Part shown: piece by piece, positions 1 through 64,000 of the stretch
Layout of the letters: every line of letters begins with the position of its first letter
Position numbering within the stretch: position 1 is the stretch's first letter
Assembly (NCBI GenBank): GCA_047495785.1
Contig: JBLDXI010000009.1
Coordinates: 4,712,001-4,776,000, forward strand
Direction: 5' to 3'
Length of the DNA stretch: 64,000 nt
Source of the DNA: Lepidodermella squamata
Lineage: Eukaryota; Animalia; Gastrotricha
Notes under the pieces: generated by a model
Told to the model about the DNA's origin: nothing
Database searches by the model: none
What the model saw: the letters and a program-made list of their open reading frames with translations, nothing else
Made by a program: the position numbers and the translations under genes

Positions 1-1816
1 TCCTGAACCCGACAAATCGAGCGAAACAGCAAAAGAGAGGCAGAATGTTTGAGCGAATTTGTCCTGCCGAAAAAACTGCTCCGCTCTCAACAGAGGCTTC
101 CGCTTTGCCAACAGGAAAGGATCGGGGGATTTGCCGTGACCTTGCCCCTTGCCCTCGGTTACTGGCAGTGTCGTAAACAGAAATCAATGAGGAAATGGTA
201 CCACGACTTTGGCCGTGTCTCAGTTAAGATTCTATTGGTTCTGCTTGATCCAGCTAGGTAGCAGAACCAAAGCCTCTGACTTCGCATAGACCGGACTGAT
301 TTGGGTTGCGCGATTTTAGTCCGGATTCCGGATTATACAAAAATCACTGTAGATTCTCTGTTTTTGTTTAAAAAATTGTGTGCGGAAGCTACTTGCATGA
401 ATAAATTCGAAAAAATATCTCTTCAATTTTTATATCACATGCTTCCATCGCTCTCTGCATTGAAGTGAAGAAAATCGGGGGTGCTTTATTCTTCGGGATT
501 CAAAATTGTTGTTTTTGTAAGTGTAAAATTCCAAGTAATATTATGCCCTGCGAGGCGCAAATCAGTCACGCCTCACCGGTTTTCATGAATAGCAAATGCC
601 GATTTCCGCCATTGTTCGGCTTGTTTGTGCTAGAAGTTGCACTGAGGAAACACAAATTTCTTGTTCGCGATGAAAAATTTTGCGAATTTACGTTGCCGCT
701 CATCTCTTGAGGAAAATAATTACCATATTGTTAATATTCTCGCGCTCTTTTCACGGTTAAAGCAGCGACAAGCTACTACTATACACGCCTAGTAGTAGTA
801 ATAATAGACGCTGCGAATATATGAACCTCTTAATATATCGAATATCAAAGCGCTGTACTATACGAGTATTTCGCATGTTATATCTATGTAGGCACTCTGC
901 GTCGCATCTTTCTTCGCCGGAATCGCTATGGTCGATAATAATAAAGATGATGACACCCTTTGAAAAATGAAGAGGGGCGATAATGAGGACGATCGAAAAC
1001 AAATCTCTCAGCATTATAACATCATCATGTATGAGGCAAAAGCGCAACTACAACAGCGCTTGGGAATTCGCAGCAAAAAACGACCCATTCTCTTGTTCAT
1101 TCGAAATAGTGAGTACTCATAATATGATTAGTAGTAAAATTCTGTTGATAACTTTTTTCAATGAAACATTTGCTAATTTATTAGCCAGGATTAATAAATT
1201 ATGGAATTTATACTTTCCCCAATATTCATAGTGCATTTTCGTAAATTCAGACATTTATCAATAAATTTATTGTATCAATTTGTTTAGATTTTTTATAATA
1301 TTCTAAACTGTTGCCATAAATCAGCTCCAAATTATTTACTTAAATTTTCAAATATTCCTTTTAATATCGTAGCTCAGAGATGCCAGGAAATTTCCCGCTA
1401 AACACAGGATCTAGGATCCCAGACGATTGCCTTATTTTCCAAACATTTATGAAAGGTCTCAGCTGCTGTCTGTTTTTCTTGAACTTTACTTCTTCTTTGG
1501 TAGCAATCCACTGATGTACTTTCCCATCAATGAAACTCAAGTTTTCTATTCAAGTTTCATTTTCAAAGAAATATTAGCATATTTAAGCAACATCCGTCTT
1601 TCGATGGACAAGGGATTTAAACTGGTCCCTCGACTCGGCAATTATTTATGCCGAATTCTAATGATTTAGTTCTTATTTTCAAGATTTTTAGAGTGCGATT
1701 TTACACTATACTGTGCTCAATCGCCTAACAGCCCAAAACTAGGTCATAGGTCTGGTGACTTTGTTTGTTATTATTCTCGCTGTTCGTCTTTGAAATCGTG
1801 CCTCACCTGTCGGAAG

Positions 1817-4800
1817 ATGTTCGCCTCAGGGGGCACGCCGTCAGCGGCTCTGTTGCGCGGCCGCCGGCGCCAGTCAGTCATGGTCGCATCGCGGCGCTTT
1901 ATCCTGCGGCCGAGCGAGAAGCGGCGGCGCAAGTACCAGCAGTGGCAGGACGTCGATAAAATGTACGACGAGGCGAAACGCGAACAGGCGGCAAGCAGCC
2001 GCCGAGCTGCAGCTTCCAGCGATCATGAACAGGTATGACCATTGTTTTGCATACTTACATTGTTTTTCCTCAGTATAATGCCCCAATTTCGGACAACCTA
2101 ACCTTCAATTTTTCACCAACGTAGAACAGCTCGCTTTTTTAGGGGATTTACTAAGATAACTAGAATTTTAGTTAGAACTTTGAACTTTCTCAATCTGAAA
2201 ACGAAATTCCAGTCGGAATCTAAGGTTTTAGATATGAGTGGAATCGATTCGCCGGGCAAATTATTAACCAATCAACCCAGACTAGCAGATCAATCCCGTT
2301 ATTCTTGCGATCCCAAAAATCGTTAGAAAATTTCAGTGTTATTTCGTTATGCGATTTTTATTTTTCCGACTATTTCAAGAAATGCCCAAAATTAGTCCAA
2401 CGTAAGAAACATTAAAACATTAACGCAAGAATCGAAAATCGATCAAAATTCTTTATGCGGCAGATTCAAATTTCGATCAAATCATTGATCAAGGTTTGAT
2501 CAAATTTGGTAAAATTTCGAATTGTTTCTTCGAAGCTTCAAGTTTTGGATATTTTTACCTTTTTCACCTCTTTCTTGTAATTTAGGGTCAAACTTCGCGA
2601 ACTACGGACGAAGACGATAGTGAATTTGTTACTGATGAGGAGCCGATTTTCGAAATTCCAATCAGCTGCCGGCGCCAGGTAGCCCTGATAATTACCGATA
2701 AAGATGCCACAGAAAGCGACGAAGAGCAGTTGTCGATGAGCAACGACGAGGAAATTCCGCAAACCACGCTGTACAACACAAATAGCCTGAGCGACATCAC
2801 CCAGGACGACGATCAGTTGATGACACTGATGGATCAACCTGCTAAGTCGAGGCGAGATTCGTCACTGCGATTTCACCGCCTCGGCGAGGCGAGTGACGCG
2901 AAAAAGGCCGAGTATTTTGCCGGTAGGGTGTCGCAACCCGGCGATGACGATTGCCGCTCGCCGAATTTGTTCCACGCTAATAGACCATGCGGCCATCATC
3001 AGGCGAAATCGATCAGTAGTCACCAGCAGGCCGATATGGCGGCACTTATCCCGCACTCGGCGAGTTGTACTAGTTTCGAGCTGGCGCCGCTCGGCTCCAC
3101 TTCAATGGCGGCGCGTGGCTGTTGCGGAACGGCGGGGCGCAATATCACTAATAAAGCGGCGATCATTAAGCCGGCGCATCGACCCAGAGCTGCGTCGACT
3201 TCGCGCGTCAGTTTCGCCGCTGAGCCAGGTTTGATCCGCCCCCGTCGCCATTCATTCAAACCCAAATTTTCCCATCATATTATTTTAAACTCATTTGATC
3301 ATCTCACAAGGCTGATTGCTGAAATCAGACAATATTTTTCTAAAAATAAATATCAGCTTTCAGCTTTGTTAAATTTTCTTCATGGATAACAAGCAATTTT
3401 ACATTGGTGCGAAGACAGGTATTTTGTCGTGTATTCAAAAGACTTTACCTACTTGTTAAACCTTATGTACTCTTTTTAATTTGTCTCAAATTTTCAAAAT
3501 TTACGGGTTTATCGAAGTTTTCAAATTGTGCTGTTGGGATCTCCTCGCACTCAAATATATCTCGAAAATCTGGGTGAAATTCTTATATGATTTTGTGCTG
3601 CTTTTTTATTATTATCCGAAAATAAAATGGGATACACGATCGAAAAAAACATGAAAATGCCATCAATTAACGATTTGTCTCTGGACAAATCTAAAGCTTG
3701 TAAGCTTTATAAGAATATCGTATTTCGATTTATTCACTTGGTCTGCAGGGAATTTAGCCATTTAGTGCTAGTGTATCGTTTTACAGACGCGGTGGAATTA
3801 CATCTATATCATTTGGCACTTGAAACTATTCTTTTGAATTTTCGCTCAATATTTCACTAATTTTCCGTAAAAAATGATAAATTTTTTCTCCTTCGCCACA
3901 GAAATACTGTCTCATAGCGAGACAATGGACGACGGCCTAGCCTTTGCTGCGGCAAGTGGGCAAGATATGTCGCCGTCAAAAGAGCAAATCAACCCGCCTC
4001 CAAAACGAACAATGTCCCCAATTCGATCGCTAAACACAGCTATGACAAGCATCAGCGAAAGCATGAATAAATCGAAACAGCGATTTCTGTTCGAAAAATT
4101 GAGTTCAAGCCACGATGAAATGATCGAGCTGACCCCATTGCCTGGTTCAAAGTCGCTCGATGCCTCGGCGCTGACTGATGTTCCGATTAATGAGGCTCTA
4201 ATTAATAAAGACCTGAGCCGGTCGCCGATTATGAGGACCCAGTCCGAGGTGTTGCCAACTATAGAACCAGGGAGGCGGTTCAGTTTTCGAAGGCCAACCA
4301 GCACTACATCGTCGGGCAATGTTCCGGCTAATATTTTGGCCGGGCTGAGGCGACTTCGGCCTATTGTCATGCGAACAGTCCCGTCGGAACGAGAACAGGT
4401 AGGTAATTCATTAGGGACATTTTCCCTTTTTAAGGAGGTTTTGTAGTTCCCTAAAAATAATACCTAACCTTTAATTTTTTTTTAATTTTTGCAATCGTTA
4501 TTATAATTGTTGGGAAACTGGACGATATAGGCAATCCCATTATCGCTAAACGAAAATAAATTTTGCCGCTTTTTATTTACTTACTACTACTATAAGTTGT
4601 TATAACTCTAAACATTAGTGTGGCATTTATAATCTTTCATTTCTAATTATGAAAAATACTATCACGATTAGCGCAAATTAATCGATAATATTTTTCAATC
4701 ACGCACCTTTAATCATTAGCGAATTCTAAATGTATCCACAGATTTGCATCGCCAAATCCCTTCTCACGTCTCATGAGCTCACAGTTCTACTATCGCTTCA

Positions 4801-7800
4801 GCTCATAATTGCCAAAAATTATTCAATAAATGTGTTATGTATATTTTTACAGGCGGGCTACTCAAATTTTGACATGGACAGCTTGAGCGATGAAGTTTGC
4901 AATTTAACACTCGCTTTTTCTAAAAATATTTTTGCGATTTTAGTAAGCAATTTTCAGTTCAGAAATGCTTTTATCGTGCTTATTGCAATCGCGCTTATCT
5001 GGCTTTAAGGCTAGCAGCTATAAATCACACGCGTGTTCCATTTGTCACGCTTGGCCTATTTTTCCGCGCAAAAATTATCGCGCTTATGCATCCACCCCAA
5101 TAATTGCTATGCAAATAGCTCACCAATAACGGGCGATTATTACCTCCGATTTGCGCACAAAGGAAAGGGGCATAATTTTCATTTCGCTGTGAGCAAAAAA
5201 AAATTACCTGAGCGAGAAAATTAGCCGGTAGCCATAGAAAAAAATGTTTCTTATCCCGCGCAATAGCTCTTCACTATCCGCAACCATTAAAGACGTACGT
5301 TAACAATTTTTATTTTTTTCTAGCCAAGTATAGAAATATTCGGCCTGCGGTGCGCGATAAATAAAAAAAATCAGGATGAATTTATTACTGGAGGCTGTTT
5401 TTTTCGTGAAATAAACATTAACCCGATCATTATAGCCGCAGTTTTGTTTTCTTACTGATTGGAATGAATTTTTTTCTTTTGATTAATTTTTGAGCTGTAA
5501 AAAATCGATGGTCACTTCTATAGTGCAAAATTAGCCACTCAACTGACAGATTTTTATTGCTAGCTTCTCGTGATAAGCTGATGCATCGCTCATCTTTGAT
5601 GCCACGCGCAGTCAAGCATAGCGTACTTGCTACTATATTGCTGCTTTTTATGATAAATCACGCGTTCATACTTGTTGCGAAAAATCAGCCATATTCTTTA
5701 GAAGTATAAAGCGGCTAATAACTCGGCTTGATTTCTCGCCGCCTGAATTCGTGAATGGCTGGGCTGATAAGGCGGCTAAGCCAGAGGCACATATCCACGA
5801 GGCGTGATCCGACACGGCCGAATGCCAGGGTCGAAAAATCCCAGTTCGAATTGAGGCAAGATGTTCGTCTGAAAACCAATTTTTCGTATTTTTTTCCGAG
5901 AAAGTGAATGTTGTCTTCATTTGTGCTGTGTTTTTAATTTCATAATATTTTAAAATTACAGTCTTAGAATTATTGAATAAAAATTAAGGCGTAAGGAAAA
6001 TTCATGTTAGCCTCAATCTAAGCGCAGAAAATCCTTTTCCTCACATTTTATACCGAGAATTTCAATAAAATTTTAAATTCTACAACCCAATTCTACAAAT
6101 TTCCAATTAGATATTAGATGCAACGGCTCTTAGAAATATTAGAAATTATTCGAGAATCTTTCAAATTCTTTCAATTCCCCTTCCCCTTCCTATTCTTGCA
6201 TGCCGAATTGTTGTCGAAAATATTCTGGGCTTGTTTAGGTCTTTTGAATTGTTACTGGAAAATTCAAAAGTTCAAAATGATTCTTTAGGAATTTTTCAGA
6301 ATTTTGCCAATTTCACGATGAAGTGAATTTCATTTACCTACTGAATATCCATGTTTTACCATTTTTGCGATAATTCTATAAAAATGTTTTTTTGCTATTC
6401 ATAATTCTCTTATTTTAGCTTTGCTATTGATTAATTGTTGTTGCCAACGAAAAGTTATTTTTGTCATTGGTATTTATCAATTTTTTCTAATTTTCCTGTT
6501 TAAATATATTTTCAGCAATCAGCCGAACACAAATGCCCACCCGGTCAGTGCCGTTTCGTTCGCATCAACGTAGCGGGTCTACTATTCGAAATCTGCGCAT
6601 CCTACCTCGACCGCCATCCTAAAACCCTGCTCGGCGATAAGGCCCTAATGGCTCGGTACTGGGAACCCCGCCGTAAGGAGTACTTCTTCGACCGCCATCG
6701 GCCGTCATTCGAAGGAATTTTCGCCTTCCTGAAGTACGGCGACCTACCCCGCAAACCAGACGGCGTCCCGGATGACGTATTTCTCGACGAACTCTACTTT
6801 TTTCGAATCGAGGATGATATAATCGATCAATGGAAATCATCGAGGGGAATACCGATTTTCGAGCCGCAAAAGTATATTCTGAAAAAAGAAGACCACTTCT
6901 TCCGGCGACTGTGGTACATGTTCGAATTCCCGGCTCACTCACGCATGTCCTATGCCCTCAATATTATATCAGTTATCGCTGCCGTAGTCGCAGTTTGCTG
7001 CCTCATTTTCGAATCTATGCCCAGCGTATCGACATCACATTGCCTCGAGGGGAATCTTCCGAATTTCAACGATAAATTCTTCATTATCGAAACTACATGT
7101 ACCGCCTGGTTTACCCTGGAACTACTGGTTAGGACTATAGGGGCTCCTTCTTGGCGAGATTTGATCAATTACCAGACCGCAATTGATGTATTTGCAAATA
7201 CGCCTTATTTCCTCATTTTGGCCTCGGTCCTAATTACCATGGACTGCTCCGGGGCGAAGTCGAGTGCTTCTACGGGATTTCTCCGAATTTTTCGGCTATT
7301 TTCCGTATTTAAATTGTCAGATCGAAGCGGCGCTTTCGCGTTGATAGCGAATACGTTTAAAGCTTCGACTCGCGTGTTGACACTGTTCTTCCTAGCCCTT
7401 GCGGTTTGTGTTGTGCTGTTCGGCAGTTTTATTTACATTATCGAAGCCGAGTCTGAGGCGCCGCAGTCCGAGTTTCAAAGCATTGCCGATGGATTCTGGT
7501 GGGCTGTTATTACTATGACAACGGTGAGTATAATTATTTTACTTCTGCTGGGTAATTTCGTGGGTTTTCCTTCTTTTGACCGATTTGATCACCTCAATTT
7601 TTGATCACCTGTATCTCGAACTGATCGCATTTTGATGCAAGAATGATACCAAACTGACCAAAATATGGCGATTTTTCAACTTTGGATCATTATCAGATCA
7701 AGTTATATCGAGCCCCCCTTAAATTGATCTAGTGGTTTCGACGAGTTAGCTGCAGTAAATCCTACATTCCAGAATTCGATTGAGATCAAATTGGGATCAA

Positions 7801-8418
7801 AACATTGATTATCTTAATTATAACCGATGTGCATTATTTTAGCATTAGATCTGAATTAGATCTTACTCAAAAAATGATCCGAATAATCTTCGATTTTTCA
7901 ACCTATTTTCGATTTTCAAGTAATTCTAATTTCGATCGTAAAATATATTGATCATAAAATATAGAATTGTCCCCAGAAATATAGGTCGAGTAGCTTTGAC
8001 AATTCGATATTTCTAACATTCGTAAATCGTTCATATCTGAACTCGCCGCACTCGATTTACTCGTCGCAACTCGCCTCCGGCTCGTTCCGACTCGTAAATC
8101 TCGGGCGGCTCCGTACAGATATAAACGTTTTACTCATGTCATACCATACAAATATAAATTTCCAACAAGATAAATCGGCATCCCTATCCCTGAATCATTA
8201 TTTTCAGTCTGATTTCCTACAAGTAATAAATAATATTTAATTTTTTACAGGTCGGCTACGGTGATTTGATCCCGCGGACGATCGCTGGTAAAATTGTCGG
8301 CAGTTGCTGCGCCATCGTCGGTGTCATCACGCTGTCGATGCCTATTCCTATCCTGACGGAAAACTTCAACAAATTTTACAAGCAGATGAAAAAACGCAAA
8401 TCTATGATCAACTCATAA
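1817..8418 (+). CDS. Shaker (Kv1)-family voltage-gated K+ channel subunit, divergent, ~843 aa; exons 1817-2032, 2586-3228, 3902-4398, 6516-7523, 8251-8418
   Basis: Shaker-type T1 domain (INVAGLLFE..HPKTLLGD..EYFFDRHRPSFEGI), S1-S6, pore helix FWWAVITMTT|VGYGD split by an intron, S6 MPIPIL. All introns are GT-AG with compatible phases (0,1,0,0). The ATG at 1817 and the three N-terminal exons are less certain than the core. Confidence 0.88.
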
Positions 8419-8480
8419 TTATTCTTGCCACGCGAAACTACTGCCCTTGAGTAACTTTGCATCGTTCCATTATTTTGTAC

Positions 8481-8974
8481 GAAGTGCGCTTTCATACATA
8501 TTTATGTATGAAATTTTTCCCTTTCATACATATTTATGTATGACAAAATTAACTTTCATACATATTTTTTTTCATAAAATCGTGTTTTTTAGCCAAGCAG
8601 TGATTAGGAATTGGGGTTGGGGGTTAGAGTTAGGTGCCAGGGTTCGGGTTAGGGTTAGGGTTAGGTTTAGGGTTTGGTTAAGTCGCACGGTTAAGGTTTA
8701 GGGTTAGGGTAGTTCGAGTTTCGGGTTTCTACAAAGTTCGATTTTTTGGCCCTTGCGCTTCCCCAATAACCATTTTCATGCGGAAAAAATTGACTACGCT
8801 TTCGGAACCCCGTTTTTCTTTCACATAAACAGAAATCTAGTCATCTGGCATTTCCCTAATGTTTTCAGCTCGAATTTAATGAAAATAAATATGTATGAAA
8901 GTTAATTTTGTCATACATAAATATGTATGAAAGGGAAAAATTTCATACATATTTATGTATGAAAGTTGGCACCC
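8481..8974. mobile_element. Non-autonomous TIR element (Mutator-like MITE) with internal TTAGGG-type repeats
   Basis: ~90-bp imperfect TIRs built from TTCATACATATTTATGTATGAA units; perfect 10-bp direct repeat TATTTTGTAC at 8471-8480 and 8975-8984; GGGTTA repeats at ~8620-8710. Confidence 0.85.
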
Positions 8975-9214
8975 TATTTTGTACTTGAAAAATGTTGGAA
9001 AAAACAAAACAAAATGAATAATAAATATAAAATTCGAAGATGAATAAAAGCGAATTTTCAAAAATAATCGATTGTTTATTTTTTCTGCTAATACTCGGGC
9101 TTCAATCGGGATTTTACCAGGTCTGTTATACATCGATATGGAAAAATAGGTCACAGAAAAAATCACAAAAAATACAGGATTTTGTTATCGCTAAATTTCT
9201 ATAAGACTAAGCGT

Positions 9215-11546
9215 TCAGAGAAGTAGTTGGTCGAAAATTAAGGATCCAGCTAGGCCCAAACCGATTCCGAGTACCATGAAGATAACCGCGAACATGGCGG
9301 CTTTCGCGCCGAATTTCACGACATTAGTCACAGCGAGGCTCGAAATGTAGCCATGAGACAGCGATAGCATGATCATTATAGGCCAGTAGAACCAGCCGGA
9401 TTGAAGTGGGGCGCCGTCGAATCGGTGGGTTCGGTCGGGTTTTGAGTAGTTGAGCAGAGCAAAGTAAGGGATGAATAGCAGTCGCGTGTATGTGCAAACC
9501 CAGAGTAAGTGTGCGCCAGGTAGGCGCCAGAAATTGGCGGCCAAGTTACCGATAACGGCGCAGACGTTGAACGTCAAAAAGCAGAACAGTTGCGTACCCA
9601 GCGGCGAGCCTATTAATTTGAAGTAATTTAACAGGATTATTGGATATAACGATCTAAGAAAATGATGGTTGACAATCGAAGTAACCAATGAAACTCACCG
9701 GCATTCAAGAACTCATGAACGTCGATCCACATCGCAACGTTAGGGTAAATGAAGTAAGTCACAAAATAGACGAGAAAAACGTCCAGAAAGTTAATCCATC
9801 GCTAGAAATAAGAAAAAATAAAAATTATTGACATTGAAAAATTCTAAGGTCGATGCCGATGTCGGTCTCTCACCTTTCTCCACAGCTCAAGGCCGTTGAT
9901 TTCAGACCTCCGAATCTCGTCGATCTCCTGCAGGTGAACATAGAACCGGAAAAATCCCTTCAACGCCATCGCGAAATAGGACCCGAAAGCCGTCAATAAC
10001 AGCACGGTTCCCATAAGGAAAAACATGACCATTGCGACTTTGACATCAGCCGAAGTTGAATGGAGAGTTATTAGGAATAGGGTGACCAGAACTCCGCCGA
10101 TATTTGTACCCATTAACGCAGCGTTGACGTGAATTGACGGCAGTTGGGCTAACATGGCCCACATGCAGCTGTGGTAGAAGCCAAGGGCGCCGTTGAGGAT
10201 GACGAACAGAAAGATCATGAGGTACATTAGCGAGTTGAACGACTCGGTTGTGTCGCTTATCGTTGCGAAGATGTTGATGAGGTAGCACCCGATAATGACC
10301 AGAAGTGAAATAGCCGAACGAGTTCCAAGGTTTCCCCTAAAATCATCAAAATTAGTAGGCAATTTAAATTCCTGATTTGAGTCCCAGAAAATGCTATAAG
10401 GCGGGAAAAAATTCAAAAACATTAAAATTTGAGGAAACAAAAAAAGAAAAAATTTAATAACGAATTGAAAATTCTTAAAAATAATAAATTCGCTCAATTA
10501 ATTTGAATGTCATAGTAAAAAAAACCGTAATTGATATTTTCGATCAATTAAATTTATCCACAATTTTCAATTTGCGGATTTCCCGTGAAATGACTCACTT
10601 TCCAAGTTTGACGAAAAAGTTTCCAGAGGCCACCAGGAGAAAGATGATAAGTGACGCGGCTGTCATCCTTACTAGGAAATGGCCACGCCACAGTTTCAGT
10701 TCGTGCTCGGGCGTGACGTGGTCATCGACGTAGTCGAAGCTCATTTTGTGGTTCAAAAAGTAACAATCGTAGACGCCGGCAAACATTTGCCACGGCGCGA
10801 ACAACGCCACACCTTGCAACATGCAGATCCAGTGAACCACGAACCATCTGAAAATTCGGAAAAAACATAAAAAATTAAATTCCTATCCTTGAGAAGGAAA
10901 GAATCCTTCGAAAATAACGGTTCCAGCATTAGGAAAATATTGGGAAAATGAAGTGAGAAAATTTTCCTCACCTGTCATCTGGTGTCGCTGGTTGAATAGG
11001 TGAAGGCGGGCGTTCATGCTCGTTGCGCAAGCGCGGCGATAAAACCGGCGACCGGGTGAGGCTCCTCAGGCAATCAGGGCCCGGCGAGCTACTGGGCTCA
11101 GAGCGCGGCATGCGCGAAACAGGTCGCCGCCTTCTTTTCTTGCGGTTTGGCCGGGGCTTCGATGTCGACCCGTGCAGACTGGGTGATGATCCACCCGCTA
11201 CGCTTTGCTGATCACGCAAACTAGAGTGCGACGAGCCGAACGAGCGCTCCGAGTGTTGCAACCGCGGCGAGTAGGTAACAAACGGCGAGAAGGCTGAACC
11301 GTACGGCGGCGCTGCTGCCCCGGACAAATGATGCTGTTGGTGTATCATTATCCGCGGCGTAAGAAGCGGCGAGGCGACTAACGATACCGGGTAATGAGCC
11401 GAACTGCCGGAAGGAGTTAACTGCCGGTTTCGGGGGCTGCTCACTGCCGATCTTGGCGAACCCGTGCTGCCAGGCCCGGTTACGAACGGCAGGAAGCCGG
11501 CGCCCGCCTGTGGGTAACGGCGTGGCGAGTCTATTTTTAGTATTCT
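9215..11546 (-). CDS. Equilibrative nucleoside transporter (SLC29/ENT family), divergent, multi-exon; start codon in an unresolved upstream exon
   Basis: Spliced DDR|WFVVHWICMLQGVALFAPWQMF matches the ENT TM1 motif (DRY..LGxGxLLPWNFF). Also GTNIGG in TM5, FNVCAVIG, RLLFIPYF, SLSHGY and a terminal hydrophobic helix. Long Ser/Pro/Arg-rich N-terminus; acceptor TTTTAG just 5' of 11546 on the minus strand. Confidence 0.85.
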
Positions 11547-13847
11547 CTAAAAACCTGTGTTGGATAAACGAAGCGCTCAGATGGCAAAAAAACCTGCGGA
11601 TTCGAAACTAATATTTCTTCGAAAGATCTAAATTGGATCAAATTCTGACAACAATCGGATTAAAATTTGATCAAATTTTGAGTCCCGATCTCAACTTGAT
11701 CTAAAGAATTTAAAAGATCATAAACTTTGCAGCAAAAATTTGATCTTAGCTAGGATCAAATTATGATCAAACAATATTTCAGAAAATAGCCATGATTTTC
11801 GGAAAATCGTATCGAATTCCCATTAATAGCTGTTTTTAAAGTAAAGCAAACCGCATGTTTTTTTACCAATATTGCAAAGAGGAATATCTGATATACTTTT
11901 ACCAGGTGTATTATTCCCACCTACCGGTATGTTCCTGTATTATATAGTTAACACGCAGCTTCCTTCATGATCTTCTGTTGATCGGCGCAGCAACTGCAAT
12001 TTATCGGCAATCATCTCTTGTTGTTTTTACACGGATCGCCGCGCGCGTGTATGTGTGAGTTACTGTTGGAATGATTATCAGGTGGGCGGAAAAAAGCGAC
12101 TGGTACAGCCTTGTGATTCGGCTTTTCATGCGAACACACCGGTAGCTTTTAGCGTTCGCTGCTGGACAATACGGGCTTTCTTAATCTTCGTACAGCTGAT
12201 AGCTGATTGCTGATTATCCAATATTCAAAACATCGACGGAATCAAAACTGGATCAACTTTACTCGCATCTTGTATTATTATTTTCATATAATTCTTAATG
12301 TTTTATTTTTAAGAAATTCTGAATCTTCTTCGCCGCCCGAATTCAAGGTTAACAGGATTCAAGCGTTCTCTCATAGAGCAGAATTCAATTTTGAAATTCA
12401 AATTCCGAATTGACGAGAATTACTTTATTGAGGGTTACTATTTCATTGCAGTCATTCATTTTTTAAGCCTGGCTAATTATAGGACTGATGGCGCAATTAA
12501 ATCGAATGGATTAGCTTGGATGATTGAAAAAAATCAACCGTCTTCGAAACGGGGAAATAAAAATCAGGAATATTCTTTTGAAAGTCCCCTATTTGTTGTT
12601 TTTCGATTTCTCCATTGTTGGCTGAAAACTGAATTTATACTCGGTAATTGGCTAACTTAACTCATGACTCCGCTTTTGAATTTTATTACATGTATAGCGT
12701 AGAATAGCACTATAAAGTGAGGGGGCTTGTCAAATAACTCCATTTGCCCTTAATAATGTCAATTTTATACGATTACTCACTCACGCCAAAATCACATTCG
12801 TAGTAATCGCCTGAGCGGTTCACACTACCATGTACTCATGGAAATGATGAGAAAAATGCGAATTTTTTTCCGCCCCAACGGTCATTAACCAAATAATAGA
12901 GACACATCATCGCGCACGCGTGACTGTCCGGCCGCAGAGTCTTGACGACTTCGCTAAACCAAATTTATTCGCAAATAAAAAATGTAGCTTGGTCAACAGT
13001 ATTAGCAGCAGCAGCTCCGTCTTGCCTATATTCCATGATGGAAAAATCGATCTGGCACATTTTTCTCGCGAAAAATTGAAAGTCACGCGATAAGAATTGC
13101 AACCTCCGCCCCGATAAATCTCTGTGGAATAAATTTCACGCTGGCCATCAACAGCTTGGCAACCCTTGAGGAATTACCCGTTATTATTACGTTAAAACCC
13201 GGGAAAAAACGAGGAAAAAAACGTTTGACTGCCAAACTTTTTTAAGTGGCTCGAATTTTCAAACAACCTATTTCCGCGCAATTTATTTTTCTATACCCCG
13301 CCGATTTATTGATCTCAGGTAATTGAATTAGTTGATCGCTTGGGATTGTTAAAAATCGCGCAACCTATTACACTCATCTCATGGTCTCAAGTGGTCAAAC
13401 GCGCGGGTAATGGATAATAAATTTCCGCTGTTTCCCTCTTCATTTTCGCGATATTTCCTAGAATTAATAGTTTATATTGCTCAGGAGAAGCCAATAGCTC
13501 ACAGCGTATAGGATGAAACGCAAATAAAGATCGATTTTTTAATTGTTAGGAATGTTAGCATGGCAAACAAGGTATTGACGTGTAAATAAAACAGCCCCCA
13601 CCCTCTCATCATCTTTTCACTCCATTAATTTTTGCAGAATTTTCCCGATTTTGGCAATTTAAACAAGCTTTACCCACGCGAAGGATCAAATATGCTTTAA
13701 TCATCATTAAATTTTAAAATCATCATACTAAAAAATTAATTTGACGTTTTGACCTCACATTTCGCGCTGGATATTGCAGTACACGAGTTTCAACGGAAAA
13801 ATTCGTTTTTTTAGAATTTTCATCGCTTTTTAAAAGCTACTATCAAA

Positions 13848-14213
13848 ATGTCGAACTCATCGAAAAAAATGATCTCGCTGCTGTTTATTGGAGCCATCAT
13901 TGTCGCTGCAAGTGCCTGGCCGAGCAATGGCAAGGAACGCCGCAGCATCTGGGACAAGCGGAACGATGATGCTCTCAACGCGTTGTTGGAATCGATTGGC
14001 GACAAAGCTGAGCTAGATTCGGCCACTCTCAATGCTTGCAAACGTTGTTTCGGGGTAAGTCACATATTTTAATATTATTTCTTAAATTATAAGAATATTT
14101 TTTAGTCTAACATGAAGGGCAAGCGGACGAAGCTGTGCGCTGAAATGAACCCGCGAGATCGCATCAACTTTATCCGCCCGTTCTGCGCTGATGAGGTGTC
14201 TGTAATCGTCTAA
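13848..14213 (+). CDS. Small secreted prepropeptide, 104 aa, 4 Cys; exons 13848-14054 and 14106-14213
   Basis: Signal peptide ISLLFIGAIIVAASA; RR and KR dibasic sites; 51-nt GTAAGT..TTTAG intron; AATAAA at 14312. Confidence 0.8.
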
Positions 14214-15301
14214 GGCGATCTCTTTAGCTCTTATCTGATATAAGATGTACGATTCTCTATATTACGCCACATTCGCTGTAGCAGTTTTTGTATTGAAATA
14301 ATTAGAAAATCAATAAAGCAATTAGCTTCAAAATGTGTACATGAGCTGAGACATCATTTTTCCAAAGTGGAATAGAGCTTTTCAAACCTAAATTTAAAAG
14401 TAACGTTGAACTCACGGTTAGCATAATAACCTTATAATTTCTCCCACCAGCGTACTTTATTCCCTCCGAAGGGACATTTGAGGGTCTTGGCAGAGTTCGG
14501 CTTACAATGACTATTTGGCCTAATCATCCTCATGTATCGGTCTTCGTGTGTACTTATCCCTGGGATACTTTTCAAAGCATTGTTCAGCGTAAATCTTTGA
14601 TATGAAGATGGCAAGGTCGGTACTCAGCAGCTGAGAAAGCAGCTTGGCGGTGGTAGAGCTCAACGACTTATTCTGTGCAAGAGTTGAGAGTGACCATGGC
14701 GCTATTCCTCCCGAAGGTAGCCCAATGTTCAGTCCTGATGTCCACAATATGGGAACCTGTCGGGCAGTTATTTGATTCTTCATTTGTCAAGCTGCAAGTT
14801 GCCTCTCTTGGAATCCAACAACTATTGAGCAAATAAATGACAAGTAACGGAGAACCTCGCCAAGGCTAATTTCCGCGTTACAATGGATCAGTTGATCCCC
14901 AGTGCGTTTTTTTAACAAAATCAGAAGAACACCCAGCTTCAATCCAATGATGCATCCACAACATACTTTATTTCAGGTATATTCAGGTAAATAATGGTAT
15001 TTTTAGATTGAAATACCGAATATTATGGATAATGATAGCAAAATTATCAGCGTGAAGATTGAAAATTGATTCATACGACATTCTTGTTGACAATCAGAAG
15101 CAAGCATGCTATTCTGCTGGAATAGAAATAAGATTATAGACCTACAGAACCCATTCTGTAAGTCAATATCCATTAAAACGATATATAGTTGATGGTAATC
15201 ACCATAAGCACTTCAGATAATAGTAATAAAATATATAACTGAACGCTTTCCACTTGGGAACAAGGACGATACATTCCTTTACTCATCCATTCTGCCGCTG
15301 T

Positions 15302-15740
15302 TTAGCGCCTTTTAGGCTTCACTACGACGTGGTGGAGGCTTCGGCTGCTGGGCTCAGCTTCGTGGAGGAAGGTTCGGCTGCTTGGCTGAGCTTCAGCTTC
15401 GTGGAGGAAGGTTCGGCTGCTTGGCTGAGCCTCAGGTTCATGGAGGAAGGTTCGGCTGCTTGGCTGAGCTTCAGCTTCGTGGAGGAAGGTTCGGCTGCTT
15501 GGCTGAGCCTCAGCTTCGTGGAGGAAGGTTCGACTGCTTGGTTGAGCTTCAGCTTCTTCTTCTTGAAGGAAGGTTCGGCTGCTTGGTTGAGCTTCAGCTT
15601 GCTCGCTTTCGGCATCAACGCATGCGAAAATTGCCGATGAAACCTGAAAGAATTGTGATATACCAATTTATCAGCTCACTAGTGACTTTAGACTAGCCAC
15701 GACATACCAAAAGAGCGAGGACCGCGGCGTGCTTCATCAT
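15302..15740 (-). CDS. Repetitive secreted peptide precursor, 124 aa, 6x QPSSRTFL(H/Q) with EA/EP spacers; exons 15740-15708 and 15643-15302
   Basis: MMKHAAVLALL|VSSAIFACVDA signal peptide is joined by a 64-nt GTATGT..TTTCAG intron. It is followed by 39-bp coding tandem repeats and a TAA at 15302-15304. This frame is not in the ORF track. Confidence 0.85.
15335..15600. repeat. 39-bp coding tandem repeat, 6 copies plus a degenerate seventh
   Basis: GAGGAAGGTTCG(G/A)CTGCTTGG recurs at 39-bp spacing (15365, 15404, 15443, 15482, 15521), plus one variant copy. Confidence 0.95.
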
Positions 15741-16544
15741 GGTTGTAATATAGGTTGGATGTATAATACAAAAAATTAATATATTTTACAAGGGAAAAGG
15801 AGCGAATGAACTTGCTTGCGATGTTCCTCTCGATAAGCACTTGGACGGGCTGGGCAAATATACGCTACCGTCAAACATAGCTAGCATCAAATATGCGGCA
15901 ATAACAACGGCTGATTATACCGTTAATTACCATGTGACTTTCTCCTACGTCTACGAGCCGTCAACGCCTTGACAGAATACATTTTTGCACTCAGAGCAAT
16001 AATAATAATTAACGATCGCATTACCAGTAAGCGTTAGGCAACCATTTCTTGAAAATTATTAAGAAAATCCTCACAGAGAACGCAGTGCGATCATCGTAGA
16101 CGTCAGACTTGATACCTTGTTGAAACTAATAGAAAGGACGAAATTGTCGAAAATCACCCTAAGCTGGTTCTAATGAGTTTTATCCAGTATTCAGGGGTCA
16201 AGATTCCGTGAAGCCGTATTTAATTGTTTTAATTTAAAATTTCATTTCATTTTATAAACGGAGAACATCTCCAAGTAACTCAAGTAACTTGACCTCATTG
16301 ACAGATTGCTCGCCACTTCTTTCAAACCGCGGCTCTCCCGTCGGTGCGGGGGCACACGTGTAAACTACGCTATCTCCATTGCGAACTTGAAGCAAGTGTT
16401 TCAACTTGTACCCATGTTCCGAAATGTCCTTTTTCCAACGACTTCGGCCTGTGAGCACCTGTTTTTTATCGTAATTTTGTGGTAACGTTTGAATCGCGCC
16501 TTTTCTATAGTTCTTCAAATTCCCAACCAAAGTAGCCTTTTACT

Positions 16545-17945
16545 TCAAACAAATTTGTAACCAATACTTGATAATGAAGTGCTCATAGCAACCGAATCCT
16601 CGCGAATCATAGCAGAAAAGAAGGCGATGTTCAAAATGATAACAAAGCTCACTGAAAAGCAGAAGACAACGCAGTCGATGAAGTTCATTTTTTCCATCTT
16701 TAGCCCAAGGCAGCTAATTGTTTTGCTAGTGTCTAAACGAGACAATCTAGCTATACGGCATGATATTAGCATGTAAATGGTTACGACAGTGCCAACGCAC
16801 ATATGAAGGCCTAGATAATAGTCGAGGAGAACAGGCTCTGAAGTTTTGGGTAGGCTAGTCGTGAAAGAAGACTGAGCCACGCCGAACGCTAAATATACTG
16901 TTATAGCGAAACTTGCCCTATCTGGCATTTTAGCCGGCATGAAAAACGACGACAGCATTAGAATAATCAAAAGAATTGTTGGTAAAATGATAGTTATCGT
17001 ATAGAACTGCGGCCGTCTGCGAAACGTGAGGTGGCATGTAGCAGTCGAGAATTTGTCAGTGTACGAAGCGTAGCATTTTGTGGCTAGGAACCGCCAAATT
17101 TCCGAGTCATCGATAAACTGGCCAGTTCTAAGTATAAGATAGTCAACGTAGGTGATGTTGACGAAATTAGAATATCCGGCGATCTCGATCGAACAAGTTT
17201 GTTCGTCGAATGGGAAATGTTGGAAGCTGGTTGGATATTAAAAGCAATCGGACCAAAGTTTGACAAAGAAAAAGCTTACTCTAAGGAGCATGACGAATCA
17301 AGGCGGTTTTTGACTGCGATTTCGGCAATTCCTTCTTCATTCACCGCGATTTTTCCATCACCAGACCTTGAATAAACGTTTCTGATTTTTTAACTCAGTG
17401 AAAACTCAAATGAGGATGTGTTTACCTTTCAACGGAATACGTATCCGAGAAGCTGTTCATGTGAAGAAGAAGAGGATGGAACATGTCCTCCTTGCGGAAG
17501 GTGCAAAATTTCAAAGAGGACCGATTTCGGTATCTTTGAAATAGAGAATTTATTTCATCATCTCCAAAGTCATCGATTCCTGACCAGACTGCGCATGGAG
17601 GCAGTTGCCAGCGACTTTTCAAGTCAACCTGAACCGAGAAGCTGGAAGGGAATTAGTTAATTTCTGCTAGCACTTTTATAAAAAGTCATCAAACATCTGT
17701 GATAGATCGTCGATATCGATGAATTTTGTCAGAACGAAACTAAGGCTGACATCGATAACACTGCTGTTGTCGTTCAATAATGGAATGGCTCTTGAGCTTC
17801 GAAGATAAGGACAATTCGCAGCTAGGAAATCGCAAAATTCGTCCTCTGGAGATTCCGCAGGCAAAGCTTGGTATTTAGCTGTTCCTGAGCTGACTACATT
17901 AAGCTGGAAAGCTGCAAAAGATGCAATAATAAAACCAGCCATCAT
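16545..17945 (-). CDS. Divergent Cys-loop ligand-gated ion channel subunit (outlier, 3 introns)
   Basis: Signal peptide; FIDIDD beta1-2; canonical Cys-loop C-SLDFQHFPFDEQT-C (13 residues); RRRPQFY pre-M1; four TM helices; PAKMPDRASFAITVYL in the M1-M2 region; short M3-M4 loop. Confidence 0.88.
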
Positions 17946-18129
17946 ATCTGTCAGAGATTGGTGCTATTTTTGCATGTAAAGGCTGCGTACCTCACAGCGC
18001 AGAAAGTCAATTTCCGAACAAATAAACTTGTGACGTAATAAACAAACAACAGAACTGAAAATCGATTGTGTTATTGTTAAAACCTGCCCTCCTGATACCA
18101 TAATAAATTTAGCTGTTTTACTCATCGAA

Positions 18130-19047
18130 TATTCCCACATACGCATGGTTAAATTTTGCCATGGAGAAACACATGTTTCTCTATGGTTAGAAATATTTCT
18201 CTATGGCTTGAAACTACCACAAATTTGGGCAGCATTTTGCTCAGAATTAGCCTCAAAACCCCCATAAAACGCATTTTCTCGAGAATCGTAGGAAAGTCAC
18301 AGAAAGAGCGAAAACCTCAATTTTATTTAAAAGCAATTTCACGTGCAAAGAAACAAATTTGACAAAATGAGGCGAAATGAGGCGAAAAACGAGGTCGTCG
18401 AAATCTCTTGCTGGCAGCTGTCGCGAGTCGCGATGCAGATCCGGGTTTCCCTCCTGATTCGCGGTTTTGAGCGACAACGCAGAAATTCAGCGACTAGCCA
18501 TAGCAACATTAGACGCGACAATAACTGGTTTCTCGGCGAGTCTTCGACCGGCAAAATTGACCCAAATCCATGGATTAATTTCCGCCGCGACCTGAATACC
18601 ATCAGATACCATGCAGCGAGCTCGGATGGTTTTTATTGTTGTCAGTCTTCATCCAGACGGCGCGATGCATTGATTTCTGTGCGAAACCGGCTTGCAATCG
18701 GTTTGAGTGGCTTCTTCATCGAGGCAACGAGTTGTTCGTTTCCAGAATTGGCTTGATGATCGGGGCTTGATATCGGCGCTCTGTTCCATGAATCTTGACT
18801 ACTGATGCTTCGGCCAGCCGGAGAGCATGTAAATTTCGACGACGAATGAGGGTTGACCAAAAATCAAGTTGCAAACAAGAAAAAATTCGCCGAATGAAAA
18901 GTGTATTTCGTTTTCAAACGAAGAATTTGTTTCGTGAAATTTTAAGTTGGATGTTTTATTTTCTCGAAATGATTATCCTGAAATCACCCCTATGAACCCA
19001 TTGCACCCTTTTGTGGAGCCTAGGAGTGTTATGCGTATGTGGGAATA
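18130..19047. mobile_element. Probable non-autonomous TIR element (~0.9 kb)
   Basis: TATTCCCACATACGCAT (18130-18146) and its exact reverse complement (19031-19047); TA at both outer ends; no recognisable transposase inside. Confidence 0.55.
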
Positions 19048-19720
19048 GGATTACTCTATGGCAAACCATGGAGAAATATAATTTCCCCCCTCTCTGGAAC
19101 CCCTCGATTCGTTTGAAAGAATCGCGTGCTACCAAGTACCACTAAATGCTGTCATATCGACCATCAAAGCAACAAGTAGTTGGAATTTGCCTCCGCAAAC
19201 TTGGCCTAAGATGCATATGGGATAGTTTTTAATTCATTTCCTGAATTTGAATTTGAGTTTTCGGAGAAATTAACGATAAAGCTGTCGGTCCTCATGATAC
19301 CCTCCGAATGTCGCACACTGACGTTAACCCTTAGTCTTAGAAATCATTATTTGCTGCCTGATTTGCGACAAAACACAATCCCGCTCTGAGTATCGTCGAT
19401 CGATTCCCTGCACCATCGTCGCTTTTCTGTTATTCACCATCACAGCTGATGAAAAAATTGATTGACACGAGTCGCTTCTTACACAACGGCATCGCTTTAT
19501 GTCACAAATTCTCACCAAACCCCAACGGCAAGGCACGTGTAAGCGTCTTTGTGAGCCACCGGCGTTTGCAGCTGTCGAAGTACGCCATGAGTTGCCAATG
19601 CACGCTTCACAAAAACACAGCTCGTTACCAAGCAAAAGTTCACACCGAGTGCGTGTTTTACATGATCAAAGTTCACAAAGTTTTTATTCTGCGCGGATAA
19701 ACATCCCATAGAAAAACCCA

Positions 19721-22700
19721 ATGATGGTTAGACACAAATTTGCACTAATTCTTTTCGACTTGACTGCCGCCGCGCTTTGCGTAAATGACGAGTGGCAAAC
19801 CGCCGAATTCCTAAAAGACGTCCTACCCTCAGTTGATCCGTACTACAGCTTAGACGTCGAGAAACAAGCTGACTGCGTGGCAGCTTGTTACAAAAACAAC
19901 GCTTATCAAGAATGCGATGCTTTCGCTTACAGTGCCTTGAAAAGGAGCTGCAAGTTGTATAGCCTATCGAATTCTTCAGTTTCTCCCATACCCGGGTCTC
20001 AAATTGAGTCAGATATCGACACTCGACACCAGATATTTTACAAAGTAACCTTGATATCTTGAAGCTTTTGCGATCGAGAAAACGCTAAATATTTCAGCGG
20101 AAATATTGCCCGTCCGATTGGATGGCAGATTTCGATACTTCGACATGCTACTTTGTTGATACGTCAACTGGCGCCGTAAATCGGGCCAATGCCTGGACGG
20201 CTTGTGAAAAACGATTCATGTCTCAGCTGGTCGTTTTTCGAAGTGATGCGCAACGCGATAATTTGTACCAGCTACTCAACGATAATTATGCAGCTGTTAA
20301 TCCTCAGGTGTTCTGGACAGGCTACAACCGTTTCACGCGCTCCTTCTGGAACCGCCAGCGCGAGGAATTGCCCGGATATATCAAGTTCTTTGCCGCGCCG
20401 ACGGAAGTTGACTACCCCGGGGCTTTCATAAAAGATACGAGCAAATATCCTTTTAATTCAGCATTAGATCCCTCAGTATGTGCCAATGTCTGCAGTGGAA
20501 GTTTGAAGGACCGCTGTACCGGTTTTGTGTGGGAGCGCTTGGCGAGAAAATGCTGGTTTATGCAGTCTGTACCATTATCGGTGAAAACAAGTGGCATGCT
20601 GACAAATTGGACTTACTATAGAATAGGTAAACTGATGCTTTTTGCGGCTTTGAAAAGTATCATAAACATCTTTCAATTCGTCAAAATTCAAATTCGTACT
20701 TGTGCAAGATGGAAATGTTTGCAAGATGTAAAATAAGGTGTAAAAGGGTTCCCATGTGGCTTTTTGGGTGTTCTTGCCTGTTTCTCTCGATGTGAGGCAT
20801 AAAGTACTCACTGTAACCAAGAAACTGAAGAAACCAAAGTTTGGAAAATTAGGAAAAATCAGAAGCTAAGATCTGTGATTTGGACCCATGATGCGATGCC
20901 GCTATACAATACAGGGATCTTTCTCTGGGAGTTGACTTGATTTCGGTTATGTATATTTTAGCCGGAAGACCTCGAATGAACGACATTCCAAGCACTGGAT
21001 TGCCAGGGAGAGACATGACGAGTGGCGCATTACCGGCTGGGACAAAACGATATCCGTGCCAGCAATACTGCCTAAGCCAGCTACAGTGCGTTATAGCTCA
21101 GTGGGTGCCTAGTGGCTGCTGGCCAAAATACGAGACTACATTGCAAATCGCCATAGATACTGCAGCGACTGTCCTCGCGAAAAACGGTGAGAAGATCCGT
21201 ATGTCGAAGCTGATATAACGGAACAAATATTCTCCTTTCAGATGTTATTCCTAATAATCCCTGCGCGGAGAATTTCCGCTACCGCGACAGTTGCTTACGA
21301 ATTTTCGGCCCCTCGGATCCTTTTCTTTTTGACAAAGCAAAAGACGTCTGTCGTTCCATCGGGGCACGCCTTACTATGTTAGCTCATTTTTCAGTCGATC
21401 AGAATACTCATACTCTGATTAAGGGTTGCTTTTATATATTGTCTGATTTAGCATCGAGGATGGACGTAAGTACAATGCGTTGGCTGCTTCTACTACGCTC
21501 TTCCCTAATTACTGGTTTTGGTATGACGGCCTCAACAATGGATCGATGTACATAACAAGCGAAGGATTACCTGTGAATGAAACTCTCCTTTTCGCCACAA
21601 CGTGAGAGATCTAAACAAATCTGATCTTATTGCATGGTAGATTTTTTTTAAACAGGCCCCCTAACAACGTAGTCGGCAACGCATTGTCTTCTCAATTTGA
21701 TTACGTTGACTCTCTCGTTTACGGCTACTCTCTTTTCTTACGGACCAACCCTGCTGCCACAACAGGGGCTGCTACGTTGTGTGAATTTCGTGAGTAGTTA
21801 TCAACCCCAAGCAATTATGCCGAATCTTGAATTTTTTGTTTGAAGCCGTCGCTGGCAATTGGCCTCTAAGCTGCCGATTCACGCCAACTGGCCGAGAATA
21901 CATGGGTTTCCTATCGACCACAGTGGACGGCAATTCCTGTAAAGACTGGTCTACAACTCCATTTGCGAGTAGCGCAATTCGTTTTGTCGACTTCACTGTT
22001 TCCCATAACTACTGCCGGAACCCAGACCCCTCTGTACTACCAACACCGTGGTGTTACGACTCAGTCTCGAATCTTCCGACATTGTGCTCAGAAATTCCCA
22101 TGTGTCGTAAGCCCTGCATAAGCCTAAAATTTATCAAGAATTTTCAAATGATGAATGATAGCTGAGTCGGATTGGGAGCCGAGTTTAGTGAAAATGATGG
22201 AAGATATGTATTTGGCCTATGCAGTCCTAAAGCCCAATTCACAGCTAGACGGCGATTTCAACTGGCATCCCTACAGTAAATGGTGGAAAGCTGTTCCTGT
22301 TTGCCAGCTTCGAATGCGCGAATGGTGTGAGATTTCGTTCAAGGACAGCTGTTACAAACATTACACAATTGCCTCAACCTATGATGAGGCCAAGGCAATC
22401 TGCCAGCTTAATGGATGGAATCTGCTGGAGATTAACTCGTTATCGGAGCAATATTTCATTCACAGCCACGTTTCATCTTTTGCACGTAACTATTTATCAT
22501 CTCGAAATACTTCGTTTTTTCATTCTTGTATGTAGGGAGACGGATGAAAGGCCATGACCAATATTCCTGGCTAGGGTTGAGCAACGCTGGCGGAAGCTGG
22601 AAGTGGGAATCGGGCGCTGCATTGAGTTATGCTAATTGGGACGCGGCTGGTAACCAAACCGTAACAAATACTCGGGGCGCGATTTCGACACAGGTTGGAA

Positions 22701-22780
22701 CTGGATCTGCAACTTGGTTTGCTGTGGATCCTACCAAGAAGCGATGGTTCTTCTGCGAGCTTGATTTAGCACCTAATTGA
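19721..22780 (+). CDS. Secreted mosaic protein with PAN/apple x3, C-type lectin domains x3 (one apparently split) and a kringle; ~9 exons
   Basis: Signal peptide; PAN CxxxC..C..C patterns; CTLD CY..C..L..WxG motifs; kringle NYCRNPD..PWCY; short GT-AG introns with compatible phases; no TM segment. Confidence 0.85.
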
Positions 22781-23046
22781 AGCAAAAGATTGAATAATCA
22801 CAATTTCTTAACAATCGACAAATTGTTTCCTTTTTGCTTAACGAATACATTATTATTGTCAGTTTTTAGTTTTTGCAAAGCCCTTTGACATTCTATATTA
22901 AGACTCTTTAGTAAGTGACACAATGATGTGAAAACTTTTAGTTGTAAAACCACCGAAACCAAGGATCAAAGTCTAATTGCTGTGAAAATTTTTGCCAATG
23001 ACAATTAGACATCACCGATTATCGGCTATGCTATGAATGACAATGT

Positions 23047-24276
23047 TTAAGGTGAACACAAGAGGTGAATAAAAGCCGACGCGTGAATAGTCATAAGAAC
23101 GAGACTGAAAACAATGAAAGCAGTAAAATCAGCCAAATCCATAACATCGAAATGCGATGTCTTAATTGTTATTGAACTACGGCACCACTTATTTTTCGCA
23201 GCTCGGTAAGTCAGTAAAGCGTAAACTGTCATGACGATTCCGAAAATGAAATTAGCCATAATGCAGATGAAAATGCGCGGTGGCTGGGCGGTTGGCGGCA
23301 TGCTATCGAAAATTGTGCTTAAAATGAAACTGTACGCAAGAACCACAGTCACGCTGAAAACTGGCCGATCCGGAGTTCTAGCCGGGAAAATTAACGTGGC
23401 CAACTGCAGCGCGACTAGTCCATAACTCGGCATAATAGCTTTTATGAAGTAATACCGATAATCGCGTTTGAAACTCATGCCATAAAATATGTATGGGAAT
23501 CCTTCAATGACACTGATGTTGCTGTACGGTTCGCCAATCAACGTCCATGTGCTGCAAGGCGACACAAAATCCATACCGCTTGGCATCACTTTCGCCTCCT
23601 CGAAGAGTATTTGGTCCCCAGTGTTCCAGCATTCGATTGTGATCATGCAAGACATGGTGTCAAACGGGAAACGATCGAAATCAAACCCGATGCATGACGC
23701 GTCAATCCTGCCGGATGAATACCAGCTTGCACTTGAGATAAATGGTTTCACTTCGATGCCATAAGAATCCAGTTCACTGTTCAACAAAATAATTAATTGA
23801 AAATCACATGGATAGATCGATAACCTCGTAATGTCGGAAACTTGGGATGCCGAGCTTACATGTAACAACGTTGGATACCATATTTCCTCTTTTCCTCGCT
23901 TGAAGAAGAATTCGGCGAAATCGTCTGGGCAAGATTGAACATCGTCTTCTAAAAGAACTTGATTTATCGCCAAGGCCTCACAAAATGCCAAGGCATCACA
24001 TGGCAGCAGCCAAGTAACAGAAAGATCAGCATAAACCGACATTTTCTGCTCGACATCGCTAACTTCCAACAAGCTAAACAACGTCATGGAAGTGTTGGCT
24101 TTAATCGGGTAGATTCCAGCACCATTTACGTCGTAGATTAACTCCATCGCCATGTTTCGAGAAGCAGCTTGCGGGCAAACGTTGTAAAAGATTCCCTGTA
24201 TCCTACCTGTACCATTCAGCTTACCATCTGAGAACGATTGTAGCCAAAATGTCAAGAAGCAAATTGTCAACTTCAT
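23047..24276 (-). CDS. Atypical Cys-loop channel subunit, subfamily A (copy 1)
   Basis: Signal peptide; IWYPTL loop A; C-x14-C loop with FPFD; four TM helices; PARTPDRPVFSVTVVL. A 48-nt in-frame intron (GTTATC..AACAG) is read through in the ORF track. Confidence 0.9.
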   Translation of the reverse strand: MKLTICFLTFWLQSFSDGKLNGTGRIQGIFYNVCPQAASRNMAMELIYDVNGAGIYPIKANTSMTLFSLLEVSDVEQKMSVYADLSVTWLLPCDALAFCEALAINQVLLEDDVQSCPDDFAEFFFKRGKEEIWYPTLLHVSSASQVSDITRLSIYPCDFQLIILLNSELDSYGIEVKPFISSASWYSSGRIDASCIGFDFDRFPFDTMSCMITIECWNTGDQILFEEAKVMPSGMDFVSPCSTWTLIGEPYSNISVIEGFPYIFYGMSFKRDYRYYFIKAIMPSYGLVALQLATLIFPARTPDRPVFSVTVVLAYSFILSTIFDSMPPTAQPPRIFICIMANFIFGIVMTVYALLTYRAAKNKWCRSSITIKTSHFDVMDLADFTAFIVFSLVLMTIHASAFIHLLCSP

Positions 24277-26299
24277 TGCTACTGAATTTCCCTGTTATAT
24301 AAAACAGCACGCATCATTAAATCTCAGGAGAGTCTCTGCTTGATCAACAGAGAATTTTGATAATTTCAATTACTCTTTTATACGGTAGCAGGACATGGCG
24401 AAAGTCACGTGGAGCATGAAGATCAATATGTCGAACTATTGCGGTGAGGGTGCCAAGCCCCATATGGCCGATTGCTGTGAACAGCTTTCCGCCACCGCTT
24501 CACTCTGGCAAATCGATACTTCATCAAAGTTTACATTTATGTGTAGAAGCGAGCAGAAATTCGCAAGTTCAAAAAGAGTCACTCTGAGGTATCTATGACC
24601 ATATAAATACGGCAAAATAAAAAAGACGAGAAAAATTCTTTGAATAGAAATTAACACACTGGCTACTGGGTCCGCGGGGTGTTGCAAAAGGTCCCTCAGA
24701 ATTCACCTGCTTTCTCTCTTCCGAACCCCCCACCATCCTCTACTTTTAGAAGCGGGACACTTTGATGCACGTTTTTAACGGTATCAAAAATTCTCAAATC
24801 CATCACGGTTAATACATAATCGCATGAACGTCGTATAACGCCTCCTTAGAGTATAAGTGGCATAAGTGGGGATTTAGTACAGCATACGTGCATTTTGAGA
24901 CGACTCAAAGGCTTTCATAATTACATTTACCAGCGATATGAAATTCACGAGTCTTTCTGATATAAAAGCTAAGCTGATTCTAAAGCGTGAAATAAATCCG
25001 CTTCTAAAGGCTAAAGGGTCAGCTATGGCTAGCAGAAGATGGTCAGTTTCAAGTTTGCTATTGATACAAGAATGAAATCAAGTGAAGTGCCTTTTTAGAG
25101 CGCCAGCGATAAACGAGTATGATCATAATGAGAAATAATTTTTCAAAAATGGATGATGAATGATGTGAATCGTATTGCTATTTGCTTAAAAAACGCTTGG
25201 AAATGAGGAATATGACGATATCTGTTATTTGTTATTTCATTCACCAAACCAAGCAAGTTATCGATTTTCATTACCGATCGGTATCAGTTTTGGCAAATCG
25301 ATTTGTATTTCGGAGCTGATGGACTGATTTTGGCGGATTTTTGACCACGGTCTTGATGCGAGTTTTACTCATGACAGCTTCATGCACCCATCCTTATTGC
25401 TAGAAACTCCGCGGTTTTTACTGACTTGTGTACTTACTGATCCTTGTTGGTTCATTCGCACACGTGCGTATTCAGCTGCCAACGTGTTATAAGGAATAAA
25501 GCCAAGAAATGAAGTTTGCGCAATTTTTTACCTTTATTGTTTTGATGAGTTATTCTTCGTGAAATCGACAAAGGAATATTTGAATGGTGGATCTCAATCC
25601 CCACCTCTACCGCTCTCCTGTTTTTCCCTTATGCTTTCAGCACCCTCGACAAAAAAGAGCTTGCTCATTGCTCACTGGCAATCTAGAAATGTCAAACACC
25701 CACCATTCGATAACGCACTTATTGTCTCGCGAGGTGCGTTGCGAACGGTCAATCATTGTGACTTCGAAAACTCGCAATTCTAAGTTAGAGTAGGCGAAAG
25801 GATTCCTTATCTTTTTCTTACATATTAATACCCTGGTATCTCTGGGTGCTCCGCCATAACAACTCGCCCAAAATAGAAACGAACGGCGAAATGCTTTGAG
25901 TGCACAGAAAAAAGTGGTGTTCAGTTTTTTAATGCACGCGACTTGACAGAGATGCAAGCAGATAGCATCCGCCATTTGTGTCGATTCTGAACCTACCCTA
26001 GATACGTTTGACCGGGTTTCATCTCGATAGATCTCATGTTTCGAGTATTCTCTGTTATGGTTCCTTCATCATTCAACGCGGAATGAAGGTCAGGTAAAAT
26101 TAAAATTCTAAGAAAAAAGGTAAAGTTGTTACCGCCTACTATAACATGATTTTGAAGTTACATTTGGTCCGGCTTGAAGTAATTGAATTTTGAAAAGTTT
26201 TGAGCTTTTTCCCGTGTTGCCCTAGTACTTTTTTATTACAACACTTCTAATATCATACGCTAGACTAATACTCGTGGGAGACATACCCAAGGAACAGGC

Positions 26300-27574
26300 A
26301 TGCTGACTTATGTTATCCTATCGGCTCTCATAGGTTCAGCGGATGGCGAAAACATTCGCGACACAGGCGTCTACAACCTCCCGAAAATGGCTGATACTTC
26401 ATTGGTGATGCCACTGTTTTTCGCGACTTGCCCGAATGTCAACTCAACCAATCTAGCGTATGAAATGGCGTACTCAAACTCATCCTTTCGAAATAGAGTC
26501 TTTGTCTCCGTCAAAATTCACCACTTCATCGGCATCGACGATATAGAGCAAAAGTTATCGCTCTTCTTGGATGTTCGAGTCGATTGGGACATGCCGTGCA
26601 ATACCACAGCGCTGTGCCAGAATTTGGCGACTGCGGGTGCTTTCCTACCTGGAGAAAATGTGTCGATTTGCGACGATACGTTTATCGACTACCAAGACTG
26701 GGTTCCAAAGAAAGACGTATGGTATCCAATTTTAATTCACAGAAACGCTGCTGTTGATCCATTCAACGTTATGAAGTAAGCGATTTCTCATTCATGATAT
26801 TATGGCTACACGATTATCGTTTATAGCTTCATTCTGGACGGCAGAGTGAAAATATACCCGTTTTTCCAGCAAGGCAAATGGATGAGTTCAGGCCGTATCG
26901 ACTCGATATGTGAAGATTTTTCGTTCAAAAAATTCCCGTTTGACGAATTTTCTTGTGACATCGTTTTCGAAGGCGCATATCGCACGGAAATAGTGGATTA
27001 TCAAATCAAGAGTTTCACATCTTACATCCCTCTAGATAAGCTGCTTGGAGACGCCGAGGTTTGGGAGCTTTTGCCTCCAATTACTGCTAGTGTGCTCATT
27101 TTTTATGATGGCAACACCAATAAGACGCAACTGTTATTCACGATGAAGTTCAAGCGGAAACCCTACCGAGCATTGATGTCCATAATATTACCAACTTATG
27201 CTCTCTACACGCTTCAGATCTCATCGTTGTTATTGCCGGCTAAATACCCAGATCGGCCTGGATTCAGCATGACGAATGTCCTAGCCTTTTCTGTTATTTT
27301 GGACATGGTCCTTAAAGACATCCCTGAAACTTCGGAGGTGGTGTATCTCGTCAATTTTGTACTATTCAATTTATCTGTAGGAGTGTTCGTAACAATTTAC
27401 ACTATAATAACGTGTAAGCTTTGCAAGAGTCATGGTAAAGCTATGAATCGCGCTTATAAGATCCGCTGTCTCGAAATGAGCGTCGTTGCGTGGCTAGATT
27501 TAATTGTTGGTGCTTTCGTTATTGGGACATCTGTCTTGGTGCACTGTGTTCTATTCGGTTTGATGATGGCATGA
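26300..27574 (+). CDS. Atypical Cys-loop channel subunit, subfamily B (copy 1); intron 26776-26826
   Basis: HHFIGIDD, VWYPILIHRNA, C-EDFSFKKFPFDEFS-C, PAKYPDRPGFSMTNVL, four TM helices. Confidence 0.92.
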
Positions 27575-28166
27575 ACATTTCACCAGAGATATTTCTTTGA
27601 TGCAGTGCTGAAAGAAATCATTTCATATGAAGTAAAGGGCAAAATTAAAAACAAAATCCCACATGCCATCGTGCTATTTGAGCCACATTTTCACCAAACC
27701 TGCGACCTCATATTAACGCAAATAATCTTGGGAAATAATGAACAAGCGACAGAGCTGATAATCCCGATTGCAGTGCTGCATAAGAACTTCGGTCAATTAT
27801 TTTGAGCGGTCTCGTAATCCTTTTCAAAAAATTCCATATAGGCAGATGAAGTCGAGCTTACCGACGGCTTAATTTAGGCTACGTTAACAGTAAGCTTTGT
27901 TAAGAACTTCTCCAAACAAAATAACATCGAGTAAGCTGAGAACCTTGAAAGCAAATCGGAAAGTTCTATAGAAACATTTCGTGCTGACTGTCAAGTCAAG
28001 AGTCAAGCAGTTTTCAAAACAAAGTCTTTGGCTAAAACATAAGAAAATACAACTGTGCAATAAAAATCAGAAAGTGTGGTTCATGCATCCTTGTGTCTCG
28101 AATTCTCCCGGTTTCTCGAATGCGCGGGGTGATGACCAATGACCATTCATCTATGGCAATCTGAGC

Positions 28167-29396
28167 TCACAAACACAATAGGTGAATGAAAGCAGAAGTA
28201 TGGATAGCCACAAGTACGAGACTGAAGACAATGAAAGCAGTAAAATCAGCAAGATTTATGATATCGAAGTGAATTCTGTTGATTGCGATTGATTTTGGCC
28301 ACTGCTTATGTCTCACAGCGCGGTAGGTCAGCAAGGTATAAATGGTCATTATGATTCCGAAAAAGAAGTTAGCCATAATGCAGACGAGAACGCGTGGTGG
28401 CTGGGCTGTTGGCGGCATGCTATCGAAAATCGTACTTAGAATGAAACTGTAAGCCAGAACCACAGTCATGCTGAATACAGGCCGATCCGGAGTTCGAGCC
28501 GGAAAAATCAGTGAAGCCATTTGTAGCAGTACCAGCCCATAACTCGGCAGAATAGCTTTTATGAAGTAGTACCGATAATCGCGTTGGAAACTCATGCCAT
28601 AAAATATGTACGAGTATCCCTCATTCACAGTGACGTTGCCGTATGGTTCACCGATCATATTCCAAGTGCTACAAGGACTGGCGAATGGAAGCGCGCTTAC
28701 CGTCACTTCGGCACTTTCGTAACTTACTAGTTTATCAGTTTCCCACGATTCAAATGTGATCACGCAAGACATGGTGTCAAACGGGAAACGATCAAAATTG
28801 AAACCGTTACATCCCGCGTCAATCCTGCCGGATGAGAACCATTCGGCAACGGATAGAAAAGGTTTGACTTCAACGCCATAGTAGTCAAGCTCCCTATTAA
28901 AATTGTGAACATTCTACATACAGAATTAAAACAGAATAGCGAACCTGGCTATATCGGTACGCTGAGCTACCGAACTGGTATACAGCAAAGTAGGATGCCA
29001 TATTTCTTTTCTTTCCTTCGTGAAGTAGAATTCGGCGTGATCTTCCGGGCAAGAATGTATATCGTCTTTTGAGAGGATTTGGTTCGTCGCCAAAGCCTCA
29101 CAAAACGCCAAAGCATCACAAGGCAGCTGCCAAGTAACCGTGAGATAAAAGTAAATCGCCATTCTCTGTTCGACATCGTTGATTTCCAACAAACTGAAAA
29201 TCCCCATGGTAGTGTTGGCTTTAATCGGGCGGAGATCAGTGCTATTAACGTCGAAAATGAGCTCCATCGCCATGTTTCGAGAAGCAGCTTGAGGGCAAAC
29301 GCTGTAGAAAACTTCTTGTATCCTACTTGCGCCGTTCAGCATTGCGGATGAGAAGGATTGCAGCGCGAATATAGGCAGAAAGGCGGCTAAAATCAT
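28167..29396 (-). CDS. Atypical Cys-loop channel subunit, subfamily A (copy 2), one intron
   Basis: Close paralogue of 23047-24276; phase-2 intron at the homologous position; PARTPDRPVFSMTVVL. Confidence 0.92.
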
Positions 29397-30031
29397 TGCT
29401 CCTGAAATTTTAATCGGAAAAGCGCCGAAGTAGTGAATACATTATTGGAGTATCATGATGGGAGTTCCCTTGCGCAGAGTCTGATTTTTATCAGTTTTTT
29501 GAAAACCATAGGTATGCGTTATAGCAGGAAATTGGCGAAGGCCACCTTGCGGAACAGGAAAAGCAATCCGATGAAATCAATGGCAACTATCGAGTCGGCG
29601 CGAGATAACTTCACAATATCCGAACGATCGTACTTTGCACACCTTTCAGTCACCAGCCACAGTAATTTGTTACCCAGATGCGGACTTTTATAGTTCAATA
29701 ACAAGTGATATTGAACACGACCAAGTTTCATGTATATTCTGTAGTTATCATGACAGCCACTGAGAAAATAGGATTGAGGTTCAAACGTAGAACAAGGTTT
29801 GAAGAACGAAGTAATAGACAATGAAGAGCCGAAAATGCAAGCAACCGCTCAAGTTACCCAATGGAACGATTGAAATCCCATATGCTTATTTTTGTATAGT
29901 TAATTGCCCTTAGACTAGTTTGAAATAACAGTGCAATCGCGTGTATTCATATTTTGATGAGGAGGAACGTTCGATTTCCGGCGGCAACAGCTTGGACTGT
30001 TGGACATCCGTAACGCGCTACACGAGTGCTC

Positions 30032-30098
30032 AAAAAGTGTCGTACCCGGGGCTGCCTTTCTGAGAAGGCACGGCTCTAACCTTTGAGCCACCATGGCC
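30032..30098 (-). other. Degenerate tRNA-like (SINE-head) Pol III sequence
   Basis: Minus strand GGCCATGGTGGCTCAAAGGTTAGAGC contains an A box and a GCTC/GAGC D-arm, then stem TGCCTT..AAGGCA, a damaged B box GGGTACGAC and T5. No acceptor-stem 3' half is visible. Confidence 0.45.
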
Positions 30099-30869
30099 GA
30101 CACCCACTCCGTGTTCGCTTACGCGGTTGTAAGGGGACCAGGAGGAGAGATGGGAGGTGGCTCCCTATATCATCCTTGACTGTTGCGGGTGAGGATGAAC
30201 GTTATCTATCATCGACAACATGTACACAATGACGTTTATCGTTTATCAGCTCTGAGGTTAGCGTTCTCCCGTTCTGGAATTTCGCTAACACCTGGTAGCT
30301 TGGGTTCCAAATTGCATACTTACGGCCCAAGTTTCAGGGATTCCATCAACAAACAACAAACAACCAACAACAATAAAGAAAATTTCTTTAATCATATTCT
30401 ATACGATAGCCTCGCGCCTCACAATGTTTGAGCATTTCTTGGAATGCATAGCATAATTGAGAAAGACGGTTTTCACGTCATTCCATGATCAAACCATAGG
30501 AATGAACTAACTATTCAGCTTGTCAAAGAAAACTAGGGCTAGTAGATCTCGCTCACTATGGATTTCGATATTTCGGGCGACCTTTGTTCGTAAGAGGATT
30601 CATTGTCTCGGGAAGTCCTTTCGTCGTTTGAAAATTACCGACATATACTCAAAATTATACTAGGCAATAGGATTCACATCTTTTACTTTCTCACATACCA
30701 CTACTCACAATCACTCGTGGTATAAGTTATCGTGGTATAAGGATTATCAACTCGCTCGATCTCAAGCTTAGAATATTCTGGATTAAGATGTTGTAACTTG
30801 TTTATTCCTTGCTAACTACAAAGTCGAAAAGATAGGAGCTGATCTAGACTCTGTCAGTACCAAACGAAT

Positions 30870-31067
30870 GACTCAATTTTAATTAAAATGGTTGTGGTTT
30901 ATTTTAGATCGGTTCGGCTTGCAATAAAGTGATTCCCGTAATGTTTCGAGCTGTTGCGTGGGTTGGCTTGTTTGACTTTAACTGCAATAAATCAACCCGA
31001 TGCGGAAACGAGTCATTCGAACTAGCTGATATCATTTTAGGGTGCATTCGAGTGGCATTATCAAAAG
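30870..31067 (+). promoter_or_regulatory. Upstream non-coding block shared by the subfamily-B genes at 31068 and 34708 (second copy ~34500-34707)
   Basis: Collinear shared blocks AATTAAAATGG, GGGTTGGCTTGTTTG, ACTGCAATAAATCAAC, ATTCGAACTAGC(T/C)GATATCA, GCATTCGAGTG. Confidence 0.6.
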
Positions 31068-32339
31068 ATGCTAATTTATTTTATTCTACCAGCTGTAATA
31101 TGTGCTGCTGTGGCCGAAATCATTCGCGACTTCGGTGTTTACGACCTCCCACAAATGGCTAATGCTTCTTTAGTAATGCCTACTTTCTTTCAAACATGTC
31201 CGAATACCAAGTCAACCAATCTGGCTTACGAAATGGCATACACAAGCTTTCGAAACCAAGTCGCTGTATCAATAACAATTCACCACTTCATCGGCATCGA
31301 CGATCTGCAGCAAATTTTATCGCTGTTCTTAGACGTTCGAGTCGATTGGGACATGCCGTGCAATACCACAGCCCTATGCCAGAATTTAGCGGATGCTGGG
31401 GCGTTTCTACCAGGGGAAGATGTTTCGATTTGCGACGATACGTTTGTCGACTACGAAGACTGGGTTCCAAAGAAAGACGTATGGTACCCAACGTTGATCC
31501 ACAGAAATGCTGCAGTTGATGCCTTCGACGTAATGGAGTAAGTTTGAACGTTAATTACTGGCAGTAGAATGCCGAAATGTTTTATTTTTAGCTTCATATT
31601 GGACGACAAAGTGAAAATATATCCATTTTACCAACAAGGAAAATGGATGAGCTCAGGCCGTATCGATACAATATGCGACGATTTTTCGTTTGAAAAATTC
31701 CCCTTTGACAAGTTATCGTGTGACATCATTTTCGAAGGCGCATATCGAACGGAAATCGTGGATTATCAAATCAAGAATTTCACATCTTACGGGCCTCTAG
31801 ATGAGCTGCTGGGAGATTCTGAGGTTTGGGAGCTTTTGCCCCCGCTTTCTGCGAGGGTGCAAGTTACATATGATGGCAACACAAATAAGACAGCACTGAA
31901 ATTCACAATGAATTTCAAACGAAATCCCTACCGAGCAATTATGTCTATAATAATACCAACTTATGCTCTGTACACGCTTCAAATCTCTTCGCTGTTATTG
32001 CCGGCTAAATACCCAGATCGACCTGGATTCAGCATGACAAATGTCCTGGCCTTTACAGTTATCTTGGACATGGTCCTTGACAACATTCCTGAAACTTCTG
32101 AGGAGGTTTATCTCGTCGATTTTGTGTTGTTCAACTTATTCGTTGGAGTTCTCGTGACAATCTACACTCTGATAACCTGTAAGCTCTGCAAAAGTCATGA
32201 CAAGGCTATGAGTCGCGATTTTAAGATCTGCTGCCTTCAAATGAGCGTTGTTGCTTGGTTTGACTTGATAGTTGGCGCGCTCGTCATTGCAGCATCTGCT
32301 TTGGTGCATTCCGTTCTATTCGGCTTGATGATGGCATAG
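31068..32339 (+). CDS. Atypical Cys-loop channel subunit, subfamily B (copy 2), one intron
   Basis: Close paralogue of 26300-27574; C-x14-C loop; PAKYPDRPGFSMTNVL. Confidence 0.92.
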
Positions 32340-33302
32340 AGAAAGTAAATTTTATTGCTTGCATTCGTGCTCCATGATACATACCCTAAGTTTATAATGG
32401 CAAAAGTATTTTCGGATTTCATTCATGTGCTTAGTTTGTTGTTTGTTGTGTGTTTCCATAGTAAAATTGTGAGAAATCATTCGAATCCTAATAATACAGG
32501 TGGAAACAGGTTGTAAACCGAAATATGGTAAAAAATAACAGCATTGGTCCGACTTGGTACCGCTACAAGGTGGGTAAAACGATCATTTTTGAGCCCAAAA
32601 TTGCATTCCAGAAATGGTAGAAAATGCTACGAAAATGTGATTGAAATGCCTTTATAGACAATATTTTAAAAAGTTACACAGCCGACCGCCGATAGCCGGT
32701 CGCCGTTGGCTGGTATACAGTCAGCCCTCGCCACAGTGTACTTCATGGCTGTAAACTTTCCGCCAACGTACACATTTTTCCACGGACCCGGCGAGATGGA
32801 TTAACCTCGCCCCCAGCAGTAGTTTCAGACCACGCTGTAGGCTTGAAATCGATACGGTAGTGACATTTCGCAGTTCGAGTCTTTATTCACAAAAGTTTCT
32901 AGGTAGGTGTTACACCGACTCTAGAATGCCCAACGATCCGATGCCAACAGTTCTCGGTTCGATACTTGGTACCATAGGCAGCACCATAGATTGATTGGAA
33001 AAACAGCTCAATCTCATATCTTGAGTCTTGAGGGGTTGCAACCACCAGTAGTAAGGGGGGGGGGTCTATTAGGCTATTCACACTAGTAGGTCTGCTTCAC
33101 GCTCAGATCTCAGCTCGGACAACTATGGGCATTAATTGACGTTGGTTGTTCGATAAAATACGTAACATCGCATCCCCATCAGGGGCTTTTCGCCACATGA
33201 AAACTCTAGCATTGTCGACTCGCAGAGGAATATAGAACGTGAACTAACTTTTATTTCCCGTCTGTTTGAACTTCCCGTCAAGATATTTGGGCTGCTGCTG
33301 AT

Positions 33303-33719
33303 CATGAGACGTACTAGGACGCCGGGGCTCGAATAAAACGACTGATTTTCGTGTTATTTTTTAATGAGGTCGGAAGGTCACAATGGCAAAAAATAACCTC
33401 ATTATAGCAGCGATCAGGAAAAAATCTCATTCACAAAAAGCACGCGTTTACGCAAAGATCAATTTTTTGCAGCGACCACAAGAACTCGATCTTCATCTCT
33501 AAACCTAAAACGCCGGGTTTCGCGCGCCGTTTCTTGTAATTCATTTTCACTTTAAAAAATATTAAATAACCAAAATAATTAAAATGAATAATTTTTAATT
33601 TGCCACTTAATTATTATGTTTAGTCCGCGGTCACGTGAATCATTTGCATTATTCCGGCACGTGACGCAGAGAATTTTGTATGGGGAGATAGGAGCCCCGG
33701 CGTCCTAGTACGTCTCATG
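33303..33719. mobile_element. hAT-type MITE
   Basis: Perfect 28-bp TIR CATGAGACGTACTAGGACGCCGGGGCTC; 8-bp flanks CTGCTGAT/CCGCTGAT (1 mismatch). Confidence 0.85.
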
Positions 33720-34707
33720 CCGCTGATGACAGAGTTCAGTTTCCATTGTACCACTACTCACAATCAGACGCTATGGTATTTGTAATCGTTAATCATATCG
33801 TGCCGTTTGAAAGGGGCCCTAAGTTAGTCTCTGCTAAAAGTACCATAGGATTTACTCACTGCAAGGAACTCAGGAACTTTGCTACGTTTATTTTACTATA
33901 ACTGTGTTTATCCCTTGGGTATTACCCCACTTCCGCAACCCTCGCAACCCCACTTCCGCAACTTTTATCTACCGGTAATTATTATCAGGGCCGTTGACGT
34001 TTAACTAAGCAGAATTATTATTCAATATTAGTAGATTATTATAGGGCATGAAAAATAGGGTGTTTGGAGTTCATCCGTCCTGACGCGCGCGCGTGTCTAC
34101 TATTGGCCACACGTGCTTGAACTTTAAACTCTAAACGACACATGCGTTTCCAGCACCTTTTTCTTACAAAAACGTCATTCTTAACAATTGAGGCTAAGGT
34201 GAAGAAGCTGCGAGACGGATTGAAAGTCAAGAAAACTCTCAGGAAATACAAGAAAGTTGAAGTCAAGCTCACCTCCTACGTTACTGAATTCGACGCTATC
34301 GAAGACAAAACAAACGAACAATTTTTTGTTGTACTTGAACAAGTGGGGGTTGCGGAAGTGGGATATATTCCTTGATTATTGCGTTGTTGTTGATACGTCA
34401 TCGTTCGTTCTTTTTAAAAATCTGATTGTGTCAGTCAATCATTCTGGTTATTTTCAATGAAATAAAGCTAACATAGTCCAAGTTCCAAGTCTGAGTCATG
34501 ACACTCATATTCAATTAAAATGGCTTCGATATAACTTTTATCATTTCGGCTCGCAATGAGTCGCATTGTGAAATTCTTTGATGTTTTGCGGGGTTGGCTT
34601 GTTTGCCTTGGACTGCAATAAATCAACTCGATCCGGAAACTGGTTATTCGAACTAGCCGATATCACTCCTGAGGCGCATTCGAGTGACTTTATCAGAAGG
34701 CGCAAGT

Positions 34708-35985
34708 ATGCGGGTTTATTTATTTCTACCGTCTCTGCTAGGAGCTGTGATGACCGAAAGCATCCGCGACTTGGGTGTTTACAAACTACCAAAACTGGCT
34801 GATCCTTCTTTAGTGATGCCAATTTTCTTTCGGACCTGTCCGAATACGAAGTCACCGAATCTCGCATACGAAATGGCTTACTCTAACTCATACAGTCGAA
34901 ACAAAGTTTACGTATCGGTGAAAATTCACCACTTCATCGACATTGACGATCTAAAGCAAATTTTATCGTTATTCTTGGACGTTCGAGTCGATTGGGACAT
35001 GCCTTGTGACACAACAGCGCTGTGCCAAAATTTGGCGACTGAGGGTGCTTTCCTACCGGGTGAAAATGTTTCGATTTGCGACGAAACGTTTACCGACTAC
35101 CAAGACTGGGTCCTAAAGAAAGACTTATGGTATCCAACGCTGATCCACAGAAATGCTGCAGTTGATGCCTTCGATGTTATGAAGTGAGTTCATTCCTGAT
35201 TAACTAACGATAGATCACCTACATGTGTTATTCCTAGGTTTATATTAGACGACAGAGTGAAAGTATATCCCTTTTACGAACAAGGCAAATGGATGAGCTC
35301 AGGCCGTATCGACTCGATATGTGAAGATGTTTCGTTTAAAAAATTCCCATTTGACGAATTTTCGTGTGACATCGTTTTCGAAGGCGCATATCGCTCGGAA
35401 ATAGTGGATTATCAAATCAAGTATTTCGCATCCTATATGCCTCTAGATAAGCTACTGGGAGAGAGCGATGTTTGGGAGCTTGTGGACCCGCTTTCTACGA
35501 ACGTGGTCGTTTACAATGATAGCACAACCAATAAGACGGAACTGCTTTTTAAAATGCATTTCAAGCGGAAGCCGTACCGAGCAATAATGTCTATAATAAT
35601 ACCAAACTATGCTTTGTACACGCTGCAGATGTCATCGCTGTTATTGCCGGCCAAGTACCCAGATCGGCCTGGATTCAGCATGACAAATGTCCTGGCCTTT
35701 ACAGTTATTTTGGACATGGTCCTTAATAACATTCCTGAAACCTCGGAGGAGGTTTATCTCGTCGATTACGTGTTGTTCAACTTATTCATAGGTGTTCTCG
35801 TGACCATTTATACTTTGATAACTTGTAAGCTGTGCAAGAGTCATGGCAAGGCTATGAGTCGCAATGTCAAGATCTGTTGTCTCGAATTAAGCGTTGTTGG
35901 GTGGTTTGATTTGATAATTGGCGTGTTCATCATTGGAGCATCTGCATTGGTGCACGCTGTTTTATTCGGCTTGATGATGGCGTGA
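34708..35985 (+). CDS. Atypical Cys-loop channel subunit, subfamily B (copy 3), one intron
   Basis: ATG 34708 (MRVYLFLPSLLGA); paralogue of 26300 and 31068. Confidence 0.92.
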
Positions 35986-36885
35986 GAACAGTAACATCGA
36001 TTAGTTACAATGCCTTCCTGGTTCTTGATATGGCATTGATAAATACACATAAGACATAGTTATTTTCCTAGCAAGACTCTAATATAGGGACGATCGGAAG
36101 TATAGTACTGATACAGAAATTCCCTTACAAACCTGTATTCTGTCGTTTTTCTGCCGTTGACTGTATCTAATAAACTCTGATGACGGATTTGAATCATGCT
36201 TCATTCATGCATTACATATAGCGTTTGAAAACTTGGAAAACAGCTTGAGACGCTCATCTTGATAGTGATATTTTTCACTTCCCAGCAGTCGATTTCTTTG
36301 CTTCTTAATGAGGTTTACTTTTACGTTATCATGTTTAGGCGATTTAAAAATAGGTTACTGGTTCATATTTAAAGGTTTTAGCTGGCCTTCTGGAATCACA
36401 AAATGCAAATTCCCTGTTATTTTCTTCTACGTTCTACTTCTTGGAATGGCGAACAAAATAGCAGGGCAAATCAACGACGTTGCTCCTAGAATGAAATAAT
36501 TAAATATATAGCGGTTAGCCAATATTTGTTCCAAGCATACTCAAGTAAACAATTTCGATATTGCAATGCTTGCCCTTGGTGTTCGAGAGCCTGATGTAAA
36601 AGAGAGAACAAGCACTTTGAGATGTGCCTCTTAACTCTGAAAGCTACAAGCCGTGTCAATAATATTCAGGAAGTTTAAAACAAAAATAGAGATATTATTT
36701 GCAAATACATTCACGAAAGTATTGGCCCTGATTGGCACTTGGCAATATCTTGCTCCGGAATCTCTGTGCTTTTTATTCATTCTTTCGAGAAGTGGGGAAA
36801 TCATTTAATCGCTGGCGCCATTGAAAAGGATAGAAATTTCATATATCGAATTTCAAGCGACATGTCTGAAACTACTACTGAGGAC

Positions 36886-37158
36886 CATTATGTGACCACT
36901 TTTTAGGCGGGAAACAACGCCGTCTCCTTTGGTTCATTCAAATACTACGCGGGCGATTCAAATGATCATTTTTTCATTAAAAAAAATAGGCTTGACAACC
37001 ATTTAGTGCTAAATGGCGCTATTTTATCGAGAACGTGTGCCAATTGTTGTAAAAACGATCATTTTCCACAAAAAACAACTATTTGAATCGCCCGCGTAGT
37101 ATTTGAATGAACCAAAGGAGACGGCGTTGTTTCCCGCCTAAAAAGTGGTCACATAATG
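36886..37158. mobile_element. MITE with perfect 78-bp TIRs
   Basis: 36886-36963 is the exact reverse complement of 37081-37158. The TSD is only partly matched (ACTGAG). Confidence 0.85.
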
Positions 37159-37223
37159 ACTGAGTTTAATTTTATATCAGCAATAGAGGCACTTATCACT
37201 GTTTTTCATCCGGGTGTTTTGCA

Positions 37224-38495
37224 TCATATTAATTTAAAATAATTTTGCGGTAGCAAGATATAGGCGAAAGCTGCTCCGTGGAACAAGAAAAGCAGTATGG
37301 TACACAAAATTCCGAATATCCAATCTACCAAGGTGATAACTCCAACTACACAAGTGCCATATTTCACAGTTTTCCGCCACCGTTTGACTTTCGCCAATCG
37401 ATACGTTATCAATGTGTAAATTGTCATAACAGTGCCAAAAAAGTAATTTATAAGAACGCAGTAAAGAATTTGCGGCGGTTCAGAAGTTTGAGGAATGCTT
37501 TCAAACACTGTTTGAAGAATAAAACTATAGGCTAAGACCACAGTTACACTAAACACCGGTCTATCAGGGGTCTGAGCGGGGAAAATCAGGGTCGCAATTT
37601 GAAGAATGAGCATAGAATATGTTGGTAAAATGGCTTTCAGCAAGTGGTATCGATGATCTCGCCTGAATTGAATCCGGAGTCGCAGTAAAGTTACGCCGTC
37701 TGGATCAGTATCGTAATAAACGGTGATATTACTCTCCAAGGACCCTTTCGGCCTCCATGTATCTGTATCACTCACTATCTCGTCAACAGCGAATGATTGG
37801 AAACTTTCGAAGCGTACAGCTCTGGCAGTGTCAACTGCCGTGAGGATCACAGAGCAGTCCAAAGAATCGAACGGAAATACGTCGAAGTCGAAGCCGGAGA
37901 TACATATCGAATCGACTCGCCCACTAACATCCCAGAGGCCGGTATACGCGAATGGTTTCACAAATATGCCGTTGCTGTTGCTGAGAATACTCCTGGAAAA
38001 AAATCAAAATTCCATGTGCCACTCTATTACAATAAAAATCACCTACTCGGTAATGTCATTTGGATTTGATGCCGAGTTGGAATGTAGTAGCCTCGGAAAC
38101 CAGATTTCGGACGGCTGTCGAAAAAATCCGAAACCCTTGTAATTTTCGGAGCAATTTTCTTTCTCATCCCGGCTGATCACAGATTCCAGAGACAAACGAT
38201 TACAGAAATCGACTGGCTCGCATGGCATAGCCCACTCGACCAGCGTGTAGAAATACAAAGCCATTCGTTTCTCGACATCGTTAACTTCGAGGAGGCGGAA
38301 TACTTGCAAGGTCACGTTTGCCGTGATAGGCGAGCCGGTTTCAAATGCTGTTTCAATCGCCATGTTGGTGGAGAGAGCTCTTGGACATATTTCATAGAAA
38401 ATCGGCGCGATACGAGCTGATCCATTCAAAATGGAAGCACGCGAGGCCTCCGTGATAAGCAACAGGGCTGTTAAGGAAAGCGTAGAAAGATGCAT
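37224..38495 (-). CDS. Atypical Cys-loop channel subunit, subfamily A (copy 3, more diverged), one intron
   Basis: ATG 38495 (MHLSTLSLTALLL); IWFPRLLHSN; C-ISGFDFDVFPFDSLD-C (15 residues); PAQTPDRPVFSVTVVL. Confidence 0.9.
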
Positions 38496-38614
38496 TGCCA
38501 GAAATGAGTCTGAAATGATTGGAGTTGTAGAACTGAAATGGCTGGGCACTCGGAATTAATGAAAGCTACGTGTTTGATTGTCTCCTTGGGTGCTAGCTGC
38601 TGTAGCTGGCTTAG

Positions 38615-38795
38615 CAGTTTTATTACTGATTAATCGCAGCTTTCACAAAAAACATTTTCGATTTTCGGAATGTCACACCAAATTGCTGCCTTCATTAAAA
38701 TAATTATTTTAACGAAGGCAGCAATTTTATGACATTCCAGGTTCGAAAATCGATATGTTATTTGTGAACGCTGCGATCAATCAGCAATAACACTG
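38615..38795. mobile_element. Fold-back (palindromic) MITE, imperfect
   Basis: CAGTTTTATTACTGATTAATCGCAGC..AATTGCTGCCTTC is mirrored around ~38704. Confidence 0.7.
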
Positions 38796-39039
38796 GTTCC
38801 TCTAAACCTGATCACGTTTGGTTTACGATTTTCGAAGCTTGAAAATAAATGATAAATTACATACATAATTTTGCCGCTCCGGGTCCACCTTCTAATGTCA
38901 AGAATTTCTGAGTCACAATTTGTGTGATCCTATTTTGAATTTCATCATATCCCGTTCGCTGCGTTCGCTGCGATTTTTCAGCTTTTCCATCGTTGAAGGT
39001 TGAAAGCCTAGAATTCATGAATTACACACCAATGGAAAC

Positions 39040-39128
39040 CATGAGACATAAGATGCCGCGACTTCGCAGCCCCTAATTACATTTCCTCGAAAAGAAATCG
39101 GAATTTGAGTTCTATAGTACGTCTCTTG
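39040..39128. mobile_element. 89-bp hAT-type mini-element
   Basis: Ends CATGAGAC..GTACGTCTCTTG resemble the 33303 TIR; perfect 8-bp TSD ATGGAAAC (39032-39039 and 39129-39136). Confidence 0.75.
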
Positions 39129-39183
39129 ATGGAAACGGGTACGTGAGCTAAAAATCCTGCAATCAACTCATTGACGAGGCCTT

Positions 39184-39862
39184 GCGTATGATTATTTTTC
39201 AGCATTTTAAGTTCCGCTATTGTCATTTCCGCCTAATGTTTTCTCCGCTACAATTACACTTCCGCCAGTGATATTTCCGCCAATCAGCTTTCCGCCAAAG
39301 TTGATTTCCGCCCACAAAATTTCCGCTTAAGGTCATTTCCGCTTTTTTGGCTCTCATTTCTCATTTTAACTTTGAAAATCCTAGAAACCGAGACGACTGG
39401 AGAAACGCTGGAACAATAATTAGGCAAGTCGAATAGTATATAGCTAATAACAAGACAATTCCCCCATGAAAGTAACACTACGAAAGGGAAACCACTGAAG
39501 TTTCGGTTGGAAGTTCTCAAAACGCCTTTTCCTAGTTTTAAAGCCATTTCTTTCATTGACTTTTTTGTTGAAATGATCTGATAATTGACATGAAAAGCTG
39601 AAAAATTACCTTGGTGGAAAGAATTGGAGGCGGAAAACGTGCGGAGCGGAACTGTCATTTGGCGGAACTATTGTTAGCGGAAATGTATATCGCGGAATCA
39701 TAGACAATGATGTAACATTATCGTCTATGCGCGGAACTCATACTATAGCGGAAATGAAAATAGCGGAAAACGCAATAGTGGAAATGGTCTTCGGCGGAAA
39801 AAATGTAGCGGAAAATTAGCGGAAAAATTAGCGAAACTTGAAAAGCCGAAAAGTAACCAAAC
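39184..39862. mobile_element. Degenerate TIR element with subterminal TTCCGC/GCGGAA repeat arrays
   Basis: The left arm is rich in TTCCGC and the right arm in GCGGAA; the outer ~35 bp are imperfect inverted repeats. Boundaries are approximate. Confidence 0.65.
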
Positions 39863-40145
39863 CAGGCCTAGTTACCCCGTCGCTTAACAGCTAACAGCTG
39901 CTCAGACATACATTCTGACTTCTGAAATCTTCAAGCCCGTATTAAAATTCCAAATCAAATTCCGAATTAAAATAGGCTTCAACTAGCTAGAGGTCTGTTG
40001 TTTAAAAACAAATTTTTAATCGATCCAACCCGTCAATCGGCTGCACATCACAAGGAGTGGAGATCCCCGATGGAGTCATCCCGGATATTAAAATATTTAG
40101 CGAGTTACCAACAATGTTATCGCTGCACTCGACTTATTCAATGCA

Positions 40146-41432
40146 ATGAAAGTTTCACTGTTATCAATTCTTTGTGTCTCCAAGTTCTTGTTCAGCTATG
40201 GAGCTCGATCTGAAAAGAGGATCTTCGTACCTAAAGTATCACCCCTGAACGACACGAGTCGTGTTAGGGCAATATTCTACGAAACATGCCCTCGAGCTGC
40301 CTCGACAGACCTGGCCTTTGAAACGGCTTACTCCAAAGGCAGCGAGCTCATTAAAATCGACATCACGCTAACCATTCACCACTTCATCGAAATAAGTGAC
40401 TTGGACAAACGCTTGTCACTTTTCATCGACACTAGAGCTACCTGGACATTACCTTGCAACTTGACTCAATTCTGCACCAAGTTAGATGAAGCTGGAGTAT
40501 TCTTGCCCGGTGAAAGCGCGAACGATTGCGGCCACCGCTACCCGGACTTTCAATTTTGGCTTCATAAGAAAAAGTCCTGGCATCCGATACTCATTCATAG
40601 AAATGCTGCCGTCCACGCTTCTGATGTTATGGAGTAAGTTTTCGTTATATAAATCACGAAAGCCTGATCTAAAACTCTCTCCAGTGTCATAACAGATTCG
40701 AAGGTCAAAATCTTCCCGTTTGGACCCAATGGCAGATGGACGAGTAGGGGTAGAATCGATACAGCCTGCGAAACGTTTTCATTCACGAAATTTCCCTACG
40801 ATGAATTGGTTTGCACGCTAGAATTTGAGGCAGCAAATCGGGCTGAAATCGTCAATTACAGCATGCCTGATTTCACGACATACAAAGAGCTAACCTCGCT
40901 CACTGGCGAGACTGAAACATGGGAAATTTTGCCGCCCTTAGATGCCAGACTTGAGATAGTTAACGATGGCAGCACCTATAAAACCCAGTTGTACTTCACA
41001 GCCCGTTTTAAGCGAAAACCTTACTATGTTGTCCTTAATACAATCATTCCAACCTACGCTTTGTACATGCTTCAAATCGCGTCTCTAATTTTCCCAGCTA
41101 AAGTTCCTGATAGGCCCGCATTTAGTATGACCAACGTGTTAGCCTTCACAGTCATTCTGTCTATTGTATTCGAAAACATCCCCGATACGTCTGAGCCTGT
41201 TTTACTTGTCCAACTTGTAACTTTTAATCTTGGCTTTGGGGTAATCATTACAATTTACAGCCTGATAACTTGTAGATACGCATCGGAAAATCGCAAGGGG
41301 GCAAAGAAAGGTATCAGGATTTGTAAATATTCTGTCACATGCATGGCCTTGGCGGATATAGCTATGACTGTTGTAACTATTTTTATCTCGATCGTTGTTC
41401 ATGCTATACTTTTTTCCCTTATTATAGCTTGA
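40146..41432 (+). CDS. Atypical Cys-loop channel subunit, subfamily C (copy 1), one intron
   Basis: HHFIEISD, SWHPILIHRNA, C-x14-C with FPYD, EAANRAE loop B, PAKVPDRPAFSMTNVL. Confidence 0.92.
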
Positions 41433-42641
41433 ATTTATCGTTGCTATTTATTTTCGTTTGTCCATATTTTTGCTATTTTTTTTATTTTTCTTCTATGACT
41501 ATTGTCTTCGTTTTTCGTTTTGTTTCATTCGGTTGTAGGCAATTATAAAGCTGACTGATCTGGAATTGTCTACGATCATGAACGTTCGATGAGCTCTTCG
41601 TAAGCGTGTGAGCTGGCTTGTTTGCTTTAAATTCTAATAAAATCTACATACCGGAAATGTGTTCACTTACTCACACTTACTTACTATCCGGCAAAATTCC
41701 TTCCACATTTGTCAATAATTTTTTGACCTGTCGCCCTTCCATTCGATTCGCCGAAAAGAAGTCGGGCGATCAAATATCCGAATGATTGAAAATAGAATTT
41801 AACAGCGATGAGTCGGCAATCTTTACACCCGGGATTCGAAGACGCTGTATCACGAGAAGATGTTACTGTATATTTCATAAAATTCGTGTGATGAATAATG
41901 AGTATTGCCAAGCTTTGCAGGGTTTGGAGAGCGATATTGGTACTAACTATTCTTTGCTAAGACTTTGCTGAGAATTTGCTAAATAATTCCAGCTAAAGAA
42001 TTCGAATGCAAAATGCAGAGCCAAAGTTCATTCATTGAAAAGTCTCTATCTTGAAAATTTGCTTAAGGAAGTATAAGGAATACATGTGCTTTATTGTTCC
42101 AAAATTACGTCGCTCCAGTTTCAAGTTCACAAAAGCATCGAAGGCAAGTTTATTTTCGATTTTCGCATGCGATCTGCACATTCTCATTATGCAGTAACTG
42201 ATCGCTTCGAGCAAGAAAAACTACCATCGCAGACATAATGGCTTCGCTGTAGAAGTAATGATCGTAAAGCTCGAGGCTAATGAGCCGAAAATGGCCCGTG
42301 TTCACCTGGTTACTGGCGAATGCACTGCTATAGGAATGGTTTTATATCCCTCATTCAATACCAATTATTTATGCAGCTTTTTTATATAAGCTTGTAGCTG
42401 CGCTTAATCACATTTGGTTTCAAGGCGTGCGTGAATTTTGAAACCTCAACCGTATTTGTTTCCTAATTATAAACAATTTCATTATAGTGCGCCAAATTAT
42501 TAATGATTTGAAAATGTCAACAGCCCTTGATTGATGATCCCCAATGTACACAGTACGTAATGGTAATGTGAATAATTTCCGTAACATATATTTTGACATA
42601 GTGATGTTTTGTGCCCGAAACTGTCCACGACCTATTTTCCG

Positions 42642-43922
42642 ATGAATTTTCCAACCTCTATTCTATGGTTAAGCTTCTGCGTAAAACATTGCGCCTCCAT
42701 ACGCCAGCCAGTTTATGTACCACCAGTTGCATCGCTGGCTGATACCAGCCAGATCAAGCGGATTTTCTACGAAACTTGCCCTCGAGCAGCTTCCACAGAC
42801 CTCGACTTCGAAACAGCGTACACATTGGGCAGCAAACTCATCGAAGTCGGAATTTCAGTCACCCTGCATCACTTCATCGAAATCAATGATTTAGAGAAAA
42901 GACTGTCCCTATTCATCGACACTCGAGCTACATGGACACTGCCATGCAATGTTCCAGCTTTCTGCAGAGCGCTTGAGGAGCAAGGTGCATTTTTACCTGA
43001 CGAGAATGTGCAAAATTGCAGTAAGAGATTTTCCGACTATCAATTTTGGCTACCGAAGCAAGAAAGCTGGTATCCTATACTGATCCATAGAAATGCAGCT
43101 GATGATGCTTTCGATGTTATGAAGCAAGTTTATTTTCAGTCGTTCTCAAATTTTAAATAAGTAAACCCATCCAGTGTTATTACGGATGCAAAGGTCAAGA
43201 TTCTTCCATTTGGACCGAAGGGCAAGTGGACAAGTCGAGGTCGAATTGACACATCATGCGCCGGCTTTTCATTCACTAAATTCCCATACGACCACCTCGA
43301 ATGTGACCTCCAATTTGAGGCAGCAAATCGAGCTGAAATCGACGTTTACAACGTAACTGAATTCGCAACTTATGATGACATTTCTTCGTTCACCGGCGAT
43401 ACAGAGACTTGGCAAATTCTGCCACCCTTAGAGGCCTGGGCTGAAGTGATCTACGACGGCAGTACATACAAAACTCAGCTTTTCTTCAGAGTTAAATTTA
43501 GGCGGAAATCTTCTTATGTGGTACTCCATACTATAGTACCAACATACGCTTTGTATGTTCTGCAAATTTCATCCTTGATTTTCCCGGCTAAAATACCTGA
43601 TAGACCTGTTTTCAGCATGACTAATGTGTTAGCTTTCTCCGTAGTGCTATCTATTGTTTTCGATAGTATTCCTGCTACTTCTGAACCGGTTTTGCTGGTT
43701 TATCTTGTCACATTCAACCTCGCTTTTGGCGTTATCATAACGATTTACAGCTTGATTACTTGCAAATTTGCCTATGAAAATCGTAAGGCAGCTCGAAAAA
43801 TGCTGTGGTTTGGAATTCACACTATTTCTTTTGTGAATTTTCTGGATTACGTAATGATTACGATCACTGTTGTTTTATCAGTCATCGTCCATAGCATACT
43901 ATATGCGATAATAGCTAACTGA
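42642..43922 (+). CDS. Atypical Cys-loop channel subunit, subfamily C (copy 2); GC-AG intron 43124-43174
   Basis: ATG 42642; paralogue of 40146; donor GCAAGT at the conserved phase-2 site. Confidence 0.88.
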
Positions 43923-44205
43923 ACGATAATAAAGGAGCAATGCGACTGAACGATACCATAGAGAATCAGCTGGAAAAAATGATTGAAGTTATAACTTCAG
44001 CAATCTATGAGGAATACAAAGACAGGAAGCCCTTTCCGAAATACAAATAGGATACCACCACGTTTTTGTTTTTAATTCATTAAAAGAACTGGGAAAACAA
44101 ACATAGATCCATAAGCCGCATTGCCAAAGTTCCCTGTAGCTTTGAGAAGGGTGTTTGCGCAAGTCCGACTGACTTGGAGTTTTCCTCTATTGACTCTATT
44201 TGAAA

Positions 44206-45504
44206 ATGCAGATTCCCATCAGAAGTGTATTAGCGGCTTTTTTAACTCTTGCCAATGTATATTCTATAACTGCAATGGTGCCTCGTGACGTACCTCTTGT
44301 GCCGCAGTTAGCCAATGCAAGTCAGCTCAGAGCTATTTTCTACGAAACTTGCCCAGAAGTTCAATCAACAGAGCTTGATTTCGAAACCGCCTTCACTAGA
44401 GGCAATAAAGTCATCGAAGTCAGCTTAACAATGACACTGCATCATTTCATCGAAATCAGCGATCTGGAAAAACGGCTGTCGCTCTTCATCGATACTCGGG
44501 TTTCTTGGACCTTGCCATGCAACGTTTCTCTGTTCTGCGCAAAGGTACTTGAAGCTGGGGCTTTCTTGCCAGGGGAAAATATAAAAAATTGTAGCAAACG
44601 GTTCTCAGAGTATCAGTTCTGGCTTCCCAAAGATGCAGTTTGGTATCCTACTTTGATCCATAGGAATGCTGTTTATGACGCTTTCGATGTTATGAAGTAA
44701 GTATTAGTACCTCAATATTAGTGAATCCAATCACGAATCAAGTTTTCTTTGAAGTCAAATCACAGATGCCAAGATCAAACTTTACCCCTTTGCTGCAAAA
44801 GGGAAATTCACAAGTCGAGGTCGAATCGATACATTTTGTGATAAATTTTCTTTCACCAAGTTTCCTTACGATGAACTTGTCTGTGACCTCAACTTTGAAG
44901 CTGCGAATCGAGCCGATGTTGATAGATTTAACTCGACTGATTTCACTACTTACGAGGAAATATCTTCACTGACAGGCGATACGGTGACGTGGGAAATTAT
45001 ACCCCCTCTTCAGTCCTGGATCGAAATTTTCTATGATGGCAACACTTACAAGACGCAGCTGTTTTTCGGGCTCGTTTCAAGCGGAAGCCATTTTACTTTG
45101 TTGTTAAAACGATAGTACCAACCTATGCGCTCTATGCTCTTCAAGTTTCATCTTTGATTTTCCCGCCAAAAGCTACGGATAGACCGGGGTTCAGTATGAC
45201 TAATGTGTTGGCTTTTTTTGTTGTACTTGCTGTTGTGAACGAAGGTATACCCCAGACGTCTGAGCCTGTCCTCCTCGTCTACATGGTTGGTTTTAACTTA
45301 AGCTTTGGAGTTATCATTACGATTTATTGCTTGATAACTTGCAAAATTGCTGATGAAAACAAGACTCTAGCCGGGAAAATGTTGAGGTTCTCCAAAAAAC
45401 ATGAAATTTCTTTACTCCGCTTCATAGATTATTTGATGTTAGCGATTACTGTATTCGTCTCTATAGCAGTTCATTTTATTCTATATGCAATGATGATAGC
45501 TTAG
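44206..45504 (+). pseudogene. Subfamily C Cys-loop subunit (copy 3) with a 1-nt deletion at ~45067 (pseudogene, assembly error, or ectodomain-only product)
   Basis: CTG TTT TTC GGG CTC here versus TTG TTT TTC CGG GTT in the 46469 paralogue; the shifted frame stops at 45113-45115; the TM region downstream is intact in the other frame. Confidence 0.75.
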
Positions 45505-45681
45505 TTTTCAACTATATGGAGAAATCAAGCCTTAATTTGCTGTTAATTGTTTCATTCTGAGTGGCGACGTGGAAACATTGATTGAAGAAGATTGGGTATA
45601 TTCTTAGAGCAAAGCTCCAGAATAAAAAATCCTAACCTAGCTCCTGGCCAACCGTATCAACCGTATTAAACCGTATTAAAG

Positions 45682-45722
45682 ACCATACAGCCCACTTGAG
45701 AATCTCAAGTGGGCTGTATGGT
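45682..45722. repeat. Perfect palindrome, 20-bp arms with a 1-nt spacer
   Basis: ACCATACAGCCCACTTGAGA-A-TCTCAAGTGGGCTGTATGGT, preceded by short AACCGTAT tandem units. Confidence 0.9.
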
Positions 45723-46468
45723 ATTGAGATACCATTGTAGAAATGAAAATCTGGGTCAAATCCGTTTATCATAATTGCCTTACGGGCAAAAATATTTCCC
45801 TTGGCGATTTCTATTAGGAGTATTAGTAGTTTCATTCTTGAATTAACTATGCCCCAACTGAAATATACCTGTCAACCTGTCTCCTTCTTACGCAATATGC
45901 AGCGAGCGAAGCAGGATTTCCGAGCTAGTGTGTTCAAAATATTGACCCGAAAAATGTCTCAAGCGAGCTCCCACATGACACAATATGGACACCCGGATAT
46001 AAAGAAAAACGAATAAAGAAGATTAATTTATTTCAGCTCGATCTCGCCATACTCCGTACTCCCAAAGGTTGTTAGGATAGGGCTGCTATCAAAGATCATT
46101 CTCCTTTTCTCACGCTACGGGAATAACATCTACTACTTTCTCTTCCGGCATTTGGCAGAGCGAGTAAACGGTTCAAGGATTTTAATGAGAAATGCGAATC
46201 TTGAAAAAACAATTGCGCGGAAGGTAATATATTATTCCCAACTTCCTTCCCACAGGTCTTGTTTGCATTCTTTTTCTTTATACAAGACTAAAATGAGTGT
46301 GTATCGACGTTAATTTGCGCAGAATCGATAGCTATTAATAATTAAGTGATCAGATATTCATGCAATGTATACTCTCGCAGAAACCTCTTCGGGTGTGTCT
46401 GTCAATAAATCCGGTTGAAATCGCTTCAAATGATATTATGAGGCAATTTATCAATTAAAAGCCTCGCT

Positions 46469-47775
46469 ATGATCAAGGAAATTACGACGGGTTGCTCAAT
46501 TATCACCATTTCAGCCATACTGCTTGCTGGCATCGACTGTGCATCTGGCTATCGAAAATACCTGGAAGTTCCTCTAGTGGCTCAACTAGCCGATGCAAGT
46601 CGGTTGAAAGAGATTTTCTTCGAAACCTGCCCTCAAGTTGCGTCGACAGACCTCGACTTCGAAACAGCTTACACAAAAGGCAGCAAACTCATCGAAGTCG
46701 GAATTTCCATGACAATTCACCATTTCATTGAAATCAACGATTTACAAAAACGGCTGTCGCTTTTCATTGACACTCGAGCTACTTGGAACTTGCCCTGCAA
46801 TTCAACCTTGTATTGTTCTAAACTAAAAGAAGCCGGGGCGTTTTTACCCGGGGAGAATTACAAAAATTGTAGCAAACGGTTCCCGGACTACCAGTTTTGG
46901 ATGCAGAAGAAGGACGTATGGTATCCTGTTCTCATCCATAGAAATGCTGTCATCGATGCTTTTGATGTTATGAAGTAAGTTTGCTTCGCTATGTCATAAT
47001 TTTCCTAATTCATTTGTTTCATAGCGAAATCACGGATGCTAGGATTAAGATTCATCCATTTGCTTCGAAAGGAAAGTTCACTAGTAGAGGTCGAATCGAC
47101 ACTGCATGCGACTCTTTTTCCTTTACGAAATTTCCCTACGACCAGCTGCAGTGTGATCTAGACTTCGAAGCTGCGAATCGGGCTGAAATCGATAGATACA
47201 ACGTATCAGAATTCACGACTTATGGTGATGTAAGTGAGTTAACGGGAGATACCGAGACTTGGCAAATCATTCCGCCACTCGAATCTATGGTTGACATAAT
47301 CTTTGACGGGAGTACTTACAAAACTCAGTTGTTTTTCCGGGTTCGATTCAGGCGAAAACCATTGTATGTTGTTCTTCACACGGTAGTGCCAACGTATGCG
47401 TTGTATATTCTGCAAATTTCATCTCTGATTTTCCCGGCTAAGGTGCCTGATAGGCCGGTGTTCAGTATGACAAATGTCCTTGCTTTCTCTGTTGTTCTTT
47501 CAATTGTATTCGAAAGTATCCCTGATACTTCAGAGCCGGTTCTTCTCGTCTATCTGGTGACCTTCAATCTCGGTTTTGGCGTCATAATCACAATTTACAG
47601 TTTGTTAACTTGTAAATTCGCCTATGAAAACAAAGCTCTGGCGAAGAAGGCGATCAAAATTACGAAAACGTGCCAAATTTCATTAGTGAACCTGATGGAC
47701 TATGTCATGCTTGCTGCTACTGTTTTTGTGTCAATTGTTGTCCATGGCATTCTTTATGCAATCATGTCGAGTTGA
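46469..47775 (+). CDS. Atypical Cys-loop channel subunit, subfamily C (copy 4), one intron
   Basis: C-DSFSFTKFPYDQLQ-C, PAKVPDRPVFSMTNVL, four TM helices. Confidence 0.92.
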
Positions 47776-48932
47776 TTTTCCTACGCAGATGAGTAAAAGA
47801 ATATGGTTTTTACATTTTATGAGGCTCTTGAGCAATGACAAATCATCAAGTAAATGTCAATTGAATCAGCAGATTGCACGTAAAAGCATGTAAAATGTTG
47901 ATCAGTTAGAAAATTGCCGCAACTGACTTTTATTTAATGTCGAAAGGTTCGCGTACAGTGAATACCCAGCATGTTCGTTATTCGTTGATCTCCTGGAAAC
48001 CGGGAATCAAGCAAGGTAACTAGAGAGGCATGATTTGAGCTCAACTGAAGGTAACGAATTGAACTGCTCTCCAACCTATTATTATTATTATTACAATCAA
48101 GAATCACTTGAAGAAGTTTCTTTCGAAGTTTATTGTGACTTCACAAAGGAAACTATTTCCAAGTTCCAGCAAGAGCCAGTGCTGTCCGCAAAATTGACTG
48201 CCCTGTTCCTTACAGGAGGTGCGATCTGGAATTATGGAGCTGCCATTATTTTACTGTATTTGCCGAAATGAATAGTCAAGTCAACTAAAAAAGCGAGCGA
48301 AGCAAGAGAATTTTGAAGATTTTCTATCAAAACACGCTCAGAAATATCTCTAAATTAACAGTGGGATGAATTCTTATGTTGTTGCCTGACCCAGCCGAGC
48401 TGGAGGGGATGCGATCCCCCATCCCCGCTGAAAGTCGCACACTAGTTCATTAGTTTTCGTGACGCAGACATTTTAATTAAATCAATCATTTAATTTGCGC
48501 TTTCTTTGATTTGCTTCGAGAGGGCCTCTTTTCGTTTCCTTGCAATTAAATCGTGGAACTGAAGATTACTAATTGTTTGTTAGCCTTTCTCTCTCACCTA
48601 TGCGCCGAAGGATGGATCTTTTCTGAAGGTAGGTAAACATTATTTCAGCCCTGGTGTAAGAAAGCCCAAAATGGTGTCGACTTTTTCTCCTTCAAAGCTA
48701 TAAGGAAGTTGCATGTCCCATTGCATATTAGTTCGAAATACTCAGTTAACTAAAATGCTTTATCTCTAGCTGGCAAGATAGAGTTTTCCTCCTGAAATAT
48801 TCCGTGAATCTAACAGAAAGACTTGGAGAATTTATCGGTCATAGATTACAATTTTGAAATTTGAGATAGATAACCTTTGGTGGTCTTCATAATTCGAAAA
48901 ATTTTCAAATTGCTCGATAGCATATCCCGAGA

Positions 48933-50233
48933 ATGTGCAGGTTTTTTGCATTGGTATGCCTTATCCTGACGAGCACGATCGTGATCTTAGCCGCTAACGA
49001 TTCCAAAGCTATGCCCCCCATCAGAGTTGTGCCGCAACTTGCTAATACGAGCATAATCAAACGCATTTTCTTTGAAAGTTGCCCCGAGGTTGCGTCGACT
49101 GATCTCGATTACGAAACGGCCTATTCAAATGGCGGTAATAAACTCATCGAAGTTGGAATCTCGCTAGCCATCCACCACTTTATCGAAATCGACGACCTAG
49201 ATCAGCGGCTGTCTCTTTTTATCGACACGCGAGCAACGTGGACTTTGCCTTGCGATGCTGCACTGTTCTGTAAAAAACTGGAAGAGAGTGGTGGTTTTAT
49301 AGCTGGAGAGAAGATCAACGACTGCGACAAGAAATTCTCCGACTTTCAAATATGGGTTCCGATATCAGGAAGTTGGTACCCGATAATAATCCACAGAAAC
49401 GCAGCTGTTGATGCCTTTGATGTGATGAAGTGAGTTACAGCTGAAAAAATGACAAGATAATATTTCTTGAACCTATCCACAGGTCTATCACTGTTTCGAA
49501 AGTTAAGTTCCACCCATTTTCATCAAAGGGTAAATGGACGAGCAGAGGCCGGATAGATACGTCGTGTAATACGTTTTCATTCGCGAAATTTCCCTACGAT
49601 CAACTGATTTGTGTTCTCGACTTTGAGGCGGCAAACAGAGCTGAAATCATAAGATACAACGTGACTGAATTCATATCATACGAAGATTTAGAAACGTTGA
49701 CTGGCGAGACCGAGACCTGGCAAATTTTGAAGCCCCTTGAAGGCTGGTCGGAAATTTTTTACGACGGCAATACCCACAAAACACAGCTGTTTTTCCGAGT
49801 CCGCTTCAAGCGCAAACCACTGTACATTGTGCTTCAAACTATCGTACCTACGTATGCTCTGTACGTTCTACAAATCGCGGCTCTGATTTTCCCGGCTAAA
49901 ATACCTGATAGGCCTGTTTATAGTATGACCAACGTCCTGGCCTTCGCAGTATTGTTAACTGTTGTTTTCGATAGTATACCTGATACTTCTGAGCCAGTTT
50001 TACTGGTTTACCTCGTCACGATTAATCTCTTCTTCGGCGTGATAATCACAATTTATAGTTTGATTACTTTGAAATTTGCGTATGAATACTCAAAATTAGC
50101 CAAAAGGCCGATACATCTCACCAAAACCTGTCCAATCCAGCTTGTGACTTTGATCGATTATGTTATGCTGGCATTAACTATTTTGGTCTCAAGCGTTGTT
50201 CATGGCATACTGTATAATATTATGATTTCTTAG
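48933..50233 (+). CDS. Atypical Cys-loop channel subunit, subfamily C (copy 5), one intron
   Basis: Signal peptide, SWYPIIIHRNA, FPYD Cys-loop, PAKIPDRPVYSMTNVL. Confidence 0.92.
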
Positions 50234-50982
50234 ACCGATTAATCTGGTTCTCTCTTGTCAAAACACGTCAAACTAGCTTACTAGTGCGTTCCATTCCGGG
50301 AAGTAAAGTATGCGTTACGGTCAATTATTTGCAGTTTTTTGGATTTTAGGCACGAATTGTTGAAAGCGCAATGATTTTAGGAATCTTCCTTTTTGCTCCT
50401 TCTTTCGATTGATGCACTGCATGACTTCCTGGTACATTGGCGGTATAACCATTTCAAGGCAATCAGTTGCTAACTTTCCGTCCCTTTGTTCGTAGGCTTA
50501 GACAGAGTTCGATCGCAACTTTTCTCGTTAGCGGAGGGTGATTGTTGTTCCGCCCCTGCATCATCAGAGATTGATAAATGTCGAAACCTTTGAAATACGT
50601 CTGAAATAGGCCGATTGCTATACCGAGGGGTTTGAATATTGGAGAAGGCTAAAGAAGAGAGCAATATAATTGCAAAGAATCTAATGTTTGTAGCCAACCA
50701 CTAAGTAGCTATCTTCATATCCCATTGCTCGCAAGCTCCGAAAACACTTGCCAAAAGCACGCTCACAGCTATTGTCGAGCACAAGAACTGAACGCCCTCG
50801 AGGGATACCTTGAAGCTGAGCATTTTGGAAGAAATATGCCGATAAAGTAATGAAACGGATACTAAAATTCACCATATTTTATTCGATTAAATACAATTAG
50901 AGTATAAAGAAAAAGAGAAAGGGCAGATGATTCGAATTAATAAATCACTGGTTAATTATAAATGCTGAATTCAGCTTTCAGT

Positions 50983-52968
50983 CTATTGCGGCTCAGATCC
51001 AAATTTCAGCTTTCCATTCTCGTAGATGGGAATGCAGGGAGCTGGAGCTTCGTTGTTTGTAAGGCATTTCTTCGAGAAATCTGCTGAGCCATCCAAATTT
51101 CCTGATTTCAGCAGCTGGATGTTGAACTCGGTCTTTCGTTTCGATGCCCATCCCCAGCCTGGGTACATTGAGAATGGCGGGTAGGTAATGTCGCTGTAGA
51201 AAACAGTCTTCGAGCTCTTCCAGGCTTTCCAAGCGCTTATCGTTGAATTTTCCGAGTAGACCGACTGAATCTGCAAATCTCGAATGGTTAAATTCTGAGC
51301 AAGTAGTCGCGTTATGTCGACAAAGTAACGGAACGAGATTAATGTATCCCAACGCGGGGGCCATGACGTCATAGCTTGGGTTACAGTCTTAACTTGATAC
51401 ATCCTGGAATCCTGCTGAGAAACGAATGCTGAAATCGAGAATTCTTGACCCACGGTTTCTTTAGGTGGGAAAGTGGCCGTTAAGGCAGTTTGGCGGTATC
51501 GAGAGACCAAAGCTGCTGCTAGAGCCACCAAACCAGTTTGCATATCAAGCGAGCCTTCAGACTGGGCGGCGTTCATAATGTCATCAGCGTAGTTATCATT
51601 GACATCCGGGCCTCCAACCATCATGTAGTTGATATGACGATTAGCGTCTGGAGTTGCGGTAGAATGGTTCCAAGAACTATGGGTAGCTCTGTGATGCGTG
51701 TGGTTCGGCCATTTCGATCCAAACCCAACCAAATAGCTCATTTGCATCGGATTGCTGCCGAGGACGTAATTCATATGCTTCACGGCGAAATCTTCGTAAG
51801 ATTTAGCCTTCGCAGAGTCGAGGGTTTTGTTCGTATCAGCGTGTACCAACATGAGGAATGCAGCTGACATCGGGAATCGCAATGGGCCCCATGCCATTTG
51901 GTAGACGAAATGTCCATTATTAGTTTTCGGCTGTGTGTTCATGAAGTAATCAGCCCACCATTCAAATTTGGCTAGAGCTTCGGTCGAGTTGGTAAGCCGC
52001 CACAGAAGGTAGAAATTAACAGGATCTTGTGTACTGAAAGAAGGAGCACTAGACGGCCATTCGCGAAGAGCGTCTTGCGTCCTTCTATCAATCTCAGCTC
52101 TATATTGTGACTCATTTGTAGCCATGTACATAGCTAGAGCAGCAAGCAATTGTTCATCCTTGAAATCACCCCAAGATGCATAGAACGGAGCGGCCTCGGG
52201 TATGGAAGCGTCGTACTTTCCTGGGTACTTGATAGAGAAGTCGTAGAGTTCGCGGGCGTGACGTAGCGTTTCAGCTGAGTAGGTACTATTCACATTCCTG
52301 AACAGCATTGAAGTGAAAGCCAGAGCTGCAGACGCTAATCCAGTGACGTCACTTCCAGGCCTATCCGCAGTGACTTTGTAGCTAGTTCGTTGCTTGATAG
52401 GCATGAACTCAGGCGGGCCCCAATAGCCGTGATCAGTTCCATTGCCAACCATAGCGTAGAATTCGTAGGGCGACGGGTGGCATTTGATGAAGTAGTCCGA
52501 GCCCCATTTCACAACATTCAGCAACCGCTGCCATTCTTTACCAGTACTATTGTAAGTCGCCGAGTATTGAACACCACTGAAGGCTAGCATATACATCGAA
52601 TAGGCCATAGGAAGGCTGAATTTGATGAAATCCCCGGCGTCGTAGTAGCCACCGGTCAAATCGAGACCGACGTCTTTGCCGTCATCCATCGCGCTGTTGC
52701 CGCGCCAATTCAGGGTGTTGAAAGTTCCGGTGATGTTTCCAGACATCTGGCCGTAGTAGAAGGTCAGCGACATGCCTAAGACATGGGCGTAGTTGTATAG
52801 CGGCGGAGCACGGGTAGTGGTAGTAGCTTTGGTAGTAGTAGTTCTTGTCGTTGTAGTTTTCACCGTTGTTGTAGTCGTCGGTTTTGGCGTTGAAGTTCGA
52901 GTGGTTTGACAACCAGCCAAGACGACTGATGCGAGAAGCAGCGATGAAATTTGTAAAAGCTTTGTCAT
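50983..52968 (-). CDS. Secreted GH9 endoglucanase with C-terminal CBM3c, intronless, 661 aa
   Basis: DLTGGYYDAGD catalytic-base motif; WGSDYFIKCH; HTHHR; MVGGPD..YADD....SEG (acid Glu). The C-terminal module WPPR..ISFRYFVDI..YPG..IPIYENGKLKFGSEP matches the CBM3c of T. fusca Cel9A / clostridial Cel9G-type enzymes as I recall them. Confidence 0.95.
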   Translation of the reverse strand: MTKLLQISSLLLASVVLAGCQTTRTSTPKPTTTTTVKTTTTRTTTTKATTTTRAPPLYNYAHVLGMSLTFYYGQMSGNITGTFNTLNWRGNSAMDDGKDVGLDLTGGYYDAGDFIKFSLPMAYSMYMLAFSGVQYSATYNSTGKEWQRLLNVVKWGSDYFIKCHPSPYEFYAMVGNGTDHGYWGPPEFMPIKQRTSYKVTADRPGSDVTGLASAALAFTSMLFRNVNSTYSAETLRHARELYDFSIKYPGKYDASIPEAAPFYASWGDFKDEQLLAALAMYMATNESQYRAEIDRRTQDALREWPSSAPSFSTQDPVNFYLLWRLTNSTEALAKFEWWADYFMNTQPKTNNGHFVYQMAWGPLRFPMSAAFLMLVHADTNKTLDSAKAKSYEDFAVKHMNYVLGSNPMQMSYLVGFGSKWPNHTHHRATHSSWNHSTATPDANRHINYMMVGGPDVNDNYADDIMNAAQSEGSLDMQTGLVALAAALVSRYRQTALTATFPPKETVGQEFSISAFVSQQDSRMYQVKTVTQAMTSWPPRWDTLISFRYFVDITRLLAQNLTIRDLQIQSVYSENSTISAWKAWKSSKTVFYSDITYPPFSMYPGWGWASKRKTEFNIQLLKSGNLDGSADFSKKCLTNNEAPAPCIPIYENGKLKFGSEPQ

Positions 52969-53027
52969 TTCGTTATGGAGAATTGAGTTTAAAATTACAG
53001 ATTGAAATGGCTGCGTAAATTAGGGCG

Positions 53028-53035
53028 TATTTATA
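53028..53035 (-). promoter_or_regulatory. TATA box of the GH9 gene
   Basis: GGC-TATAAATA-CGCC ~60 nt upstream of the ATG; AATAAA at 50878-50883 (minus strand) ~100 nt after the stop. Confidence 0.6.
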
Positions 53036-53805
53036 GCCAGTGCACCAGTGGGCGCATTTAGTTTTTTGCCAAAAAAACCAGCATTCGTGCTGTTTGTTTC
53101 AAATGCTGCGATTAACGTGCGCACTCATTAGGCGACGCTTTTCTCGAAAAAAATGGCGTTCACTGTGGCTGTAACGTCTGTCATGAAGCAATATGTGGCG
53201 GCTTTAGGTTTTGAGACGGTTGTTTTCGTATTTGTTACGAGTCACGTGTTGCAAACGGTTTGACGTTCGAACATTATAAAAGAGTGTTAAAAGTGCCAGG
53301 ATTTAACAAAAGAATGACGTAGAAACCAACGTCAAACCACCCACAAGCAAAAAACTCAAGTTAAGTCTTCACCAAACAAAATACCACAATCCAGTGCAAT
53401 TTTGAAAATCCGAGTCCACGCAAACTCAATATTGCTATGTAAATTTGATGAATGCTAAGTTGGCCGGGTTTTCCAATCGAATGGCGCTAACTTCCGCAGC
53501 GTTTTTCGCATGGTCATGTTTCATGTTTTCGAAACTGCAACTAGCTCACGCAGTTTCTTACCAAGACCTCTACGGTAGCAGGAAAAATGATTTCCGCGTT
53601 AGTGAAAGTTTGGCGGCTGTTATGGTGCCTTATATTTTAGTGTCATTTGTTTTGCAGTAGTCTCAAAAAAGCTGACCCATTTATAACCGAAAATTTAACT
53701 TCGTAATTCACGAACGAATGCATGATAATCAGTAAATGACTTGCGTGATCACTCTAAAATGTCGAAAAATGAGTCGGTATCTAGGCCAATTTTTTAAGGT
53801 CATGT

Positions 53806-53967
53806 CTATGTGAACACAGAGGATTGTGTATCGCCCATAGGCTATGCGTACACATTGTGTGTGCGTGATTGGCTACTTGAACACTTGCGCGGTTAAATTT
53901 GGCTGTCTGTCACGCACTTTATGTACGCATAGCCATTGGGCGATACACTTTTCCTGTGTTCACATAG
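53806..53967. mobile_element. Short MITE with ~45-bp imperfect TIRs
   Basis: CTATGTGAACACAG..GTGTATCGCCC..GGCTATGCGTACA is mirrored by TGTACGCATAGCC..GGGCGATACAC..CTGTGTTCACATAG. Confidence 0.75.
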
Positions 53968-54214
53968 CCACATCCATTTTTTAATGGGCTTTTTAACTGG
54001 GCGAATTTGGCTTTATTTCTCTTTACCAATTATTATTTGATTAGGCAGGTTAACAAGGCACATTTCACGCTACTCATGGAAGGAGATAATAAAATTGCCG
54101 AAAAAGCACGTTCTAATGGTTATCAAACGTCGACCCGTTATCACGCATAGCTTTATGAGCTCGATGACACCTCCGAGTACGGATATGTACACAGTCGGTT
54201 ATTAGATCTACAAA

Positions 54215-54508
54215 ATGACAGCCAGGTCATCTAAACACCAAGTAGCTGCAGATCAACCCCGCAACGCCGATGGCCGTTTTGTAAGCTCGAAGCCAACACC
54301 CCAACGTCACCATACAGCCAGACGGGTTCTTTGTAAGTCATGTTACCAGTCCTTTCGAGATTCAAGTGGACTCCGTCGGCACTTATCCAGAGGATGCTGC
54401 AAATCGCTCTCGTCAAAACCTTCTGACGAAGTGATCGAAACTCACCTGGATTGGGCTCGAGCACATGCCAAGTCGCAAAAATCAGGGCGTCTAAAAAAAG
54501 CTCGGTGA
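54215..54508 (+). CDS. Small basic protein with one C2H2/C2HC-type zinc finger, 97 aa
   Basis: CKSCYQSFRDSSGLRRHLSRGCC fits C-x2-C-x3-F-x5-L-x2-H; AAAATG start context; AATAAA overlapping the stop. Confidence 0.55.
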   Translation: MTARSSKHQVAADQPRNADGRFVSSKPTPQRHHTARRVLCKSCYQSFRDSSGLRRHLSRGCCKSLSSKPSDEVIETHLDWARAHAKSQKSGRLKKAR

Positions 54509-54962
54509 ATAAAGAAAACAAAATGTTTGATGAGCAGGGTTTTTATTCTCTCTTTTCAGTGTTTTCAGTATTATAAATAAACAAGTATTATAATCTCTGA
54601 AACAAAAATAACTGGCATCGATTTTGTTTAAAATTAAATTTCCAGGATAAGAACACAGTCACTCTTCTACAGTCACATAAGGAAGGATACATTGATTTAT
54701 CCGTAAAATAAGTGGAAATATCTATCGAAAATCAATAGGTTTTAGTCAGCATTTTACATCAGTTACAACGGTGGGTTACAGGGTAATACACATGACAAGA
54801 TAAGTATCACCGTTTCAGCGAATTCGATATTGCCACGACTTTTCTTATCACATCTCATTTTGATCACAGATAACAATGTATAGAAAGGCGAATTTTCAAA
54901 CAACATCATCTCAGGCAGTTTACTCCTTGTTAAGAACCGGCGTTTCATGACATTATCTCTCT

Positions 54963-57206
54963 TTAATAGAGCAGGACTTGATTATTGCGGCCGTGGGTTG
55001 TTCGCGCTGAACTTGTCCGGCTGTTGACGTAGCTCAATCGATGCCCGGATTTGTTCATTATCACGAAGGGCCGTTCACTCATAGGTGAGATACGTCCACT
55101 CGTTTTGGTCTTGGTAAAGCTTTTCCTATAACAAAGATCGGAATTATTACTGAAACATAAGTTTGAAGAAGTTTCAACTTACTTGCACATGTAGACAGTG
55201 ACAAGAACAACAAGCGAGACGAGGATCAGCGCTCCGATAACAATTAGCATGACAGACCACCACGGAAGGTTATTAACCATCACATCACTCGTGTCATGGT
55301 GTTTTTGGGTTGAAGGAGGATTATCTATTACAGCCTTGGTGGTAGTGTCAATCTGCCGGCCAGCTTCTGCACCCAAATCAGCTGTTGTGCTCACTTCCTT
55401 CGTAGTGGTTTTCGATGTAGCAGTTGTAGTAGTCGTGGTACTTGAGGTTGTTGTAGTTGGCTGGGTTGATTTTGTAGTTACAGGGACATTCCTCTCAATA
55501 TCACTGATGATGCTCTTCAGAGGATCTGAGAGACTCAGTTCGATCAAAATAGGCGGGGAACTCGTCGCGATTGGCTCATGGTACGGCGTTGGGGTTTCCT
55601 CGGGCTCGGGCAGTTTTTCCGGGGTCGTGGCTCTGGTCTTGAGTTGGGTAGTCGATGAACTTCGGGATGAAGATCTCGCCATTGTCGAAGAACTTCTAAC
55701 TGCTTGCGTAGGGGTAGATTTTCTTGTTGTTGTAAGAGTTGTAGTTGTAGGGGTAGTCGTAGATTCAGTAGTAGAAGAGACAGTATCAGCTGAATTCTCA
55801 TCCAAAGCCGGGGCTGAGCATATGAACCGCATTGTTGTGATGTCTGAATCCTGAGTTCTAGTGCAAGGCCTCGATCTCCAGCCATAAACCAAATCATCCC
55901 CAGCCAACGAGCCGACAACTAAATCAGCGCATGAGTTGACTTCTGGGACAACTGGCTCATTCGGCGATGCCCAGCCTTCCCTCATGTAAAGGGCGGAATC
56001 ATCAGGGAAATACCAGTCCTTACTCGATGCGCCGATCCAAGCTAGGCTAGCTTTGATGTTAGGATCGGATAGAATTCCGGTGATCAAGTTTTGCCTTTCT
56101 TCGCTTTCAATAGTTGCGAGGCGGCCGCCGGCTTTGATGCAGAACTTATCGGCAGCCTGCCAGTTGAGCTCGGGTGTTGAGAAGTAGTAAAAACAAGCGT
56201 TCAGAGAACAGGCGGACCGGTCTGCTCCGAACGGCTGGGCTTTTGTATCTACTGGAATGATTTAAGATGGGGGAACAGGAAATTATAAGATAGTCCAAGA
56301 AATAGAACTAGAGGGTTGGCATGCACATTCACCTTTTTAATTCTATCGAATTCTATAGAAAGGGTTAGAGGTTCAGGAAAAAGGAATGGAAAGGAAAGGA
56401 AAGATGAAAGCGCATGCCATGTCCTAAGGAGATTGAAGGACGGGCAAATACTTACCGAATTTGCAGAAGAAAGGCAGTGCCATGCTGCAGCTTGTGTCAA
56501 CCCAAGGGTTCGAATTTGTATCCACCTTAATAGCCGCGCAGTTCCCACCCGTAGTCGGCCTACCAGGCAGCCAATTGTCATAGGCATCTTCTGCTACGAA
56601 GTACAACGCAGAGTTATATGCGCTACCACACTGCTCAGATCTCCGACCAGTACAAGGCGATGAGCAGTTGTTCGCAGTTTCGTCCCATACGTATTTCGGC
56701 GAGCAATAGCAATAAGAGCCGTCTTGAATAGCCGCGTAGATGTTGAAATGAAACTCATTCGACCGGTCTTGGGCGCAGAATTCAACGCATCGATCTGTGG
56801 TCATAGAATCGACCGAATATGTATTGGTCAAAGATGCGATTAAATCAGCGTTTGATTTCGCTCGAACACAGCCCTGACCTCGGACTAGGGTGCCATCTGC
56901 AGTCCAAGTCCAGGCGGTTTGCCGATATTTCAGCCCGATCATCGCATCGCTCCAGTGAAGGGTCTTTAACGAAGTAGCTAAGAAGTACTGCTCACCAGGG
57001 GAACGAACATTTGCTAAGGCTTTATTCCGACTAGCGCAGTAAGTCGAGCCTGTATCGTATAGCGACGCGTCCAGTGGTAAATCTTTGATAGGAAGTTCCA
57101 CAAATTCGAAACAGCTCGAACCAAGAAGCTTGTCGTTATCGTGAGGGCACGGCTGGCCTTGAGCGCTCGAAAGCGCTACTAGGGTGACCAAAAACGCTGA
57201 TAACAT
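54963..57206 (-). CDS. Type I membrane lectin A: CTLD[WSC]-CTLD-mucin stalk-TM-tail; exons 57206-56456, 56248-55183, 55125-54963
   Basis: Signal peptide; CTLD motifs; 8-Cys WSC pattern (GC..MT..C..C..YAAIQ.G.YCYC..C..PC.G...CG); Thr-rich stalk; TM LPWWSVMLIVIGALILVSLVVLV. Confidence 0.88.
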
Positions 57207-58602
57207 TACAATCACCTCACGATGTCACCATAATCGAGGTTTGATAAATAGGAATTTTCCAAATTAAGATATGGGGTAATGCAATTGATCAAGTAATTGT
57301 CCTATAAACTAAATATAGAAAAATTAAAAACATCTTAAGACTGCTTCTTTAGGGCACGGTGTTTACTGTGATGTGGGTAAGAAGGTTTTGTGAAAACCGG
57401 ATTTATCCCGGTGCAGAAATGCGATACAGGCGATTTTTTCACGCCTAGAGCAGCTGCTGCCTTAAGCTTGTGCAGTTTTGATGGGCGGTGTGTGGCGACA
57501 ATAAATACCGACTCGTCTTATAATGTTGTCTATATGCGTCGTCGCAATATCTGGCCAGCCGCTGGAGTGAGCGCGCGGCGCGTCGATAATTTTGCGTAGC
57601 TACCTCATCGCGGCGCATCAAATATTCAACGCAAGCAAGCTGCTAAAAGCGTGCTTTGTTTATGGCGCATTGCACGCGCGCGCTCGCGCTTTGTTTTTAT
57701 TTGCCGCATTTTGCGGTATTAGGTGCACAACCACTGGCCACTGGCATATAGGCTGGTCAGTACACTGCGTCAGGCGATACGCGTGACCGCACCATGGCGC
57801 CCATCTCTGGCGTATCGATTCGCAAACTCCCCCACTCACAAAACTTAACAAAAACGCATAGCCTTTTTACACCTAGGGAAAAACTTCGATTTTCACCATG
57901 TCGTTTTTAGATTTTGCGTTCGTTCTCATGGGAATAATTGTTCTCTGGACTATTGTCTAGCAAAAAGCACCCTGCTGTTCTGAGCGCGAGGGTGGCCAAC
58001 AATCAAAACCTGAAAAACAAACGAAAGAAGCATTTTAGGCCTTGCTGATTCTAAGCCTGGTCAGAAATTGATATAGAAAACCAAAAAATGATTTCGGTTG
58101 TTATCCAAGCTCCTCCGATTTGTACTTAACATGTATAAAGGATAAACAATCTAATGATGTATAATGAATAGAGCCGCTTTGAGGGTGAGAAATGATATTC
58201 TGGGACAAACATGCACCATCGCTCCTGCCTAGCAAACAACATAAGCCGCCATTAATCGATGTTAGATTACTGTGGTTGCCTTTCGAGGAAATTGTTCTCC
58301 TGAGACAGAGTGATCTAAAATCTAATGATTCATGTTCATTTATCATTTAAACAAGAAATCAACATTTCACCTCATCAAACCCGTTTATTTATGAAAATTG
58401 TCAAGACTAACAAAATAAGTCGAAGGAACAACAAAAAACAACAAATAGAAGCAGATGAAATTTTGTTAAGAAGACAGCCATTTTTGTTGAAAATTTTCAA
58501 AGAAAATCAATAAGAAAAAATGTGTATGCTATTGCTGCGAATTGCGCAATCATCAATTAAGTTTGCATATTTTGTTGTGTATCATACAAAATCTAATTGC
58601 TA

Positions 58603-61465
58603 TCAGTAGTACATAGTTTGACTTCGGCCAGAGTTCATTGTTGACTCGACATTTGTAGCTTCAGGCCGCCTGCTGCGCCTTTTCAGATCCGGGGAGACTC
58701 GTTTGCTGGGTTTCCTAGTAAAAAAAAAAGAAAATGAATTATTACCAAAATTCTCGAAGCATCAGCAATTTTGAGATAATATGAAAAGTGAAAATGTTGT
58801 AAAAATAAATAAGGGTAGTTGAATTGGTAAATTAGGAAATAATGTGTTAGTAAATCATGCACGAACTTTACTACGAAAATGATGACCGCTGTTAGTGCTG
58901 CAATTAACAGTGTTGCCGCGAGGACTATGAGCATAATGCCCCACCAGGGCATCTCTCGCTTCGAAGCATCTGCATCGCCATCATACGAAGAAATCGCTTG
59001 AAAGCCCCCAGCGTTAGAATCATTAACAGTAATGATAGGTTTGTTAGTGATAGTCGTAGTGCTGATGGGAGGCGTAGTGGAGTTAGTAGCATTTGTTGGA
59101 GAATCATCAATGTAATCATAAGTACTATCACTATTACCGTCTTCAGCATAATCAAGGCCTGGTTTTAGAGTGTTCAATGTAACACCAGGCCGGCGAGTTC
59201 TTTTGTTAGGATCTGGGGTTGTAGAAAGGATTCGTGACGGGGCTGAGCAGACTAGTCGATTAGGGAAGTTATCCATGTGACTGCAAGTTCGGCTCTTCCA
59301 GCCGAAAACCGGGCCTTCAGCTGTTTTGAGGACTGTAACCACCCCTTCAGCGCAGGATAACACGTTAGGGAAGGCTGGTTCGTCAGGGGATAGCCACCCA
59401 CGGAAATTAGGAACCGTATAATCACTGTAGTACCAGTCGTTGTTGCTGGCCCCAATCCAAACCTGAGAAACATTAACTAATCGCGAGACTAGGGTGTTCA
59501 CCATGTCTTGACGTTCCTGAGAGTCTGTGATACAAAATGGAGATGGTGAAGAGAACTTGGCACTGAGCCAAATCTTACCGACTGTCGCGAGGAAACCACC
59601 AGATTTACTGCAGAAGTTGTTAGCATCGGCCCAGCTTAGCTGGGGTTGCGTGTAAAGGTAGTAACATGTGTCGTTATTACCACACGCCATTGATTTCACG
59701 TTCATGATAGGTACATTACTGTTGATATCTGGAAAAAAATCTCGTATTATTATATTTTTATGAGAGGTAACTAACAACTATGACAATGATTTAAGAACGA
59801 AAGATTGAACTAAGCTAAAGGTCATAGGGCTACAACAATGAATACTGAAGGTATAACTGGGGAGAGGATTCTTGAAGCTCACACGTTTGAGTCCAATTAT
59901 CTAATTTCACAAATAGCTCTAGAGGCCTTGTGGTGACTGAATAAGCAAATCGTTTTGTGATAAAGAGTTTTCCAGCTTTGAAAAATAGGTAAAAGGTTTA
60001 CCATAGCGGCATAAAAATGGCCGTGCGTATGAGCAGCTCACATCGACCCATTCGTTGTTAGCATTGTCGACTTGAACAGCAGCGCAGCTTCCGCCGACAC
60101 TTGGTCGGCCCTTCTTCCAGTTGTCAAAGGCGAACTCTAAAAGAGGTAAAAAAAACAAAAAAGAAAATTACGCCCTTCTTTGACATTGCTGTCAGTGATA
60201 CCAAACCCACATGAATGAGGCTTATAGCGTTAAATTAGAGGCTGGCGAGGCAAGTAAAACGCCAGTCGAAGAACAAATTAGTTCCATTGGCTAGTTGGCT
60301 AGTTGGCTATTTGGTTATTTGGCTAGTATTAAAGATTGAAAATTTTGCTGAAGCACTGGAGCTCATTAAAATAATATCGTTCATCAGCCCACCTTCGTTT
60401 CTGAAGATTTTGTAGAATTCAAAATTCAACCAATTAAGTCTATCCAACCTAAGAAGTAAGAAGGGCAGTACAATAAGTATTGGGATGCCCATAAGCTAAA
60501 AGCTCATATAAGGTTAAAGCTTGGCTTCTCACTACATATAGGCAACCTGAAAGCTGCAAAGTCTGAACTTCTAGACAAGCTAGTCTACATCATTATAGAT
60601 GTTTGAAAATTTCTATGGCTTCTATGGCTAATATCGTCTCGGCTGACTGGGGCTGGCTGGAGGTAAGTATTTATAGAATCTAGAGGTCGCAAATTTGGGT
60701 TCGCTAATATGAAAATTTCTGAGCCTTAATGAAAAACCACCATTGCAACCTTAGCGGATTCAGTGATGAGCGAACTACCAAACCAATTTAAATACCGTCT
60801 ATAATAATTAGATCATCTAATGTCATTAAAAAAGCGCATTTATTTAATAAAAAATTCTTACCAGCTGTGTAGTACACATAGCTGTTCGTATAGCTACCAC
60901 ACAGCTGTTCAGGCACACCAGAACACGGCAAGTCGCATTTGGACGCCGGCTGCTTCCAAATGTGTGACGGCGAGCAGTAGCAAAACGACCCAGCCATGAC
61001 CGCAGCGAATTGATTACCGCCCTTCGAACAGTACGCAATACAACCGTCATTGCTCATCATTTGCGAATACTCGCTCGACAACTTTGAAGTATCAATATCT
61101 CGAACCTCGTTACAGCCCTGGCCTCGAAGCATAAGTGGCGAACGATCCGCCCACTTCCAGCCAGCCTTTTTATACCGAAGGCCTATCATAGCTCTAGTCC
61201 AACCTAGGGAAACGAAGCGCTTGGCTATTTCGCGTTGTTCGGCTACATTTCGTATCGTAGCCAAGGTTTTGTTTCGAGTTGCGCAAAATGCGGCAGCTGC
61301 TTCGTAAGTCATTTGCTCAGTGGCAGGCATTTCGACAAATTCGTAACAAGTTGTATCAAACAATGAGTCTGTTTGAGAGTTAGGACACGCCCTTGGAGGG
61401 GCAGGCGTGGTTCGAGCCCAGACTGCGATGAACAGCGCTGGGAAAACCACGAAAATTCTTAACAT
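58603..61465 (-). CDS. Type I membrane lectin B, paralogue of 54963-57206; exons 61465-60862, 60136-60002, 59728-59579, 59524-58867, 58714-58603
   Basis: Same domain order; TM MPWWGIMLIVLAATLLIAAL; GT-AG introns with compatible phases. Confidence 0.88.
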
Positions 61466-62198
61466 TTCAAAAGTTAGCCTAGAAAAACGGGGAAATTTGC
61501 TAGAAACTGTGTAAGAAAAACAGCTTTTTACACGTAAAGATATCTTAGAGGGAAGGCTTTGAAAAACAATCATTCGATCGAGTTACGCGCGGTTTTTTGT
61601 CTAGTTGCCGCGCAACTACTACGGCAGATGAATAATTGAGCCAGTGCGTGTAAGACATCTCAGTTTTTTGCCATTCGCCTTGATGTAGGATGTAGTTGAT
61701 CACACACAAAAAAAATCTGCCCTTTAGCTACGGCGGGCGAGTGTGTTGCGCGTAGCGACGCATTTTTGGCGTCGAAAAAGCTTTTAATTGATCACATGGC
61801 GTTGAGAAAACATAGCTTGGGTTATAGGTAAGCGTCATTTTTCCTGAGCACTCGAAAAAACACTCGGTTGAGGGCAATTTTTTCGGGCAATTTCGCGCAA
61901 GTGCGTTGAACAGTGCTAATTATATAGCGAAGCAAAATGTTGTACGACATCGGGTTTTGGTATATGCGGATTAGTTTAGGGGTCTATTAAAGCGACACAT
62001 GACCTGAAGGTCGCGTGCCATCTGCACGTGTCTGCTTTTTCTGCGAAAAATACAGAAGAATGAGCTGGCATTATAAATACGACACTCAGTTTTATTTTGT
62101 CATTGGAAAATTTCGGAAAATAAAGAAAAATCGAGGAAAAATTCACAGAATCATTAAATAATCAAATGAGAATTACGTCTAGTTTTTGCATTTTTAGC

Positions 62199-63814
62199 TT
62201 ATGCTAAGATAGAAGTGAGAAATGCTGCTGCAACCAGACTTGCAGTCAGAATTGTGCAGGCTCGCTCCTGTTGAGCTCCACTTTTCTTTCGACTCGGGCG
62301 ACCTGTGTTTAGGAAATCTGCGATTGTAAGCTCAGCTGCGCTATCGCCCAGTGAAGCTTTCATATTTTTAACTGCCTGATTTGCAGCAGCCTCCAAATCC
62401 GTCGTTGACAGATCAGCGCCGTTTGTTGAAGCGACTTTCGCTTCGAAACTAGCCTTGAATTTGTTATTTGCCGAACTATGAAAGAAAATATTGTAGAGAT
62501 TTTCCAGTTCCTGAATCATTCAAATTACTCGTAAGCCAAGCCAGAGACAGAGACCGAACTGGCGCCATTGAGATTTTTCTTCATATCACTTGCCAATAAA
62601 TCTCGAGCCATTTGGCTAGTGTCCGCATCGCTCAGAGCCGTTGGAGGAATAGCCGTTCCATTCGGATACAAAAGTTGGTTAGGATTGATTGAAAACGCTG
62701 TCGCCGTCATGAACTTCAAATTGAGACAAAACAGGCCATTCGGCTTTATTAAACTTACTCATTCTGTACAGTGCGTCATCGGGTGGCGAAGTTTGCTGAA
62801 CAACGGCTGGGACTTGGGCTGTCGTAGTTGGGGCTGCAAATTGCGTAGTGGGGGCTGCGGATGTCGGAGGGTTCGTTTTGATCGCTGCTGTTGAAACCGC
62901 CACGGCAGCAACTTCATCTGGATCTTCTTCCTGTTCAATTTGTGTTGTTAAAGCTTGACTTGCCTTCGAGCTAGTTGTATCAGCCGCGGTCGTTGGCGCT
63001 TTGTATGTTGTAGTTGTCAATTCTTAAGAAACAAAAATTAATATCGCGAAGCAGGTAGACTTTACAAATCACCACCTGATAAGCTGTAAGTAAGGCATGC
63101 CTGCTTTAAAGCGTTGTAATTGCTTTTATCAAGCCTCTTGTAAATCGTGAAAGTTGTCATCGAATCGACTGTACGAAATGTATCGTTTTCCGATGTAAAT
63201 CCGATAGACATTCTTGCTATATCCCAGGTGTAAAGGTTCGTGAGTGAAACCACTTTAGGAGTGCTCTCCGAGTCGAGTGTAGCACTAAGCTTATCACCTC
63301 TAAATTCCAGTCGCACGAAGTTCCAAAATCCAGCTTGGAGTTCTAGCAAGCTTTCGACTGACTGAGTCCCTGATGAATCTTTACTCCATCTCAATTTAAG
63401 AGACTTTTGGGAAATCAACAGTTCAAGTCGAGAGACGTCATTCAATCCTAGAAACGCGAATATTCCACCCGCGCCCTGGCTATTCGAAGGGATAGCGTAG
63501 TATAGCGAGATGACCCACCCGCCATCAAACAGAGACTTAGCGTCCTGTAAATCGAATGTGGCAACCTTTTGATTTACGCCGAAACACGTTCCAGGTACTT
63601 TTGAGGGACCCGGGCAGTTCTCAGGCCATCTGAGGTACATTTGGGTAGCTGGGATCGACCTGAAGACTTCGTTGCTACGCGACTGATTGTCTAGTGGGAA
63701 AACGGCATACAAGTCGTCTGGCTGCGGTAGAACGTTCAGCAAAGGATGCTTCTGCTGAGTGGAATATTGAGGCAAAATCTGAATATTAAGCAATGCGATA
63801 AGAATCCAGTGCAT
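62199..63814 (-). CDS. Cell-surface protein: signal, LamG/concanavalin-like domain, Thr-rich linker, SEA-like domain, GPI-type C-terminus (multi-exon)
   Basis: AVFPLD, WVISLYY, GFWNFVRLEF and TFTIYKR patterns are typical of LamG/pentraxin-like folds; terminal SGA..TILTASLVAAAFLTSILA hydrophobic tail. Domain calls are by eye and internal splice sites are approximate. Confidence 0.65.
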
Positions 63815-64000
63815 TGTCGATCAGCTAAATTGAGATGGAAAATATTCGAGGCTCTCGATCGGTATGAAGACTTTGCCAATGTTTTGTATCTCCGAACCAT
63901 GGTCGTTTTAATTTCCGCTAAAGCATCAATGTTTACACTGGCGATCGCTGCATTTCAAAACATTGCGATAATTGAAAAACTTGAAATTAAACGAATATGG

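What the first reader, a model, noticed from the sequence alone, without database searches (positions are those of the whole stretch)
50983..52968. Bacterial-type GH9-CBM3c cellulase embedded and apparently domesticated in an animal genome
Known: endogenous animal GH9s generally lack CBM3c, and GH9 fused to CBM3c is typical of processive endoglucanases of Actinobacteria and Clostridia (Cel9A/E4, Cel9G). Seen: the gene is intronless among intron-containing neighbours and contiguous with metazoan genes. It has a TATA box, a poly(A) signal, a Thr-rich linker and 11 N-x-S/T sequons. Inference: horizontal transfer followed by adaptation to the eukaryotic secretory pathway, possibly allowing digestion of algal or plant cellulose.
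Basis: partly seen in the sequence, partly recalled or inferred. Interest (0 to 1): 0.8.

Follow-up and report, generated by a model that had tools for sequence, protein, structure and literature searches.

The report
Giant-virus-type cellulase gene in gastrotrich
A tiny freshwater invertebrate (probably the gastrotrich Lepidodermella squamata) carries one intact, transcribed, intronless gene for a two-domain cellulase (GH9 + CBM3c) that is not the usual animal cellulase; its closest relatives sit on giant-virus genomes from environmental samples, so it was most likely acquired by horizontal transfer and kept in use.

Summary
Window 50983-52968 (-) is an uninterrupted 661-codon ORF: signal peptide, Thr-rich disordered segment, GH9 catalytic domain with its catalytic residues intact, and a rigidly attached CBM3c. 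A TATA box lies upstream and AATAAA downstream. Its neighbours are metazoan genes with GT-AG introns.

RNA-like contigs from two independent studies cover the gene without an intron. One carries a template-switch oligo at 52998, about 30 nt downstream of the TATA box. Allelic differences are mostly synonymous (pN/pS 0.11).

Horizontal transfer followed by domestication is supported. An AU test rejects grouping with canonical metazoan GH9s (p 0.0001).

The donor is probably not a bacterium directly. The gene sits (100/99 support) in a clade of unnamed environmental GH9-CBM3c genes (36-50% identity in the catalytic domain; best bacterial-type hits 37-43%). Their contigs carry giant-virus signatures: Nucleocytoviricota-type Rpb1 and Rad50-like ATPase, and the Mimiviridae AAAATTGA promoter. 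Several already have eukaryotic signal peptides.

Caveats: the assembly comes from MDA-amplified DNA, and no independent read bridges the gene to host genes. Activity is untested.

The scan earlier noted a different giant-virus-derived gene elsewhere in this genome (s1-430880).

The parts
53028..53035 (-). TATA box (TATAAATA), 30-37 nt upstream of the observed mRNA 5' end
   Evidence: Sequence read; position relative to the RNA contig end
52969..52998 (-). 5' UTR (30 nt). The mRNA 5' end at 52998 abuts a template-switch-oligo sequence in run X2, with no spliced leader
   Evidence: contig 50967-52998; the loose end beyond 52998 reads CCCCATGTACTCTGCGTTGATAC, the reverse complement of the SMART oligo (my own knowledge of the oligo)
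50983..52968 (-). Complete intronless CDS, 661 codons plus TAG stop
   Evidence: colinear RNA contig; 13 synonymous vs 5 nonsynonymous allelic differences
52909..52968 (-). Signal peptide, about residues 1-20 (MTKLLQISSLLLASVVLAGC), judged by inspection; ends in a lipobox-like LAGC
   Evidence: Translation; disordered in the model; no signal-peptide predictor was available
52798..52908 (-). Thr-rich, probably O-glycosylated, largely disordered segment (residues 21-57; pLDDT < 50 for residues 1-42), absent from all relatives
   Evidence: the neighbouring host lectin gene has a similar Thr-rich stalk
51496..52797 (-). GH9 catalytic domain (residues 58-491): (alpha/alpha)6-type helical domain; D110/D113 (DAGD) and E471 correspond to E4 D55/D58/E424
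50986..51480 (-). CBM3c module (residues 497-661), a beta-sandwich packed on the catalytic domain with no flexible linker
   Evidence: whole-model TM 0.88-0.92 to GH9+CBM3c crystal structures
50887..50982 (-). 3' UTR as far as RNA-like contigs were shown
   Evidence: X2 contig 50887-50965; X2/X3 contigs from 50967
50878..50883 (-). AATAAA poly(A) signal candidate; the cleavage site is not mapped
48933..50233 (+). Context: host Cys-loop receptor-like gene with a short GT-AG intron (49431-49482), 750 bp from the cellulase stop codon
55179..57215 (-). Context: host C-type lectin/WSC gene with a GT-AG intron, a Thr-rich stalk and a TM anchor, about 2.2 kb upstream of the cellulase start

Best explanation
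This is a single gene for a secreted, theme-B-type GH9 endoglucanase with a rigidly attached CBM3c. It was acquired horizontally by the lineage of this spiralian animal (probably the gastrotrich Lepidodermella squamata). The source was a lineage of GH9-CBM3c genes that today is found on giant-virus (Nucleocytoviricota) genomes in environmental samples. That lineage's ultimate origin is presumably the bacterial theme-B enzymes.

Shown: the gene lies between host genes in the assembly. It is transcribed as an unspliced mRNA that appears capped and starts about 30 nt downstream of its own TATA box. Its alleles differ mostly at synonymous sites. It keeps the catalytic Asp-Asp-Glu set and the two-domain fold.

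Inferred: the protein enters the secretory pathway, is N- and O-glycosylated, and hydrolyses beta-1,4-glucan. The CBM3c would feed a cellulose chain into the cleft, as in Cel9A/E4. The likely role is in the gut, on algal or detrital cellulose. The direction of transfer (virus or its protist host to animal) is also inferred, from the animal gene being a single branch nested among many virus-associated ones.
For: Architecture and fold: pLDDT 90.8; TM 0.88-0.92 over about 620 columns to BlCel9A, Cel9G, CelR, E4, CelQ.

Catalytic residues: 65 of 81 family-conserved positions are kept, including D110, D113 and E471; most departures are shared with the clade.

Phylogeny: careful ML tree of 65 catalytic domains places the window gene with 6 virus-like sequences at 100/99 and in a 9-row clade at 100/100. 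The same holds with 155 rows and with L011 added. AU test rejects window + metazoan GH9s, delta lnL 137, p 0.0001. The window protein shares two deletions and motifs with clade members P0001 and P0002. The CBM3c alone is closest to P0001, 117 bits against 69 for Bacillus. A clade profile scores members above 1030 bits against 642 for the best bacterial protein.

Viral nature of relatives' contigs: L006/7 has Rpb1 in Nucleocytoviricota clusters at 0.97-0.99, plus DUF5757, 2C_adapt and GH7+CBM1. L003, the closest relative's contig, has a Rad50-like ATPase in Nucleocytoviricota clusters at 0.98-0.99 plus F-box/ankyrin genes. L011 and L001 have the AAAATTGA octamer upstream of 6/15 and 2/3 ORFs, 19 copies against 5.8 expected in L011. 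L010 has Pox_A22.

Integration and use in the animal: flanking metazoan genes with introns. DNA-like run X1 has even depth of 64-117 over the gene and both flanks, and one contig crosses the stop codon into the flank. RNA-like contigs come from two further studies, one with a template-switch oligo at 52998. pN/pS is 0.107, p 7e-6. GC3 is 0.52, like host exons at 0.44-0.52. The Thr-rich segment resembles the neighbouring host lectin's. No other viral ORF matches the window.

Against: No read or contig that I could see bridges the cellulase to a host gene independently of the assembly.

The published assembly that this genome matches was made from MDA-amplified DNA, which produces chimeras. X1 is probably that same data set.

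Only some contigs of the clade carry clear viral hallmarks. L002, L008, L009 and the short contigs of P0019 and P0132 are merely compact and ORFan-rich, and L011's neighbours (AA9, TPR-U-box, C2H2 zinc fingers) would also fit a compact AT-rich protist.

The IMG/VR scan found no relative.

Nesting of the animal gene inside the virus-like group is only marginally supported (AU p 0.024, with the group chosen after seeing the tree), and the tree is unrooted.

The window branch is long (0.8 changes per site).

Some cleft residues differ from characterised enzymes: the E4 W256 segment is deleted, and Y318 is F in the window protein. Activity and processivity are not shown.

The 3' end and polyadenylation are not mapped.
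Confidence: 0.72

Rival explanations
1. Direct transfer from a cellulolytic bacterium (Firmicutes or Actinobacteria) into the animal. On this view the virus-like relatives are independent recipients from the same unsampled bacterial group.
For: GH9 fused to CBM3c is overwhelmingly a bacterial architecture: 188 of the 277 proteins in my set have an adjacent CBM3c, and all named ones among them are bacterial. The best solved structure is Bacillus licheniformis Cel9A. The signal peptide ends in a lipobox-like LAGC.
Against: An exhaustive HMMER search of 1.84 billion cluster representatives finds no bacterial-type sequence above 43% identity in the catalytic domain, while clade members reach 46-50%. 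The window gene is inside a 100/100 clade whose contigs carry giant-virus signatures. It shares indels and active-site-proximal substitutions with clade members and not with Bacillus.
Confidence: 0.1
2. The donor was a protist (for example the host of those viruses, or an AT-rich amoebozoan-like organism eaten by the animal), not a virus. The viruses and the animal would each have taken the gene from protists.
For: L011's neighbours (AA9 LPMO, TPR-U-box, C2H2 zinc-finger proteins) and L001's mitochondrial carrier are eukaryote-type genes. Clade members have eukaryotic signal peptides and CBM1 modules. A bacterivorous or algivorous animal ingests protists constantly.
Against: Those same contigs show the Mimiviridae promoter octamer. 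Other clade contigs carry viral Rpb1, DUF5757, 2C_adapt and a viral-type Rad50-like ATPase. No clade member carries a name from any sequenced protist.
Confidence: 0.12
3. Assembly artefact or contamination: the gene belongs to a virus or microbe in the culture and was joined to animal DNA by an MDA chimera.
For: The matching published assembly used MDA and had 370 non-metazoan contigs removed. X1 is probably the assembly's own data. The RNA contigs do not reach host genes.
Against: It would need two chimeric joins, each within about 1-2 kb of the gene, carried through HiFi consensus. X1 depth is even across the gene and flanks, and the alternative haplotype covers both. GC3 equals that of host exons. 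The TATA box sits about 30 nt from an apparently capped 5' end and lies in the assembled flank. Identical RNA comes from two other studies dated 2014 and 2015. The Thr-rich segment is host-style. pN/pS between haplotypes is 0.11, with synonymous divergence of 3.7%.
Confidence: 0.04
4. Ancient vertically inherited eukaryotic or metazoan GH9 that kept a CBM3c lost everywhere else.
For: Metazoan GH9s belong to the same broad subfamily as theme-B enzymes: termite 1ks8 scores 293 bits against the full-length query, with 39% identity in the structural alignment.
Against: The AU test rejects a window + metazoan GH9 clade, p 0.0001. Spiralian molluscs have the canonical form in that clade. The window gene has no introns. 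No other animal sequence falls in the window's clade.
Confidence: 0.02

Closest known systems
Theme-B processive endoglucanases: Thermobifida fusca Cel9A/E4, Clostridium cellulolyticum Cel9G, C. thermocellum Cel9I/CelQ/CelR, Bacillus licheniformis BlCel9A
   Same: Same two-domain architecture with CBM3c fused directly to the GH9 barrel. The whole-model TM is 0.88-0.92. The catalytic residues D55/D58/E424 and H125, Y206, W209, W313 and R317 are all conserved.
   Different: Only 33-37% identical overall. The window protein has two deletions (the E4 W256 segment is missing) and substitutions near the catalytic acid (SEGS instead of NEVA). It has a eukaryotic-style signal peptide plus a Thr-rich N-terminal segment and no further CBM, dockerin or Fn3 modules. 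It is encoded in an animal genome.
Canonical endogenous metazoan GH9 cellulases (termite NtEG 1ks8, earthworm EF-EG2 3wc3, Perinereis 4zg8; Mytilus, Aplysia, krill, ascidian and hemichordate genes)
   Same: Same GH9 catalytic fold and catalytic residues; secreted animal enzymes.
   Different: They form their own clade, lack CBM3c and, by published accounts, contain introns. The window gene is excluded from that clade (AU p 0.0001), has CBM3c and has no intron.
Horizontally acquired animal cellulases: nematode GH5 and GH45, beetle GH45/GH48/GH5, Pristionchus GH5, tunicate GH6 and CesA (PMC3032686, PMC8826503, PMC6509783, PMC10334666)
   Same: A foreign cellulase gene integrated in an animal genome, expressed, under selection and presumably dietary.
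   Different: Different GH family and architecture. The donors there are bacteria or fungi; here the nearest relatives are giant-virus-associated. The recipient phylum, probably Gastrotricha, had no record of this in the papers I could search.
Environmental giant-virus GH9-CBM3c genes (P0121 on L003-5, P0001 on L001, L011, P0172 on L006/7, P0124, P0019, P0002)
   Same: Same clade (100/99). Shared indels with P0001 and P0002, and FPPxETVGQE and IPIYENGKLxFGSEP motifs in the closest members. Substitutions W275L, W279A, Y331A and Y476M are shared with most of the clade. Several have signal peptides.
   Different: They sit in compact viral-type contigs. Most end in an (S/T/P)-rich linker plus a Cys-rich tail or CBM1, which the animal gene lacks. 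The animal gene instead has an N-terminal Thr-rich segment, a TATA promoter and host codon usage.

Membership tests
Glycoside hydrolase family 9 (CAZy GH9 / Pfam PF00759) | Sequence match to the family model above the curated threshold | tested here: met
   372.9 bits against a cut-off of 27.7, model positions 1-443 of 444
Glycoside hydrolase family 9 (CAZy GH9 / Pfam PF00759) | (alpha/alpha)6 barrel fold | tested here: met
   AF2 model with pLDDT 90.8 and helices over residues 60-491; Foldseek TM 0.91-0.94 to GH9 catalytic domains
Glycoside hydrolase family 9 (CAZy GH9 / Pfam PF00759) | Two catalytic Asp in DAGD plus a Glu proton donor (E4 D55, D58, E424) | tested here: met
   D110, D113 and E471 align exactly; the roles of these residues are from the literature, as I recall it
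Glycoside hydrolase family 9 (CAZy GH9 / Pfam PF00759) | Hydrolysis of beta-1,4-glucosidic bonds | not testable with these tools
   Needs an enzyme assay
Theme-B GH9-CBM3c processive endoglucanases (Cel9A/E4 type) | CBM3c immediately after the catalytic domain, without a flexible linker | tested here: met
   Continuous alignment of residues 58-660 to E4, Cel9G and BlCel9A; the C-terminal 166 aa hit CBM3c modules only
Theme-B GH9-CBM3c processive endoglucanases (Cel9A/E4 type) | CBM3c packed so that its flat face extends the catalytic cleft | tested here: met
   Whole-model superposition, TM 0.88-0.92, rmsd 2.2-3.3 A over about 620 columns. This is a predicted model, not an experimental structure
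Theme-B GH9-CBM3c processive endoglucanases (Cel9A/E4 type) | Processive endo-activity on crystalline cellulose | not testable with these tools
   Needs the soluble/insoluble reducing-sugar ratio on filter paper or Avicel, with and without the CBM3c
Ancestral metazoan GH9 lineage | Placement inside the metazoan GH9 clade | tested here: not met
   A separate clade at 100/99; the AU test rejects the union, delta lnL 137, p 0.0001
Ancestral metazoan GH9 lineage | Catalytic domain only (no CBM3c), intron-bearing gene | tested here: not met
   CBM3c is present; the RNA contig is colinear with the genome
Giant-virus-associated GH9-CBM3c clade (unnamed) | Strongly supported monophyly with genes on Nucleocytoviricota-type contigs | tested here: met
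   100/99 and 100/100; viral signatures on L003, L006/7, L011 and L001
Giant-virus-associated GH9-CBM3c clade (unnamed) | Shared derived indels and substitutions | tested here: met
   Two deletions shared with P0001 and P0002 relative to Bacillus; W275L, W279A, Y331A and Y476M shared with most clade members
Giant-virus-associated GH9-CBM3c clade (unnamed) | Residence in a viral genome | tested here: not met
   It is flanked by host genes, and no other viral-contig ORF matches the window. It is a transferred copy, not a provirus
Functional horizontally acquired animal gene | Physical linkage to host genes confirmed independently of the assembly | tested here: inconclusive
   Even depth and a contig crossing the stop codon in X1, but X1 is probably the assembly's own MDA data, and no bridging record to a host gene was shown
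Functional horizontally acquired animal gene | Expression and selective constraint in the recipient | tested here: met
   RNA-like contigs in X2 and X3 with a template-switch oligo at the 5' end; pN/pS 0.107

The most novel reading that the evidence does not exclude
A giant virus, not a bacterium, delivered a ready-made, secretion-competent processive cellulase to an animal. The gastrotrich lineage fixed it and uses it to digest cellulose. The same uncultured giant viruses carry whole cellulolytic toolkits (GH9-CBM3c, GH7-CBM1, a GH9-GH48-CBM2 fusion, AA9, GH10, PL14). This would be a rare documented case of a functional metabolic gene passing from Nucleocytoviricota into a metazoan.
Probability: 0.5. 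Interest if true: 0.8.

Novelty: new variant of a known kind. Interest (0 to 1): 0.68.

Why it matters
Horizontally acquired cellulases are known in nematodes, beetles and tunicates. In those cases the donors are bacteria or fungi, and the enzymes are single-domain GH5, GH45, GH48 or GH6.

Here an animal has the full GH9-CBM3c processive-endoglucanase architecture. It coexists in evolutionary terms with the canonical metazoan GH9 lineage but is clearly separate from it, and its nearest relatives sit on giant-virus genomes.

If the viral route holds, three things follow:
- Giant viruses become a plausible vector for moving metabolic genes that already work in eukaryotic cells into animals.
- It supports, from a second locus, the earlier unverified note that giant-virus DNA entered this genome.
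- It exposes a cellulose-degrading gene set in uncultured giant viruses. I found almost nothing on this in the papers I could search; one 2025 preprint calls a cellulase-like gene 'potentially novel' for cultivated viruses (PMC12338748).

It also gives a direct, testable handle on how a microscopic detritus and algae feeder obtains carbon.

Tried and rejected
- The IMG/VR viral-contig scan with an alignment of the window protein and three relatives found no relative. This is a pattern-based search, so a blank is weak evidence.
- The first attempt at a metagenome scan failed because the 9-sequence alignment was too diverse. The repeat with 4 sequences gave only 2 loci.
- Rfam on the whole window found nothing.
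- The word-indexed protein searches missed most clade members, including P0121, because only 8000 candidates were scored. The exhaustive HMMER job was needed.
- P0081, which looked like a possible CBM-less eukaryotic relative, is only a truncated Bacillus haynesii protein.
- My early guess of a cnidarian host, based on the window's peptide-precursor note, was wrong. The Kv channel's best named hits are Spiralia, and earlier notes plus assembly statistics point to a gastrotrich.
- Literature hits for CBM3 in ascidians concerned only the CBM3a-GFP staining reagent.
- No terminal repeats or transposon ends flank the gene. The only nearby repeat is a MITE-like inverted repeat about 860 bp upstream, so no insertion mechanism can be proposed.
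- The AAAATTGA motif is not directly upstream of the GH9 genes themselves, and it is absent from L003 and L006.
- I could not map the poly(A) site.
Full report
**1. The observation**

The minus strand of the window holds one uninterrupted ORF, 50983-52968, of 661 codons.

- Pfam places a full-length GH9 domain at residues 60-483, E 4e-111.
- Against all solved structures, residues 58-660 align in one piece with two-domain GH9+CBM3c enzymes: BlCel9A 8u49 at 418 bits, CelR 7unp, T. fusca E4 1js4 at 348 bits, and Cel9G 1g87. Animal GH9 structures (termite 1ks8, earthworm, Perinereis) match the catalytic part only.
- The last 166 residues searched alone hit nothing but CBM3c modules, including the separately expressed CBM3c chain 2xfg_B at E 6e-16.
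- An AlphaFold model built on a 62-sequence alignment is confident (mean pLDDT 90.8, pTM 0.88). Residues 1-42 are disordered, residues 60-491 are helical, and residues 510-656 form a beta-sandwich.
- The whole model superposes on the GH9-CBM3c crystal structures with target-normalised TM 0.88-0.92 over about 620 columns. The CBM3c is therefore packed on the barrel as in the processive endoglucanases.
- E4's catalytic D55, D58 and E424 correspond exactly to D110, D113 and E471. H125, Y206, W209, W313 and R317 are also kept.
- Of the 81 columns that are at least 90% conserved in 146 other GH9s, the window protein keeps 65. Most departures are shared with its clade.

- TATAAATA at 53035-53028 and AATAAA at 50883-50878.
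- A Thr-rich segment at residues 21-57.
- 11 sequons, against 5.1 +/- 1.9 expected, p 0.0045.

**2. The surroundings and the host**

The neighbours are metazoan:
- a tandem array of divergent Cys-loop receptor genes, the nearest ending 750 bp from the cellulase stop codon;
- C-type lectin/WSC genes, the nearest with a Thr-rich stalk and a TM anchor;
- a Shaker-type Kv channel exon, an ENT transporter fragment and a PAN-domain ORF.

Canonical GT-AG introns are visible in the Cys-loop gene (49431-49482) and the lectin gene (about 56455-56254).

The Kv exon's best named relatives are all Spiralia (leech, nemertean, molluscs, Macrostomum, Lingula), at only 42-46% identity. Earlier notes of this scan call the genome probably the gastrotrich Lepidodermella squamata. 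The published assembly of that species (122 Mbp, 157 contigs, 43% GC, sequenced together with C. elegans) fits the scan's genome and the run table. That paper does not mention horizontal transfer, cellulases or glycoside hydrolases.

**3. Is the gene really in the animal, and is it used?**

Three runs from three studies hold the stretch.

- **X1 (2024, DNA-like).** It covers the gene and both flanks at even depth (64-117), apart from a high-copy repeat at 53733-54100. It shows an alternative haplotype about 1-1.5% different, and one contig crosses the stop codon 176 bp into the flank. X1 is probably the assembly's own MDA-amplified data, so it is not independent for the junctions.
- **X2 (2015).** One 2055-nt contig is identical to 50967-52998 with no gap, at depth 146 against 0-13 on the flanks. 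Beyond 52998 it runs into CCCCATGTACTCTGCGTTGATAC. I recognise this as the reverse complement of the SMART template-switch oligo (my own knowledge). That marks a capped 5' end 30 nt upstream of the ATG and 30-37 nt downstream of the TATA box, with no spliced leader, although this genome reportedly trans-splices.
- **X3 (2014).** It has contigs only on the gene.

Further evidence for use in the animal:
- Between the window and the X1 haplotype, the 534 covered codons carry 13 synonymous and 5 nonsynonymous differences, giving pN/pS 0.107, p 7e-6.
- GC3 is 0.52, like host exons at 0.44-0.52.
- The window holds one copy only, and no other ORF from any relative's contig matches it.
- No terminal repeats flank the gene.

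I put contamination or chimera at about 4%. It still needs a bridging molecule to be closed.

**4. Where the gene comes from**

A word-indexed search gave two unnamed Logan proteins (43% and 39% identity), then Bacillus haynesii at 37%, then Clostridia and Actinobacteria.

An exhaustive HMMER search with the catalytic domain against 1.84 billion cluster representatives found a closer one: P0121, 50% identity, 439 bits. Bacterial-type sequences followed at no more than 43% and about 350 bits, and animal GH9s at about 258 bits.

Named members show that the canonical metazoan clade is present in the set. It includes a scale insect, krill, Phallusia, Saccoglossus, Mytilus, Aplysia and Mizuhopecten, with a Bryopsis alga nearby, and none has CBM3c.

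Trees:
- In ML trees (155 rows quick; 65 rows careful, LG+C20+F+G4) the window gene is sister to six unnamed sequences at 100/99. It sits inside a nine-row clade at 100/100, while the metazoan-type GH9s form their own group elsewhere.
- Forcing the window gene into the metazoan clade costs 137 log-likelihood units, p-AU 0.0001.
- Forcing the eight virus-like rows to exclude it costs 29.8, p 0.024. This is marginal, and the group was chosen after seeing the tree.

Other support:
- The window protein shares two deletions and several motifs with clade members P0001 and P0002.
- The CBM3c alone is closest to P0001.
- A clade profile separates members (above 1030 bits) from the best bacterial protein (642 bits), and no member has a name from any source.

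**5. What the relatives are**

Their contigs are compact, intron-free and rich in ORFans.

- **L006/7 (P0172).** It carries an Rpb1 whose nearest clusters are Nucleocytoviricota (0.97-0.99), plus DUF5757, 2C_adapt, a cathepsin, PL14, GT25 and a GH7+CBM1 cellobiohydrolase.
- **L003-5 (P0121, the closest relative).** It carries a Rad50-like ATPase in Nucleocytoviricota clusters (0.98-0.99 by features, and also by structure), plus SWIB, F-box/ankyrin genes and a GH10 fragment.
- **L011 (69% to P0001; 17-23% GC) and L001.** Both show the Mimiviridae early-promoter octamer AAAATTGA upstream of 6/15 and 2/3 ORFs, with 19 copies against 5.8 expected in L011. The motif's meaning is from my own knowledge of the literature.
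- **L010 (the more distant P0188, a GH9-GH48-CBM2 fusion).** It has Pox_A22 and an IS605-type transposase.

Several clade enzymes have eukaryote-type signal peptides, (S/T/P)-rich linkers and CBM1 or Cys-rich tails.

The remaining contigs are too short to call, and L011's neighbours would also fit a compact protist. I therefore give a protist donor about 12% and a direct bacterial donor about 10%.

An earlier, unverified note reports another intronless giant-virus-type gene beside a broken viral primase elsewhere in this genome. That fits viral DNA having entered this lineage.

**6. How it most likely works**

Shown:
- an apparently capped, unspliced transcript from a TATA promoter;
- an intact catalytic triad;
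- the theme-B two-domain fold;
- purifying selection.

Inferred:
- The hydrophobic N-terminus directs the protein into the ER.
- The Thr-rich segment, unique to the animal copy and similar in style to the neighbouring host lectin's stalk, is O-glycosylated. The enriched sequons are N-glycosylated.
- The secreted enzyme cuts beta-1,4-glucan with the CBM3c guiding a chain into the cleft, as in Cel9A/E4.

Substitutions in distal subsites (the W256 segment is deleted, and Y318 is F) may alter processivity or substrate range. A gut role on algal or detrital cellulose is the simplest guess for a freshwater gastrotrich.

**7. Comparison and novelty**

It works like, and by every sequence and fold criterion is, a GH9 theme-B enzyme. 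It is not a member of the ancestral metazoan GH9 lineage.

Horizontally acquired cellulases in animals are a known kind (PMC3032686, PMC8826503, PMC6509783, PMC10334666). This one is a new variant in three respects: its architecture, its recipient phylum and, most interestingly, its apparent giant-virus source. In the papers I could search, giant-virus cellulases are barely mentioned, and nothing links them to animals.

**8. Verdict**

Interest is 0.68.

Noticed in passing
L006:3-1631 (-), L006:4870-6675, L006:12882-13823; L010:2451-6557; L011:5968-8998; L003:3198-3806: The giant-virus-like contigs carry whole plant and algal cell-wall toolkits. These include GH7+CBM1 cellobiohydrolase, GH9, PL14, a 1368-aa GH9-GH48-CBM2 fusion, GH9-CBM3 next to an AA9 lytic polysaccharide monooxygenase, and a GH10 fragment. 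This suggests uncultured giant viruses that attack cellulose-walled hosts.
   Followed up: partly
C-termini of P0001, P0019, P0121, P0124, P0132 and L011:5968-8025: Most viral clade members end in an (S/T/P)-rich linker followed by a short Cys-containing tail (for example WQCQQCVAA, WQCKKCKSI, RCKQCVIEKII, KCTQCVWKSLAA). P0001's tail reads like a CaaX box. The animal copy lacks this tail entirely. Its function is unknown.
   Followed up: no
window 53733-54100 (inverted repeat arms 53826-53882 / 53892-53948): A MITE-like inverted repeat about 860 bp upstream of the cellulase has word depth 1800-2500 in run X1, against about 80 for the flanks. It is a high-copy host repeat.
   Followed up: partly
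window about 23000-50300: A tandem array of at least six very divergent Cys-loop (pentameric ligand-gated channel) genes, which barely reach Pfam thresholds. One (23047-24276, minus strand) is a 409-aa single-exon ORF. This looks like a lineage-specific receptor expansion.
   Followed up: no
window 55179-61573 (-): Tandem C-type lectin + WSC genes. The one nearest the cellulase has a long Thr-rich mucin-like stalk and a C-terminal TM anchor, compositionally like the cellulase's N-terminal Thr-rich segment. No nucleotide repeat of 18 nt or more is shared between them.
   Followed up: partly
window 52909-52920 (- strand; residues 17-20): The signal peptide ends in L-A-G-C, which matches a bacterial lipoprotein lipobox. 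This is probably coincidence, since the viral relatives have ordinary signal peptides.
   Followed up: no
window 49680-50303 and 53672-54332, run X2: X2 contigs on the low-depth flanks show many 'opposite strands' joints (palindromic contigs). These are probably library or assembly artefacts. None occurs inside the cellulase.
   Followed up: no
window 54215-54508 (+): A 97-aa ORF with a C2H2-like CxxC...HxxxxxxC motif lies between the repeat and the lectin gene. X2 has low RNA-like depth there. It has not been characterised.
   Followed up: no
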